Part shown: in pieces, positions 1 through 64,000 of the stretch
Position numbering within the stretch: the first letter of the stretch is position 1
How the letters are laid out: each line of letters starts with the position of its first letter
Source: Eledone cirrhosa
Lineage: Eukaryota
Length of the DNA stretch: 64,000 nucleotides
Direction: 5' to 3'
Assembly (NCBI GenBank): GCA_964016885.1
Contig: OZ024747.1
Location: 14,322,001 to 14,386,000, forward strand
Notes under the pieces: model-generated
Seen by the model: only the letters and a program-made list of their open reading frames with translations
Database searches by the model: none
What the model was told of the DNA's origin: nothing
Position numbers and translations under genes: made by a program

Positions 1-8
1 AATATATA

Positions 9-1376
9 GTGTACGGGGAAAATGGTTCATTCACAATCCATTCCCCCCCGGAACTAAAAAGCCAGAGACTCCTAAACACGGTCATGTTTAGGACAATCTC
101 GAACAAAAGTAAAAAACCAGCTCAACCATCACAGAGCGAGATAGAGCTGGTTTTAAAAGACGTCATGAAGGACATCACCTTCATTCAGAAGGATAGACTC
201 TACGGGAGTCTATCCATTCTCATGAAGGACAGGGACACAGCAGTGAAACTGTCCATCAAACCAATCACATCCACCGCATACACCTTCTACCCTACGTACA
301 TGGGTAGAAGAACACAAAAAATAAAAATCCACACCATCCTGCCGATTATGGACATATGGTGGGTTTTGACAGGTTTTCTGGACCTGGAGGATGACATGCT
401 GGTGTCCATGGGAAAGGCATCGGGTGACGCGTTCAGTGGAACGAGCCTCGAACTTGTAGTTCAAATGAGGCCCGAAAGGATCGCCCAGATCCCTGAACGC
501 GTCATACTGGATGATCTAACCTTCATCAACATTACCGTTGAGGGTAGACGGCCCTCGTGTTACCTCTGCGGAACCAGAGGTCACCTGAGGGCTGTCTGTC
601 CCCAACTTAATAAGAAAACCCCAATCCTGCCCACACCACCAACAACTGCACAACCAACACAATCACCACAACAACCACTACAAAAACAACCACCACAGCT
701 CAAACCAAAACAAAACAATGTCCAACCCATCCCCTCCACTCAAAAAACAAAAACAATTTCCAAAACACCCGTACCGCAAACACAACCCGAAAATATACCC
801 CTCCCCTCCAACGCGGAAGATGACCCTAGTTCGTCGTCAGACGAGGAGGAGCACTTCCACACAATCAAAAGAAAAAAAAGAAAACACACCTCAGACACAC
901 AAATGAAAAAAACCCCTCCCCAAAACATAACACTGACACCAACACAAAAGAGCTCTCAACAGCAAACAAAAAACACCACACAAAAACAAAAACATGCATA
1001 CACATACATAAATACAAGAAACAAAAAACTGTTAAACATTGTGTACAACAACAATCTAATAAAAACACAAGGGCCTAACTTCACCCAGGCAGGGGATTTC
1101 CCCCACCTCAAAATGATTAAGGCCCCACAGGACACCTATAAAACTTTAAAAAACAATTTTAAAGAGGACGTGGGTCCCCCCTGCGTCGGGCCCATTAACC
1201 GAGTCCTCCTAAAAAACTATCCCACCCCCTCCCCAAACACCCTCACAACTCCAAGCTCCCCAACCACACAACACACTGATGCCCCCACACTTCCACAAAC
1301 CACCACCCCACCCAACAACCCATCCCCCACCCTAATGGAAATTGTGCAGCCCGATACCCGGGACGCAGAGAGGTAA
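9..1376 (+). CDS. LINE ORF1 gag-like nucleic-acid-binding protein, 5'-partial
   Basis: CCHC zinc knuckle CYLCGTRGHLRAVC, then P/Q/T-rich and basic KRKKRK segments. The frame is open to the window edge. Homologous to the ORF1 remnant at ~45880-46150. Confidence 0.85.
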   Translation: MYGENGSFTIHSPPELKSQRLLNTVMFRTISNKSKKPAQPSQSEIELVLKDVMKDITFIQKDRLYGSLSILMKDRDTAVKLSIKPITSTAYTFYPTYMGRRTQKIKIHTILPIMDIWWVLTGFLDLEDDMLVSMGKASGDAFSGTSLELVVQMRPERIAQIPERVILDDLTFINITVEGRRPSCYLCGTRGHLRAVCPQLNKKTPILPTPPTTAQPTQSPQQPLQKQPPQLKPKQNNVQPIPSTQKTKTISKTPVPQTQPENIPLPSNAEDDPSSSSDEEEHFHTIKRKKRKHTSDTQMKKTPPQNITLTPTQKSSQQQTKNTTQKQKHAYTYINTRNKKLLNIVYNNNLIKTQGPNFTQAGDFPHLKMIKAPQDTYKTLKNNFKEDVGPPCVGPINRVLLKNYPTPSPNTLTTPSSPTTQHTDAPTLPQTTTPPNNPSPTLMEIVQPDTRDAER

Positions 1377-1400
1377 GTGCCTTTTCTCTTCACCACCAAC

Positions 1401-4400
1401 ATGGCTATGCTAAGAGTAGGCTGTTTAAATGCGCGTGGCCTGGGCTCAACTTGGAAGCAAGCAATGCTTCTAAATGACCTCAGGTCACAACGTATAGATG
1501 TGATGGTTATTTGCGAGGCCCGGATCAGCAACGTGCGACAGCTGGCCCCCACCTTTGATGACTTTGAGATGCACGCATCTCTCTGTCAGCCTGGAGGTGG
1601 GGGTGGAGTTGTCGTTCTGCTGCAAAAACATCTGGGTCTCGCAACACAGATGGTACATTTGGACCCGGAGGGTCGACTAGTGGTTCTGGACCTTGGCAGT
1701 GGTAAAGGCGGAGCGTTTAGGTTGGTAGCCGCCTACGGCCCTTTCGGGTCAATGCGGCCGGACTTCTTCCATCGTCTGGAGACTTTTCTAGGGACGTCCC
1801 GCTCCTTGCTATTAGTGGGGGACTGGAATGGTATCCTAGATGCACGCTGGGACTACGTAGGGGCCTGCCCCGATAGAGAGGGGTGTAATAGCCTCAAAGG
1901 GTTAATCGGTCGATTTGACCTGGCCGATAGATATCGACTAGATTTTCCGACTGCGCCAACCTGGACTTGGGCAAATCGTAGCGGATCATCTAGGTCGTAC
2001 CTAGATAGGTTCTTAGTTAGAATTAAGGATAAGGACTTTTTAAGTTGTCCAAAAATGCGCATTGTTGGCTATTCAGACCACAAATTAGTGACCTGCATGG
2101 TCAACCTTGACAGAACTCATAGACAGGGCCCCGGTTACTGGAAGCTCAACTTGTCCTTGCCGGCAAGTAGAGCCTACAGGAATCGGATTAGTACGTTAGT
2201 TAAGGAACGGTTGACTGGAGCGATCGTCAACAGCAGGTGGTGGGTATCTCTAAAGAGAGAGATTAGAGTAGTCTCGATAGAATTTAGTAAGGTTCTAGCT
2301 GCGGATAGGAATAGGAAGGAAAGGGAGCTAATAGATAGAGTAGAAGAGGCAATTAGAAGCGGCGACGTGGCCAGAGTGCTAGCGTCGAGAACGGCTTTGA
2401 GCCAGTTTTTCGACGCGAAGCACGAAGGCTGCGTTGTCCGAAGTAAAATACGTGCTCTAGGGAACGAGGGGACCAAAGCTGTTAGCTGGGCCCGCGTGAC
2501 AGAGGCCAACAGTGGAACTAAATCCACCATCCGGTCTTTGCGAGACCTGGATGGACGGGCGATTCTTGAGCCTAAGCAGATGTGTGAGGCCTTTCAAAGG
2601 CACTTTGCCCGACTGTTCGGGAGGGGCGGGGAGCCGGTTGGGAACGTGGACTTCGGTCCATACCTCGACGGCCTGCCGCGCCTCTCGGACAGGGAGGCGA
2701 AGTCCTGCGAGGAGCCGATTTCGGCCGCTGAGATAGAGGACGTGCTGAGCCAATGCGGCAAACGCAAATCCCCGGGTCTCGATGGTCTTCCTTACGAATT
2801 ATATCTAGCTATGCCGGACTTGTTCCCCGATCTCCTCGAGGCGGTCTACTGCAACTGGCAACAGAACGGGAGAATTCCCTGTACTGTGACCAAGGGCGTA
2901 GTCACGCTAGTGAGGAAGGACGAGAACAAGGGGGACGAAATAAGTAACTTCAGGCCCATAACACTGCTAAATACAGAGTTACAGATTTTGGCCAAGGTGC
3001 TAGCAAAGAGGTTGGCGCTTGTCGTGGGCAACCTGGTGGGAGATGCGCAGACATGCGCTATCCCGTCCAGGTCCATCCATGACAACCTCCACCTCATGCG
3101 ATACATCATAGAGAGGGTTGGGAACGAACCCGGCTTTGGTGGGGCTCTGATCAACTTGGATCAATCTAAGGCGTTCGATAGGGTCGACCATGGTTACCTG
3201 GATGCGGTGCTAGCGGCGGCAGGCTTCGGACCCGTTTTCAGGGGCTGGATCACTGCTATGCACAGCAGCCGCATCTGCTCTAGGGTCAAGGTGAACGGCT
3301 ACCTCTCGGAGCCGTTCAAAATCGCGCGGTCCATCCGACAAGGGTGCCCTCTCTCCTCCCTTCTGTATGTATTGACTCTCGAGCCACTACTGCGGAAGTT
3401 GGAGTTGTTGCAGGGCATCCCTTTGGAACCGGGATTGCGGAAAGCGGTGTCGGCCTACGCCGATGACGTGACAGTAATGGTGTCGACGGCCTCCGAAATC
3501 GAGGCGGTCGGCACCTTACTGGAGGAGTACGAAAAGTTCACAGGGGCTAAGCTGAACCGGGACAAGTCGATCGGTTTGCAACTCGGCACGTGGAGGGGCA
3601 GACCGATGCCCTCCGATAGCGTCGTCGGACGCTGGACGGAGGGCCCGGTGAAGTTGCTCGGGGTCTGGTTCGGACCGGACCTCCAGGTGGAGAAAAACTG
3701 GGCGGAGGTTACGAACAGAGTGTTTGCACTGACCCAGAAGTGGGCCAGTTGCAAACTATCCCTGAAAGGTCGGGCGGAGGTGGCGAACACCTACATAGCG
3801 TCCGTCATCTACTACCGCCTGACCGTAGTGCCCTGCCCAAGGGAAACCCTCACCAAGATGGAGCGCGCGCTCTTCCAATTCCTTTGGAAGAGGCGGGCTC
3901 CTATGGTGAGGAGATCCATCTGCTGTCAACACCCTTCGAAAGGAGAGCTGGGGATGCCGTGGCTAATGATGCGTAAACACGCATTAAGGCTACGGCACCT
4001 CTACGTATTCCTCACCGGACAACCGGTGTGGGCCTCGTTTGTGAGACGAACCTTTCCCAGACTCGTCTCACTCACCGAGCTGCAATCCTGGGTCAAGCAA
4101 AGACCGAGAAAACTGGGCGCCTGGCACACTGAGTGTGCCCAGGCGCTCACCGCCCTCTGGCAGGCGGATCCGGTTATCAGTGGAGACTCCACCGCAACAT
4201 TCTATAGAGGGCTGGTACACAGCAGGTGCGACGACGCCCTCGGAGAAGCCCTAGACATGGAGGAGGACGAACTGGCCAGCCTTTTCGGTAGGACATTCAG
4301 CCCGGGACCTATGGACAACTTCCAGAAGTCCCTGGCCTGGCAGTGCTACCGAGGGGCTTTACCCGTTCGAGAAAGGCTCTACAGACACGGGCGCCCGGGT

Positions 4401-4838
4401 AGGGACCCCGCCAAAAAGATCTGTCCCAGATGCGTGTGCGACGAGGAAACCGTTGCACACGCATTAGTACACTGCTCGGGCGTAGCCGATCTGTGGGGCT
4501 ATGTCGAACAACTGCTGTCAAGGGTGGGACCGATCCGGTTGACCACCGAGTCTATTGTAATGATCAAGCCGCCTCCCCCCTTCAAAGATGAAGCAGAGGC
4601 GGTGTTTCTGTGCGTAATAGCCATGGCGAAAGAGGTTGTATGGTGGACGCGTCTGAAAGGACTGAGGTCGGGCACCTTTCTCTCTGGCCAACAACTGGTC
4701 CGTTTCTTCCGATATCATTTCGGAAGAAGGATCAGGATGGAGAGAGAGGTGCTGCACCCCAGCCGTTTCTATGAAAGATGGGTGAAAGTGGCGAGAATGG
4801 CCCGTGTGAATGGGCCTTCACTCTACATCAGACTATAG
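1401..4838 (+). CDS. LINE ORF2: APE endonuclease, reverse transcriptase and C-terminal zinc finger
   Basis: APE motifs LNARGL, CE, AYGP, GDWN, YLDRF, SDH. RT motifs KSPGLDG, FRPITLLN, LDQSKAFDRVDH, RQGCPLS, YADD. C-terminal CPRC-x8-H-x4-C. No stops. First ATG at 1401; frame open from 1377. Confidence 0.96.
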   Translation: MAMLRVGCLNARGLGSTWKQAMLLNDLRSQRIDVMVICEARISNVRQLAPTFDDFEMHASLCQPGGGGGVVVLLQKHLGLATQMVHLDPEGRLVVLDLGSGKGGAFRLVAAYGPFGSMRPDFFHRLETFLGTSRSLLLVGDWNGILDARWDYVGACPDREGCNSLKGLIGRFDLADRYRLDFPTAPTWTWANRSGSSRSYLDRFLVRIKDKDFLSCPKMRIVGYSDHKLVTCMVNLDRTHRQGPGYWKLNLSLPASRAYRNRISTLVKERLTGAIVNSRWWVSLKREIRVVSIEFSKVLAADRNRKERELIDRVEEAIRSGDVARVLASRTALSQFFDAKHEGCVVRSKIRALGNEGTKAVSWARVTEANSGTKSTIRSLRDLDGRAILEPKQMCEAFQRHFARLFGRGGEPVGNVDFGPYLDGLPRLSDREAKSCEEPISAAEIEDVLSQCGKRKSPGLDGLPYELYLAMPDLFPDLLEAVYCNWQQNGRIPCTVTKGVVTLVRKDENKGDEISNFRPITLLNTELQILAKVLAKRLALVVGNLVGDAQTCAIPSRSIHDNLHLMRYIIERVGNEPGFGGALINLDQSKAFDRVDHGYLDAVLAAAGFGPVFRGWITAMHSSRICSRVKVNGYLSEPFKIARSIRQGCPLSSLLYVLTLEPLLRKLELLQGIPLEPGLRKAVSAYADDVTVMVSTASEIEAVGTLLEEYEKFTGAKLNRDKSIGLQLGTWRGRPMPSDSVVGRWTEGPVKLLGVWFGPDLQVEKNWAEVTNRVFALTQKWASCKLSLKGRAEVANTYIASVIYYRLTVVPCPRETLTKMERALFQFLWKRRAPMVRRSICCQHPSKGELGMPWLMMRKHALRLRHLYVFLTGQPVWASFVRRTFPRLVSLTELQSWVKQRPRKLGAWHTECAQALTALWQADPVISGDSTATFYRGLVHSRCDDALGEALDMEEDELASLFGRTFSPGPMDNFQKSLAWQCYRGALPVRERLYRHGRPGRDPAKKICPRCVCDEETVAHALVHCSGVADLWGYVEQLLSRVGPIRLTTESIVMIKPPPPFKDEAEAVFLCVIAMAKEVVWWTRLKGLRSGTFLSGQQLVRFFRYHFGRRIRMEREVLHPSRFYERWVKVARMARVNGPSLYIRL

Positions 4839-5100
4839 GTGAGGAAGATGAAAGACCAAGGGAGCACCCCTTCTCTGTGCTCCTGAGGAGAAGGGTTGCA
4901 CACTTTTTTCGGGGGTGTGTGCGACCCCCCAAGGCGCCTCCTCTCTATTGAGGATTTTGTTAAAAATTTTATTTTTTGTTATATCTTATTTTATTTTTAT
5001 ATTTTGTTATTGCCTCCTCCTTATTGAGGACGCCTTTTTGTGTAAACTCCCCCCTTTGTACTTGTCCCACTTTTGATGCCCTAGTGGCAAATAAAAGAAA

Positions 5101-5480
<380 letters not shown>

Positions 5481-5620
5481 GGATGGGAGGGAGAAGATAT
5501 ACCCACTCTCATATGTAGACATATACAGTCGTTAGAAAGTCGGATTGAATACTTTGCGAAACTGGTTCCGAATATTTCCGCTCTGATTTCAAATCCCGTC
5601 GAAGTCAACTTCGCAAGTTC

Positions 5621-6985
5621 AATATCACTTACTATCCCCTCTTCTATATCACTTTCTATCCCCTCTTCTATATCACTTACTATCCCCTCTTCTATATCAC
5701 TTACTATCCCCTCTTCTATATCACTTACTATCCCCTCTTCTATATCACTTTCTATCCCCTCTTCTATATCACTTACTATCCCCTCTTCTATATCACTTTC
5801 TATCCCCTCTTCTATATCACTTACTATCCCCTCTTCTATATCACTTTCTATCCCCTCTTCAATATCACTTACTATCCCCTCTTCAATATCACTTTCTATC
5901 CCCTCTTCTATATCACTTTCTATCCCCTCTTCAATATCACTTACTATCCCCTCTTCAATATCACTTTCTATCCCCTCTTCTATATCACTTTCTATCCCCT
6001 CTTCTATATCCCTTACTATCCCCTCTTCTATATCACTTTCTATCCCCTCTTCAATATCACTTACTATCCCCTCTTCTATATCACTTTCTATCCCCTCTTC
6101 TATATCACTTTCTATCCCCTCTTCTATATCACTTACTATCCCCTCTTCTATATCACTTACTATCCCCTCTTCTATATCACTTACTATCCCCTCTTCTATA
6201 TCACTTTCTATCCCCTCTTCAATATCACTTACTATCCCCTCTTCAATATCACTTTCTATCCCCTCTTCTATATCACTTACTATCCCCTCTTCAATATCAC
6301 TTTCTATCCCCTCTTCTATATCACTTACTATCCCCTCTTCTATATCACTTTCTATCCCCTCTTCAATATCACTTTCTATCCCCTCTTCTATATCACTTAC
6401 TATCCCCTCTTCTATATCACTTTCTATCCCCTCTTCAATATCACTTTCTATCCCCTCTTCTATATCACTTACTATCCCCTCTTCTATATCACTTACTATC
6501 CCCTCTTCTATATCACTTTCTATCCCCTCTTCAATATCACTTTCTATCCCCTCTTCAATATCACTTTCTATCCCCTCTTCTATATCACTTACTATCCCCT
6601 CTTCTATATCACTTTCTATCCCCTCTTCAATATCACTTTCTATCCCCTCTTCTATATCACTTACTATCCCCTCTTCTATATCACTTACTATCCCCTCTTC
6701 AATATCACTTTCTATCCCCTCTTCAATATCACTTTCTATCCCCTCTTCAATATCACTTTCTATCCCCTCTTCTATATCACTTACTATCCCCTCTTCTATA
6801 TCACTTTCTATCCCCTCTTCAATATCACTTTCTATCCCCTCTTCTATATCACTTACTATCCCCTCTTCTATATCACTTACTATCCCCTCTTCAATATCAC
6901 TTTCTATCCCCTCTTCAATATCACTTTCTATCCCCTCTTCTATATCACTTTCTATCCCCTCTTCTATATCACTTTCTATCTTTCT
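5621..6985. repeat. 24-bp minisatellite, about 57 units, consensus TATCACTT(A/T)CTATCCCCTCTTC(T/A)A
   Basis: Exact 24-nt periodicity with two dimorphic positions. Produces the spurious I(E/V)SDIEEG ORF. Confidence 0.97.
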
Positions 6986-7020
6986 ATCCCTACATTCTTG
7001 CACTCTCCTTTCGAAAAAAA

Positions 7021-7669
7021 ATATGATATTCTACAAAACAACATTGAATTGAAATATTTTAATTTACAACCATAAAAATTGTGGTGGATTTATATAAATA
7101 ATCATCCATGGAGTAATTGAAATAACTGTTTCTACTTTTGGCACAAGGCCAGCAATTATCCCAGTGTATTACTGGTACTTTATTTTATCGACCCCTTAAG
7201 GATGAAAGGCAAAGTTAACCTCGGCGGGTTTTGAACTCAGTTCGTAAAGGGACGTAACTGTGCTGCAAAGCATGGCGTCCGACCCTCTAACCGATACTGC
7301 CAATCCACCGCCCTTGGAGTAATTGAAATAACATGTGCACGTACGAGTCCACACACACACACACACACACACACATGTATATAAACGCACAGAGTTCTGA
7401 TCTAGCCTTCGAAATGGCCGGACCTCAGCCGTCGGGGTCCTGGCTCTTTTCCTATATATATAGGAAGGCTAGATCGATATATATCGAAGGCTAGATCAGA
7501 ACGCTGTGGGTTTATATGCATGTGTGTGTGTGTGTGTGTGTGTGTGGACTCGTACGTGCACACGTTTTTTCAATTACTCCATGAATGATTATTTATATAA
7601 ATCCACCACAATTTTTATGGTTGTAAATTAGAATATTTCAACTCAATGTTCTTTTGTAGAATATCATAT
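7021..7669. mobile_element. Foldback element with PLE pseudo-LTR and hammerhead 3'-half at its centre; left arm interrupted by a SINE
   Basis: 7021-7126 plus 7333-7411 is the reverse complement of ~7483-7669. The centre GAAATGGCCGGACCTCAGCCGTCGGGGTCC matches 13964-13993 and the PLE terminus near 18185-18212 (-). Confidence 0.75.
7127..7314 (-). mobile_element. tRNA-derived SINE, full length
   Basis: A-box TGGCAGTATCGG, B-box GAGTTCAAA, core TTTGCCTTTCATCCT..GGGGTCGATAAAATAAAGTACCAGT. 18-bp TSD TGGAGTAATTGAAATAAC at 7109-7126 and 7315-7332. Confidence 0.92.
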
Positions 7670-7772
7670 TTGAGCAAACGCATTGATGCCTGTGTATTTG
7701 CATAAAAGCATGGATACTTTAGCCATTGTCGTTACTATCCCATTTTCCATCTTTTCGACTTTATATCTCTAT

Positions 7773-7847
<75 letters not shown>

Positions 7848-7898
7848 CACACACACATATATATATACATATATATAAATATATACATATATATATAC

Positions 7899-7938
<40 letters not shown>

Positions 7939-8429
7939 TGCTATTTCTTGTAAATAAACATTCACTTCCATCCTGACGTCACTAGCCCCGTTTTTTTCCT
8001 CATGTGCTTTTTCATAATTACACATGAAGGCGAACTAGCCAGTTTTAGAATTCCCTTTTTCGGATTATATTACTGTGAGAGCCCTGGTTTTCTGTTGAGC
8101 TCTGCTGATGAATGAAATCCAACCGTGACCATCTCCACTGAAAGTTTTCATGAAATAGTCTTTTAAGACTATACAGAGCATTTGATGTTATTCCAAATTG
8201 AAGGATAAGTGTTTCAAACTTTATTTTATCATGAGTTAAAGGTCTATAAATTTTTCCCCGGATTTCACTAAATTCTGTGGATGAATTTATATCCTGATTC
8301 TCTTTTGAGATGAGTTTGAGTTATTTTTCCTAAATCTTTCGTTAACTACTTTTCCCATCTTGACGTTATAGTCGCATATATGTTATAGAATGCCGTTAGC
8401 TTCTTGCTAAAACAATCTCTATACCTCTC

Positions 8430-8481
<52 letters not shown>

Positions 8482-8693
8482 ATATATAAGTATGTACACG
8501 TACATACATATATGTATACAGATGTACAGTAGTATGTATATATATATATACATACATGCACACATAAATATATGTACGTATGGATTCACCGAACATTTAT
8601 TATAATGCTCGATGTGTTTGTAAACAAACATCCCGTATTAAGCCGTAGTGTCTAGCAACCATCGTTGCTCGTTTGCTCAACACTGAAAAAGGA

Positions 8694-8736
8694 ACGCTGT
8701 ACTAGTTTCAAGCTTATTAGCTATCGTCAGCAACGT
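8694..8736 (-). ncRNA. Minimal type I hammerhead ribozyme motif with intact core
   Basis: Minus strand reads ACGUUG-CUGACGA-U AGCU AAUA AGCU U-GAA-ACUAGU-A-CAGCGU. 6-bp stem I, 4-bp stem II, palindromic stem III, GUA triplet. Confidence 0.8.
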
Positions 8737-8860
8737 ATACCTTCCTGCCAGATATATTTATATATATACACAGAGAGATAGAGAGAGAGAGAAAGCGAGA
8801 GGGAGAGAGAGATATATAGATCGTTAGGTAGATAGGTAGAGAGATAGAGAGATAAACAAT

Positions 8861-9047
8861 TGTTTCTAAGTTAGGCACAAGGCCAGCAATTACCCAGTGT
8901 ATTACTGGTACTTTATTTTATCGACCCCCGTAAGGATGAAAGGCAAAGTTAACCTTGGCGGGATTTGAACTCAGAATGGCAAGGGCCGTAACTCCATGCG
9001 TCAAAGCATGGCGTCCGACCCTCTACCGATACTGCCAATCCACCGCC
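8861..9047 (-). mobile_element. tRNA-derived SINE, same family
   Basis: Near-identical to 7127-7314. TSD TAGAGAGATAAA at 8845-8856 and 9048-9059. Confidence 0.92.
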
Positions 9048-9791
9048 TAGAGAGATAAATAATGACTATTTATTCGAACGTTCACTGACACAAGCTTCAT
9101 TACTTTGTTACATGAGGTATTGATGATTCTGAGAAGCCCATGATATCGGTGTAACTTTAAAGTAAACAGTATGTATTAATAATTTAATATATTTTAGATC
9201 AGATATAAATATTTGTAGATCTTGATTGTCACTCTAATACTGAAGACCACATATATATATATGTCTACAGCTTCTACTACAATGTAATATAATATATGTA
9301 TTAATAATAAGTAATATTTTCACTTTACAAATATTATTGTGTCTTATATTATTGAAACACACATACAAGAGCATGTATATATGTGTGCTAACATTGTATA
9401 TGTGTATATATCTAGATATGTAATGAGTTTATTGTAAGTATCAGCATATTTTATTCAAGCGTATATATTTCTTTCTATTAGTCTGTATATGTGTGTGTAT
9501 AAATATGTGTATATGTGTATATGTGTATATGGTAGCAGTGATTGTAATGGCGAAATGGAATAGATTTTCCGCATTTGTGATTGTTTAACCCCTGGTAAAC
9601 GCTCACAAATCAAATGCATTACAAATGTCATCGTAAGCTGCTCTTCCTTTAACTCTAGATTCTAGAATGAGTTTAGACTAGAATATACAAGCTCATTCTA
9701 GCTTACATGCTCAGGCATGGGAAATACTTTCAAGCGGTGAGTCGCGTCAGATATGGCTCATCATAAGGCGGACCAGACTACTAATATAATT

Positions 9792-9970
9792 GTTTCTACT
9801 TTTGGCACAAGGCCAGCAATCACTCAGTGCATTACTGGTACTTTATTTTATCGACCCCGTAAGGATGAAAGGCAAAGTCAACCTCGGCGGGATTTGAACA
9901 CAGAATGGCAAGGGACATGAGTCTATGCGTCAAAGCATGGCGTCCGACCCTCTACCGATACTGCCAATCC
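9792..9970 (-). mobile_element. tRNA-derived SINE, same family
   Basis: Family match. TSD ACTAATATAATT at 9780-9791 and 9971-9982. Confidence 0.92.
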
Positions 9971-10906
9971 ACTAATATAATTCAAGATATTTCGTTAGAC
10001 ATGCCATTCAGAAATTCAAACGAGCCGTATGCGGCCCGAGAGCGGCAGTTTGCCTATGATTAGTCTAGAGGTTCATTCATTTTCTGTGCGTATGGTTGTG
10101 GTGGTGGACAAGGCGATTGGTTGGGTTTAGACAGAGGAACCTTCGGCACGATTTCAACTTAGTTCGCATGAAACCGGGAGAAAGTACCGCAAGGTACTTT
10201 CTCCCACTAATCGGACGTATCTGGTTTAGAAAAGAACACGTTTTATAATGTGAGCCTGGGTTTTCTGAACATTAAAGTAATATTATATTGTTAATGATGG
10301 GGGGGGGGGGGGGGCTTTTACTCTTAGGGTTGCTCGATGAGGGCTAACTTGAAGCTAAACAGCAACAGCAACAACAACATCAGTAGCAGTAGTAGCAGCA
10401 ATGATAATAATATACAGTATATTTACAACCTTCCTCATATCATGACCCTTTAGTTCTATATCAGATATCTCTTCAGTTAGTGATAACCCAGAGCTAAATA
10501 GCTCATCACATCAATAAGATACAACGAAGTTGCGTCTACATAGTCACTCGGCTTTCTAGAAATAGCAGCCAAATCGCCCTCAAATAATACCCTACCGACT
10601 TATGAAAATGAATGACACGTTAAATTATCCTGAGCTAGATAGTGGGTCCTTCGTCGGTTTCGAAGAACCTACCGGATAAATCAATAGGTTAATGGCTGAG
10701 TACTCCGTACATGTATGTACACTTAACTAAAGAGATGGGTTGGTAACAGCTGGATTGTATTTTACTAAATATCCTGCTAGCTTAAATTTTACTTGGGGCT
10801 ATATAACAAGAACAACAATCGTACCCCCGTAACATTACCCGTTGGGGCATATTTTTATCCGAGATAGTAATATATATATATATATATATATTTTTATCCG
10901 AGATAG

Positions 10907-10959
<53 letters not shown>

Positions 10960-10999
10960 CATACACATATATACATGTATATATATATATATATGTATA

Positions 11000-11075
<76 letters not shown>

Positions 11076-11086
11076 TATATATATAT

Positions 11087-11178
<92 letters not shown>

Positions 11179-11213
11179 CACATACATACATACATACACA
11201 TACATACATATAT

Positions 11214-11268
<55 letters not shown>

Positions 11269-11533
11269 CATATATATAACGCAGAACCAGAAAATTTAAA
11301 ATGTGTAACAATACGCTTAATGTACCCCGAGGCAATATTACACTGATTACGCCCATTTAAGCATCATTAGAAACACCACGTTCCTGGTGGGTGGTAGCTC
11401 TCACTTTAGAATCAACTAATCTACATGATCCTTCGCAGTTGTTTTCTACAACTTGATGGCATATTTCAACGAACGTTCATGTATCATCTCTCTCTCTCTC
11501 TCATTCACCTTCTTCTCTCTGTCACTCACTCTA

Positions 11534-11616
<83 letters not shown>

Positions 11617-12984
11617 GTCTTTCTCTCCCAAACAGACATGTATACACACATGCGCATACACATAAACACAAATGAATATATCCAAATCTGTGTACTAACA
11701 TGCAAAAATATATATAGATATATACATATATACATAACAGCCGTTTTATGCTGGTTCAATAAAGTTTGTAGTTGGTGTGCCTTCAGGAGAAGAAATTGCT
11801 AATATTACAGTCGAAAAACCTTTGTGAAATTTATCAAATATCACATATTCCCGACACTGGTTATTTAATGAACCCAGGGCCGGGGCCACGCACGAAGTGA
11901 ACTAGGGGATTGCTTAGGGCGCTAAAATCTAGAGGCGTCTCACAAACACTGAACAACTCAGACAAAATTTCTTCGTCCAACTAAAATGACGAAACTTTAG
12001 TAATAAAGAGAGCAGGGGAAGATGCTTCCGGAAAATGGGGAAATGGAGAGCAAGTTGGTATGCGGGAGACGAAAGTGTCATGTGGTGTTATGACCTGTCA
12101 CAGGATGTGATACGAACATTTGAAATTTTGTAAAGATAACATGTACTTGGTGATATACATGGGCACGAGCCTGTATTTACGTTGTTGCAGGTGTTTATGT
12201 CCATTAACGTAAGAGTTATTAGCCTTTCTAATCCCTGTCAAGTACCTGTTATTTCCCTTTAACAGTTATATTAATTTTATAATTCTCTAAATAGCGTAAC
12301 AGTTATTTTTTTCATATTATTAAATCTAATTCGGTAGCGAGTCATATTCAAATGTGACCTCCAGTGGCCTGAATCTTGCCCTCTAGCGCTTGACCTTTCA
12401 GCGTATATTTTTATACATTTTATTTTCTGCTTGCTTTTACTTCCGAAGAGGTTTTGCTCCTTACTTTGCAACATTTTTACACAATTTCATGATATCTTCT
12501 TGAATTTTAAATATTTATAAAGCAAGGTGATTTTCGTGGCAGAAAAACAGTCACCTATGCCTGCCAGTGTCCCCTCTTCACGCCACTGATGATGTCCAAG
12601 GGAAAGGCAGCTTGGCACTAATGACGTCACAACCTGACTGAGTGAAATGAAATGTCTTGCTCAAGAACACAACGCTCAAACCATTATGACACGCACCATC
12701 ACGTTGTGTCCCGAGGAAGACAATCTATTTCACTCTGCTGGAAGAATGAGTTGTGACGCCAATATGTATTCGGTCTTTACATATAAATATGACGAAGTGA
12801 GAGTATATTTGAATTTATAGAAAAATGATAAAACTCATCGCTAGAACAACTGTTAAAACAGTTAGAGGTTATCAGTGACAGCGATGCGCAAACATTCCTC
12901 AGTGTACAGAGACCAGCGCCCAGTGGTCGGCAGAGAGACAATCTGAAGAGATGTCAAAATGAATGGACCTGTTATTTTTATCTA

Positions 12985-13165
12985 AAGACTTTTTTCCAAT
13001 TCCACCCCGCCCGTCCCTTCAATCTATCGTATTTCTCATTCTTTATTCCGATGAAGGACTAGCGTCCGAAATGTTAAGACCCTCTTCCTGCTATTTCAAG
13101 CGTTAACCTAATATATTCATTCCATATACTGTACTGATTGTGCTGTTATTTATGTTTAGCCTTTA
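12985..13165 (+). mobile_element. PLE 3' pseudo-LTR fragment with degenerate hammerhead (CCGATGA-A GGAC TAGC GTCC-GAAA at 13048-13071)
   Basis: 13097-13165 matches 14969-15036, the tail downstream of a GIY-YIG ORF. The core carries a U4-to-C change. Confidence 0.7.
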
Positions 13166-13178
13166 TATACATACACAC

Positions 13179-13286
<108 letters not shown>

Positions 13287-13720
13287 AAATAAATATTCTG
13301 CTTCGGATAAATAAATAAAATCTATTATTTGTACTAGCAGAAAAACAACCTTTCGGATGGTTTTCTGCTAGCATGTGTAGCGTGTATATTGATATTATAC
13401 GCAAGTATATATACATGTATATGATACGTCAAATTAAATCGTAATTGACAATATACACAGAAATTGAACGAAGACTGCGTTACACTGTCTTATGTAATCA
13501 GTAACGTAATCGATAATACATTAAAAAAAAAAGACGATATTATATATAAACTGCATTAGGAGAAAATTAATATGTTTATTTAAGCGATTGCCACCGGAAG
13601 TGTTGACATTTGAAAATTCTAAAGAAGTGAAATCTTTAAATAAATAATAAAATATATTTAATGAACAGTCACGAAATTTAGTAGATAAATTATGTAATAT
13701 TCATTAATTATTTATTCAAA

Positions 13721-13765
13721 GTAATGCACTGGGTAATTGCTGGCCTTGTGCCAAAAGTAGAAACA
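13721..13765 (+). mobile_element. 5'-truncated SINE 3' end
   Basis: TAATGCACTGGGTAATTGCTGGCCTTGTGCCAAAAGTAGAAACA flanked by near-duplicated AATTATTT(T)ATTCAAA. Confidence 0.75.
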
Positions 13766-13915
13766 ATTATTTATTCAAATTAATCCAACTTATTTTACTA
13801 ATGGGATAAACAATTATAAACCGTACACAGTCCGCGCTTCTTACTTTATTATAGTTTAGATTGAATGGAATTTTTTTGCCCCTCCTCCTTTGCAAGGACG
13901 CTTATTCATACATAT

Positions 13916-14077
13916 ACGGCTGAGCTCCGGCCGATTCAACAGCTAGATCCGAACGGAGCTGTTGAAACGGCCGGAACTCAGCCGTCGGGGTCCTGATTTT
14001 TCATATTACCCACTCTACTATCCCAAGTATCGAGTACTCTGGTGAGTAATGGTTTAACTAGTTTTTACCGCTTCCAT

Positions 14078-14082
<5 letters not shown>
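13916..14082 (+). mobile_element. PLE pseudo-LTR 3' end with short foldback (13916-13985) over hammerhead GAAA-stem III-GUC
   Basis: Homologous to the reverse complement of 18100-18215. Ends in (TA)n. Confidence 0.7.
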
Positions 14083-14161
<79 letters not shown>

Positions 14162-14264
14162 ATATATATATAGTGGTGGAACACTGGAAGGTAATATCCG
14201 TAGTGGTAGAGCACTCAGTCCATGGGACGAGTTAGGTAGAAGTGGTTACACAACAGTTAGTTCA

Positions 14265-14314
14265 CCATACCGAGAACAATTGTTTCACCTTAGCGGATCC
14301 TCAGCTCGGAATGG
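14265..14314 (-). ncRNA. Type I hammerhead motif, mirror copy in the left palindrome arm
   Basis: Reverse complement of 14488-14537. Confidence 0.75.
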
Positions 14315-14487
14315 ACATGGTTATAGGAACAGGAAGGACAACCGTAAGAACGCGCATGCGCAGAAACCCGGTCACTTCACACAGGCAATACTAGACTGCG
14401 TGCGAGTCTAGTATTGCCTGTGTGAAGTGAACGGGTTTCTGCGCATGCGCGTTCGTACGGTTGTCCTTCCTGTTCCTATAACCATGT

Positions 14488-14537
14488 CCATTCCGAGCTG
14501 AGGATCCGCTAAGGTGAAACAATTGTTCTCGGTATGG
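14488..14537 (+). ncRNA. Minimal type I hammerhead ribozyme motif
   Basis: CCAUUCCGAG-CUGAGGA-UCCGCUAAGGU-GAA-ACAAUUGU-U-CUCGGUAUGG. Stem I pairs 9/10, palindromic stem III, GUU triplet. Confidence 0.75.
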
Positions 14538-14642
14538 TGAACTAACTGTTGTGTAACCACTTCTACCTAACTCGTCCCATGGACTGAGTGCTCTACCACT
14601 ACGGATATTACCTTCTAGTGTTCCACCACTATATATATATAT

Positions 14643-15037
14643 ATGGCGGACCGTTTTGCTGAGCATTTGAGGGACATACGACTCGGTTTGGATACTCCTG
14701 TCGCCCGTCATTTCTGTTCTCCTGGTCATTCTTCCCAACATGTTACAGTCCTGGGTGTCCTTTTACATCATGGATCACAGGCTTCGCGCACCAGGACTGA
14801 ACAAAGTCTGATTCACCGCGTTGGGTCCTATTCCCCTCTTGGACTCAACACACCTCCCCAATTTCTGTAATACCCCGTCCATTATCACCCGCACTTGTAC
14901 ATTTACCCCTGGATTCCTATCGCTCTCTCTTGATCATTAACATCTTCTCTTACAACTAATACAGACATCAAGCGTTAACCTAATATATCCCTTCCATATA
15001 CTGTACTGATTGTGTTGTTATTTCTGTTTACCTTTTA
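14643..15037 (+). mobile_element. 5'-truncated Penelope-like element: C-terminal part of GIY-YIG endonuclease plus 3' tail
   Basis: ORF 14643-14870 DRFAEHLRDIR..PVARHF...H....R...E..LI......PLGLN is the typical PLE endonuclease C-terminus. Confidence 0.85.
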
Positions 15038-15060
15038 CACACACACACACACACATACAT

Positions 15061-15099
<39 letters not shown>

Positions 15100-17224
15100 C
15101 ATTAGGTATTCTTAGATATTCAACCTAATTTAATACCTAATATCTGACTCTGTATCTAACGAATTAACTCAGCGAGACACGACATTTTTCTATGGATTTC
15201 ACTGGATTACTCGCCATCAGATTACATCAGGGTTCTATCTACGCTACGGTCCCCACCACGAAGGGTAGACCACACCGAAGAAAAAAATATATATATACCT
15301 GTATATGTGTGTATATATTCATTACTGCCTTGTTCACCCAGCCTCCCCAATACCAATCAATAACCAGTGAATTTATTTATACGAAGTAGATAGGATGATG
15401 GTGACAAATTTCATCTCATTTTTGCTTACAGCTTGTATTACCAAAATGAATACTTCCCTCCCGCTTTCTCTACCTTCTCCCTCTCTAATTTCTCCTTCTT
15501 CAACATTCCCTTACTCTGTTTCTCTATCCCTCTTTCTCATAACCTTCCTTTAACATGGGGTTCAATACTCAAATATAATTTTACAATTCTAATGCGTGAT
15601 GGTTGTATCTGGAATCGATTTCATCATATAACTGGCTTGACTTTAGAATTAACTGATTATAGATTGATTTCAAAACTAAACTAAAAATGAAAACTGCGAG
15701 GAGAATTTTCGTTTACATTAACTAATTAATTAATTTATTTATGCATTTTCTCACCAGCGCCCTGTAATCTTTTATGCGGTTGTTCGAAGCAAAGAGGGAG
15801 CTACCAGCCATCGGGAGAGGGTCTCTATACAGTCTATTGAACTGCTAGAAATAATAGCTAAATATCGCTCAAATCCCATTATGTGAACGATACAGTGGAC
15901 AAAGATTTCTTCGATATATTAAACAATAACAACAAGCAATATAGTTCTGATTGGAATGTCTTTAATCATAGATGTGTTCATTCACAGAAAGCCTGGGGCT
16001 AAACAACAACAACAACCCAACCGAACCACTCTACACCACACTCCACTCTAAAAGTGTCCCCCCCGCTAATAGCCATTTTGCCATTGTGTTACCAAATTCT
16101 CTACCATTCTTTTTACCTGCTGTGTTCCCTTTCCCTTTCCTATTCAATCTCAATATCTGCACATAACATACTTACGTACTTACCTTCTCTTTCACTCAAT
16201 TTTCAATTCTATATTTTTGCTATATTGTTCGTTCTTCTTTCCTTATCTGTTCCTGTCTTTATCTTACTACGCATTACTAAAGGCGGCGAATTGACAGAGT
16301 GGTTAGAGTGTTATGTAGAATTCCTTGTAGAATCTATCAAGCTCTTCCCCAGCCATCAGAGTTCACTATCGCAGACCTCTGCTTTGCCTTTCACAAATAA
16401 ATATATCTATATATGATTAAGTCAATAAAGTTAAGTAAATTGGATAAAGTATAGTAATTCATACTATTCTAAAAACCATCACTAAGTAGAAACCACTCTC
16501 CCCCTACGGGCATCTGACGCTGCACCCCAGGTCTGAACACGGAAGAGCCAAACTCCCACTGTCATTTAGTAATCTAGGTAAATGCTGTGGCAGTTTGATA
16601 ATTTCACTTCAGCATCCAAGTGGGATGAAACAGAACTAGTTCTGTAAATATAGAATTGATAAATTGAAGAGCCGAACTTCCACTGTCATCGCCTCCATCT
16701 CTCTCGCCCTCCCCATCTCTCTGTATTATGAGCAAATGGGGTCCTACGTACTGGCCTCCCCACGGCCCCGGCGGACAGAATGGAGAAGGCGAAAAGGGCC
16801 TGTAATTCCTGATGAAGTTGTAGGGACGCCGTTGTGACATACGTGGTAACTTGGGTACATTAATCTTGTTGGAGCCCATCCCCTATCCAGGTCTAAAAAA
16901 CAGCCGATCTCTTCCAGAGAAAGAGAGTGATATTGAGAAAGATCTATATAGAGAGAAAAATCGAACCGATCCTCGTATTGCAAAAATCCATTGAATCAAA
17001 CCTGACTTGAGGCTACACAGCCACCTTAACAACAACAACAACAGCAACAACACCACCAACAACAATATTAATTGCATCAGCAACAGCAACAACTACAAGA
17101 GTACGTCTTACGTACTCGTTGGACCTATTCTGTTAGAAAGATCTGTCAACAGCAACAGTAGCAACAACAACAACAACAATAACAGTAATAACAACACCAA
17201 GCATGAGATGACTTTTCACTGAAT

Positions 17225-17307
17225 TATTAGGTCATCGAGTATGAAATTTGTAGAAATTCGTAAAAATAAAACAAATTTCTATAAATTTCATACTTGACCA
17301 CCCAATA
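17225..17307. mobile_element. ~80-bp hairpin MITE, Tc1/mariner-like with TA-bounded ends
   Basis: AGTATGAAATTTGTAGAAATT and AATTTCTATAAATTTCATACT arms. Second copy at 59964-60046. Confidence 0.7.
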
Positions 17308-17779
17308 ATTTGAAATATCAACCAACCGTCTTCTTCAAATCTTACTCAAATAACGTTTTACAATTTTAAAACGTGATGGTCGTATCTGGAATAGATTTGA
17401 TCATATAACAACACAATCATAGATTACTTGAGGCTAAACAACAACTACAACAACACGACCAATAACAGCAAAGGAGAATGGCTTTTCAATGAATTAATTC
17501 ATTTTGGCATATGTATTATAATAGCTCACCAGTCGAAGTAGAGTAGCTACAAGCAATGTTAATTGTCAAATGGTGGACACCAACTGTTCACGATGAATTC
17601 TTAAAAGCCCTATAATAATTCACCACCTACCGATAGTCATTCTCAATCTTATTCCATTAACTCGTCTTGAATGTGGCGTGATGGTGTGTAGTAGTAGTAT
17701 CAGTAGCAGCAACAACAGTGTTTGTAGCAATAGCATTGTTATATTTGGAAATGGTCATTTATATATATATATATATATG

Positions 17780-17853
<74 letters not shown>

Positions 17854-17994
17854 ATTCTCCTCAAACACATACATACATACATATACATACATATATATAT
17901 TTATTTCTATAGATACAACACATACACACACATATATACATATATTATATATATATTATGTGTGTATATATATATATTTATCTATCTATATATC

Positions 17995-18041
<47 letters not shown>

Positions 18042-18094
18042 GTATGTGTGTGTGTATTAAGTATATAGAAATATATATATTTATATATATAACA

Positions 18095-20602
18095 AAGGAA
18101 TTGTGGTAAGGGACCAGATGGACCATAACGCACCAGAGTACTCAATACTTAGGGTAGGAGAGTGGGAAATAGGAAAAAGTATGATCCCGACGGCAGAGCT
18201 CAAGCCGTTTCGGCGGCTATTTCTGGACTAAATTAGAATTCTTAGCCTGGTGAATAAATAGCCGAACTTGTCAAGGGTGTACTTCCTTATATGGGAAGAT
18301 TGTAGTTGTCAAGAGGATTGGTTAAAATTTGTTGTAAACACAAATAAGTCTATCATGGCATTTGGAGGGAGGTAGGGGTGGCTGAACTTGCCTGTATAAC
18401 AATAGGGGAGTGAGTGGAGCGGTCAAGCGTTGAAAGCGATATGTATACAGCAGATTCTAAGGATAGTGTATGAAATGGAGAAGGGAGGTTATAGAATAGG
18501 TAAATCGAATGAGAGTGGGAGACTATAAAAGATAATAGAAAGAAATAACAAAATTTCACACCCATCACTGACCAGGAAAGAAATATCATTCCCCACGCCA
18601 GGAAGACAGTCCTACTTTTCGACAACTCCAAGTGGATAAAGAGAGCTCCCGACTCCCCCTTCGACGTCAGTATGGGCGCAACAGATTCGGCTGAGGTCAC
18701 AGATCTTATAGGATTATTCCTACTATTTAAACTCGCCGAAATGTTTCCTGCATTCGGCAGTGGATTGTAACACAGGATGATGGGCTCCTCACCCGAAAAG
18801 GGTACAGCCCCAATAGTACAGACCGGGTCCGTACTTCTTCCGGGACTGGGAATTTAAAATCACCCTACTAACGTCCCTAACCCGAGTCAATTTCCTGGAC
18901 GTTACATTTAATCTCGAAAATGATTTGTACTACCCATACAGGAAACCAAACGACAACCTGCACTACATCCACCGCCGCTCTACCCATCCTAGAAACATCA
19001 CCAATAACCTGGTTAAAAACATCTCCCTCCGCATATCTTGTTTGTCCGCTAATGTGCAGATATTCGACGAACACGCGCCGCATTACAACCAGGCCCTGAA
19101 GTGGAGTGGCTTCCGGGAAGAAATATCCTTTTATCCAGCTTCCATTAGCGGAACCAGCAGGCGATACTGCCGCTCACGCAACGTAACGTGGTTCAATCCT
19201 CCCCATAATGCCGAGGTGGCAACACCTATCGGGAAAATCTTCTTATAGACTCCTCGAAAAACACTTCCCACTATAACACCGCTACCACAACATAATCAAC
19301 AAAAACACCATAAAACCTTCCTACAGCACCACACCTAACTTTTCACAAAACATCATCTCCTTAAACAACAAAAAACTCGCCCCATATGGAAGAAATAACA
19401 TAGACATCAGTGGAGAGCCGACCAGGAGGTGTAACTGCCCTGATAGATCTACGTTCCCCCTCAACAACAAATGCCGAGAACATAACGTGATCTACCAGTG
19501 CAACGTGAGGACGGACACCTCCAACAAAGCTTATATAGGATTAACCGCGTGTGACTTCAAGACCCGGCTCCACCAACACAGACATACTTTCCTAAACCCT
19601 GTCCGGCGATATGCCACTACACTTTCGGGCCACATCTGGGACCTCCAAGATAATAATATAACCTACAATCTCACTTGGAGCTTACTGTCCAGAATTAACT
19701 CTTACACGGGAGGACGCCGTCCGTGTAACTTCTGCTCGGAGGAAACATTACAAATGCTGTTTTCGAAGGACCAACTCCTAAACAAGAAAGACGAACTGGT
19801 AACCGCATGCAAACACAGATTGCGTAGGACTTACCTCGCCCTCAAACCCCATAACGACCCGGGTGGGTAGACAAGGGCTGATAACCCCCCCCCACTTGCC
19901 GAATATAGTTAGAGGAAACCCCAGATTACATAGGTAGAGGCATCTCTTTTCTTTTCCTCTTTGTCTTCTTCCCCCTGTCTCATCCTATCACTTACTTCCA
20001 CCCCCTATTTTCTTCATCGTCTGCTTTTCCCCTTTCGCCTACCCCGATGCAACCCATCGGGCCTCTGTAGCATCAGTTCCCCTACCCCTGTAGTTCTAAG
20101 ATAGAATTGGCCGAATACGTTTTATTAACTACTTATAGCAGATGTGTTAAACCCCTTTTATTTTGTTTCAGTTTTGTTACTACTCAATTTCTACAAGTTT
20201 TTTTCACTTCTCAATTTTTAACCTGTCATTGTAAGATAGCATTGTGATTTTTTTTATTCATTTCTCACTATCTAATTTTATATATTTTTTTTATTTCTTT
20301 CTATTATCTTTTATAGTCTCCCACTCTCATTCAATTTACCTATCCTATAACCTCCCTTCTCCACTTCATACACTGTCCTTAGAATCTATTGTATACATAT
20401 TACTTTCAACGCTTGACCGCTCCACTCACTTCCCTATTGTTCTATAGGCAAGTTCAGCACCCCCCCCCCCTACCTCCCTCCAAATGCCATGATAGACTTA
20501 TTTGTGTTTACAACAAATGTTAACCAATCCTCTTGACAACTACAATCTTCCCATATAAGGAAGTACCCCCTTGACAAGTTCGGCTATTTATTCACCAGGC
20601 TA
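18095..20602 (+). mobile_element. Penelope-like element (Naiad-like), 5'-truncated, with upstream inverted pseudo-LTR
   Basis: 18244-18553 is an inverted copy of 20284-20602. Broken coding region between the two. Confidence 0.9.
18555..19870 (+). pseudogene. Frameshifted PLE RT C-terminal half plus GIY-YIG endonuclease
   Basis: FDVSMGATDSAEVTDLIGLFLL, disrupted GLYRDDG, VNFLDVTFNL, PYRKPND..YIH..S.HP, VTWFNPP, CNC..PL..C..VIY..YIG, C..C..E..LLNKKDEL...CKH. Confidence 0.9.
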
Positions 20603-20733
20603 TGACCATCGTGTATGACCATTTTAACTTATGTTTATAGCTCTGGTATTTTCTTCATATCCAAGGAGCGCTTGTCTGCGCAATGTGGAAGTTGCGTTTC
20701 GCTAATTTCTACCCGCCGAAATGCGATTCTCGC

Positions 20734-20812
<79 letters not shown>

Positions 20813-21041
20813 TTATATATATATAAATAAAAAAATAAAAAATATATATAGAGATAAATATGTGTGTGTACGTGCGTTATGTATTTGTTTTGCAAGATTC
20901 TTTATGTGAAATCGTGTGTGAAACCGGTATTATTATACCTGGAAATGGTCATGTAGCCAGTATTGTGAATAAAAAGAAACACGTACCATGTGATTCTCAC
21001 TTTTTCACCGTCTCTTTATTATTATGTATTCGTTACTTCGC

Positions 21042-21208
21042 TAGAGGGTTGGACGCCATGCTTTGCAGCAAAGAGTTACAGCCCTTTATGGTCTGAGTTC
21101 ATATACCACCGAGGTTAACTTTACCTTTCATACTTACGGGGTCGATAAAATAATGTACCAGTAATACACTGGGATAACTACTGGCCTTGTGCCAAAAGTA
21201 GAAGCAAT
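21042..21208 (+). mobile_element. tRNA-derived SINE, slightly 5'-truncated
   Basis: Family match. TSD TATTCGTTACTTC at 21027-21039 and 21213-21225. Confidence 0.88.
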
Positions 21209-21548
21209 TATTTATTCGTTACTTCATCAAAATTCTTTCGTCACTGATTCTGTGACCTCCTCAATGTCAAGCTGTTCTCGTTTGTGCCTTCTCTTCTTTC
21301 TGGGCTTAATCTGTTGCTCAATCTTGTCACGTATCCGCATGCACACACACACACACATATATATATACACACATACACAAACACACACACACGCATATAT
21401 GTATATGTATACACACACACACATATATATATATTTATATATATTTATATATATGTGTATATATGTATATATATATCAATATATGTATATATATCAATAT
21501 ATGTATATATGTATCAATATATGTAAAAGGACGGTGCATAAATACATA

Positions 21549-21636
<88 letters not shown>

Positions 21637-22823
21637 GAGTAAAAATAACCAGGATTACACACATGCACACATCATATATCTGTGCGAGTGAGTGTATTTG
21701 TGTACATGCATGCTTATGTGTGTGTGTGAGTGTGTAAGAGTGTGTATGTTTGTCTGTGAGTGTGTGTGCTCGACTGTTTGTGCGTGTGGTAGGATTTCCT
21801 TGTGTTAATTTTGCATGTCGAGTTAAATAACTTATATATCTATCTTGTTTGGTCTTCGTGTAAGAGAACATTGGTGTTCAACTAATTTCTATAACTGAGA
21901 TAATGTCTTTTTGAGAATATTTTTACTTGTCTTCTTCAATCGTTTATGATAACATACATAGTTGCTTTTTACCTTCTCAGATAATTGAATGTCGGCTTTA
22001 GTTTACCACTTTTGCTTCATTTTTGAAATTCTGCAAAAGTATATAGTGAAAAGCGAAAAAGTATAGACATGTATTCGATATGAATTTATCACAGAAATTG
22101 GTAAAGTTAAACACATTGAATTTAATTGTAGTTATTTACAAATAAGAAATAAAGTTAAATGATTTCATATTCTGCAGAGATTTTCAAGTAACAAAAATGA
22201 ATTCTAAATATCATTTTGAAATTACATTTTCCGATAATTGTGAAGACATGAATATTTAACTTCAATTGTAACAAACGTAGAATTTAACACATATGTGTGT
22301 GGATATAATACTATTTTAGTTTTGAAAATTTCTGCGTGACCCGAACTACAAATTCTTTTGCTTTCGATGCTGACAAAAATGGTTCCTTTCAAACTTCTGA
22401 ATTAGAGTTGAAATATCGTAAAGCTATTCGATTTAATAATATATATTCATGTGTATATTTCTTTATTCATTATTAACATTTCAAATCTTTATTCTTAACA
22501 CTTTTTTAGCTCATAAAATAGCATTCCTACATCTATACCAACATCTTGTTCTCACACGTATACATTCTTTTAACATATACATCTCTGTAACTACCATATA
22601 AAAAACATTTTATAAAGCAGCATAAAAGATCTTTCTGATGCTCAGACACTGTGCATAATTTAACCTCTACATTGCCTACTTAAAAGGCAATAATAACAGA
22701 ATAAATCGCACGGTAAAATATGGTTCTAAAGATGTAAGGTTTCTTCTTCTTCTTCTTCTTCTTCTTCTTCTTCTTCTTCTTTTATGACTTTCATAGCAAA
22801 AGAGGGAGATAGAAGGAGAAAGA

Positions 22824-22893
<70 letters not shown>

Positions 22894-22938
22894 CGTAGTG
22901 ACGTAGTGTGCAAGAGAGATATATATAGTTAGATAGAG

Positions 22939-22972
<34 letters not shown>

Positions 22973-23185
22973 GGGGAGCAAGCAATAAAGAGGGAGATTA
23001 AGTAAGAGAGAGAGATAGTAAGCAATTAACCGGGGGGGGGGAGCGAAAATGCAGAAGAGAGAGATAAAATATATATAGAGAGAGAGAGAAAGGAGGGAGA
23101 AAGAGAGAGAAAGTGGGAGAGAGTGGAGGAGAGAGATGGAAAGAAAGAGAGAGAGAATGAGGGAGTGAGAGAGAGAACGAGAGAG

Positions 23186-23265
<80 letters not shown>

Positions 23266-23424
23266 AGCGATAAAGAAAGACACATGACGTCAGCGGAAGC
23301 AACAACACCTTAGGCTGTTTAAATTTACATTTTCGACATTTCTCTCCAAAAGTTGACGGGTTGCTTTAATCTTTAATCCTCTGATCTTCTTGTTGTTATT
23401 GTTGCTGTCGCTGGTAATAACATT

Positions 23425-23950
23425 GATGTTTGTGGTGGGGCTGATGTTGCTTGTGGCGGTGGTGATGTTGCTTGTGGTGGGTGATGATGCTTGTGGCGGT
23501 GGTGATGTTGCTTGTAGTGGGTGATGATGCTTGTGGCGGTGGTGATGTTGCTTTTGGTGGGGGATGATGCTGGTGGCGGTGGTGATGTTGCTTGTGGTGG
23601 GGATGCTGCTGATGGCGGTGGTGATGTTGCTTGTGGTGGGGGATAATGCTTGTGGCGGTGGTGATGTTGCTTGTGGCGGTGGTGATGTTGCTTGTGGCGG
23701 TGGTGATGTTGCTTGTGGTGGGGGATGATGCTTGTGGCGGTGGTGATGTTGCTTATGGTGGTGATGATGCTTGTGGCGGTGGTGATGTTGCTTGTGGTGG
23801 GTGATGATGCTTGTGGCGGTGGTGATGTTGCTTATGGTGGTGATGAAGCTTGTGGCGGTGATGATGTTGCTTATGGCAGTGATGATGCTTGTGGTGGTGA
23901 TGGTGGTGGTCATGAAGGTGATGCTGGTGGTGTTGTTGGTGATGATGTTA
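23425..23950. repeat. Degenerate ~21-bp minisatellite (GCTTGTGGCGGTGGTGATGTT and variants)
   Basis: Direct periodicity, alternating GGCGGT and GGTGGG variants. Confidence 0.85.
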
Positions 23951-24277
23951 GTGTCGAAGAAGGAGATCATATAGTTTCCTGTGTTTTTTTATATATCTCC
24001 GCCTACTTTTCCTACCCTTCTTCCATACCCCCACCCACCGCGACCCTTCCTTGTCAACCATGTCGACCTTACACCCCTCCCCCATAATGGCGACCACAGC
24101 AAAAGTCGTTGCCGTCGCCACCACTACGAAAAACACCATCGTCGGCACCACCGCCAAAACCTCCACCGTCACCACCACCCTTACTTGACATCACATTCTT
24201 CTTTTTCATTCTTTTCTTCCTCGTGAACCCCGACGCAGTAAAACAAAAAAAATGTGAAATGAATATATATATACATT

Positions 24278-24386
<109 letters not shown>

Positions 24387-24423
24387 TATATGTATATACA
24401 TATATATATGTATATACTATATG

Positions 24424-24495
<72 letters not shown>

Positions 24496-24496
24496 C

Positions 24497-24528
<32 letters not shown>

Positions 24529-24536
24529 GTATATAC

Positions 24537-24584
<48 letters not shown>

Positions 24585-24585
24585 G

Positions 24586-24632
<47 letters not shown>

Positions 24633-24640
24633 GTATATAC

Positions 24641-24675
<35 letters not shown>

Positions 24676-24715
24676 TATGTATATGTATGTATGCATATAT
24701 ATATATATATGTATA

Positions 24716-24753
<38 letters not shown>

Positions 24754-25122
24754 TATGATAATAATAGTATTAATACGACCGTTTTGATTGGATAGAAGGA
24801 AATGGAAGATAGGTTGTAATTGGAGCGTCTAAATTTCTTAGCTTGTGGCAATATTTTAGGGGCGGAAAGTTGGGGGAAATAAACATAGATCAGAGTTCAA
24901 AAGTAAAAGTCCCAGGAACGTATGCTTCCTCCACACCCAGACACTTTATTTCAATCCTGCCGTGTTATGTTATGTATGGTACCATGCCTGTTTTGTTAGG
25001 AAATCTGAGCTATGGGGATCACTGCGCCTGTCAGTAGTATCAGTTTAGGGAAAACAAAACTGAGCTATTTGCTGTAAGGGATGCTAGGAGAGGATTATAA
25101 AATATCCCGGAAGGAAAGTGAA

Positions 25123-25402
25123 AACAACAACAATAATAACAACACCAACAACAATACTAACAACAACGACAACAACGCCATGAACCCAAACAAAAACAAC
25201 AATAACAATAACAACAACAGCAACGAAACCAACAACAACAACGATGTCACGAACACAAACAAAAACAACAACAACACCAACGACAATAACAACGCCATGA
25301 ACAAAAGCAACAACAACAATAACAACAAGAACGGCAACACCAACAACAACAATGCCATGAACACAAACAAGAACAACAGCAACGATAACAACAATAACAA
25401 TG
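25123..25402. repeat. (AAC)n-rich tract with recurring CCATGAAC/TCACGAAC motif
   Basis: Four AACGCCATGAAC-like motifs spaced roughly 50-70 bp apart. Confidence 0.7.
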
Positions 25403-25707
25403 GTATTAAATATACACCACCGAAACTAGACCCTCACCCCCCCAAAAAAAAATAAGAAAAGAAATCGGATGAAAACAATGGCAGATCTGTTGACAAAAAA
25501 GGAAAAAAAAAAAAAACTAATATAAATATGGCCTCAAGAAACGAAACCAAATTCCGTTAAGAGATATTGTAGAAAGTAAAAAAAGCAGAGAAGAAAACAT
25601 AATGTAAGCAGCAATTGAAAGCAATCTCTTCGTTTACTTAATAAACATAACAGAACTTATAACAGAGAGCAGCATTAATAGACTGTTGCCTGTGTATGAG
25701 ATTCTTA

Positions 25708-26120
25708 GGCGGTCAATTTGGCAGAATGTTTAAGGTTCGGATAGAATGCGTTGTTAGGTGGCGAATTGGCAGAGTGTTTAAGACGTTGGATAGAATGCTT
25801 TACGGCAGGCATGTCAAACTGAGGGTGCCCCGAGGACCACATGGTTCACATATGTGTTGTCTGAGAGCCACACATGACAACTAAATGCGCACATTACAAC
25901 TAATTTTTTAAATTTTATATTACGATAATAAAACATGTTCGCGCTGTAAAAATCATTGTGCGCGCCGCAGGTGTGATTGTAAAGGGCCAGGTGTTTGACA
26001 TACCTGCCTTACGGTATTTGTCCCACCTTATTGCGCGCTCTGAGTTCAAATCCCGCCGGGGTTAACTTTGCCTTTCATCTTTTCGAGGTCGATAAAAAAA
26101 GTACCAGTCCAGTACTGGGG
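25708..26120 (+). mobile_element. SINE with duplicated head, interrupted by a hAT MITE
   Basis: Two TTGGCAGA heads, B-box GAGTTCAAATCC at ~26042, family core. Confidence 0.8.
25806..26006. mobile_element. hAT-superfamily MITE, 201 bp
   Basis: TIRs CAGGCATGTCAAAC and GTTTGACATACCTG (13/14). 8-bp TSD CTTTACGG / CCTTACGG. Confidence 0.88.
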
Positions 26121-26715
26121 ACAATTCTTCCCCTATAGAAAAAAATCGGCTGTGTTCAGAACTGGAGAGGGTTGGGCTTCACCAGGTTTAAAAGTGCCCT
26201 AGTCATGTCGTATAACGGCGCCACTACGAATCCATAAAGAGTTATGGGACCTTTATTCTTTATCCTTTATAGAATGTGTTGCGATATTTATTCCAGGTCT
26301 CTATTTGCCTTCCATGCTTTAGCGATGGATAAGGCACAAGCATGGTGTTTGTGCAGACCCCGCTTCCTCCCTCGAGCTGTCACATTCTGAATGTCCAGTT
26401 GAATAAAAGACCGAGAGCGTCTTCTCGTTACTACATGGGCAGCTAAAACCTTTAGCGAAAACATAGTACATGCTATTACGTCATCCTCAATTGCAAGTGA
26501 GGGCTTGCAATATTTATGTATCTCTTGATGTGGTCGAGAGTATGGATGGATCTCGTATATATTATACCATAGTTGGGCATTGGAATTAAAGTAAGAGATG
26601 TAGGGAATTTTCTGCTTTTAGATTCAGTGTTGTATTTAGGAAATATACTTAAAAAAATATAAATTAAAAGTGGTATACAGCAGAAAAAATACAGAGGCGC
26701 ACCAAAGGCATTATT

Positions 26716-26929
26716 GTGGTGGATTGGCAGTATCGGTATTGTGTCGGACGCCATGCTTTACAGCATAGAGTTACGACCCTTTATGATCTGATTTTAAATC
26801 CCGCCGAGGTTAACTTTGCCTTTCATCCTTACGAGGTCGATAAAATAAAGTACCAGTCACGCACTGGAATCGATTAAATCAACTTTCCCCTCCCCCAAAA
26901 TTGTTGGCCTTGTGCCTAAAAAAGAAACT
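26716..26929 (+). mobile_element. tRNA-derived SINE, longer 3' variant
   Basis: Family head and core, with extra ATCGATTAAATCAACTTTCCCCTCCCCCAAAATT segment. Confidence 0.88.
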
Positions 26930-27504
26930 GTTATTATATTTCTTTACGCTTCTTTATGTTCTGAAGTAAAATCCCGGTGTGTGTGTTTATGTGTGTGTAT
27001 GTGTGTTTGCGCTGAGCAACCGAACTGTAAGGTGGTGTTATATATACAGCGTAGGAAACCGAGATTGCGCAATTGTGTATAAATATACACATTTTAAATA
27101 TGTATACATGTAAACATGCCAGAAGATACAAATTTTCCTGTAAACTGAAAAAAACTGGATAAATACTTTTTATCAGTTTTCGGAATATTTTGGTCTTCAT
27201 AAAAATTGTGTGTATATATTTAGTAATAATAAATGTGAAAATCCGAAGAGGGTCCGTTAAGAGTGAAAGCAGCGATTCTTTGATTAAACTTTAAACTGTT
27301 GTTATAATATATATATAAGTCTAACCCATGCTAGGGTCGAAGATGGACGTTAAACGATGATGATGATGATGACATATATATATATATATGATATATAAGA
27401 TATACAAAACGAATGGAAATTAATTAATTATGTGATTTTGAGGTATCTGTGAACCGAAGGCAACGCATAAACCTCATACAGAAAACGATTACAGTGAAAA
27501 CCAC

Positions 27505-27608
<104 letters not shown>

Positions 27609-27784
27609 GTACGCACGCACACAAATAGAGACTCACGCGGACACACAAATAAACACATATATAATTTTGTATCGTAGTTACCTTTCTGGAGATAAGAAGA
27701 TAGGGTTCCATAGGAGAGGTGCAAAGCTATCATGGCAGATTTTCTAATATATTTGTGCACACACACACACACACACACACACAA

Positions 27785-27829
<45 letters not shown>

Positions 27830-27936
27830 TATATATGTATATATATAAATATATGTGCGTGTGGGTGGGTGTATATATGTAAGCCCACATACACGCCAAC
27901 TCATGTACGCACGTAGAAACATATATATATATATAG

Positions 27937-28000
<64 letters not shown>

Positions 28001-28154
28001 ATTCCTTGTATTCAATTATGAATACGTTCCATCTTCACGTGCGTTCTACTTTACTTTACCATCACTCTAGAAGAAATCAATAAAGAGCATCTGCATATAT
28101 ATATATTGTTATACTTGGCAAAACCTCGCAAAACTATATATATATATATAAATA

Positions 28155-28282
<128 letters not shown>

Positions 28283-28316
28283 CGTGTGGATGTGTTTTTG
28301 TGTGTGTGTGTGTGTG

Positions 28317-28359
<43 letters not shown>

Positions 28360-28449
28360 ATATATATATATATATTGGTGTGGGTGTGCGCTTGTGTTTG
28401 TGTATGTGTGTGTACGAATATATATGTATGTATGCATTAATATATATAC

Positions 28450-28492
<43 letters not shown>

Positions 28493-28550
28493 TATGTATA
28501 TATGTAAAAACGAATATATGTATATACATATATCTGTATATATATTAATG

Positions 28551-28596
<46 letters not shown>

Positions 28597-28680
28597 CATA
28601 CATATATATATATATATATCTGTATATATATTAATGCATACATACATATATATTCGTACACACAATATATATATATATAT

Positions 28681-28723
<43 letters not shown>

Positions 28724-28726
28724 TAT

Positions 28727-28779
<53 letters not shown>

Positions 28780-29239
28780 CATATAGGCCATGTCAGCGTA
28801 GAATGAGAACTAATGTTGGAGCATTATCGTGATTCTTTCATAACACACTGTCCATAATATCGCTCCATTTTTACTGTTTTCTGTTTATTTAAGACACCAT
28901 GCTGTTTAGTTTCGTGAAATTAATCATGGAGATATTTTGTGTCCAGATAGGAGGAAACCATGCTATGGCAGCAAAAGAAAGAACTGAATCTATATCATTG
29001 TGTAGACATCTTTGCAATTAGCTGACGTGTAAACAACAAAATGTGAATCTGAAAAAGAGAGAAAGGGAATGAATAAATAAAGAAATATATGGTTAAGCAA
29101 TGTTTTAGAATTAAAACTAGAATGAAAGCTAGGAAAAGAAAAGAATGGCGTATTTGCTAGAGAACTAAGTCAAGAAAGAAACCCAACATACAATGTATGT
29201 GTATATATATGTGTCTGTATCATTGTATATATGGCTGTA

Positions 29240-29711
29240 TGATTGTATGTATATATGTCTGTATGTATGAGTGTATATATGTATGCAAGTATATATGAAG
29301 AAATGTATGTATATATGTATATATGTAGGATTGTATGTATATATGTCTGTATGTATGAGTGTATATATGTATGCAAGTATATATGAAGAAATGTATGTAT
29401 ATATGTATATATGTAGGATTGTATGTATATATGTCTGTATGTATGAGTGTATATATGTATGCAAGTATATATGAAGAAATGTATGTATATATGTATATAT
29501 GTAGGATTGTATGTATATATGTCTGTATGTATGAGTGTATATATGTATGCAAGTATATATGAAGAAATGTATGTATATATGTATATATGTAGGATTGTAT
29601 GTATATATGTCTGTATGTATGAGTGTATATATGTATGCAAGTATATATGAAGAAATGTATGTATATATGTATATATGTAGGATTGTATGTATATATGTCT
29701 GGATGTATGTA

Positions 29712-29742
<31 letters not shown>

Positions 29743-29930
29743 TTCTTTTTTTTTTCTTTTTTATTTATTTATTAATTTTTTTTTTCTCCTCGTGCAATGG
29801 CGATACTCGATAACGAGGGGGCAGCCATCATGTATGAGTGTATATATGTATGCATGTATATATGAAGAAATGTATGTATATATGTCTATATGTAGGATTG
29901 TATGTATATATGTGTGTATGTATATATGTC
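29240..29930. repeat. 88-bp minisatellite, about 5 tandem units plus one beyond an RTE-tail insert
   Basis: GCAAGTATATATGAAGAAATG recurs at 88-nt spacing. The ORF track repeats at 29271, 29359, 29447 and 29535. Confidence 0.92.
29789..29831 (+). mobile_element. RTE 3' terminus fragment
   Basis: CTCGTGCAATGGCGATACTCGATAACGAGGGGGCAGCCATCAT matches the 3' end of the RTE at 39178-39226 (-). Confidence 0.75.
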
Positions 29931-30277
29931 TGTATAATTGTATATATGTATGAATGTATGAGTGTATGTATATATGTGTAGGTATATGTGTATGTAAATA
30001 TGTATGTGTATTTGTATGTATGTATGTATGTATGTATGAATGTATATATGAATGTATATATGTATGTATGCGTGTGTTGTGTGTGTATGTATATATATAT
30101 ATGTAGGTATGTGTGAATGTATGTATCTATGTATGGAGGAATGGATGTATTATGTACGCTTGCATGTATGTAGGTGTGTGTGTATGACTATATATATATA
30201 TATATATATATATGTACGTATGCATCTGTATATATATGTATACTGTATATATATATAAATTTCTTGGGTACTCAAGG

Positions 30278-30409
<132 letters not shown>

Positions 30410-30547
30410 CCTTGGGTACCCAAGAAATTTATATATATTTATATATATATATATATATTATATATATATATTAATCAATGGAAAAATTATTTATCTTTCG
30501 CTTATTACTATTATTATATATACATATACATACATATATATATATAA

Positions 30548-30695
<148 letters not shown>

Positions 30696-32940
30696 ATATA
30701 CACGGACATAGATATGTATACATATATGTACATACACACACAGGTGAATATTAATACGCACACATACACACATACACATACACATATGCATATTTAGAAT
30801 ATGTGACTATACATGCATGTATGTCTGTGTAGATGTGTTTGTTTATGTGGTTTGGTGAGTTTCTCAAATATAATTTTGATGTCTATTCTTTTCTTACGAC
30901 CACCCTCTTTAGAAGTGGATTGCTCAAATTTCTTTGATTTCTGTTGCTGCTGTGTGAGTGTATTATCATATAGGAAAGCACTCAATCTGTAATCTATCGT
31001 AAGAGTTTGGACTATATGTGCTAGTATATACATGCTTGCGAGAACTACGTGGAAAATTTCTGTATATATATCTAAGTATTTTTAACTAATTATCTTCCTT
31101 TATGCATATCGATTGTTACGCTGTCTAAGAATTAAATTATATATATATTTGCAAAAGATAAATAAATGAATAACAAAAGTAAGGGGTAGGGTGAAGGAGG
31201 GGAATATTCTAAACTCTAGTCCAGGTGATATATCTTAGCTGTTACCCGCGAAACAGATGGCAAAAGCATTGCTTTGGAGAACAGGCCAGCGACATTTTAC
31301 GGGGCATTCTTCCTTTGGCTAACTGTACATTCAAGAACATAAACTTATCAGGGTAGTGTGAGAGAGATGAAGGCGATGACGGTGGGAGTTCGGCTCTTCC
31401 GTGTTCGGTTAAATTTGTTGGGAGGTTTCTTGGGTTTTTTAATTGTTCTTAATTGTGACATATTGTCCCAATTTTTCCTATGAATTAGGCCTGCTAGGTA
31501 TATATGGACTGTTCTTATGTTATTTCCAGAACAATGAGAATATGTAGCATGCGGTGTAGAGTAAATATTTTTTATGTATAATAGACACGCTTACAATACA
31601 ATACGTACCAACATCACAGAGGGAAACTAAAACTAGTAGATAAAAAAAGTAATCCAAGGACAGCAAAAAACTTATAATAGTATTATAGTTAGAAGATTTC
31701 CAGAATACACAGGAATCCTATTTGGCTAATAAAAAGGAATAAATATATTAGTGTATGAAACAATTCATTAAATCTATTATGGAAATTTTTATTATGCCCC
31801 AAACTCTCTAGAAGAAACCACAACGGACTACACACAAAAGCAGATCTATATCATTATAGAATACATACAGTTAGTGGGTTGGTAGAGTCGTGAGAGCGTC
31901 GGGCTAATGCTTAGCAATATTTGTTCTAGTTCTTTACCTTCTGAGTTTAAATCTCGCAGGGGTCAGCTTTGCCATTTCATCTTTCTGAGGTCGATAAAAT
32001 AAAATAGCAGTCAAGTTTTGCAGACTTTTCCCAAAAACTGTTGGCCTTGTAATTAGAATTCATTATAGGATGAACACAGGCTACTCGCCCAAAACCATCA
32101 ATTGTATTAAATTATGGATACATCAGATAATGGAGTCCTAGATATATAATGAGAAGGGATGGTCAAGATTGAAATCCCTTTGTTCATAATTTCATTCAAC
32201 CAGAGCTGGCTTTCACTGGGCATCAACAACACAAAGCAATCCAAACAACGAAAGAAATATATTCAAAAGAATCTAGATATCCGAGAAGTACAATAGTAAT
32301 TAGAGTTGCTAAAAAAGTAGCTTCCAGGTTACTTAATCACTTGCATTAAATTCACAATATCCATCAGTCTAAAGAGACCCCTAGAAATACATCCCCTAAA
32401 AATAGCTGCAATATCAATGACTTTATTAGCATAAAATTTCGTACTAGGATGCGTCTATCGACAATAAGTGAAGTAAAACGGCAGCTGTTACACCCTTTTC
32501 TTTTTAGCTAAAGAAATAGGCGTACATAAATAGATAATGCAGCAGAGAGGGTGAAACATGTCCAGACAGTTACATCGCTGCACCCTATGCAATTAGCCAT
32601 TATATGTCGGAATGTGCAGCATGGTTATCAGTTAGGCGGAGGGTTATTGTATATATGGAACAATAGATCTGTGGTTCTTCTTTAGTCAGTTGATACGCTG
32701 ACCTGCGGCTACACAATAACAACAATATAGTATTGTAGTCTTCATCATCACCGTTACCCCCGCCATCCTCCATCAACACCACTGTTAACGACGCCGCCGC
32801 CGCCGCCACCACGAAACCACCAGCAATACCACCGTCGCCGCCGCCACCACGAAACCACCAGCAATACCACTACCGCCTCCACCCGTTATCGCCACCGCCA
32901 CGACAAAAACACCAATAACACCACCACCACCACCACCACC

Positions 32941-32972
<32 letters not shown>

Positions 32973-33301
32973 GAACAATTATGCAGCCAGCAACAGCACC
33001 AACATCATCACTATCAACATCCTCATCATAATCATCATCATCATCATCATCACCACCATCATCATCAACATCATCATCATCATCATCATCATCATCGTCA
33101 TCATCACTTCCATAACCACCACCAACAACAACAACACTACCATCACTACAATGATGGAATCCATACAATGGTTAACAACAACAACACCAACAACAACAAC
33201 AATAAAAACAACAACAACAACAATAGCAACGACAACAATAAAAAAAACCTTGTCATATATATATCAGTTAAAAGAAACACATAATTTTTGTAAATATTAT
33301 A

Positions 33302-33484
33302 CGGTGAATTGGCTGTGTCGGTAGAGGGTTGGACGCCATGCTTTCTAGCATAGTTACGTCCCTTTACAGTCTGAGTTCAAATCCCGCCGAGGTTAACTTT
33401 GCCTTTCATCCTTACGGGGTCGATAAAATAAAGTACCAGTAATGTACTGGGTAATTGCTGGCCTTGTGCCTAAAGTAGAAACAA
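33302..33484 (+). mobile_element. tRNA-derived SINE
   Basis: Full family match. Confidence 0.9.
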
Positions 33485-33684
33485 TTATATTACTTGCTAA
33501 GAGAAAGAAACTGATGAAATGTCGGGTGTCGTAATAAATAGCTGGAGGACATAGGCGTGTTGTCACTACTCTACAATTAATTATCGTCTCACATCCGTGA
33601 TTACCAACTGAAAACTGTTCCATTCTTTTCTACGCTTTCTCTTTAATCAGAGCCTTTATGCACAAGCACGATCTATAACGACAT

Positions 33685-33715
<31 letters not shown>

Positions 33716-33792
33716 CACACATGCACCCACACATACACATATATATATATATATATACACACACACGCGTACACACGCACATACACATACAT

Positions 33793-33837
<45 letters not shown>

Positions 33838-33986
33838 TGCATACACACACACACGTACACACGCACATACACACATACATATACATATACACACACATGC
33901 ACACATATATATATATACACACATGCACACACACACATATATATATATACACACACACACGCGTACACACGCACATACACACACAT

Positions 33987-34033
<47 letters not shown>

Positions 34034-34484
34034 TGCATACACACACACACACACGTACACACGCACATACACACATACATATACATATACACACACATGC
34101 ATACACACACACACACACGTACACACGCACATACACACATACATATACATATACACACACATGCACACACACACACACATACACACGCACGTGCACACAC
34201 AAACAGGCGCACGAACACAGACTCACATATGCACACACACATATATAAGCAGTTGTGAATATTACTCTCCATTGACAGTTTTGTTTCTCATCTATCTAGA
34301 CTCTAGACTATATTTTAACCTGTAATCCATGTTTCATTTCTGTTGCACCTCATTGCTCCCCCACCTCTCTCATATCACGTGCTACCGTCTTTAAAATAAC
34401 CGACAGTTGGCAATGTCGCCAGGTGTACAGTGCGAAAGAATTAAATGACGTCATGGATGGAAACTGTCTGATGATAAGTTTGAA

Positions 34485-35027
34485 AAAGATGATTATCATT
34501 TTTTTCGATAGCCGTGGTATTCATTTCAAAGTATGTTTACCTTCAGGACAGAGAGTTAATCACACCTTTTACACAGGTGACTAGGGACGACTTCGAAAAC
34601 GGGTCGAGCGAGTCCGAAAGGACACTGTAGGAGATTGGGTACTGCAACACGATAACGCGCATGCTCACACAGTAATTTCAATCAGAGGATTTCTGTGGAA
34701 GAGAAAACATTCCTACTCCTTCACATCCACCTTATAGCTTTGATCTAATGACGTGTGATTTCTATCTCCTCTTTTAAAAGTTGAAATCGAAGGTGAAGGG
34801 TCATCATATAGGGACTGTGGAAAACATAGAAAAAAATAGTAACCGACGAGTTAATGATACTCACAGAAAATGAACTTCTGATACTGCCACTATCAATGAA
34901 AAATGGTGAAACGACTGTGTGACTTGCCAGGGGTTGTATTTTGAAGGAAATAACTTGTAATTTCATGTACGTCTAATATACATTTAAATAAAATATCAGT
35001 AACCTTTCTTCTGAGACAAACTTCATA
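34485..35027 (+). pseudogene. Degenerate mariner transposase, C-terminal catalytic domain and right end
   Basis: KMIIIFFDSRGI, P.GQRVN..FY, RLRKRV.RVR, WVLQHDNA.AH, HPPYS.DL..CDFYL, G.YFEG. Contains stops and frameshifts. Confidence 0.85.
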
Positions 35028-35607
35028 TGTACACACACCGACACACACACCGACACACACACACACATATATATACACACACGCATATATACACAGATAC
35101 ACACGCGCGCACACACGCATACATATATATATACATACAAATTAATTTGGGAAACGCAAATAAGATAAACGAAAAATATAAATAAGTTCAATTATATATT
35201 ATATATATATATATATGTGTGTGTGTATCTGTATGTGTGTGAGTGTGTGCATACGCGTATGTGTATGTATGTGTGAGTGCATGTGTGTGTGTATGTGGGT
35301 GACTATGTATGTGTGTATGTGTGTGTGTATTAAAAAAAATCGCTCAAAAATATCATAAATAAACGAAATAATGGCGTCGAAAGAAATTGAAACGAGAAAC
35401 AATTTCGCTATTTCTTTGATATTTATATTTTTCTCTTATTTTCTTTTGTTTTCAATAATAAGGGAGATAGCAAGCTAAGTTAAGAAAACAACAATAATAA
35501 TATATATAAATATAGATAAATAAAACAAATAAAACAGACGCATTTTCCTCTGTACTCAATATAAATAACAAAATATGTATAAGCATGTTTATATGCATAC
35601 ATACATA

Positions 35608-35737
<130 letters not shown>

Positions 35738-36184
35738 CGTGTATGTATGTATATATACATATACACATAGAGAACGAGAGAAAGAGAGAAAGCTAGATAG
35801 AGAAAGAAAGAGAGAAAGACAGAGACAGCTATTTATAAAACAATACAACTGCTATCAGAAAACGATGGAAAGAAATGAAGAAATCAATGTCTGACAGACA
35901 GAATAAAGGATAGAGGCAAAGTATGAAATATAATGGAATGAATCGTTAAGGTCGTTTAGGGCAGAAAGGAACAGGAAATTGCTTGACATTATGCGGTAAA
36001 ATCTTTTGTTTTTCTTTTTCATTTTCTTTAGATATTTTGGGAGTTTTTTTCGCTATAGTTTGGTTTTCCTTTTGTTTCACTTTTATTCTTGTTTTTTTAT
36101 ATTATTTTTTAATGTCTTTTATAATAATTGTTTCCACTTTTGGCACAAGGTCAGCAATTTCAAATGAAAAGGCAAGTCAATTAA

Positions 36185-36406
36185 CTCTTTAGCATTCACA
36201 TTACTCTATATATATACTATTATATTTTCGTGGTAAAGGCTTTATTTCTCATAATTATCTCATATAATATCGAATCTATGATATTTTTATGTTATTTATT
36301 TTGAGAAGAATACCTTAACATCAATATAAGTGGCGTGTTACAGCTGGTTTGAACAGAAATGGTGAGAGAATTCTTGCCGGATACAGCCAGTTTAAATGCT
36401 AAAGGG
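36185..36406. mobile_element. piggyBac-like MITE nested in a minus-strand SINE (~36129-36445)
   Basis: TTAA at 36181-36184 and 36407-36410. TIRs CTCTTTAGCATT and AATGCTAAAGGG. The SINE sequence rejoins across the insert. Confidence 0.8.
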
Positions 36407-36946
36407 TTAAATCGACCTCAGTTCGTAACTGGTATATTATTTTATATATGATGATTATATATAATAATTATATTCATAATTAATATTAAAATCATTAATT
36501 TACTATTATTATGTTTTTACGTAAATTTTGTTGCTGTTTTATTATGTAAGTGTTTTGTCATGTTTTATAGTTAAACGGTTTGTTTTGATTGCTTGCTTAA
36601 CAAATAAGTATTGTATTTTCTTTATCAAAAGTTCGATTATTCGTTTTGAATATTTAGTTGATTAATTAATTGATTGTTTTACAAATATCTTTAGCTATCA
36701 AACGTTAGAGGAAATAAGGTCTGTTCGTAATAACGAAAAAATAAACAAAATAAATAATAGACGAATAGACAGACAGGGAGAAGGAGAGAGGAAGACATTG
36801 GGAAACGGGGAAGGTGAGAGGGTGAATGTGAGAGGGTGAGAAAGAGGGAGAGAATAGGAGGAAGGAAAATGACAATATAAATAGATAAAAAACAAATCGC
36901 TGGGAAATATCGAACAGTTGTAAAGAAAATCTTATCAAGATCATTG

Positions 36947-37061
<115 letters not shown>

Positions 37062-37599
37062 TCGTATTGACTCTTTCGTTCTCTGATTTTATTATTACTC
37101 TTTTCTCACTTTTCTATCACTGTCTCTCCCTCAAATGTCTTTAGCACTCAACAACTCACAGATATTTATAATTACACTTCTATAGATTATTCTATTGAAA
37201 CACTTAGAGGTTTCTACAATTTCCTATACAAACGGATGCTAAGAAGAGTAGAAGGCTTCCATTTACTTTTTTCTCCGGTTTTTGTCGAGAATATTTGAAA
37301 ACAATAAGCATTAGGTGTTTATTTGTCTCTGGAGGCGAGACAAATACACACTCGTCAAGACACATATACACATACACAAATATAAGCGTACATATCCAGA
37401 CGCACACAAAACACACATACATCTACAAACATACACAAGCAAAAGCACCCCCCCCCCCACACACACACATTCACACTCACACACTCACACACACACACAC
37501 TTACATGTAAGGATTTGTGAGCGAAGATGTTTACATATGTGGAAAAAAGACTGATATTTTATTAGAAGTTGAACAATCGGAAATGTGATACTTAGAGTT

Positions 37600-38100
37600 A
37601 GGCTTCAGTTAAAAAATATTCTTGGAATGATGAATTATCATTATTTATTAACTGATTTCTTGGGACTAGTGTCTTCATTTTGGTCGTTATAATCAGTTTC
37701 AGCTAGTACAATTTAATCTTCTTTACGCGTCTCTCATATTTGAGGAGCTGTCTAATAATTTCGAGCTGAATCCTTTATTCCAACCGGACTGAGATGGTCT
37801 CCTCATTTATAGTCGCGATAGCCTCTTGTATCAGAAGACATCGCGAAGAATAGGCCTTCTTTTGAATACTGTTCTGATGTATGAATCACATAACTTCTGA
37901 GATTTTTCTGACATGCCTCTAAGTTAAGCTACATAGAGTGAAGCAGATATTTGACTAAAATTATCAGCTCTTATTTCTTTGCTGTGCCTTTCGATTGGCT
38001 GTTGCGCTAAATAGACGTTCTAATTCTGATCAGTCCTTGATAAGAAGAGTCCATGCAACATAAAATGTTATCATATGAACCACATAATTATAAACTATCA
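37600..38100 (-). pseudogene. Heavily decayed CR1/L2-like RT fragment, tentative
   Basis: Only faint peptide resemblance (GIK.....L..S.L-like), many stops. Confidence 0.3.
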
Positions 38101-38510
38101 AATATACCCTAATGAAATGATTAATTCAGGCTACAGTCTGATGGTAATTAAATTAAAAATCAAACTGAAAAAAAAATGATAACGGCTAAAAGACAAGAAC
38201 AATCAGACTTGCTATGACAGATTGAAAGGAAACAAAAATACACGAGGTATATAACAAGTAAGAATATTTACACAATGAAGGCGAAACCATATGACAAAGA
38301 ACAAGAAGAAGAAAAGTGGAATACAATTAAATCAATGCAAACAGCACTAAACAAAACATTGTATGAAAAGGAAAAGGAATGTTATAGTGTGTTTCTTTAA
38401 ACTTATTCCTATACAAAGAGCTTCGACGATTTTCAAAAGTCAACCAATAACAGACATAGAGCAATTATATACATACACAAATACTCGCAAGCACACATGT
38501 ATGCACATAC

Positions 38511-38855
38511 ATGATGGCTGCCCCCTCGTTATCAAGTATGGCCATTGCACGATATACCATTATTAATAATTAATTAATGCTATCGTGCAATGCCTGTGCG
38601 TGAAGATATTTTTTAAAGTGAGGAAAGACTGTGCACTGAGCCAATCCCACTCTCTGAGCGACAGTAGCTATAACCCGAAAAGAAGAAAAGATCAACATCA
38701 TCGGTAACTATTGAGCCGCAGGTTTTATATCGGAGTTATCCCAGTTTCCTGAGTTGCCTTCTCCTAGAAGAATGCTCAGACAAAGGCTAGGGGGTTCTTC
38801 ACTCCCATTGGTTTAACCGTGCGATCGGGTGTCCAGCCAGACTATTTCTATGTCT
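38511..38855 (-). mobile_element. Short non-autonomous RTE-related element (RTE-like 5' leader plus RTE 3' tail)
   Basis: 3' tail 38511-38552 matches the RTE terminus. Contains CTAGGAGAAGGCAACTC..ATAAAACC, reminiscent of RTE 5' UTRs. CATA repeats on both sides. Confidence 0.55.
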
Positions 38856-39177
38856 CCGCACACATACATACACATGCAGCCATGTATATACACATATACA
38901 TATACATACATATTTACATGTGTATATACATATTTACACACTTTTGGATAGCCGCCGACTCTTATCAGTTCTTCCGCCCTTTGTCAGGTTTTGTTTTTTG
39001 TCCTGCAGGGTGTCCATAATCACCCTCCTCACCAAGTAAACATAGTGGGGTTGCCGGTTTAGTCGCCGGCAACCCGACCATGCGACAGGTTGTAATTACA
39101 TACATGCATATAGACATACATACATATATATACATACATATATGCATACATAAATACATACATAAATACATACATAC

Positions 39178-40328
39178 ATGATGATGATAGCTGCACCCTC
39201 GTTATCGAGTATGGCCATTGCACGAGAAAAAAAAACAAAAAAAAAACAAAAAAAACCCATAATAATAACAATAATAATAACAACAATAACAACAATAATA
39301 ATAACGACAACAACAATAATAATATACATATATATATATATACACACACACACACGCACACACATAAACATATCTATACACACACATACACGATAGCAAT
39401 TAACAGCGCTGCGATCGAATGTGGCTTTTTAGCCCAGCCAATGATCTAAAATGTCTTGCACAGAGTCGGTAACCAAAACATTCACTGGGAATAGTCGGCT
39501 GTGGTTGGAGTTCATGTAATTGTGCATGTCGTTTGAGCCCTCCTGCTGATTTACATTCTCTACCACATGCTTGGCAAGCATGATGAATAACATCTCCAAC
39601 AGCAGCCTGGTAGTCAACCACTGGTCTTACTTTATGACTGCGAAGATGACTTTCGATTCCAGCTTTGCTTAGGCAGAGTCTCGCACAGACGCTATGGGAG
39701 CACCATAGGGGGACCTTCGCCGTCTGGAAGTGCAACAGCAATGCCCTTCCTCACATCTCGCTTTACTTTCTCGTATGCGATTCGAGATGCCTCAAAGGCA
39801 ACTTTTCCCTCATATACAGTCTTTCTCCATTTATTACGATCAGCAGCAACATTTTCCCATGTATCAGCAGAAATGTTAGCGTCTTTCAAAGAGGCTTTCA
39901 AGGGGAATCCTTATACCTCTTTTTTGGTTTATGTGGCGGTCGTTTTCCTTTAACTAACTTTCCACAAAAGAGTTGTTTTGGTATTCTAGAATCCTTCATC
40001 CTGGCAAGGTGACCACTCCAACGGAGATGTAGCTTAAGCACAAGAGCTTCTATACTGTCACACATAGAGCTTTCCAAAATCTCGACATCACTGATGTGGT
40101 CCCTCCAGTGAACGCCATGGATCCGTCTGAGACACATCTGATGGAAACGCTCCAATTGCTTAAGGTGGTGTCGACATGTGACCCAGGTCTCGCAGGCATA
40201 AAGAAGAGAAGAGAGCACACAGGCCTTGTACACATTTACCTTTGTCTTCTTGCATATGTCTCGCCGACCCCAGCGTCGCCTTTCTAGCTTTCCGAAAGCA
40301 TCACTTGCTTTCCTAATCCTGAGTGGGA
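39178..40328 (-). mobile_element. 5'-truncated RTE-clade LINE with C-terminal C2H2 zinc fingers, microsatellite-containing 3' UTR and (CAT)n tail
   Basis: RIRKAS.AFGKL..R.W, TKVNVYKACVLSSLLYACETW, LERFHQ.CLRRI, LRW.GHLARM.D.RIPKQL. C..C.R.C.S..GL..H...H motifs. Flanked by (CATA)n. Confidence 0.92.
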
Positions 40329-40599
40329 TACATACATACATACATACATACATACATACATACATACATGCATATACATACATGCATATATACATACATA
40401 CATGCATATATACATACATACTTGCATACAAAAGAATGCTCCCTACATTTGGGAAACTAATGTTTGTCTGTATTCCTTAACAATGACCCTTAAAGATTAC
40501 TCTTAAAGGCTATAAATGTTAACACAAACAAAATAACATAAACATTCCATCGTGTATTTCCAAAAAATGTACCAGTCATGTGACAATACTTATCACATC

Positions 40600-41000
40600 T
40601 AAACAAAAATAAAACAACTACACTCCTCACCGACAAAGAGTGAAAAATTAAATAGAAAAATTAAATAGAAATGATGTTTGTAAAAACAGAACTCTTATAT
40701 ACAAGTTGATTATCCTCAAACAAGAATTGAGAGCTGTCATTAAGAAACATCTCTAGAGTGGCTGAAAAAAAAAGAATTAATAAAAGATTCAGTTGAAACC
40801 AAACATCAGTCTATAGAGATATGAGTGGCAAACCAATATATGTCAATGAGGCTTCGTCTCAGAAAGATATGGATTCTTTCTGGGGAATAATATGGGGTAA
40901 GGAAAAGAAGTTCAACTAGAATGCAGTATCATTGAAAGAAATCCGAAGGAACTATTGTCTCTGATTACACCAAAATTCCGCAGCATCAATGGTGATACCC
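40600..41000 (+). pseudogene. Decayed R4/Dong pre-RT fragment
   Basis: SVYRDMSGKPI...FWGIIWGKEKKFN*NA..LKEI resembles the R4/Dong region upstream of the RT. Confidence 0.5.
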
Positions 41001-41164
41001 AGTGATAGGAAAGTTTCAGGATAAGAAAGCTGATTCTTGATCCCATGCAATCGAGAATAAGCTTGCAGGAGTTTTAACGAAGAACAATCTAACCTTAAAA
41101 CAAATGTTTTGATAATCCAAAACATCAATTTTTAACATCAACTTTTATACATGTTATAAAGATC

Positions 41165-41223
<59 letters not shown>

Positions 41224-41327
41224 AGGTGCGCTTTTCAAACCCTTTTTAAAAATCAATTTCCTTATACCATGTGATCTCGATAGAACGTTTCTAACGTCCA
41301 CAATTTTTTCTCTATACATATATATAT

Positions 41328-41376
<49 letters not shown>

Positions 41377-41944
41377 GTCATAGGCACGCTAGGTACTATC
41401 TCAAAAGGTTTCCAGTTGAAAAAGATGACATCTCAATCTTGTGGAACTTTAGCATCCAAACAGACCGAAAAATAGATGCAAATAGACTTGATATAATACT
41501 GAAGGACTTTAAAAAGAGGGTATGCCTGCTAATTGATATGTCCGTTCCAATAGACAAGAAGTTATCTATAAAAACATTTGAAAAATTGAGCAAGTATAAG
41601 GACCTGGAGATAGAAATTGGAAAAATGTGGAAATTGAGAACTAAAACAATACCAGTGGTTGTAGGCGCTCTAGAAATGATACCTAAGGGGTCTAATGGTT
41701 ACTTATCGCAAATCCCAGGAAACACGCGTATAGGAGAAATACAAAAGATAGTACTAATGGGAACTGCCCATATACTAAGGAAAAAACTGTCAATATAAGT
41801 ACATCACAAGTCTAAACACCTAAAGATGCTTGTGTGTGTATGTATGTTCTTTATTGAACACGGCGGACCTTGTTGTCTCTTGAGGTCACTGGTTGTGACC
41901 TGGTGATAACTTGTATGAACATAAAGCAAGATAAATGCAACTGT
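41377..41944 (+). mobile_element. R4/Dong-clade 3' fragment (restriction-like endonuclease plus 3' UTR) inserted in (TAA)n
   Basis: WNFSIQTDR.I.ANR(P>L)DII....LID.SVP....EK..KY.DL..EI..MW....PVVVGAL..IQK.VL.GTAHILRK. TAA runs at 41329-41376 and 41944-41967. Confidence 0.9.
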
Positions 41945-42023
41945 AATAATAATAATAATAATAATAAATGTCAAGACTAAAATCCAAAGAGGGCTCGATA
42001 AGGATAAATATATATCAAATATA

Positions 42024-42886
42024 CGAGGTGTGTCAGAAAAGTTCCAGGACTGATGTCACAAAAGATTATTTCAAACCCAAATTTCACACTAAGAGTTTTC
42101 TCCTTCAAAGTAATCCCCCTGGAGTATGGAACCGTAATCTTAGCTCTCTGCAGCGATCAAACTTTTTTCTTAATAATTTTATATACATGTCCTCTGTTTC
42201 AGGTCGTCAACCAATGAGCACAGAACAACGAACAAACTTGAAGTTTCTGGTACGGTTGGGGAAAACTCCGTCAGAAGCACTGGGATTGCTGCAGCAAGTG
42301 TATGGAGATGAGACGATGTCACGCTCACATGTTTTTGAGTGGTGCAAGAACGGAAGGCTCTCAACAACCATTACTGAGGTCAACGTTGAGCGTGTCAAAC
42401 AGATGGTGCGTAGCGATCGTCGGCTGACTGTTCGACTGATGGCAAATGAGTTGGGCATAAATCGGGATAGCGTCTGGAAGATTCTCACTGAAGATTTTGA
42501 CATGCGGAAAGTCTGCGCGAAGATGGTACCAAAACTGCTGAACGATGACCAGAAGGGACGACGCATGTAAGTGTGCCAGGACATCCTCGAGCGTCTTGAA
42601 ACCGAACCAGACTTGCTAGGGACAATCATCACCGGTGATGAGTCATGAATCTTCGAGTACGACCTGGAGGCGACCCGTTTTAAAGACGTGGACTACATCA
42701 AAAAGTCTGTGACGACGGAACTGCGGAAGAATCCTTCCAGGAGCGCATGCAAGCGTGGCAGAAAAGGATGGAAAAGTGCATTAGACTCCAGGGGGATACT
42801 TTGAAGGAGAAAACTTTTAGTGTGAAGTTTGGGTTTGAAATAAATCTTTTGTGACATCAGTCCTGGAACTTTTCTGACACACCTCG
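42024..42886 (+). mobile_element. Internally deleted mariner transposon with ~100-bp TIRs
   Basis: TA TSD at 42022-42023 and 42887-42888. 42024-42125 is inverted at 42785-42886. Transposase from ATG 42214: EQR..LKF..LGKT..E, HTH, RKVCAKMVPK.L, ITGDES*IF.YD, then a deletion to GYFEG. Confidence 0.95.
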
Positions 42887-42987
42887 TATAAGAACCCGTT
42901 AAGGGTGAAAGCAGCGATTCTTTGCTTAAACTTTAATCCGTTGTTTTAATAAATATATATGCATATATATATACATATGCATATATA

Positions 42988-43090
<103 letters not shown>

Positions 43091-43380
43091 TATATATATA
43101 TATATATATAATATATATATATATATATTATAATAAAACCCAAGATCAGTGATAACTGTCTTGTCATAGATTAGATGATACATAAACTGACAAACATAGA
43201 CAATAGTTAACGATGGGCTTCCCTCTTTATTGTTTACAATGTTTTCTTCACTCTCTTCAACTTCCTCATTCTATTGTTACCTCCCCTGCTATCAATAACC
43301 TTTTCTTTCTAACATCATTCTATGACTACATGCTTGTCAATTTTCCTACAAATTCCTCACCTCTTCACCGTTTATACACC

Positions 43381-43505
<125 letters not shown>

Positions 43506-44238
43506 GGCGACCTACGTAGTAAATCGTATTATCGTGAGCTCCGCAAAGGTTTGTTATTTTCAGTTCTTTAAAATTGCCATTCATGGAAAATTTTTATTGT
43601 TAACACTATATAAGTGCACATACATTGATTTCTAAAAAGGACACTCAAAAATATTGAGGCCTTGAGCCCAAAATTTAAACTTTTTATAATTATCAAACAA
43701 AAATTTTTCTTTGAAAAATAATGGATGACTCAGAGTCACTCCTTCCTCACACTCTAACACCTCACACCGACACCACCATTGTAAATATTGCTACGTTTGC
43801 CAACACTGGAAATGTAAGCAGTACCAATATTTTAAATTTGTCTCAGGCAGACGTTCATTTCCCGCCATTACCAATGACAGCAGGTGTTAAAGCCGCCACC
43901 ACCCCCACCACCGCAACAACCACCACCCCACCACCACCACAGCGACAACAAAATAAAAGAAAAAAATAAATTAACTCGTGATATCGAAATGAATTCAACC
44001 AAAATGAACTCTTCCACACCGAACACAACTGACGCCACCACCACCACAACTGAAACTAAAATTAACAATAGCAAAAATAACGATAACAACAACAGCAACA
44101 ATGAAATTAAGAAAACTACCCTGAGTTTTGCCAGAGTAGCAAAAACGTGCGAAGCGATCCAGGTAACTCAGGAGGAATTAGAAGAAGCCAAAGGAATGGT
44201 AAAGAAAGATGTGTACAGGGTCAGCCTCCCCCCCCCAC
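43506..44238 (+). mobile_element. 5' end (UTR plus ORF1 start) of a Tx1-like element, truncated
   Basis: Starts GG right after (TTA)n. UTR motif AATATTGAGGCCTTGAGCCCAAAATTTAAACTTTTT resembles 45272-45312. T/N-rich ORF1 start with SFA.VA. Confidence 0.6.
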
Positions 44239-44244
44239 CTAATA

Positions 44245-45110
44245 AAATGGAGCAACGTGGCGTATGCTCATACCACTTCCCAGAATGTGGTAAATTGTTT
44301 ACTTTGCATAGGTGCCAGTGGATCACCCTGCCCATCACATCATGTCTCCAGCCTTTATAGTGAGTCTGGGCTAGATGTTTACACTCGGATACAATGTGAG
44401 CCACAGTCTCCTCTCTCTCTCCACAGATCCTGCACAGTGGGCTAGCCTTCTCTTGTAAATATGGTGTTTCAGCCACTTAGTTTTGAGGGCCTGCTCTTGC
44501 GCAGCCATTAGCATTCCTTCTGTAGCCTTTTTAAGGTCTCCTCTTCTCAACCAGTTCCATGTCTGTGGATCTCTGAATTCAGTTTTCTCAAAGAAGGTAG
44601 TATGAAGGGATTTTTCATGAAGGCTGCTCTTTCTCCTCGTTGTTATTTCCTCCTTGGACATCCCCTGGTCTATTGTCCTCTCCTTCAGTACAATTCTGAG
44701 CATTGGCTCCTTACTATCAGTCACGTATTTGTTTAGGTTGTTTTTCTCCATCTGAACACAGTCCTCTATGCTGATAAGATTCTTCCACCTTCAGATCTCC
44801 TTAAGTAGAGTCTACCGACATCACTCCTCTTGTGGAACATGTAGATAGTCAATAGCTTCCTAGTCTTCCTATCCATTTCTCTTTGTTCAGCAACATTCCA
44901 TCTCAGAATTCCCGCACTGTACCTAATAATAGACACAGCTCGGGAATTTACTGCACTTATGGAATTCCTACTGTTCAGATGTGACTTTAATACGCTCCTT
45001 ACTCTCCGAATGTATTCAGATCTTTTCAATTCCTTCATTTTTTTTGTTCTTGATGTCATCAGCCTCCAGAACACCCAAATACTGTATCCTTCTTCAGTGA
45101 CAATTTCCTT
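44245..45110 (-). mobile_element. R4/Dong-clade fragment (RT thumb to CCHC), frameshifted
   Basis: LKSHLNSRN.I.AVN..AV.IIRYSAGIL.W, DRKTRKLLT, RLYL.RSEGGR, TEG.LMAAQEQAL.T, CRICG...ETV.HIVSEC..LA...Y..RHD. Confidence 0.9.
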
Positions 45111-45138
45111 TATTCTTCTTCTTCTTATTATTATTATT

Positions 45139-47888
45139 GGTCTAAGTGGACGTATTTTGCTAGCTCACAGTAAGTCGCTTTATTTGCCTGTTAAAATTAT
45201 CTGTTGTTAAATATTTCTTGTTGTGTAAGGGTTATAAGCCTTTAGACTTTGTCCCGTGAAGGGCAAAATATAATATTTGGGCCTTTTGGCCCAAATATTT
45301 GAACTTTTTTTTACATGTTAAAACATTTACGAAGAAAAAAAAACATGACTGAACCACGCCCCCCCATCGATATGTCGGCTGTCGTGCGACAACGAAGTAG
45401 AAGTTGAGAGGAGCGCTACAGCGAAATTAACACACATTGATAACACAAACACCACCACAAACAAGGTAACCAAAGACACCAATGATACCAATAAGAACAC
45501 TAATTTTGAAAAAAATGACAGTAACAGCGACAACGAAAATACAGATAACAAAAAAACAAACAACAATATCAACACCACTAACGTGAAAACAAATAGCGAC
45601 AACACCAACAACAACAATACCAACTGCACCGAGAACAACGGTGACAGCAAAGACAACAATGATAACAGCGACAGTGCTAACAACATCACCAACAAGAACA
45701 ACGACAACAAAACCCCCAACGAAAACAAGAAGAACAGTTTCGCTGCGGCAGCAGTAAAAAAGAGGCCATGTTTCAACATGGACCTCTCAAACAAAGATGA
45801 AAAGTTGGCCCAGGCATGGAAGCTCATCAAGCAAGAGCAAACTTGGGCCAACTTAACTGTTCCGGTAGAAGCTATTGAGGCAGTGGAGCGCAAAACGGTG
45901 CATTATAGATGCATCTCAGCACAATCCAAAAGGGCAGCTTTAATCCCACAAGATGTCGAAGTCGCGCTGAGATGCATCAGAGAAGACAGTACATAGAGAG
46001 GGGCAGACAGTACAGCACCATTTCGGTGTTGTTCAAGTCAGAAGCCCTCGCTATGAAACACGCTATAGCTCCTTGCAAAACCAGCAAGGTCATAATGTAC
46101 CCCTCCCAGAATCCCACTAGGACTTGACATGTGGTGGCTTCTGGGATGTGTGATTGTGGAGGGGACGGATACAGTCCCTATAGAAGTGACCAGAACGGCC
46201 AGAGAACGGCTGGAGCTGTTGCAGGGCATCCCGCTCGAACCGGGACGCGGAAAGGCTGTGTCGGCTTATGCGGACGACATCACCCTGATGGTGTCGGACA
46301 CCTCAGAAATCGAGGTGGTCGGCAACTTATTGGAGGAATATGAAAGGTTGACGGAAGCAAAACTTAACCCGGAAAAGTCAGTGGGCTTGCAACTCGGCAC
46401 CTGGAGAGGCAAGTCCATGCCGTCCAACAGCGTCGTTAGGCGCTGGACGGACGGACCGGTAAAGTTGCTAGGGGTTTGGTTCGGGCCAGACCTCCAGGTG
46501 GATAATAATTGGGACGAGGTGACGGGCAGGGTAGTCAGTCTCACCCAGAAATGGGCTGGGATGAAGCTATCACTGAAAGGTCGGGTGGAGATAGCCACCG
46601 CGTACATCGCATCCGTCATCTACTACCGTCTGACTGTCGGCCCTTGCCCCCGTTCGCGTCTCGCCATCTTGGAGCGGCTCCTCTTCAAATTCTTGTGGAG
46701 GGGTCAGGTTCCGCTGGTGAGGCGGTCCATCTGCTGCCAGCACTATCTACGTGGATGGATGGGCATGCCGCGGCCAATGATGCGCAGGCACGCGCTGAGG
46801 CTGTGGCATCTCCAGATATTCTTCCTAAACGGTGAACAGGTGTGGTCGCCGTTTGTCAGACGGGCCTTTCCGCAGCTCGTTTCTTTGACTGAGTTGCAGT
46901 CAATGGTAAAGAAGAGACCGAGACTGGGTGACTGGCATCTGGAATGTTTCCAGGCACTCACTGCTCTTTACCAGGCGGGCAATGCGGTCAGTGGAACTTC
47001 CACTCTCGAGTTCTATAGAGGATTAGTGGTGGGCAAGTGCGACGACGCACTCGGAGAGGCTCTGGGAGTCAACGAAGTCGAGCTAACCAGTCTGTACCGG
47101 TGGACTTTCGAGCCGGGGACGATGGATAATTTCCAAAAATCCCTCGCTTGGCAGTGCTACCGGGGGCACTCTACAGGCACGGAAGTGCTGTCAGACGGAC
47201 CTGCCCGAGATGCGCACAGAGCGACGAAACCGTTCTGCACGCACTCCTCCAGTGTCCGTGCATTACTGACTTGTGGAGTTATGTTGAACAGCTGTTGTCG
47301 CGTGTACAACGGATCCGGCTATCGGCCGAGTCCATAGTGAAGATCGACCCGCCGCCTTCTTTTGGCCAGGAGGGGCAGGCAATTTTCCTCTGTCTGGTGG
47401 CAGTAGCGAAAGAGGTTGTATGGTGGACGAGGTTGAAAGGCCTGAAGACAGACACTTTTCTCTTCGGCCAATCCCTCATCAACTTTTTCAAGTTTCACTT
47501 GGAAAGGAAGGTGAGGGTGGAGAGAGAAGTGCTGCCCCCCAGTACATTTGCTGAAAGGTGGGTGAATGTGGCGAGAATGGCCTGTGTGAGTGGGCCTACT
47601 CTGGTCATGCGGCTGTAGGTAGGTAAATTTGAAGAGGAGAGGGGTGCCCTTCCAGGGTTCTCTCGAAGCGTCGGGTCGTTCAGGACTGGTGGGGTACCTG
47701 AGCGAACCCTAGGTGGTCATCCCCCCTATTGGGGAATGTTTTCTTGTAATTTTCTTGTTACTTTATTGTTACTTTGTTATTGTTACTTTGTTTATTGATA
47801 TTGTTTACTCGATTTTTCTGTAAAACCCCATTGTCCCAGTCTTTTGTATTGTCCCCTATATGTCGGCCCTTGTGGCCAATAAATGAAA
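45139..47888 (+). mobile_element. Internally deleted Tx1-clade LINE, relative of 1-5100, with both ends retained
   Basis: 5' UTR, ORF1 remnant (TVHYR.IS..SK..A...Q..E.., DMWWLLG) fused at ~46205 to the ORF2 C-half (LELLQGIPLEPG, YADD ... 47618). AATAAA at 47878. (ATT)n on both sides. Confidence 0.92.
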
Positions 47889-48959
47889 TCATTATTATTA
47901 TTATTATTATTATTTTATCATCTGCCTCCATGAACTCCTGTTTACATATCGATATATACACATATATGCCCGCACCACTATGCGCTCATATACACACCTT
48001 TACATATTTAAGCAGGCACACATTAACACATACATATACACGAAAAGCATGCACACATATATGCTTAAAATACACACAAAAACAAAACATATGCACATAT
48101 GATTACACAATTACACGCATACGAAAACAAACAGACATATTATTTCATAAACATTTATATACACAAACACACTTGCAGATGCACACATACGCATACAAAA
48201 AACAACAGCAACAACACGTACGCATACAAACATAAACATATGTCCATTAACACATACATACATACAAAACACTCACACTTCTGCAAGCACAAGCATACTT
48301 ATAACACACAAAACATACACGTGTTTACACAAATTCACACATACATGTACGCAAATAAATACACAAAACACACACACATACAAGCACAAACTTATACATC
48401 TCCACAGACAAAAGAACACACTAACACATGCATGTCCATATAAATGTAAACTAATAGAGTTAATATTACACGTTTATAAACCAACAGAAAATCACACAAA
48501 AATATCCATATTTGAATACAATAGCATCTAGAAAAAGTTTCCAAATTTAGAAACAAATCCATTTTCATTACAGGAAGAAGTTTAAAATCAATTCTTTAAC
48601 CATTTCTGTTTGCTTAAAAAATATTCTAAGCTCCTTTCCGCCATTAAAGACTAAAGGAAAAGCGAAACAATAGACAATACTAGGTAAAAAATTGTTTGAG
48701 AGAAAGAAAACGTGTGTGGATTTTTTGGTTGTGGTAGGGTGTTTGTAAGTGACAAAAGGACCAAGATAGGGAGATAAAGAGTGTGTGAGAATGAGAGGGA
48801 GAAGAGGCTGTATTAAAGAAGAAGGACAAAATGTAGTGAGAGAAAGAAAGAGAAAGATGAGAAAGAAGAATGAGGGAAGGAGATATGGGTTAGTAATAGA
48901 GAGTTAGAATGAAATAGAGCGAAAGAAAAATATCGGCGAATGAAAGAAGCGAGAAAGAA

Positions 48960-49205
48960 AGAAAGAGAGAGAGAGATTTTAACATAATGAAAGAGAGACA
49001 AGGAAGAAACAGGGATGAGAGAGAGAAAGAAAGAGAGAGAGAGAGAGTTGGAGACATTTTAACATAATGAATGAGCGACAAGGAAGAAACAGGGATGAGA
49101 GAGAGAAAGAAGGAGAGAGAGAGGGGGTGGGGGAATTTTAACATAATGAAAGAGAGACAAGCAAAAAACAGGGATGAGAGAGAGAGAGAGAGAGAGAGTG
49201 AGAGA
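48960..49205. repeat. Three ~80-bp tandem units (TTTTAACATAATGAA..ACAGGGATGAGAGAG)
   Basis: Motif at 48977, 49057 and 49136. Confidence 0.85.
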
Positions 49206-49932
49206 GAAAGTGTCAGGTCGGCCATACGTGAAAGAAATTGAATATATTGAATATGAAAGAAACACCAGCTAAACAAAAATGACAAATAATGAGAGTAAGA
49301 AAGAAAGAAAGAAAGAAATGAGAGAAAGACAAAACAAGAAATAGAAGGAAAGAAAACAAACGTATGAAATGAAGTTTAGTTGAATAATCGAGAGAACGAA
49401 ATTGTTTCCTTTTGTAAGCGAATAAAAATATCAATAAAATACAAATATATATATATATAACTATAAATAAAATAAAAATACAAATATATATATAACTATA
49501 AATAAAAATAAAAATATATATATATAACTATAAATAAAAATACAAATATATATGTATAACTATAAATAAAATAAAAATAAAAATATTAGATATATATAAA
49601 AAATGTTAAAGCAAAATAAATAAAAAATTCCAAATATATGCGAGAATACATTCGTGTCAGTAAGTTAAGTCTTTTGACACCGAAGTTTCGGAGTTTCCGA
49701 ATTTCCGCTTAGTTTACAATTCACAAGGAGCTTTTATTAATATAATCAATAGTAAACACAGAGTTTAATTATCAACAAAAGACTTTTCCGGATCTTTTAC
49801 AGAAGACACTTCCTCTCTTGATAATATTCTTTGTAATACAGTTTTGTTTATCTGCTGACTTTGTTTTCGGTTATGAGTAAATTGCAAAAGTTGGCAAGAT
49901 TGGTAAGGAGCTATTATTAGGGTTGAGATAGA

Positions 49933-50046
49933 GGGCGGTGAATTGACAGTATCGGTAGAGGCTTGGACGCCATACTTTCTAGCATAGTTATGTCCCTTTA
50001 CGGTCAGAGTTCAAATCCCGTCGAGGTTAACTTTGCCTTTCTTCCT
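49933..50046 (+). mobile_element. SINE 5' half
   Basis: Family head and B-box. Confidence 0.8.
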
Positions 50047-50247
50047 CGAAATCTAGAGATATTTTAGACGGATATTTTAGTAGAGGTGGCAGTTCTAGAG
50101 TCGGATGTGTTAATTATAAAACTCTGCTATAATATTGTCAATTGAAATAGTTGATACCACCACAATGTTGTGTATTCATAGATAGCGAATCAGACACACG
50201 CATAAGCGTATGTACGTACGTCTTTATATATATATATATATATATAT

Positions 50248-50480
50248 TAGGATTGAGGATTGGTGCTCTGAAATAGCGATGTATAGTATATTTGGCAAGA
50301 TACCGTATGTTTAATTAAAAACATTTATGAACCCCAACCAGCGTGAAACATACTGTCAGCTTCTCTCCCTTCTCTCACCGAAAAGAAGTAAGTGACATAG
50401 TCATTACTTCAAAACTGAAAACGTATGGTCTTCTAAATGTTTTTAATTAAACATACGGTATATTGCCAAATATACTATAT
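50248..50480. mobile_element. PLE-like foldback unit in (TA)n with hammerhead 3' half
   Basis: Arms 50282-50327 and 50434-50479. ATGA-stem-GAAACATACTGTC at ~50327-50357. Confidence 0.65.
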
Positions 50481-50487
50481 ATATATT

Positions 50488-50643
50488 CATGGAAACACTG
50501 GAAGAGGAAGACCGAGGTTAACATATGTTGATGCCCTAAGGACAGACACTGGTTTCTTGGAGACGCAGGACATGGTAGCGATAATGAGGGACAGAGACCG
50601 CTGGAGAGAACTCGCCCATGGATCTCGGGAATTTTACCCGCCC
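50488..50643 (+). mobile_element. RTE-like 3' fragment
   Basis: HG...RGRPRLTYVD.L..DTG.....M.DRD.WR, between TA tracts. Confidence 0.75.
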
Positions 50644-50856
50644 TATATATATATTTATATATATATATATATATATAAATATATATTAATAGTAATAATA
50701 ATATAAATTTGAAGACTAAAATCCAAAGGGGGCTCGATAAGGATAAATATAATTCAAATATATAAGAACCGTAGAGCAAATATTTATTAAAATAACAGAT
50801 TAAACTTTAATCTGTTATTTTAATAAATATATTTATACTATATATATATATATATA

Positions 50857-52125
<1,269 letters not shown>

Positions 52126-52160
52126 TTTCATAGGTACATCTTTATTTATAAAACAAACTT

Positions 52161-52229
52161 TGTATTTTATCTGATGAAAGCGCGCCAAGGTTTGCTTGGT
52201 TGCCCTTGAAATATATATAATAAAATATA
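52161..52229 (+). ncRNA. Type I hammerhead ribozyme motif, intact core, long stem II
   Basis: UGUAUUUUAU-CUGAUGA-AAGCGCGCCAAG guuug CUUGGUUGCCCUU-GAA-AUAUAUAU-A-AUAAAAUAUA. 10-bp stem I. Confidence 0.85.
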
Positions 52230-52434
52230 TATGGTTTTATATATATAGTTTCCATTTATTTAATATCATGGTATATATATACATATATATAAGTTGATGA
52301 CATCACAATACTACTAGGTGCTTCACATAATGTATGGTACTGCAATATCATGTATCACTGTCCTACTCAATGTTAACTGGGTTTAAACAAATGGAGAGAA
52401 AATCGCTACAGAATTCGGATGTAAGGTGGTAAAA

Positions 52435-52499
<65 letters not shown>

Positions 52500-52506
<7 letters not shown>

Positions 52507-52655
52507 AAAAAGAGATGAAATCGAAAATGCAACTGTTGTCTTATTTTTTTAAAAATTAAGACTCCAGTTGCATTTTAGATTTCATCTCTTTTTCTTTATA
52601 CTTTCACTCGTGTAGGACACCTCGGTTATTTTTCATTTTGTAAAAAAAACCTCAC

Positions 52656-52662
<7 letters not shown>
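52500..52662. mobile_element. Foldback unit between (TA)n tracts
   Basis: Arms 52500-52535 and 52565-52600. Confidence 0.7.
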
Positions 52663-52743
<81 letters not shown>

Positions 52744-52842
52744 AAAGTTATATTTAAATTGTTGGGTTACAACTAGTAAATATTTATACAAGTCGATGTT
52801 GAACGGTATGTCAAATCTATTTATCTATAAAACTGTCTATAT

Positions 52843-52910
52843 TGTATTTTGTCTGAAGAAGGCATAACATATTGTTAATATGATATCCCTGAAATATATA
52901 TAATGAAATA
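52843..52910 (+). ncRNA. Type I hammerhead ribozyme motif, paralogue of 52161
   Basis: UAUUUUGU-CUGAAGA-AGGCAUAACAUAUU guu AAUAUGAUAUCCCU-GAA-AUAUAUAU-A-AUGAAAUA. Same downstream tail as the 52161 copy. Confidence 0.85.
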
Positions 52911-53433
52911 AATATGGTTTTATAAATATAGTTTCCATTTATTTAATATCGTATATATATATATATATATATATATATAAGTATATTATGGTTCTCGGCT
53001 GCTGTTTTAGCTGTCTTTTGGTCCATTCAAACCACCATGGCATCTATACCGTGCATGTTTTCTTTTCCCACCCTGAGCGTATACTAGTTATCTGATACAT
53101 GTTTAGATGATCGTATTGTTGATCTTCCAGTTGATAAGCGGTCAACGGTATGAATCTACACTTTATTTGTGGCGAAACATGCTTACATGTCCAGGAGATA
53201 TAGTCATAAACGAATAGTCTCTACATTTTAATTCTTTCTTTTAATTGGTATGTAATCTGCATTTTATTCGTAAACAATATGGTTTTCACTCTGGTGGTAT
53301 CCTTTCCCATACAATTGAACGCTTACCTCGTTTTGTATTTTCCTCTCTATACTGTATTATAAATAGCCCGGAATCTATTCCTTGAGCTCATTAAATTATA
53401 AGGGATTAAAGTGAGTCTTTAACTCCATTTTTT

Positions 53434-53477
<44 letters not shown>

Positions 53478-53514
53478 ATAATATCCAGTTCTGCGTTTGC
53501 AGATTGACTTTGTT

Positions 53515-53565
53515 AGTTTCAGAAGATCCCGTTAAGGGTGAAAGCAGCGATTCTTTGCTTAAACT
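53515..53565 (+). ncRNA. Hammerhead motif with U4-to-A core change; family also at 27243 and 42889
   Basis: AGUUU-CAGAAGA-UCCCGUUAAGGGU-GAA-AGCA gcgauucuu UGCU-U-AAACU. Confidence 0.65.
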
Positions 53566-53584
53566 TTAATCTGTTATTTTAATA

Positions 53585-53658
<74 letters not shown>

Positions 53659-54080
53659 CGCCTTTCCGTATAGTTTCAGTGTACCATACTTCATTAATAA
53701 ATCATTAGCAGTCCTTGTTCAATATGCTGTTGGTGGTATCGAACCCTGGTACCCGTGGTTGCAAACGAAACGCATTATCAACAGTACCTATGTTATGGCA
53801 GTACATTATTAATATTCACTTCTTTTTTTTTTGTAATCGCAACAATAAGAAAAAAAGCCTTGAAAAATAAAAAAATTAAACATTCATATGGCCAAAATCA
53901 GAATGGTTGGCATGTATGTATATCGATATGAAAGGAAGATGGACTCCGTACAAACGTAGTATATATACACATACACACACATACACACCCATACAGACAC
54001 ATATGCAAACACACACACACACACACTCATACATACACACATGCAAACACACATACATCACACACTTATATACACATTTG

Positions 54081-54140
<60 letters not shown>

Positions 54141-54201
54141 CCCATACACACATTATATATATATATATATACATATATATATGTATGTATATATACATAC
54201 A

Positions 54202-54273
<72 letters not shown>

Positions 54274-54679
54274 CATATATGCCTATATATATATATTTCG
54301 ATAAACGTTTCTCTTAGATAAGGATCAAAGAAGTGTAGTTTTGTATATGGGGAGGATAACAGCAGGGATAATAAAGGCTGGGTAAAATTGAAAAATAAAA
54401 CCCCAAAATAGACAAATAGTGTAACGCAATTTTTAATAATAATAAAAAATAGCAGAGAGTTTTCCAAGAGAGTTTTACCTAATATTTTATATTCACTTAA
54501 GATAAACTTCTGACGGGCGTAAACATTTTCCTTTTTTTATTTACTTTGCAATTTGATATCACACTTATTTTTGTTATCATTCCTTGCACTTTTCACATTT
54601 TTAATATAACAACAACAACAGCAACACCAGCAGCAGTAGCAACAACAACAATAATGATAATGTTAATAATAATAATAAT

Positions 54680-55520
54680 TATTATTTATTTGACACAAGG
54701 GCCGGCTTATAAGGAACAACACACACACAGAAACAGTGGAGGTTTAAAGGAAATCGAGTAAAAATCACACAGCAGCTAAGTAAGAATACAACTACAGTAA
54801 TGAAATTCCTCAATAGAAAGGAATATCACCCAGGGGTGACTCAGGAATCCTACAGATCCTAACCTAGCGTACTCTCCAAGCACATCCTATGTGGATGAAT
54901 CTCTCCTCTCCAAACTATCCAGTCAACGGGTGCATGGTCAGAGTAGGCCTATTCACACGAGTGATACTCGCTATATACGCCCATCATTTAACAGATGCAC
55001 CGGTGTGTAGTGGGGACAGAACTTTCCTCTGCACCTTCAACTTCCTTTCTAAGTGGAATTTGAAAAGTTAATGAGGGCTTGTTGGCCGATGAGGAAATTA
55101 TCTGTCTTCAATCATTTTATCCTCATCCATCAAACGACCTCTTTTACCACAGCCACCAGGCAGAGAACAATGCCTGCCTTTCCCGCCTAAAAGAAGGCGG
55201 TGGGGAGATCTTCCCGATGGACTCGGTCGATTGCCGGATCCGCCCTATACTTGATATTAGCTGTTCGTCAAAATACTACAGGTCAGTAATGCATAGACAC
55301 TGGGCGACTGCGTGCAGAACGTTTTCGTCGCTCTACTCGCATCTCAGATAGGTCCGCCTGGCCGCACATCTGTGTCTGTATAGTTTATTTCGAACCGGCA
55401 GTGCCCACCGGTAACACTGTCAAGCCAGGGACTTCTGGAAGTTGATCATACTCCCTGGCTCGAAAGTTCTCTGGAACAGTCCGGTCAGTTCGATTTCTTC
55501 GACGCCCAGAAACTCTCCGA
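54680..55520 (-). mobile_element. Decayed 3' fragment of the same Tx1 lineage
   Basis: Reverse complement aligns with 47080-47888 (NFQKSLA, FKFHLERK, 3' UTR). (AAT)n at 54665-54680. Confidence 0.85.
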
Positions 55521-55715
55521 GAACGATATGTGAACAAAAATAGGCATTTGGCACTCTGGAAGAAGACAATGGAATCCTATCGCACCCTGGAAGAAGACAA
55601 TGGAAAGGATACTGTTCCTAATGCTAACCAGGCTAAGGGGTAAAAGGATATGGCGAAACACTGTGGTGCAATAAAGAGATGCCGAGTGCCTAGAAACCTT
55701 CAAGACAGAGTTCCG

Positions 55716-55858
55716 AGGATTAAATCGACGCCAAGCATTGAGTCGTACTTTATGTTATCGAACCCGTAAGGATGAAAGGCAAAGTTAACCTCGGCAGTAT
55801 TTGAATTCAGACCATAAGGGGCCGTAACTCTATGCTCTACCGATACTGCCAATCCACC
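55716..55858 (-). mobile_element. tRNA-derived SINE
   Basis: Family core and head. Confidence 0.8.
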
Positions 55859-57330
55859 AACAAAAAATAAATGGAAACATACCTTCAACAAAAACAAAAA
55901 GTAAACAAAATATTAGTTTACGGCCCCAGCTGGGCTGCGGTCTACTGAGTGAAAGCAGTAAAAAAGTAAACGAATAAGCTGGGCTGAACAAAATACCGGT
56001 AACAACAACAACAACACTCCAAATATATGAAGTGTCTCATCAGAAATTATCCGGCGTGCACGTGCAGCGTTTGTACTGCTGTGTTCAGCACTAACTAACG
56101 CATGCCTTAATAGCAGTTGCAATAACAAAAACAATGTTTCTCTGCTGAATATAACTATACAGTATTCGTAGCTTAATGCTCTTAAAATGGTGAGGTCAGA
56201 GACATCCGACATAAAATAATTATAAGATGTCTTGTCTCACTACTTTCCGCCGTAATGATCATCGACGTTGAATGTATTTAAACTAAGGATTATTAAAGAT
56301 GCCGTATCGTCTTAAAGGTTTTAGGGAAGCAGTATTTGGAGAATTGTAGTGTAGAAAGAACAAGTATCATTTCAAAGGCTTCTCAATTGTAAAATCCTAT
56401 TACAGAAGTTTATAGCTTGATTATTCAAAATCTTACAATAAAATATAAAAGAATACAGAAATACAACAATCCATTCCATTCCCATGACTTCTTTTTAAAT
56501 TACCGTACTTCCCATAATGACAAAAGAAAGCCTCGAGTTATAACTTTAAAAAAATCTTACTCAGGGCCCTTAATAACTAAGCTAAAGGTCATAACATTAG
56601 GATACTAGCATTGTGTCCTCGAGCACTCACATCAGTGCAGTGAAGCCTACATTTAGATTGATATGTTCCTGAGAGTTGTAAGATTATTTTGACCTGTTAT
56701 ATTGTTGATTTTTTTTCTTCTTTCTTAATTTTTTAAAAATCTTTGTTTTATATATATATATATTTCTGTTTTGCTTTCATCACGCATTCATTTATTTTTT
56801 CTCTTTTAAATGGAGTCGACTATATATTGAAGTTTTTTTTTTTTTTTTGGTCTCTCTTTCGGTCTCTCTTTCCACCCTTGAAATAAATTCGTTAAAAACG
56901 TGATATTTCCAAATCATACTGAAAAGAAAAAGAAAACAAGTTATTTCTTTTGAGATTGGCACAAAAGACTTATGTATTTCAGTGAAGGGAACATGGAATG
57001 CTGTGAGGTTTATGCCTTTAGTGTCGTAAGCGAAGTGTAATAACTCTAACAGAAAAACAATTTCCGCTTGTTGAGAAATTAAATCTTGTTATGAAATACT
57101 AAATAGTGTTAATAATAAAGTGATTGATTTTGTTAGGTGTGTCTGTGTGTGCGTGCATATTTTTTTCCGAATAAATATGAGCATAATGTACGCTATCGGT
57201 TTATAACTATAAAATACAAGGTTTTTGAAGAAAATATTTATCTATATCCGTCGTTTTTTAAAGAATATGTAACAAGCGGGAATACTTTATTATATAAACT
57301 ATTTAAATACATATATTTCATAATTTAATA

Positions 57331-57572
57331 ATAATTATATTTATATATAAGAATATATATAATAAGGGTAATATTATATATTACCCAATTACCAGTAAAT
57401 ATGTAGCGCAATTTAAAATATCAAGTATAATACAGAGCAGAAATACAACATAAATTACAATCAAATGGTGTTTAAAACATTTAATTGATTACGATAGCTT
57501 ATGTCTGGATGAAACGATCGTAAGTTATTAAATGTTTCAAACACCATTTGATTGTAATTTATGTTGTATTTC
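57331..57572. mobile_element. PLE-like foldback unit with hammerhead stem III at the apex
   Basis: Arms 57440-57495 and 57517-57572. GAAACGATCGTA at 57511-57522. 17-bp direct repeat TATTTCATAATTTAATA at 57314 and 57567. Confidence 0.65.
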
Positions 57573-57628
57573 ATAATTTAATATTTTTTAAAAATAAGTC
57601 TAATTTAGAAGAAAATGTAGGAACCTCA

Positions 57629-57855
57629 GATGCAGAAATTAACAGCAATTACAGTTTACAGTTTATAGCTTATAGCAATTACAGTTTATAGCTTATAAAA
57701 TCGTATAAAAAACCCTAGAGACGGAAACATTTTGACAGGGGCTGCTACGAAATATCAAACTTTGCCTTCGTAGTATCGCAGGCAACATTTTTCTGTCTCG
57801 ATTTTTCATAAGCTATTCTATAACAACTGATGTAATTGCTGTTATTTTCTGCGTC
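57629..57855. mobile_element. Imperfect palindromic MITE-like element
   Basis: GATGCAGAAATTAACAGCAATTACA and TGTAATTGCTGTTATTTTCTGCGTC ends, inner CTACGAA / TTCGTAG. Confidence 0.6.
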
Positions 57856-58149
57856 CTAGATGCTTATATCTCATGAATTTATCTCCTCGGTGTTTAGTAA
57901 GTTAAAAAATTTGAACGAGCTTCACACACGAAGTCTACTTTAGTTTCTTAAATATTATTTATCTGGGAGAACGAATCATAGAAATGCATCTAAATTTCTC
58001 TCTGACATGCTTCTTCCGTTGAGGAACCCCATAATTATATTGTATTTTTAAAACTACATTTAGCTTTTTATTGTACAAAGTATTAAATACGCGCACGGTC
58101 ATTTAACATGTGATGTGATATATCATTCAATACATTAAACATATTTAGT

Positions 58150-58335
58150 AAGGCCAACAATTTTGGGAGAGGGAAAAGTGAATAAAATTGACCCCAGTGC
58201 GTTACTGGTACATTATTTTATCGACCCCGAAAAGATGTAAGGCAAAGTTAAACTCAACAGGATTTGAATTGAGATAATAAAGGGCTGTAACTCTATGCCA
58301 TAAAGCATGTTGTTCAACATTCCATAACTTTGACA
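58150..58335 (-). mobile_element. Diverged SINE
   Basis: Family core TTTTATCGACCCCGAAAAGATG.AAGGCAAAGT. Confidence 0.75.
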
Positions 58336-58677
58336 GTAATATAGACATAGAATATACTTATTATTCAAAATCAATCTCCAATTTTGTGGTTTAATAACCT
58401 AGTTGAAAAACAATATATATATATAACTTAAAATGCAGTGGGAATACGAAGGAAGCAAGAACAGGGGTGTGGGGGTTGGGGGTGAGTTTTCCTCATCAAT
58501 TGTGTACTGGGGTATCGGATATTTTTACGCTTTAAAGACAATATATCTCACCCCAGGGCGTCAATAACTGGATAAGTTATTGGGAAAACGGAGGAGGGAG
58601 GGAAGGAAAGCAAAAAGGAAGAAGAGAGAAAACAATAAAAAAACACCGAAAAAAAAATATATGCATGTATATATAAG

Positions 58678-58872
58678 TTTATCCCGGGTTCAATCAGGGG
58701 TAACCACAGTAAGTAAGGTACTCAATACATAGCAGAGTATAAATATTTAATATAGAAATGGCTTCTACAGGACTAGAAATGTTTCATTCGGAAGAAATCG
58801 TCAGGAAGTCCTGACGATTTCTCCCGAATGAAACAGTTCTAGTCTTGTAGAAGCCATTTCTATATTAAATAT
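58678..58872. mobile_element. PLE-like foldback unit with back-to-back hammerhead cores at the apex
   Basis: Arms ~58743-58805 and 58810-58872. TCGTCAG at 58798-58804, CTGACGA at 58811-58817, GAAAC..GTC at 58830-58844. Followed by (TA)n. Confidence 0.75.
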
Positions 58873-58921
58873 ATATATATATATATATATAGTATTTATA
58901 TATATATATATATATATATAG

Positions 58922-58982
<61 letters not shown>

Positions 58983-59179
58983 GTATTTATATATATATAT
59001 TATTTATATATATATTTATATATATATATATAGTATTTATATATATATATATATTATTTATATATATATATATATATTATTTATATATATATATATATAT
59101 TATTTATATATATATATATTATTTATATATATATATATATATTATTTATATATATATATATATATATATATTATTTATA

Positions 59180-59390
<211 letters not shown>

Positions 59391-59919
59391 ATATATAGCA
59401 CGTTATGATATAATTCATGGAAAGTTGCAGAATCCTTATAGCCGATGGTGTTGTTCTCACCTGAAGAAATAGCTATTCACCGAATACTATATATTCCATT
59501 TAAGATTCTGTTCCGTTTATTTCTAAATATGAATAGTTTGTATTTACTATCAGCTTTTATTTAAATGGTAATTGCTGCAAAAAAAAACAGTTAAACATCG
59601 CTCTTTCACACGAGAAATATTTTCGAAACAATTCAATGTGAAAAGTGTTAAGGAAGCCTTTCTAATACAGATACATAAACACACACACACACATACACAC
59701 ACATACACACACATACACACACGAGTCGACACTCGTACAAGTACACATGCACGTACTCATGCAAATACACATAAACGCATATAGACATAGACATAGAATC
59801 ACCGATACGAGCACATGCTCACACATAAGCACGAACATATACACAAATATATTTTACACACACATAAATGCATACCATCATACTGCGCACAATTTCAATG
59901 AAGGATATAAGAGGAAGAA

Positions 59920-60142
59920 TCGACCCCAGTACAGGACAGGTATTTTTTTATCGACCTTATATATATTGGTTCATCCAGTATGAAATTTGTAGAAATTTGT
60001 TTTTTTTTCATAATTCTCTACAAATTTCATACCTGACAGCCCAATAAATGGAAAGTAAAGTTGACAGCGTCAGTTTTTGAACTCAGAACGTAGAGTGCAG
60101 GAAAGTATATCCGACACCTTAGCGCCTCTGCTAATTTACCGC
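59920..60142 (-). mobile_element. Diverged SINE interrupted by a hairpin MITE (59964-60046)
   Basis: SINE core split by a copy of the 17225 element. Confidence 0.7.
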
Positions 60143-60305
60143 TGCACACAAACAACAATTTATCAAGAATGAAAGTAATGTTATTTATATTTATCGATAT
60201 ATGCTTTGAACTAATAAAATAGTTCAACATCATTCTAGAAAAGTTCATTTTAATTCAAAGAGTGAACCGATGCGGTCGATTCACACTCACACACACACAC
60301 ACACA

Positions 60306-60356
<51 letters not shown>

Positions 60357-61589
60357 ATTTCCACGCACACACACCCACTTACACACACATGTCCACATGC
60401 GCACTCACATACACATGTACACACACACACACACACACACACATGTCCACATACACACGCATGTCCACATACACACACATACACACACATGTCCCCACAT
60501 ACACATACATGTGCACACACACATCTACGCACATACACATCTACGCACATACACAAATACACGCTCAAACACATGCATGCGAAGTGAAAGGTGTGCACAC
60601 ATGCACTCTGCAACCTTATACTGACAACGGAGCTGTCAAATTTTACAAAACGCTATACAAGTTCAGCTTTTAATAAATCCTAATTCTTGTTCATCAAAAT
60701 ACGTTTTGACACTAGCTATATGACCTGATGCAAACTTGCTCAATTAATTAGACATACTAAGGAGAGTAAGAATACATTGACAAATATATACATCGTTATG
60801 TGCTAGCATATGTAAACTAGACTCGTAATGCAGACACACACAAGAAATAATATATACACATATATGTATGTAATTTATACACAAGAGATTTTCTGACATA
60901 ACTTGTTAATTAATGAAAAATAGAGTACGCATAACTTCTCTCTCTCTTTCTCACTCACTCACACACTCTCTCTCTCTCTCTCACTCTCTCTCTTTGTCTG
61001 TCTGTCTTTCTCTCTCCCTCTTTCTTTCTCTATCTTTCTCTGTGTCTCTCTCTCTCGCTCTCTCCTCCTCTCCTTTTCTTTCTCACACACATACGCACCT
61101 ACACACACATATACACAGACACGCACACACACACACACACACGCACACATATATATTTACAAATACATATGTATATGAGCTTCATATTTTGTGTGTTAAT
61201 ATATATGTATATATATTATATATTGTTATTTATCACAGCTGCATTGATTCATTGTTAAATGTTATCCTACTGACTGAATATACAATCCTCTTTGGGAAAG
61301 GGGCAAGCCTTAGTAGCTAGAGTGTTCAGCATGGGATCGTAATATCGTGAGTTCGATTCCTGGTGGGGAACTTTATTTCACTTTACTCCAGTTCACTCAT
61401 CCGTCAAAAATAAGTTGTGTCTCGTCACATATTGCATGATGCTGAATATTTTGAGAACTACATTAAGGTTACAAGTATCTCTCGAATGTTCGGTTACATC
61501 ACGTTACTTTAGCAAGCCTTGTGATTCCAATTTGCTATATATATAAAATAACAGGAGGCTGCACTGGTGTAATTCCTTAAAGGTTTATT

Positions 61590-61632
61590 ATACTATCATC
61601 ATTTCAATGAATCCGGTGACATCATCAGGTAT
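61590..61632 (-). ncRNA. Degenerate hammerhead motif in a PLE-like tail
   Basis: AUAC-CUGAUGA-UGUCACCGGAUUCAUU-GAA-AUGAUGAU-A-GUAU. Stems II and III are weak. Confidence 0.5.
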
Positions 61633-61914
61633 TCGAAATTTAATAAAGGAATATAATAGACACAATCCAAGGGGCTGAAAAAGCAGAGAGACGAGAAGGT
61701 GGCCAAAAAATTAGCAGTTGCCAGTCCGGTTGGCCGCCAACAAACCTAAATATGTATATGCGTTGTTATTTTATTTTGTATTCCAAACTATATATATATA
61801 GTTTGGAATACAACAAAAAACAGACAACGCAGGAGTACATGTTACAAATATTATTAGTTTCACGCTTAGTGAGAGTGGGGTGTGTGGGTGTGAAGGTCCA
61901 TGGCTCTGTTTGTG

Positions 61915-62062
61915 AAAGCGTATGGCTTAGTGGTTAGAGCATTGGGCTTGCAATCGAAAGGTTGTGAGTTCAATTCTTGGACCGGTTGTTGTGTTGTTGT
62001 GTTGATTCCTTGAGCAAGACACTTTATTGAACCTTGTTCCAGTTTACTCAGCTGTAGAAATG
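61915..62062 (+). mobile_element. Second tRNA-derived SINE family (CORE-like); related decayed copy at ~61300-61420
   Basis: A-box TGGCTTAGTGG, B-box GAGTTCAATTC, then CCTTGAGCAAGACACTTT..CCAGTTTACTCAGCTG. Confidence 0.75.
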
Positions 62063-62166
62063 TAATGATAGGACTGGGGTCTCTATCATTAAAATCACCC
62101 AAGACACCTCCAACAAGACATTCCTTGGAGGAGGCCAGCTAAACCTGCATAGGTGTCACACGCACA

Positions 62167-62267
<101 letters not shown>

Positions 62268-62596
62268 TTTGTGTTTATACCATGTAAATTAGAGGTTCAA
62301 CAAATAAGATATCGATAAAATAAGTACCAGACTTGAACAAATAGAAACGGGGTCGACGTGAATGACTAAATTCAAGTCAATGCCCAGAACGATTGAATTC
62401 TTTAGACTGAAACAAGAAGAATTAAATACAATATGCAGCTAAACGACAATAACCCATTAAGACTAATAACTAAAATGTCTAGGACCCGAACACAACAGAT
62501 TTCAATGATCCGTGCACTTAAATCAACAGAGTGTACGAACCATCGACCTTTGGACTAATAGTCCGCTTATACAATACCACACAGTCATCTTCTTCA

Positions 62597-62658
<62 letters not shown>

Positions 62659-63329
62659 CCTCTCCCTCTCTCTCTCTCACTCTCCCTCACTCTCTCCATC
62701 ACTCTCTCTCTCTCTCTCTCTTACTCCCTCTCTTCTTTTCTCCATCTCACTCTTTTTTCACCCTCTCTATCTGTTTCCAATATGTGAATGGAAATTAATA
62801 AAATAAAATAAAATAAAACATACTATAAAAAAAAATATTATTTTGAACTGAAACCAAAAAAAAACCAAAAAAAAAACCCAACAAACAAACAAACAAAAAA
62901 CAACCAACAAAAACAAAACAAAGAGGACAAAAAAAAATAAAGAAAGAAGATGGAAGACATTTTCGTTTGTATGAAAATCTAAAAATAAATTAATGAAAAT
63001 GTCTGAATAAGAAATAAAAGGAATTTGATTTTTAGATTGTATTGTGCTTTTATTGTCTTTCTTCTTGCTTTGTTAACCTTCCGGTAATTAAGTTTCCTAT
63101 TCAGTCTCTTTGTGACTTGTAATAAATCCTCTTTTCTTCGTCTCTTCTCTATTTAGATTTCACTTCGATTTTCATTACATTTCCTATCCTCTTCAACCTC
63201 CTTTCTGCACACTCGGCTTTCACTCTTCACCTTCGTCCTCATCATTGTTGTCGTCAGCCTCTTCCTCCTCCTCTTCTTCCGGCTCTCTCTTTCTCTCTGT
63301 CTCTTTCTCTTTCTTTCTCTCTTTTTCTT

Positions 63330-63370
<41 letters not shown>

Positions 63371-63427
63371 TTGTTTCTTTTTAATCTCTCTTGGTTGTGA
63401 GAGGAACGGGTTGAGTGATCGAGAGAG

Positions 63428-63468
<41 letters not shown>

Positions 63469-63534
63469 GCGACATGAAACCAAGCACATATGTACACATA
63501 TGCTATCAGCATGCGTGCGAGAAAGAGAGAGAAG

Positions 63535-63572
<38 letters not shown>

Positions 63573-64000
63573 GAAGAGAGAAGAGATAGAGATAGATAAA
63601 TAGAGAAGGAGAGAGAGAGAGAGAAAGAATGAAAGAGAGAGAGGATGTCAGGCAGACGGGCGGACAGAGTAGAGTGTGAGATGGTGAAAGACGGACTGGA
63701 AGACATATTGGATTTGTAAGAAGAGTGATGTATAGAAAAAGAAAGGAATGGTGGAGAGTTGGAGATGAATGGAGAAATAGAGAGAAAGAATGAGAGAGAA
63801 GTTGAGAGAGGGAGGGAGGTTCGGAGAGACGGAGGTTGAGAGAGGGGGGAGAGCTTGGGAGAGTGAGAGAGGTTTAGAGACAGGAAGGTTGAGAGAGAGG
63901 GAGGTAGGGAGAGAGAGAGGGAGATTGAGAGAGAGTGGAGGTTGGGAGAGAGATGTTAAGAGAGAGGGAGGTTGAGAGAGAGGGAGGTTGAGAGAGAGTG

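Follow-up and report, generated by a model that had tools for sequence, protein, structure and literature searches.

A hammerhead-like palindrome in a TA repeat of Eledone cirrhosa, very probably two truncated 3′ ends of a putative Hydra-clade PLE placed head to head

The window, i.e., the whole stretch of 64,000 nucleotides that was analyzed, corresponds to C7:14322001-14386000 of an Eledone cirrhosa assembly of 2,995,841,428 bases in 1796 contigs. It contains a TA repeat with a long palindrome in its midst, whose two arms carry a hammerhead-like motif on opposite strands. The features of the locus are as follows, in window coordinates and with the source of each assignment.

14083..14172, no strand: left-hand portion of the (TA)n microsatellite taken as the target (sequence)
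14173..14406, minus strand: left copy, comprising the terminal 234 nt, all 3′ UTR, of a putative Penelope-like element (PLE), with its 3′ end at 14173 (BLAST to the long copy L032)
14265..14314, minus strand: mirror hammerhead-like motif, identical in sequence to that of the right arm (descriptor scan)
14398..14404, no strand: 7-nt center, GCGTGCG on the plus strand (continuation of the left copy)
14405..14629, plus strand: right copy, comprising the terminal 225 nt of this element, with its 3′ end ...GTTCCACCAC at 14629 (BLAST)
14488..14537, plus strand: hammerhead-like motif of type I layout (descriptor scan)
14488-14497 and 14528-14537, plus strand: helix I of this motif, with the core CTGAGGA at 14498-14504 and T at 14505
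14506-14507 and 14513-14514, plus strand: helix II (CC/GG) of this motif, with loop GCTAA, T at 14515 and GAAA at 14516-14519
14527 and 14528, plus strand: positions between which the motif's cut is predicted, next to helix III (AC/GT) with loop AATT
14566..14629, plus strand: 64-nt "tail" between the two alternative 3′ ends of the family, at distances 65 and 1 (mirror at 14173-14236)
14630..14644, no strand: (TA)7, right-hand portion of the target microsatellite (sequence)

An initial annotation of this DNA had described a near-perfect palindrome with about three mismatches and a 7-nt loop, and an inverted-repeat search together with a comparison of the arms bore this out. With their TA flanks, the arms span 14158-14397 and 14405-14644 (240 nt, 98% complementary, 7 nt apart), and without these flanks they span 14173-14397 and 14405-14629. 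They differ at 3 of 225 positions, 14431, 14455 and 14616, and are thus 1.3% apart; each difference is private to one arm, and none of the three falls within the hammerhead-like motif. Self-complementarity of the 459-bp stretch is far beyond chance. On the plus strand, the context of the apex is ...AGACT GCGTGCG AGTCT.... Folded as RNA, the palindrome forms a single hairpin (-457.9 kcal/mol) in which 224 base pairs join the two arms, and from which the rod-like read-through RNA foreseen in the annotation follows as a computed structure. As single-stranded DNA its fold energy is -297.2, and minimum-free-energy folding of the sequence just upstream of the apex gave no stable RNA structure.

The arm sequence belongs to a large family. 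Genome-wide, the 226-nt arm yielded at least 2384 first-look candidates, and the 40 that were scored were 96-100% identical to it. To examine the ends of the family, we took 28 further loci, each with 1.5 kb on either side. Every one of them has a CCACCAC-type 3′ terminus, followed in 26 by at least six TA within the next 20 nt. Homology upstream of arm position 1 varies in length and exceeds 1500 nt in four of the 28 loci. These four long copies have 2.14-2.19 kb in common, and L032 extends approximately 120 nt further. The longest copies found, which may not be full length, measure 2.14-2.3 kb, with a TA repeat upstream in L032 and L033. The arm is therefore the terminal part, on the 3′ side, of an element that bears an ORF and measures approximately 2.1-2.3 kb. 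As the stop codon of the ORF lies approximately 70 nt upstream of the arm start in long copies, both arms represent 3′ UTR, in agreement with their earlier description as non-coding. A defined 3′ end beside (TA)n combined with variable 5′ truncation is the pattern of a target-primed retroelement.

Alignment to the natural long copy L032 by BLAST placed the left copy at distances 234 to 1 from the 3′ end (98.3% identity) and the right copy at distances 225 to 1 (97.8%). The proposed insertion into (TA)n was upheld, with TA repeat on either side of the pair (14083-14172 and 14630-14644). The family has two alternative 3′ ends, at distance 1 and at distance 65-66, and the inverted partners at other loci mostly stop at the short one, with TA repeats directly after it. 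Inverted pairs normally have one end at distance 1 and the other at 65-66, which we call the long/short rule. At the window locus both arms carry the 64-nt tail; loose contig ends at 14565 and 14237 continue into (TA)n. The idea that the insertion is very recent was not sustained. The arms are 3/225 apart, and the family majority is about as close to each of them (three and two differences). Arm divergence gives no age, and conversion can also homogenize the arms of a palindrome.

We analyzed the coding capacity of the element in its longer copies. Pfam gave no match on six ORFs; the family ORF, queried at E <= 1, gave none either. Three relatives emerged from a word-indexed search of longer proteins for homology (E values of 1.8e-66 to 4.1e-59, 36-42% identity). 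Two of them, P0001 and P0003, have a C-terminal GIY-YIG match at 19.9 and 17.5 bits, respectively, which is below the Pfam cut-off of 22.6. In tblastn searches, P0001 (735 aa) aligned with the long copies from aa 55 or 95 to aa 722, at 35-40% identity and with E values down to 1.8e-132. Natural copies present, in this order, the motifs SDKTNNIYEV, YRDD, CSCRKPEAC (CxCX5C), AVIYE...SYVGMAEGRF, CGLC and CPH. The GIY-YIG-like block, read as VIY...YVG, is thus C-terminal to YRDD. A 714-aa sister ORF of the same genome has ESM Atlas neighbors with HTH_animal, DUF8422 and GIY-YIG, and RVT_1 in one cluster, which serves as a lead; PDB sequences and NCBIfam gave nothing useful for this ORF.

Hydra-clade PLEs are described as shorter than 3 kb, with a C-terminal GIY-YIG endonuclease and DKT replacing DKG, a CxCX5C linker, and CxxC and CxH motifs around conserved E and N residues, and as devoid of CCHH; the same passages report (TA)n targets and easily found hammerheads (Craig 2021, PMC8557442). 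The clade motifs DKT, CxCX5C, CxxC and CxH are all present in L033 and L034, and CCHH is absent from the family ORF as judged by eye. The RWK motif was not seen in the family copies examined, which lack the N-terminus. (TA)n follows 26 of the 28 copies, and the longest copies found are shorter than 3 kb. We therefore file the element as a putative Hydra-clade PLE, a placement made by motifs against the published list and by Atlas neighbors rather than by a tree.

The motif in each arm was found with a descriptor that requires, besides 5 bp or more in helix I, the succession CUGANGA, helix II, GAAA, helix III and H. The whole window has six matches, two in the arms and four elsewhere, versus a mean of 0.055 per shuffle in 200 block-shuffled windows, 11 of which had a match. 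This agrees with the annotated ribozyme-like motif on each strand, at 14488-14537 on the plus strand and 14265-14314 on the minus strand. Helix I, CCAUUCCGAG/CUCGGUAUGG, has 9 of 10 possible pairs. After the core CUGAGGA, the RNA continues with U, CC, the loop GCUAA, GG, U and GAA. Helix III consists of 2 bp, AC/GU, closed by a palindromic AAUU, and cleavage is predicted after GUU and before C. The conserved type I core is complete, with CUGAGGA, GAAA, the A-U closing pair and U17. Helix II is reduced to two G-C pairs, with U/U at 10.1/11.1, so that the motif lacks the stable helix II closed by G10.1-C11.1 that characterizes type I. No Rfam hammerhead model reached its gathering score in the whole window, and none matched at E <= 10 in 13800-15100 or in the 86-nt slice 14470-14555. 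The claim of a complete hammerhead in each arm thus holds for the core, helix I and helix III, and is doubtful for helix II.

The self-complementary ACAAUUGU pairs between molecules in a two-copy co-fold. Within the family, variants of the motif are changes in loops or at N7, or transitions that preserve G-U pairs, among copies that are only 2-7% apart. Two observations concern other families. A second family in the window, at 8730 on the minus strand, has U...U around a helix II of AGCU/AGCU, and in one copy the 3′ end of the sister family has a homologous motif with CAGAAGA replacing CUGANGA.

For a lone PLE min-hammerhead, in vitro cleavage was reported as undetectable, and dimers had low activity (Cervera and de la Pena 2014, PMC4209133). 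In the palindrome, where a transcript would contain a single sense copy and helices II and III have 2 bp each, we predict that the motif is inactive. The hammerhead fold amounts to -9.0 kcal/mol, versus -457.9 for the whole hairpin, and in a read-through RNA the single sense hammerhead would, according to this model, be buried in a duplex of approximately 224 bp. The suggestion that the ribozyme is self-silenced is therefore reasonable, if probably moot. We infer that the motif is the element's own 3′-UTR motif, carried as a passive passenger in each arm.

Head-to-head copies are common in this family. By mapping a long copy onto the 28 loci, we found an inverted copy directly adjoining the 5′ end in 16. 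Among the remaining 12, the 5′ end lies beyond the fetched DNA in four, and L031, which is one of these, has an inverted partner as well. When more loci were sampled with an internal query, an inverted partner was present in 10 of 25 new ones. Taken together, 26 of 53 independent loci have a 5′-truncated inverted partner, with variable junctions. The truncation points of the two members are mostly unrelated and differ by 10 to 1683 nt. Pairs that differ by at most 20 nt were 3 of 26, compared with 0.55 expected (permutation, P = 0.016), and pairs within 30 nt were 4 of 26 (P = 0.008). The enrichment of near-symmetric pairs is thus modest, at P = 0.016. The loops of near-symmetric pairs measure 5-14 nt in four cases and 0-17 nt in matches to the exact pattern described below. 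Their 3′ ends lie at distances 1 and 65 (L005), 1 and 58 (L006), 1 and 65 (L047), and 3 and 65 (L048), and at 1 and 1 in the window palindrome.

If the palindrome were a unit in its own right, whether a gene for a hairpin RNA or a miRNA-like product, a foldback DNA transposon or MITE with TA target duplication, or a retrozyme, its apex would be expected to recur. A query spanning the apex crossed the center at 2 of 39 other scored places (L047 and L048), the other 37 matching one arm only. We also searched the genome for an exact apex pattern, composed of 12 nt of inner arm, 0-30 nt and then the complement. Anchored at distance 225, the apex of the palindrome, the pattern occurs at two places, the window locus and C1:216162333; control anchors at 300, 400 and 176 gave 0, 3 and 3 places, respectively. 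The search for whole palindromes with the same apex thus returned one other exact place, no more than at controls. Truncation points in L028 (228), the L031 partner (approximately 233), L047 and L048 had hinted at a cluster at 225-241, i.e., at a hot spot or an RNA end, which these counts rule out.

A long perfect hairpin, TA on either side and weak scores with hairpin-type Rfam models can be put forward for a functional or mobile unit. These scores, for example 30.9 bits for mir-8 with its gathering score of 47, are all below gathering, and the miRNA-type ones mirror the hairpin shape only. The two exact places and the 37 single-arm matches also speak against a MITE or foldback DNA transposon, which would be a recurring fixed unit, and the arms are the ends of an element that encodes a putative reverse transcriptase. 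Non-LTR retrozymes require tandem direct repeats with hammerheads on the same strand (PMC4209133 and Li et al. 2026, in the parts that define them), and the motifs here are inverted, on opposite strands. As partners join at many positions and the apex is not favored, the palindrome does not constitute a mobile or functional unit of its own; such a role is barely conceivable. The initial annotation had itself named arms that occur only as ends of longer autonomous elements, with variable apices, as a refutation of its reading, and this is what was observed.

We then considered whether the joint exists in the genome or is an artifact, in which a long read, or the assembler, would have produced a foldback chimera where the repeat is present in many copies. 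Short-read contigs from four runs (X1-X4) are 40-130-nt pieces of the high-copy repeat, none of which crosses the apex. RAD reads of runs X21-X23 start at the GCATGC sites 14355 and 14444, and almost every one of them departs from the window at 14403-14406 and continues into upstream sequence of the family. For X21 pairs with the first mate on the minus strand, depth over the apex region is approximately 4-15 with no listed difference, as read from pooled records rather than from single reads. A 1-base deletion is present in reads over 14430 (5 of 5 in X22, 4 of 5 in X23), and it is also present in palindrome L047. The apex of the window palindrome is thus not clearly bridged among these RAD reads or contigs, as would be the case for an artifact, and PLE structures of this kind are known to trouble assemblies, as noted in the assembly-related passages of Craig 2021 (PMC8557442). 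The three differences, each private to one arm, argue against a chimera, as do similar assembled foldbacks (L005, L006, L025, L047 and L048, with six more pattern matches). In addition, a family foldback joint of another copy, from 14382 to 14404 on the opposite strand, was found in 59, 43 and 44 raw DNA reads of three runs. The presence of this joint in raw reads of three samples indicates that family foldbacks exist in DNA outside the assembly, and we regard an artifact as highly improbable.

The junction itself is informative as to how the two copies came together. The center, 14398-14404, is the family's continuing sequence on the minus strand, shared by 24-28 of the 28 copies per column. 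The AG at 14405-14406 is compatible with either copy and thus represents a 2-nt microhomology, with no filler. Both arms have T at 14487, a position occupied by C in 27 of the 28 other copies and by A in the remaining one. The center made of element sequence, the 2-nt overlap, the shared T and the absence of TA between the 5′ ends all point to a single event. This reading rests on geometry and on one shared variant, since the distance between the arms is no smaller than that from either arm to the family majority.

An alternative would be that the family inserted twice, independently, into one microsatellite, with the copies facing each other, as the locus is nested. With the hairpin of approximately 30 bp at 13914-13986 begins another high-copy repeat, of 167 nt (13916-14082), which has 4412 first-look candidates genome-wide and ends at the left (TA)n. 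The hairpin of the earlier "pseudo-LTR foldback" at 13916 is thus present, its nature as a pseudo-LTR being conjectural. On the other side, the right (TA)7 is followed at 14643-14867 by the 3′ end of a further putative PLE of high copy number, with 1975 candidates genome-wide. The segment, annotated as a GIY-YIG fragment, has no Pfam match itself; a longer copy of this element has a weak GIY-YIG match just upstream of the retained part (E = 0.027, 15.2 bits versus the cut-off of 22.6), so that the label applies, below threshold, to the element rather than to the segment. Since other repeats adjoin it on both sides, the TA repeat has been hit repeatedly. Two insertions should nevertheless have left TA repeat between the 5′ ends, where there is none. 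Their truncation points would also have come to lie only 9 nt apart with a 2-nt overlap, and T at 14487, present in none of the 28 other copies, would have to occur in both. Together with the excess of near-symmetric pairs over chance, these points make independent insertions very unlikely.

The joint might also have arisen at the DNA level, by inverted duplication of a single truncated copy through template switching during replication or through break repair mediated by a hairpin. Such a process would be helped by the CT/AG microhomology and by (TA)n, which is self-complementary, the end of the duplication would be hidden within (TA)n, and a 2-nt microhomology without filler is also typical of replication-based foldback inversions. 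Moreover, the outer ends are equal, unlike those of most retrotransposition-type pairs in the family. Against this, inverted homology ends at the element 3′ ends plus TA, short of the unique flanks, and the head-to-head pairs found family-wide at 26 of 53 loci are mostly asymmetric, as in the PLE insertion process. A DNA-level origin is hence improbable. We conclude that the palindrome very probably consists of two 5′-truncated 3′-UTR copies, of 234 and 225 nt, of a high-copy, putative Hydra-clade PLE, placed head to head in (TA)n, likely by one retrotransposition event.

Short loops, microhomology at the turn and inverted copies made during reverse transcription are features of snap-back cDNA hairpins and of twin priming. 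A retrotransposition event at this locus might have proceeded by snap-back. The putative GIY-YIG endonuclease of the element would cut the TA repeat, and the cut DNA would prime reverse transcription. Once approximately 234 nt had been synthesized, the cDNA, ending in ...CT GCGTGCG AG, would turn back on itself through the CT/AG microhomology, its last AG pairing with CT, and would then be extended with itself as template. The product would have two arms with identical outer ends and the 64-nt tail on both. Alternatively, in the same event, two cDNAs primed from the two DNA ends would be joined. In vitro, the anole PLE cuts and extends both target strands, with two reverse transcription start sites and a tail, according to the relevant passages of Frangieh 2024 (PMC11167929). 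For the window locus, we consider the chances of snap-back to be about even. The observation that L005, L006, L047 and L048 have one long and one short end argues that simple snap-back is not the general rule. That near-symmetric palindromes are records of PLE cDNA snap-back, with 0-2 nt of microhomology and a 0-15-nt loop, is a tentative proposal that we hold to be somewhat doubtful. If true, PLE integration would have in snap-back a separate kind of outcome not described until now, seeding hundreds of long-hairpin loci that would be potential sources of dsRNA on read-through. In the PLE literature that was searched we found no account of snap-back, and the papers listed for the combined topic are general reviews.

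As a discovery, the striking "ribozyme palindrome" is minor, as it is an expected scar of PLE insertion. The locus adds a well-documented, very abundant and (TA)n-specific family to the putative members of the Hydra clade. The tail, the regularity of the ends and the near-symmetric foldbacks bear on second-strand synthesis by PLEs and on the use of both cut strands, and these features could steer in vitro work like that begun for the anole element.

The family resembles the Hydra-clade PLEs of Craig, Yushenova, Rodriguez and Arkhipova (2021, PMC8557442) in being short, with a single ORF that has DKT, the CxCX5C linker, CxxC, CxH and a putative C-terminal GIY-YIG-like block, and with insertion into (TA)n, and its copy number in the thousands sets it apart from the published ones. 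The rows Hydra-1_cRog, Penelope-1_HM and Penelope-5_HM of File S2 in that work share the core ctgaNgaT...Tgaa near the 3′ end and U/U around helix II; in the Hydra-clade rows considered, helix II has 4-7 bp, unlike the 2 bp found here. Metazoan PLE hammerheads are mostly single motifs in truncated PLEs, and dual min-hammerheads 100-700 bp apart on opposite strands have been ascribed to truncated PLEs by Cervera and de la Pena (2014, PMC4209133). Like those min-hammerheads, our motif is of type I, with a tiny, dimer-suited helix III and a palindromic loop. It differs from them in its 2-bp helix II with U/U, since in theirs helix II is long, at 7-8 bp, and the pair G10.1-C11.1 is conserved.

In L1 twin priming, the inverted segments come from different parts of a single RNA, whereas both arms here are the same 3′ part. 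The sections on PLE insertion structure in Craig 2021 (PMC8557442) and Frangieh 2024 (PMC11167929) describe an inverted 5′-truncated copy alongside and a one-sided tail of 30-40 bp. The insertions of our family are alike in their heavy 5′ truncation, inverted partners (26/53), two 3′ ends and pairing of long with short; they differ in that the tail is 64 nt, and the window pair is nearly symmetric with the tail on both arms. The long/short rule matches the one-sided PLE tail of Craig 2021 and the anole reverse transcription start sites of Frangieh 2024. Head-to-head truncated PLEs, tails, (TA)n targeting and opposite-strand hammerhead pairs are thus already in print in these parts of the sources, and what may be new in detail are the family size, the 64-nt tail, the long/short rule and the near-symmetric foldbacks with microhomology.

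Head-to-head pairs of the palindrome's Hydra-clade Penelope-like element (PLE) family (loci L005-L082) were compared by distance, counted in nucleotides from the family's long 3' end, where 1 is the last base. One copy usually ended at distance 1 and its partner at 65-66, and both the long and the short ends lay directly on TA repeats. The exceptions noted were the window palindrome and L018, in which both ends are long, and L057, with ends at 28 and 66. Among single copies in a second sample, nine had the long end and four the short one. At L080 (G000:C2:158504021-158507241, locus 2400-2503), the inverted partner begins at distance 104, whereby its start falls within two bases of the point (distance 102/103) at which the hammerhead is predicted to cleave. 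This is a single case and therefore provides no evidence of cutting by the ribozyme in vivo.

Inverted pairs of the family also occur on contig C1 of the same genome (G000) near 211.67, 212.09, and 212.92 Mb, spanning about 1.3 Mb, with equal spacing (1208-1210 nt between marks). They look like one head-to-head insertion that later spread by segmental duplication. The pair at L049, one of these three places, is rearranged.

Other Hydra-type PLEs were found as follows.
L034:1877-4018, minus strand: sister family from the same genome; its uninterrupted frame of 714 aa shares 38.8% identity with P0001 (735-aa homologue of the palindrome family's ORF) over its length.
18817-19870, plus strand: further fragment in the window with two adjoining open frames, carrying CNCPDRSTFPLNNKC and NVIYQCNV...AYIGLT.
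The 3' region of the sister family contains a homologous ribozyme-like stretch in which CAGAAGA replaces CUGANGA (one copy), and the 3' end of this family recurs in the window near 53480-53590.

At least three sequence families besides that of the palindrome supply five more hammerhead-like motifs within the window.
8105, plus strand: hammerhead-like motif.
8730, minus strand: motif with helix II flanked by U...U as in the palindrome motif; helix II of 4 bp.
52171, plus strand: motif with a long, covarying helix II.
52853, plus strand: motif with a long, covarying helix II.
About 58804, minus strand: hammerhead-like motif.
Helix I of the 8730 motif shows a two-sided change relative to its copies in locus L025. 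The motifs at 52171 and 52853 lie 682 nt apart on the same strand in TA-rich DNA and may represent a retrozyme-like or tandem PLE arrangement.

Elsewhere in the window, a 1153-aa open frame (1377-4838, plus strand) looks by eye like a putative non-LTR retrotransposon ORF2 (endonuclease and RT), and a related fragment lies at 46096-47618 (plus strand). A 24-nt tandem repeat of about 1.7 kb (5258-7075) has several frames without stops (reading SDIEEGIE... on the minus strand).

The palindrome is flanked by two high-copy repeats.
13916-14082, plus strand: 167-nt repeat, 4412 first-look candidates in the genome.
14643-14966, plus strand: 3' end of a second PLE distinct from the palindrome family, 1975 first-look candidates, 89-96% identical.
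Scored copies of the 167-nt repeat are 84-90% identical, and nearly all have the same start base. The repeat starts with a hairpin of ~30 bp (13914-13986), its 3' limit is exactly the (TA)n border, and inspection revealed no hammerhead core. This repeat may be a short non-autonomous element sharing its target with the palindrome's PLE. No hammerhead core was seen in the 3' UTR of the second PLE either. A longer copy of the latter (L043:1600-2271, minus strand), with a weak Pfam GIY-YIG match (E 0.027), has a CX..CxxC linker and VVYALRC...YIGQT with internal cysteines. By the motifs of this copy, the endonuclease is of the canonical (Neptune-like) type rather than the Hydra type.

What the first reader, a model, noticed from the sequence alone, without database searches (positions are those of the whole stretch)
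52161..52960. Two paralogous hammerheads 682 bp apart with wholly different but paired stem II, and stem III made of AU repeat
Seen: same flanks and tail, cores CUGAUGA and CUGAAGA, stem II sequences unrelated yet both form 30-31-nt hairpins, and stem I changes keep pairing through G.U. Stem III plus the cleavage triplet is AUAUAUAUA, the same repeat these units sit in. Inference: strong structural selection. Same-strand neighbours with identical palindromic stem III could form a dimeric hammerhead and excise a ~680-nt circularisable RNA whose 3' end is complementary to (TA)n, a possible priming route for TA targeting.
Basis: partly seen in the sequence, partly recalled or inferred. Interest (0 to 1): 0.76.

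Follow-up and report, generated by a model that had tools for sequence, protein, structure and literature searches.

The report
Penelope-element hammerheads nested in TA repeat
The two hammerhead ribozyme motifs are ends of two separate, truncated copies of a very abundant Penelope-like jumping gene that sit in the same TA-repeat patch, so their 682-base spacing is most likely a coincidence, although the family's copies suggest that it likely starts copying its RNA at two fixed sites, one for each end of the cut target.

Summary
Both motifs are real type I hammerhead-shaped motifs with a palindromic stem III. Each is the terminal repeat (pLTR) of a Penelope-like retroelement (RT + Cys linker + GIY-YIG) that has at least 32,907 copies here. 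HH1 and HH2 belong to sister subfamilies (66% protein identity) and inserted separately into one (TA)n array. Two unrelated repeats and TA runs fill the gap, and no second copy of the 682-nt unit was found. Native same-variant pairs lie 3.7-3.9 kb apart around the ORF. Stem II is diverged but homologous and covaries. Copies end about 49 or 137 nt past the cut site; only about 0.4% end at it, so priming from the cleaved end is at most marginal. A heterodimer is sequence-possible but untested. All this matches known PLE biology. Worth keeping: 52 of 52 resolved fold-back insertions carry one short and one long end; the tail is about 90 nt, against 30-40 reported; and many 5' ends pile up at an initiator-like site, which points to an uncut sense RNA template. 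A genuine young 631-nt retrozyme lies at window 8105.

The parts
51765..52091 (.). (TA)n array, left part of the target
52092..52271 (+). Subfamily A pLTR fragment. Starts at the initiator-like CACT site (inferred transcript start) and ends at the 'short' 3' end
   Evidence: 43 near-full-length matches of 49 listed, incl. the window itself; others mostly 94-97%; 1149 candidates, 40 scored; linked to RT/GIY-YIG ORF in L024, L045, L170
52163..52227 (+). HH1, type I hammerhead: stem I 52163-70/52220-27, core 52171-77, stem II 52178-207, GAA, palindrome 52211-18, predicted cut after 52219
   Evidence: cleavage not tested
52290..52438 (-). Unrelated older repeat X; its left end abuts TA in most other copies viewed (strand inferred from that)
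   Evidence: 40 other matches, 72-84% identity; no family hammerhead adjoining X in 6 loci viewed
52439..52503 (.). (TA)32
52504..52661 (+). Unrelated young repeat Y, a self-contained fold-back insertion with its own short and long ends
52662..52741 (.). (AT)40
52742..52788 (-). Inverted 'long' 3' end of subfamily B; left arm of the HH2 insertion
   Evidence: identical over 46 nt to the long end of full-length copy L169
52786..52951 (+). Subfamily B pLTR arm, 5'-truncated, ending at the 'short' 3' end
   Evidence: 166 of 166 nt identical to the 3' pLTR of full-length copy L169
52845..52910 (+). HH2, type I hammerhead: stem I 52845-52/52903-10, core 52853-59, stem II 52860-90, palindrome 52894-901, predicted cut after 52902
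   Evidence: cleavage not tested
52952..52979 (.). (TA)14, right junction of the HH2 insertion

Best explanation
HH1 and HH2 are the pLTR hammerheads of two sister subfamilies of a C-terminal-endonuclease Penelope-like element (likely Neptune type), most likely inserted as two independent truncated copies into one (TA)n array, and each is predicted to cleave only as a dimer with its twin 3.7-3.9 kb away in the full pLTR-ORF-pLTR transcript. Shown by sequence: membership, two fixed 3' ends (about +49 and +137 from the cut), TA targets, and fold-back insertions with one end of each kind. Inferred, by analogy with the Anolis PLE in vitro: the GIY-YIG domain opens (TA)n; both target ends prime reverse transcription internally on sense RNA that still holds an intact hammerhead, one at each start site, next to 2-6 nt TA-like microhomologies; the two cDNAs are joined head to head or run off the RNA's 5' end. 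HH1 would be such a run-off copy (transcript start to short site). HH2 is a fold-back insertion. The 682-nt spacing is a by-product of shared TA targeting.
For: HH2 arm is 166/166 identical to the 3' pLTR of full-length L169, and 52742-52788 is its inverted long end. L168 has HHR - uninterrupted 748-residue frame (P0001) - HHR 3868 nt apart; L169 3772; L113 3747; A-type L170 3676. P0001 shows DKT, YRDD, a CxCx5CPx4C linker and a GIY-YIG-like IIY..YVG; the A-type EN region scores PF01541 at E 2e-4, 21.9 bits against a 22.6 cut-off. A and B proteins are 66% identical. 32,907 exact copies of the 3' anchor. In 102 anchor copies from the first 22 Mb of C1, 61 of 63 short ends lie at +41..+58 and 34 of 39 long ends at +133..+147. 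Ends at the cut site: 25 vs 6,057 continuing (B) and 21 vs 2,370 (A, with 7 of 12 viewed being slippage). Spacer pieces are independent repeats. Other close same-strand pairs (285, 364, 452, 734 nt) all differ in stem II and have a TA run between them. One short plus one long end in 23 of 23 and 29 of 29 resolved fold-back pairs. About 26 of 109 copies start within about 15 nt of the conserved CACT (hand count), about 42 nt before a conserved GTAYGT; Penelope's intron starts 46 nt after its start site (PMC2377424).
Against: No cleavage, transcription or priming was observed. RNAalifold gave no consensus structure on the MAFFT alignment, and the number of pairs with a double change (6) did not beat shuffles (283/500). 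Full-length proteins had no Pfam hit at E 0.1. Cut-site ends (about 0.4%) are about 4 times more frequent than ends at a control internal site (37 vs 32,907, 0.11%), so a small cleaved-end route is not excluded. The 5' pile-up could also come from a TAT microhomology at that site. The order of the four insertions is not known, and TSDs cannot be read in TA. The Neptune label was not tested by a tree.
Confidence: 0.9

Rival explanations
1. One reading: the two hammerheads are a selected pair that dimerise, excise a 683-nt RNA, circularise it, and use its AUAUAUAUA 3' end to prime on (TA)n (a retrozyme).
For: Heterodimer stems I and III pair fully (8 bp each). The constrained dimer is 2.6 kcal/mol above the MFE, against 10.8 for monomers. 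HH1 begins at the likely promoter start, so read-through is conceivable. About 0.4% of copies do end at the cut site (12 of 12 B and 5 of 12 A loci viewed).
Against: Different subfamilies (66% protein identity). The spacer is unrelated repeats plus TA, and piece X has no match above 84% among 40 scored. HH2 is a closed fold-back insertion with its own TA junctions. Similar chance pairs occur at arbitrary spacings. More than 99% of copies run past the cut site. 46 of 95 copies have AUAUGUAU, and related families use non-TA palindromes.
Confidence: 0.04
2. The pair is accidental, but read-through from HH1's promoter yields some heterodimer cleavage and a by-product circle with no role (an incipient, so far unpropagated retrozyme).
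For: Thermodynamic feasibility; HH1 starts at the initiator-like site; retrozymes are argued to derive from pLTRs (bioRxiv 10.64898/2026.07.22.740005).
Against: Dimer pair probabilities are 0.3-6%, and in the MFE the HH1 palindrome pairs locally at 52241-47. PLE hammerheads cleave poorly even as dimers (PMC4209133) and needed the protein in the Anolis case (PMC11167929). There is no expression evidence.
Confidence: 0.12
3. Insertions are made from a circular or antisense, self-primed template (proposed in PMC4209133 and PMC3846280) rather than from uncut linear sense RNA primed at both target ends.
For: Intact hammerheads and a retained donor-like site in genomic copies fit a re-ligated circle or an antisense template; palindromic fold-back junctions are frequent.
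Against: A circle has no 5' end at the initiator, yet about a quarter of copies stop there. The strict one-short-one-long rule fits two priming events better. The Anolis protein extends both strands and does not need hammerhead catalysis (PMC11167929). This concerns the inferred steps only, not the identity of the element.
Confidence: 0.2

Closest known systems
pLTR hammerheads of EN+ Penelope-like elements (Cervera and de la Pena 2014, PMC4209133; review PMC6765202)
   Same: Type I motif in the pLTR, long stem II, small palindromic stem III predicted to need a dimer, many sequence families per genome with compensatory changes, most copies solo and truncated, close opposite-strand pairs.
   Different: First stem II pair is usually A-U rather than the G10.1-C11.1 they describe; conserved internal C.C mismatch (53 of 56); 8-nt palindrome; at least 32,907 copies of one superfamily.
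Neptune (or Nematis) clade PLEs
   Same: Single ORF, RT then Cys-rich linker then C-terminal GIY-YIG; microsatellite insertion bias, which Craig 2021 (PMC8557442) notes was ascribed to this linker.
   Different: Clade not tested by tree. The tail is about 88-92 nt, against the 30-40 nt reported for PLEs.
Poseidon of Anolis carolinensis (PAc; Frangieh 2024, PMC11167929)
   Same: Two internal RT start sites 3' of the hammerhead that match the genomic ends; AT-rich targets; both strands extended; uncut RNA as template.
   Different: Different clade. Here the hammerhead lies wholly 5' of the likely ORF start, and the two sites are about 90 nt apart. All mechanism here is inferred from copies.
Metazoan non-LTR retrozymes (Cervera 2020, PMC7229834)
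   Same: Type I hammerheads on one strand a few hundred nt apart, low GC.
   Different: Retrozymes are tandem repeats of one monomer (170-400 nt RNAs). This pair is not a repeat unit and no other copy was found. The element at window 8105 does fit.

Membership tests
Type I hammerhead ribozyme | Core CUGANGA / GAAA / UH with stems I-III | tested here: met
   core positions fixed in 91-92 of 92 scored copies (10 of 102 skipped as truncated, deleted or unplaced), N7 variable
Type I hammerhead ribozyme | Covariation in stems | tested here: met
   92.6% of cells paired, 67 double-change cells vs 26 shuffled, slid controls 37-55%; four Watson-Crick combinations at two adjacent stem II pairs. Caveats: pair-count measure not above shuffles, RNAalifold empty, sequences related and chosen by a core pattern.
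Type I hammerhead ribozyme | Rfam model match | tested here: not met
   0 hits at gathering score in the window; E-value mode not run
Type I hammerhead ribozyme | Site-specific self-cleavage | not testable with these tools
   needs bench work
Dimer-type PLE hammerhead | Short, self-complementary stem III | tested here: met
   91 of 95 copies are AUAUAUAU or AUAUGUAU (the latter self-pairs with two G.U); other hammerhead-like families in the loci use ACUAGU, AGUACU, ACGCGU, AUGCGCAU
EN+ Penelope-like element | Single ORF with RT and C-terminal GIY-YIG between pLTRs | tested here: met
   (L168, L169, L170); PF01541 near cut-off on the A-type EN; motif names read by eye and from recall; no Pfam hit for the full proteins
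EN+ Penelope-like element | 5' truncation, partial tandems, inverted 5' copies, tail at one end | tested here: met
EN+ Penelope-like element | Retained spliceosomal intron in the 5' UTR | tested here: inconclusive
   donor-like GTAYGT conserved at about -95 to -98; acceptor and splicing not shown
Neptune clade | Cys-rich linker between RT and EN | tested here: met
   CxCx5CPx4C in both subfamilies; the linker is shared with Nematis
Neptune clade | RT phylogeny with named Neptune elements | not tested
   no named references; 23 homologues at 31-37% carry no clade names
Non-LTR retrozyme (for the 52171-52902 pair) | Tandem repeats of one monomer, each with a hammerhead, copied as a unit | tested here: not met
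Non-LTR retrozyme (for the 52171-52902 pair) | Expressed circular RNA | not testable with these tools
   needs RNA data

The most novel reading that the evidence does not exclude
In this PLE superfamily the hammerhead's palindromic stem III works mainly as an RNA dimerisation clasp, like a retroviral kissing signal. It holds two uncut pLTR copies together so that a dimeric RT-endonuclease primes the two ends of a (TA)n break at two different internal sites, one each. This would explain the strict one-short-one-long rule (52 of 52), the run-off copies ending at the transcript start, and why the palindrome is kept while cut-site junctions are almost absent.
Probability: 0.2. Interest if true: 0.72.

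Novelty: new member of a known kind. Interest (0 to 1): 0.33.

Why it matters
The flagged pair itself is ordinary: from 3 such pairs among about 100 sampled copies, roughly a thousand chance same-strand neighbours are expected in this genome (extrapolation). The family is more useful than the locus. What PLE hammerheads are for, and how the tail and fold-back structures arise, are stated open questions (PMC8557442, PMC11167929). Here tens of thousands of young copies, an uninterrupted ORF, two sharp start sites about 90 nt apart, a strict pairing rule and a 5' run-off peak give counts that constrain the models: they favour two-ended priming on uncut sense RNA over circles or antisense self-priming. 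They also give ready substrates for an in vitro test.

Tried and rejected
Rfam: no hit. The repeat finder was swamped by TA. Expression: no RNA holder listed. The four runs of unknown kind laid as contigs look like DNA by their depth profile and showed no joints, so there is no evidence on splicing, cleavage or circles either way. RNAalifold gave no structure; AU-rich stems and a few rows out of register may explain it. A BLAST-based 5'-end measurement timed out; its rerun was confounded by shared fold-back arms, so I used a hand count. The core tally and pair table had indexing errors and were redone; only its palindrome, GAA and H17 counts are used. Pfam on the full ORFs was empty. The idea that an intron from the GTAYGT donor encloses the whole hammerhead (candidate acceptors at +30 and +87) is untested. 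Lunse et al. (PMC5785218) is not held; it is known to me only as cited in PMC6765202. Earlier scan notes: nothing found. The term 'octopus' was a guess from genome size; the organism was not determined. Rejected: a dedicated 680-nt retrozyme; stem II as unrelated sequences; the TA identity of stem III as the targeting device.

Full report
Observation. A descriptor scan of both strands found three type I hammerhead shapes in the window: 8105, 52171 (HH1) and 52853 (HH2). Rfam found nothing at gathering score. The stems II are not unrelated: 14 of 31 aligned positions match (my count), and both are 3 pairs, a C.C mismatch and a longer helix.

What they belong to. In the 3.0-Gb own genome the HH1 unit gave 49 matches from 40 scored of 1,149 candidates, most at 94-97%. 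The HH2 unit gave 13 matches at 7 places. A 31-mer shared just 3' of the cut occurs 32,907 times exactly. Upstream of long copies lies one ORF with RT, a Cys-rich linker and a GIY-YIG domain. Complete pLTR-ORF-pLTR units have hammerheads 3,676-3,868 nt apart, and L168 has an uninterrupted 748-residue frame. The A (HH1) and B (HH2) proteins are 66% identical. The HH2 arm is identical over 166 nt to the 3' pLTR of full-length L169, and 52742-52788 is that element's long end, inverted. So HH2 is a closed fold-back insertion between (AT)40 and (TA)14. The clade name Neptune rests on the linker and on recall; no tree was built.

The spacer. After HH1's short end come a TA-like run, repeat X (52290-52438; 40 other matches, 72-84% identical), (TA)32, repeat Y (52504-52661; young, fold-back) and (AT)40. 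In 13 loci of X and Y no HH1-X-Y-HH2 order recurs. One Y locus has a family hammerhead next to it across a TA run, which is nesting again. Among the sampled copies, other close same-strand pairs lie 285, 364 and 734 nt apart (and 452 among the A hits). All differ in stem II and have TA between them; same-variant direct pairs occur only at full unit length. The 682-nt spacing is therefore one more nest in a shared target.

Structure under selection. On a MAFFT alignment of the two window motifs and 54 of 55 distinct motifs picked by a core pattern (one with a stem II deletion left out), the named structure is paired in 92.6% of cells, against 89.0% shuffled and 37-55% slid. It has 67 double-change cells against 26. 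However, the count of pairs with a double change (6) is no higher than shuffles, and RNAalifold found no consensus. Two adjacent stem II pairs occur in all four Watson-Crick combinations (29, 8, 6 and 4 of 56), which needs at least three compensatory steps; the C.C mismatch is kept in 53 of 56. In copies chosen by the 3' anchor, core letters are fixed in 91-92 of 92 scored (10 of 102 skipped) while N7 takes all four bases. Stem III is AUAUAUAU in 45 and AUAUGUAU in 46 of 95; the second still self-pairs through two G.U pairs. Other hammerhead-like families in the loci use ACUAGU, AGUACU, ACGCGU or AUGCGCAU. What is kept is self-complementarity, not TA. These copies are inherited from master elements, so selection acted on the masters, not on this pair.

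Dimer and circle. Cross-pairing of HH1 with HH2 is complete. In the 860-nt read-through the dimer fold is 2.6 kcal/mol above the minimum and two monomers are 10.8 above, but dimer pairs have only 0.3-6% probability. A construct might cleave; nothing shows that it matters, and no second copy of the composite was found.

Priming. If the cleaved end primed on TA, copies would end at the cut. In 102 distinct anchor copies from the first 22 Mb of contig C1, 63 have the short end (61 at +41..+58, mostly +49/+50) and 39 the long end (34 at +133..+147). That anchor cannot see cut-site ends, so these were counted apart. For B, 25 against 6,057 continuing, with 12 of 12 viewed being true junctions. For A, 21 against 2,370, with 5 of 12 viewed true and 7 slippage. 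That is about 0.4%. A control internal site with a shorter TA microhomology gives 37 against 32,907, or 0.11%. A minor cleaved-end route is thus neither shown nor excluded. Both main ends sit just before 2-6 nt of TA-like element sequence in most subfamilies.

Pairing rule and 5' peak. In divergent pairs of the unbiased sample, 23 of 23 with two terminal ends have one short and one long end; one more pair runs into the ORF. I then picked 30 further minus/plus neighbours by hand from the lists, blind to their ends, leaving out pairs already held and two that look like duplicates. The script called 28 short/long; one long/long call is a short end on reading, and one pair has a broken arm. That makes 52 of 52 resolved. 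A CACT motif at about -137 to -141 and GTAYGT at about -95 to -98 are conserved across diverged subfamilies, and about 26 of 109 copies begin within about 15 nt of the CACT (hand count). HH1 is one of them. I infer a transcript start there and reverse transcriptase running off an uncut linear sense RNA; a TAT microhomology at that site is the alternative.

Comparison with print. PMC4209133 (read parts 1-2 of 4) describes pLTR hammerheads with palindromic helix III, low activity even as dimers, and a circle hypothesis. PMC11167929 (parts 1-2 of 4) shows two internal RT starts that define the tail, extension of both strands, and dispensable hammerhead catalysis. PMC8557442 and PMC3846280 (passages) describe inverted 5' copies, a 30-40 nt tail at one end, microsatellite bias and a TCACT initiator. 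PMC2377424 (passages) puts the intron 46 nt after the start. PMC7229834, PMC6765202 (passages) and bioRxiv 10.64898/2026.07.22.740005 (part 1 of 5 and passages) cover retrozymes. So the architecture is known. In five searches and these readings I saw no tail of about 90 nt, no count of the one-of-each rule and no 5' run-off peak. Arkhipova 2006, Lunse 2017 and all supplements were not seen.

Verdict. Real hammerhead-shaped motifs of a known kind, in an accidental pair: a new member of a known kind, interest 0.33. The boldest reading left open is that the palindrome clasps two uncut RNAs for two-ended insertion (probability 0.2).

Noticed in passing
window 7936-8433; hammerhead core 8105, predicted cut after 8173: Truncated copy of a very young non-coding retrozyme: 40 of 40 scored matches near 100% identical (1,631 candidates), head-to-tail units of 630-631 nt (L220; C2:92722541-92724009 has three), longest frame 91 codons, fixed 3' end on TA about 260 nt past the cut. 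Its minimum-energy fold is the active hammerhead with a 7-bp stem III, so it is predicted to cleave as a monomer. The unit is longer than the 170-400 nt reported for animal retrozymes.
   Followed up: partly
L169 1011-1190 (B pLTR); window 52801-52932: A conserved donor-like GTAYGT about 97 nt before the cut, with candidate acceptors 30 and 87 nt after it, would place the whole hammerhead inside the 5' UTR intron. Untested.
   Followed up: partly
window 52504-52661: Repeat Y has the same fold-back build with its own short and long ends (about 67 nt apart) on TA, with no hammerhead seen in its own sequence nearby; likely another PLE-mobilised family.
   Followed up: partly
window 50856-51079 and 51564-51768: Direct repeat about 700 nt apart (89-95%) ending on the (TA)n array; it looks like a partial tandem of yet another TA-targeting element.
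   Followed up: no
L085, L094, L124, L132, L141, L153, L184: At least six other hammerhead-like families with different palindromic stems III (ACUAGU, AGUACU, ACGCGU, AUGCGCAU, ACCACUGGU) turn up in about 0.7 Mb of fetched loci.
   Followed up: no
window 44168-47618: Fragments of other retrotransposon ORFs (RTE-like on the minus strand at 44168-45164; an L1/Tx1-like RT region at 46096-47618); names from recall.
   Followed up: no
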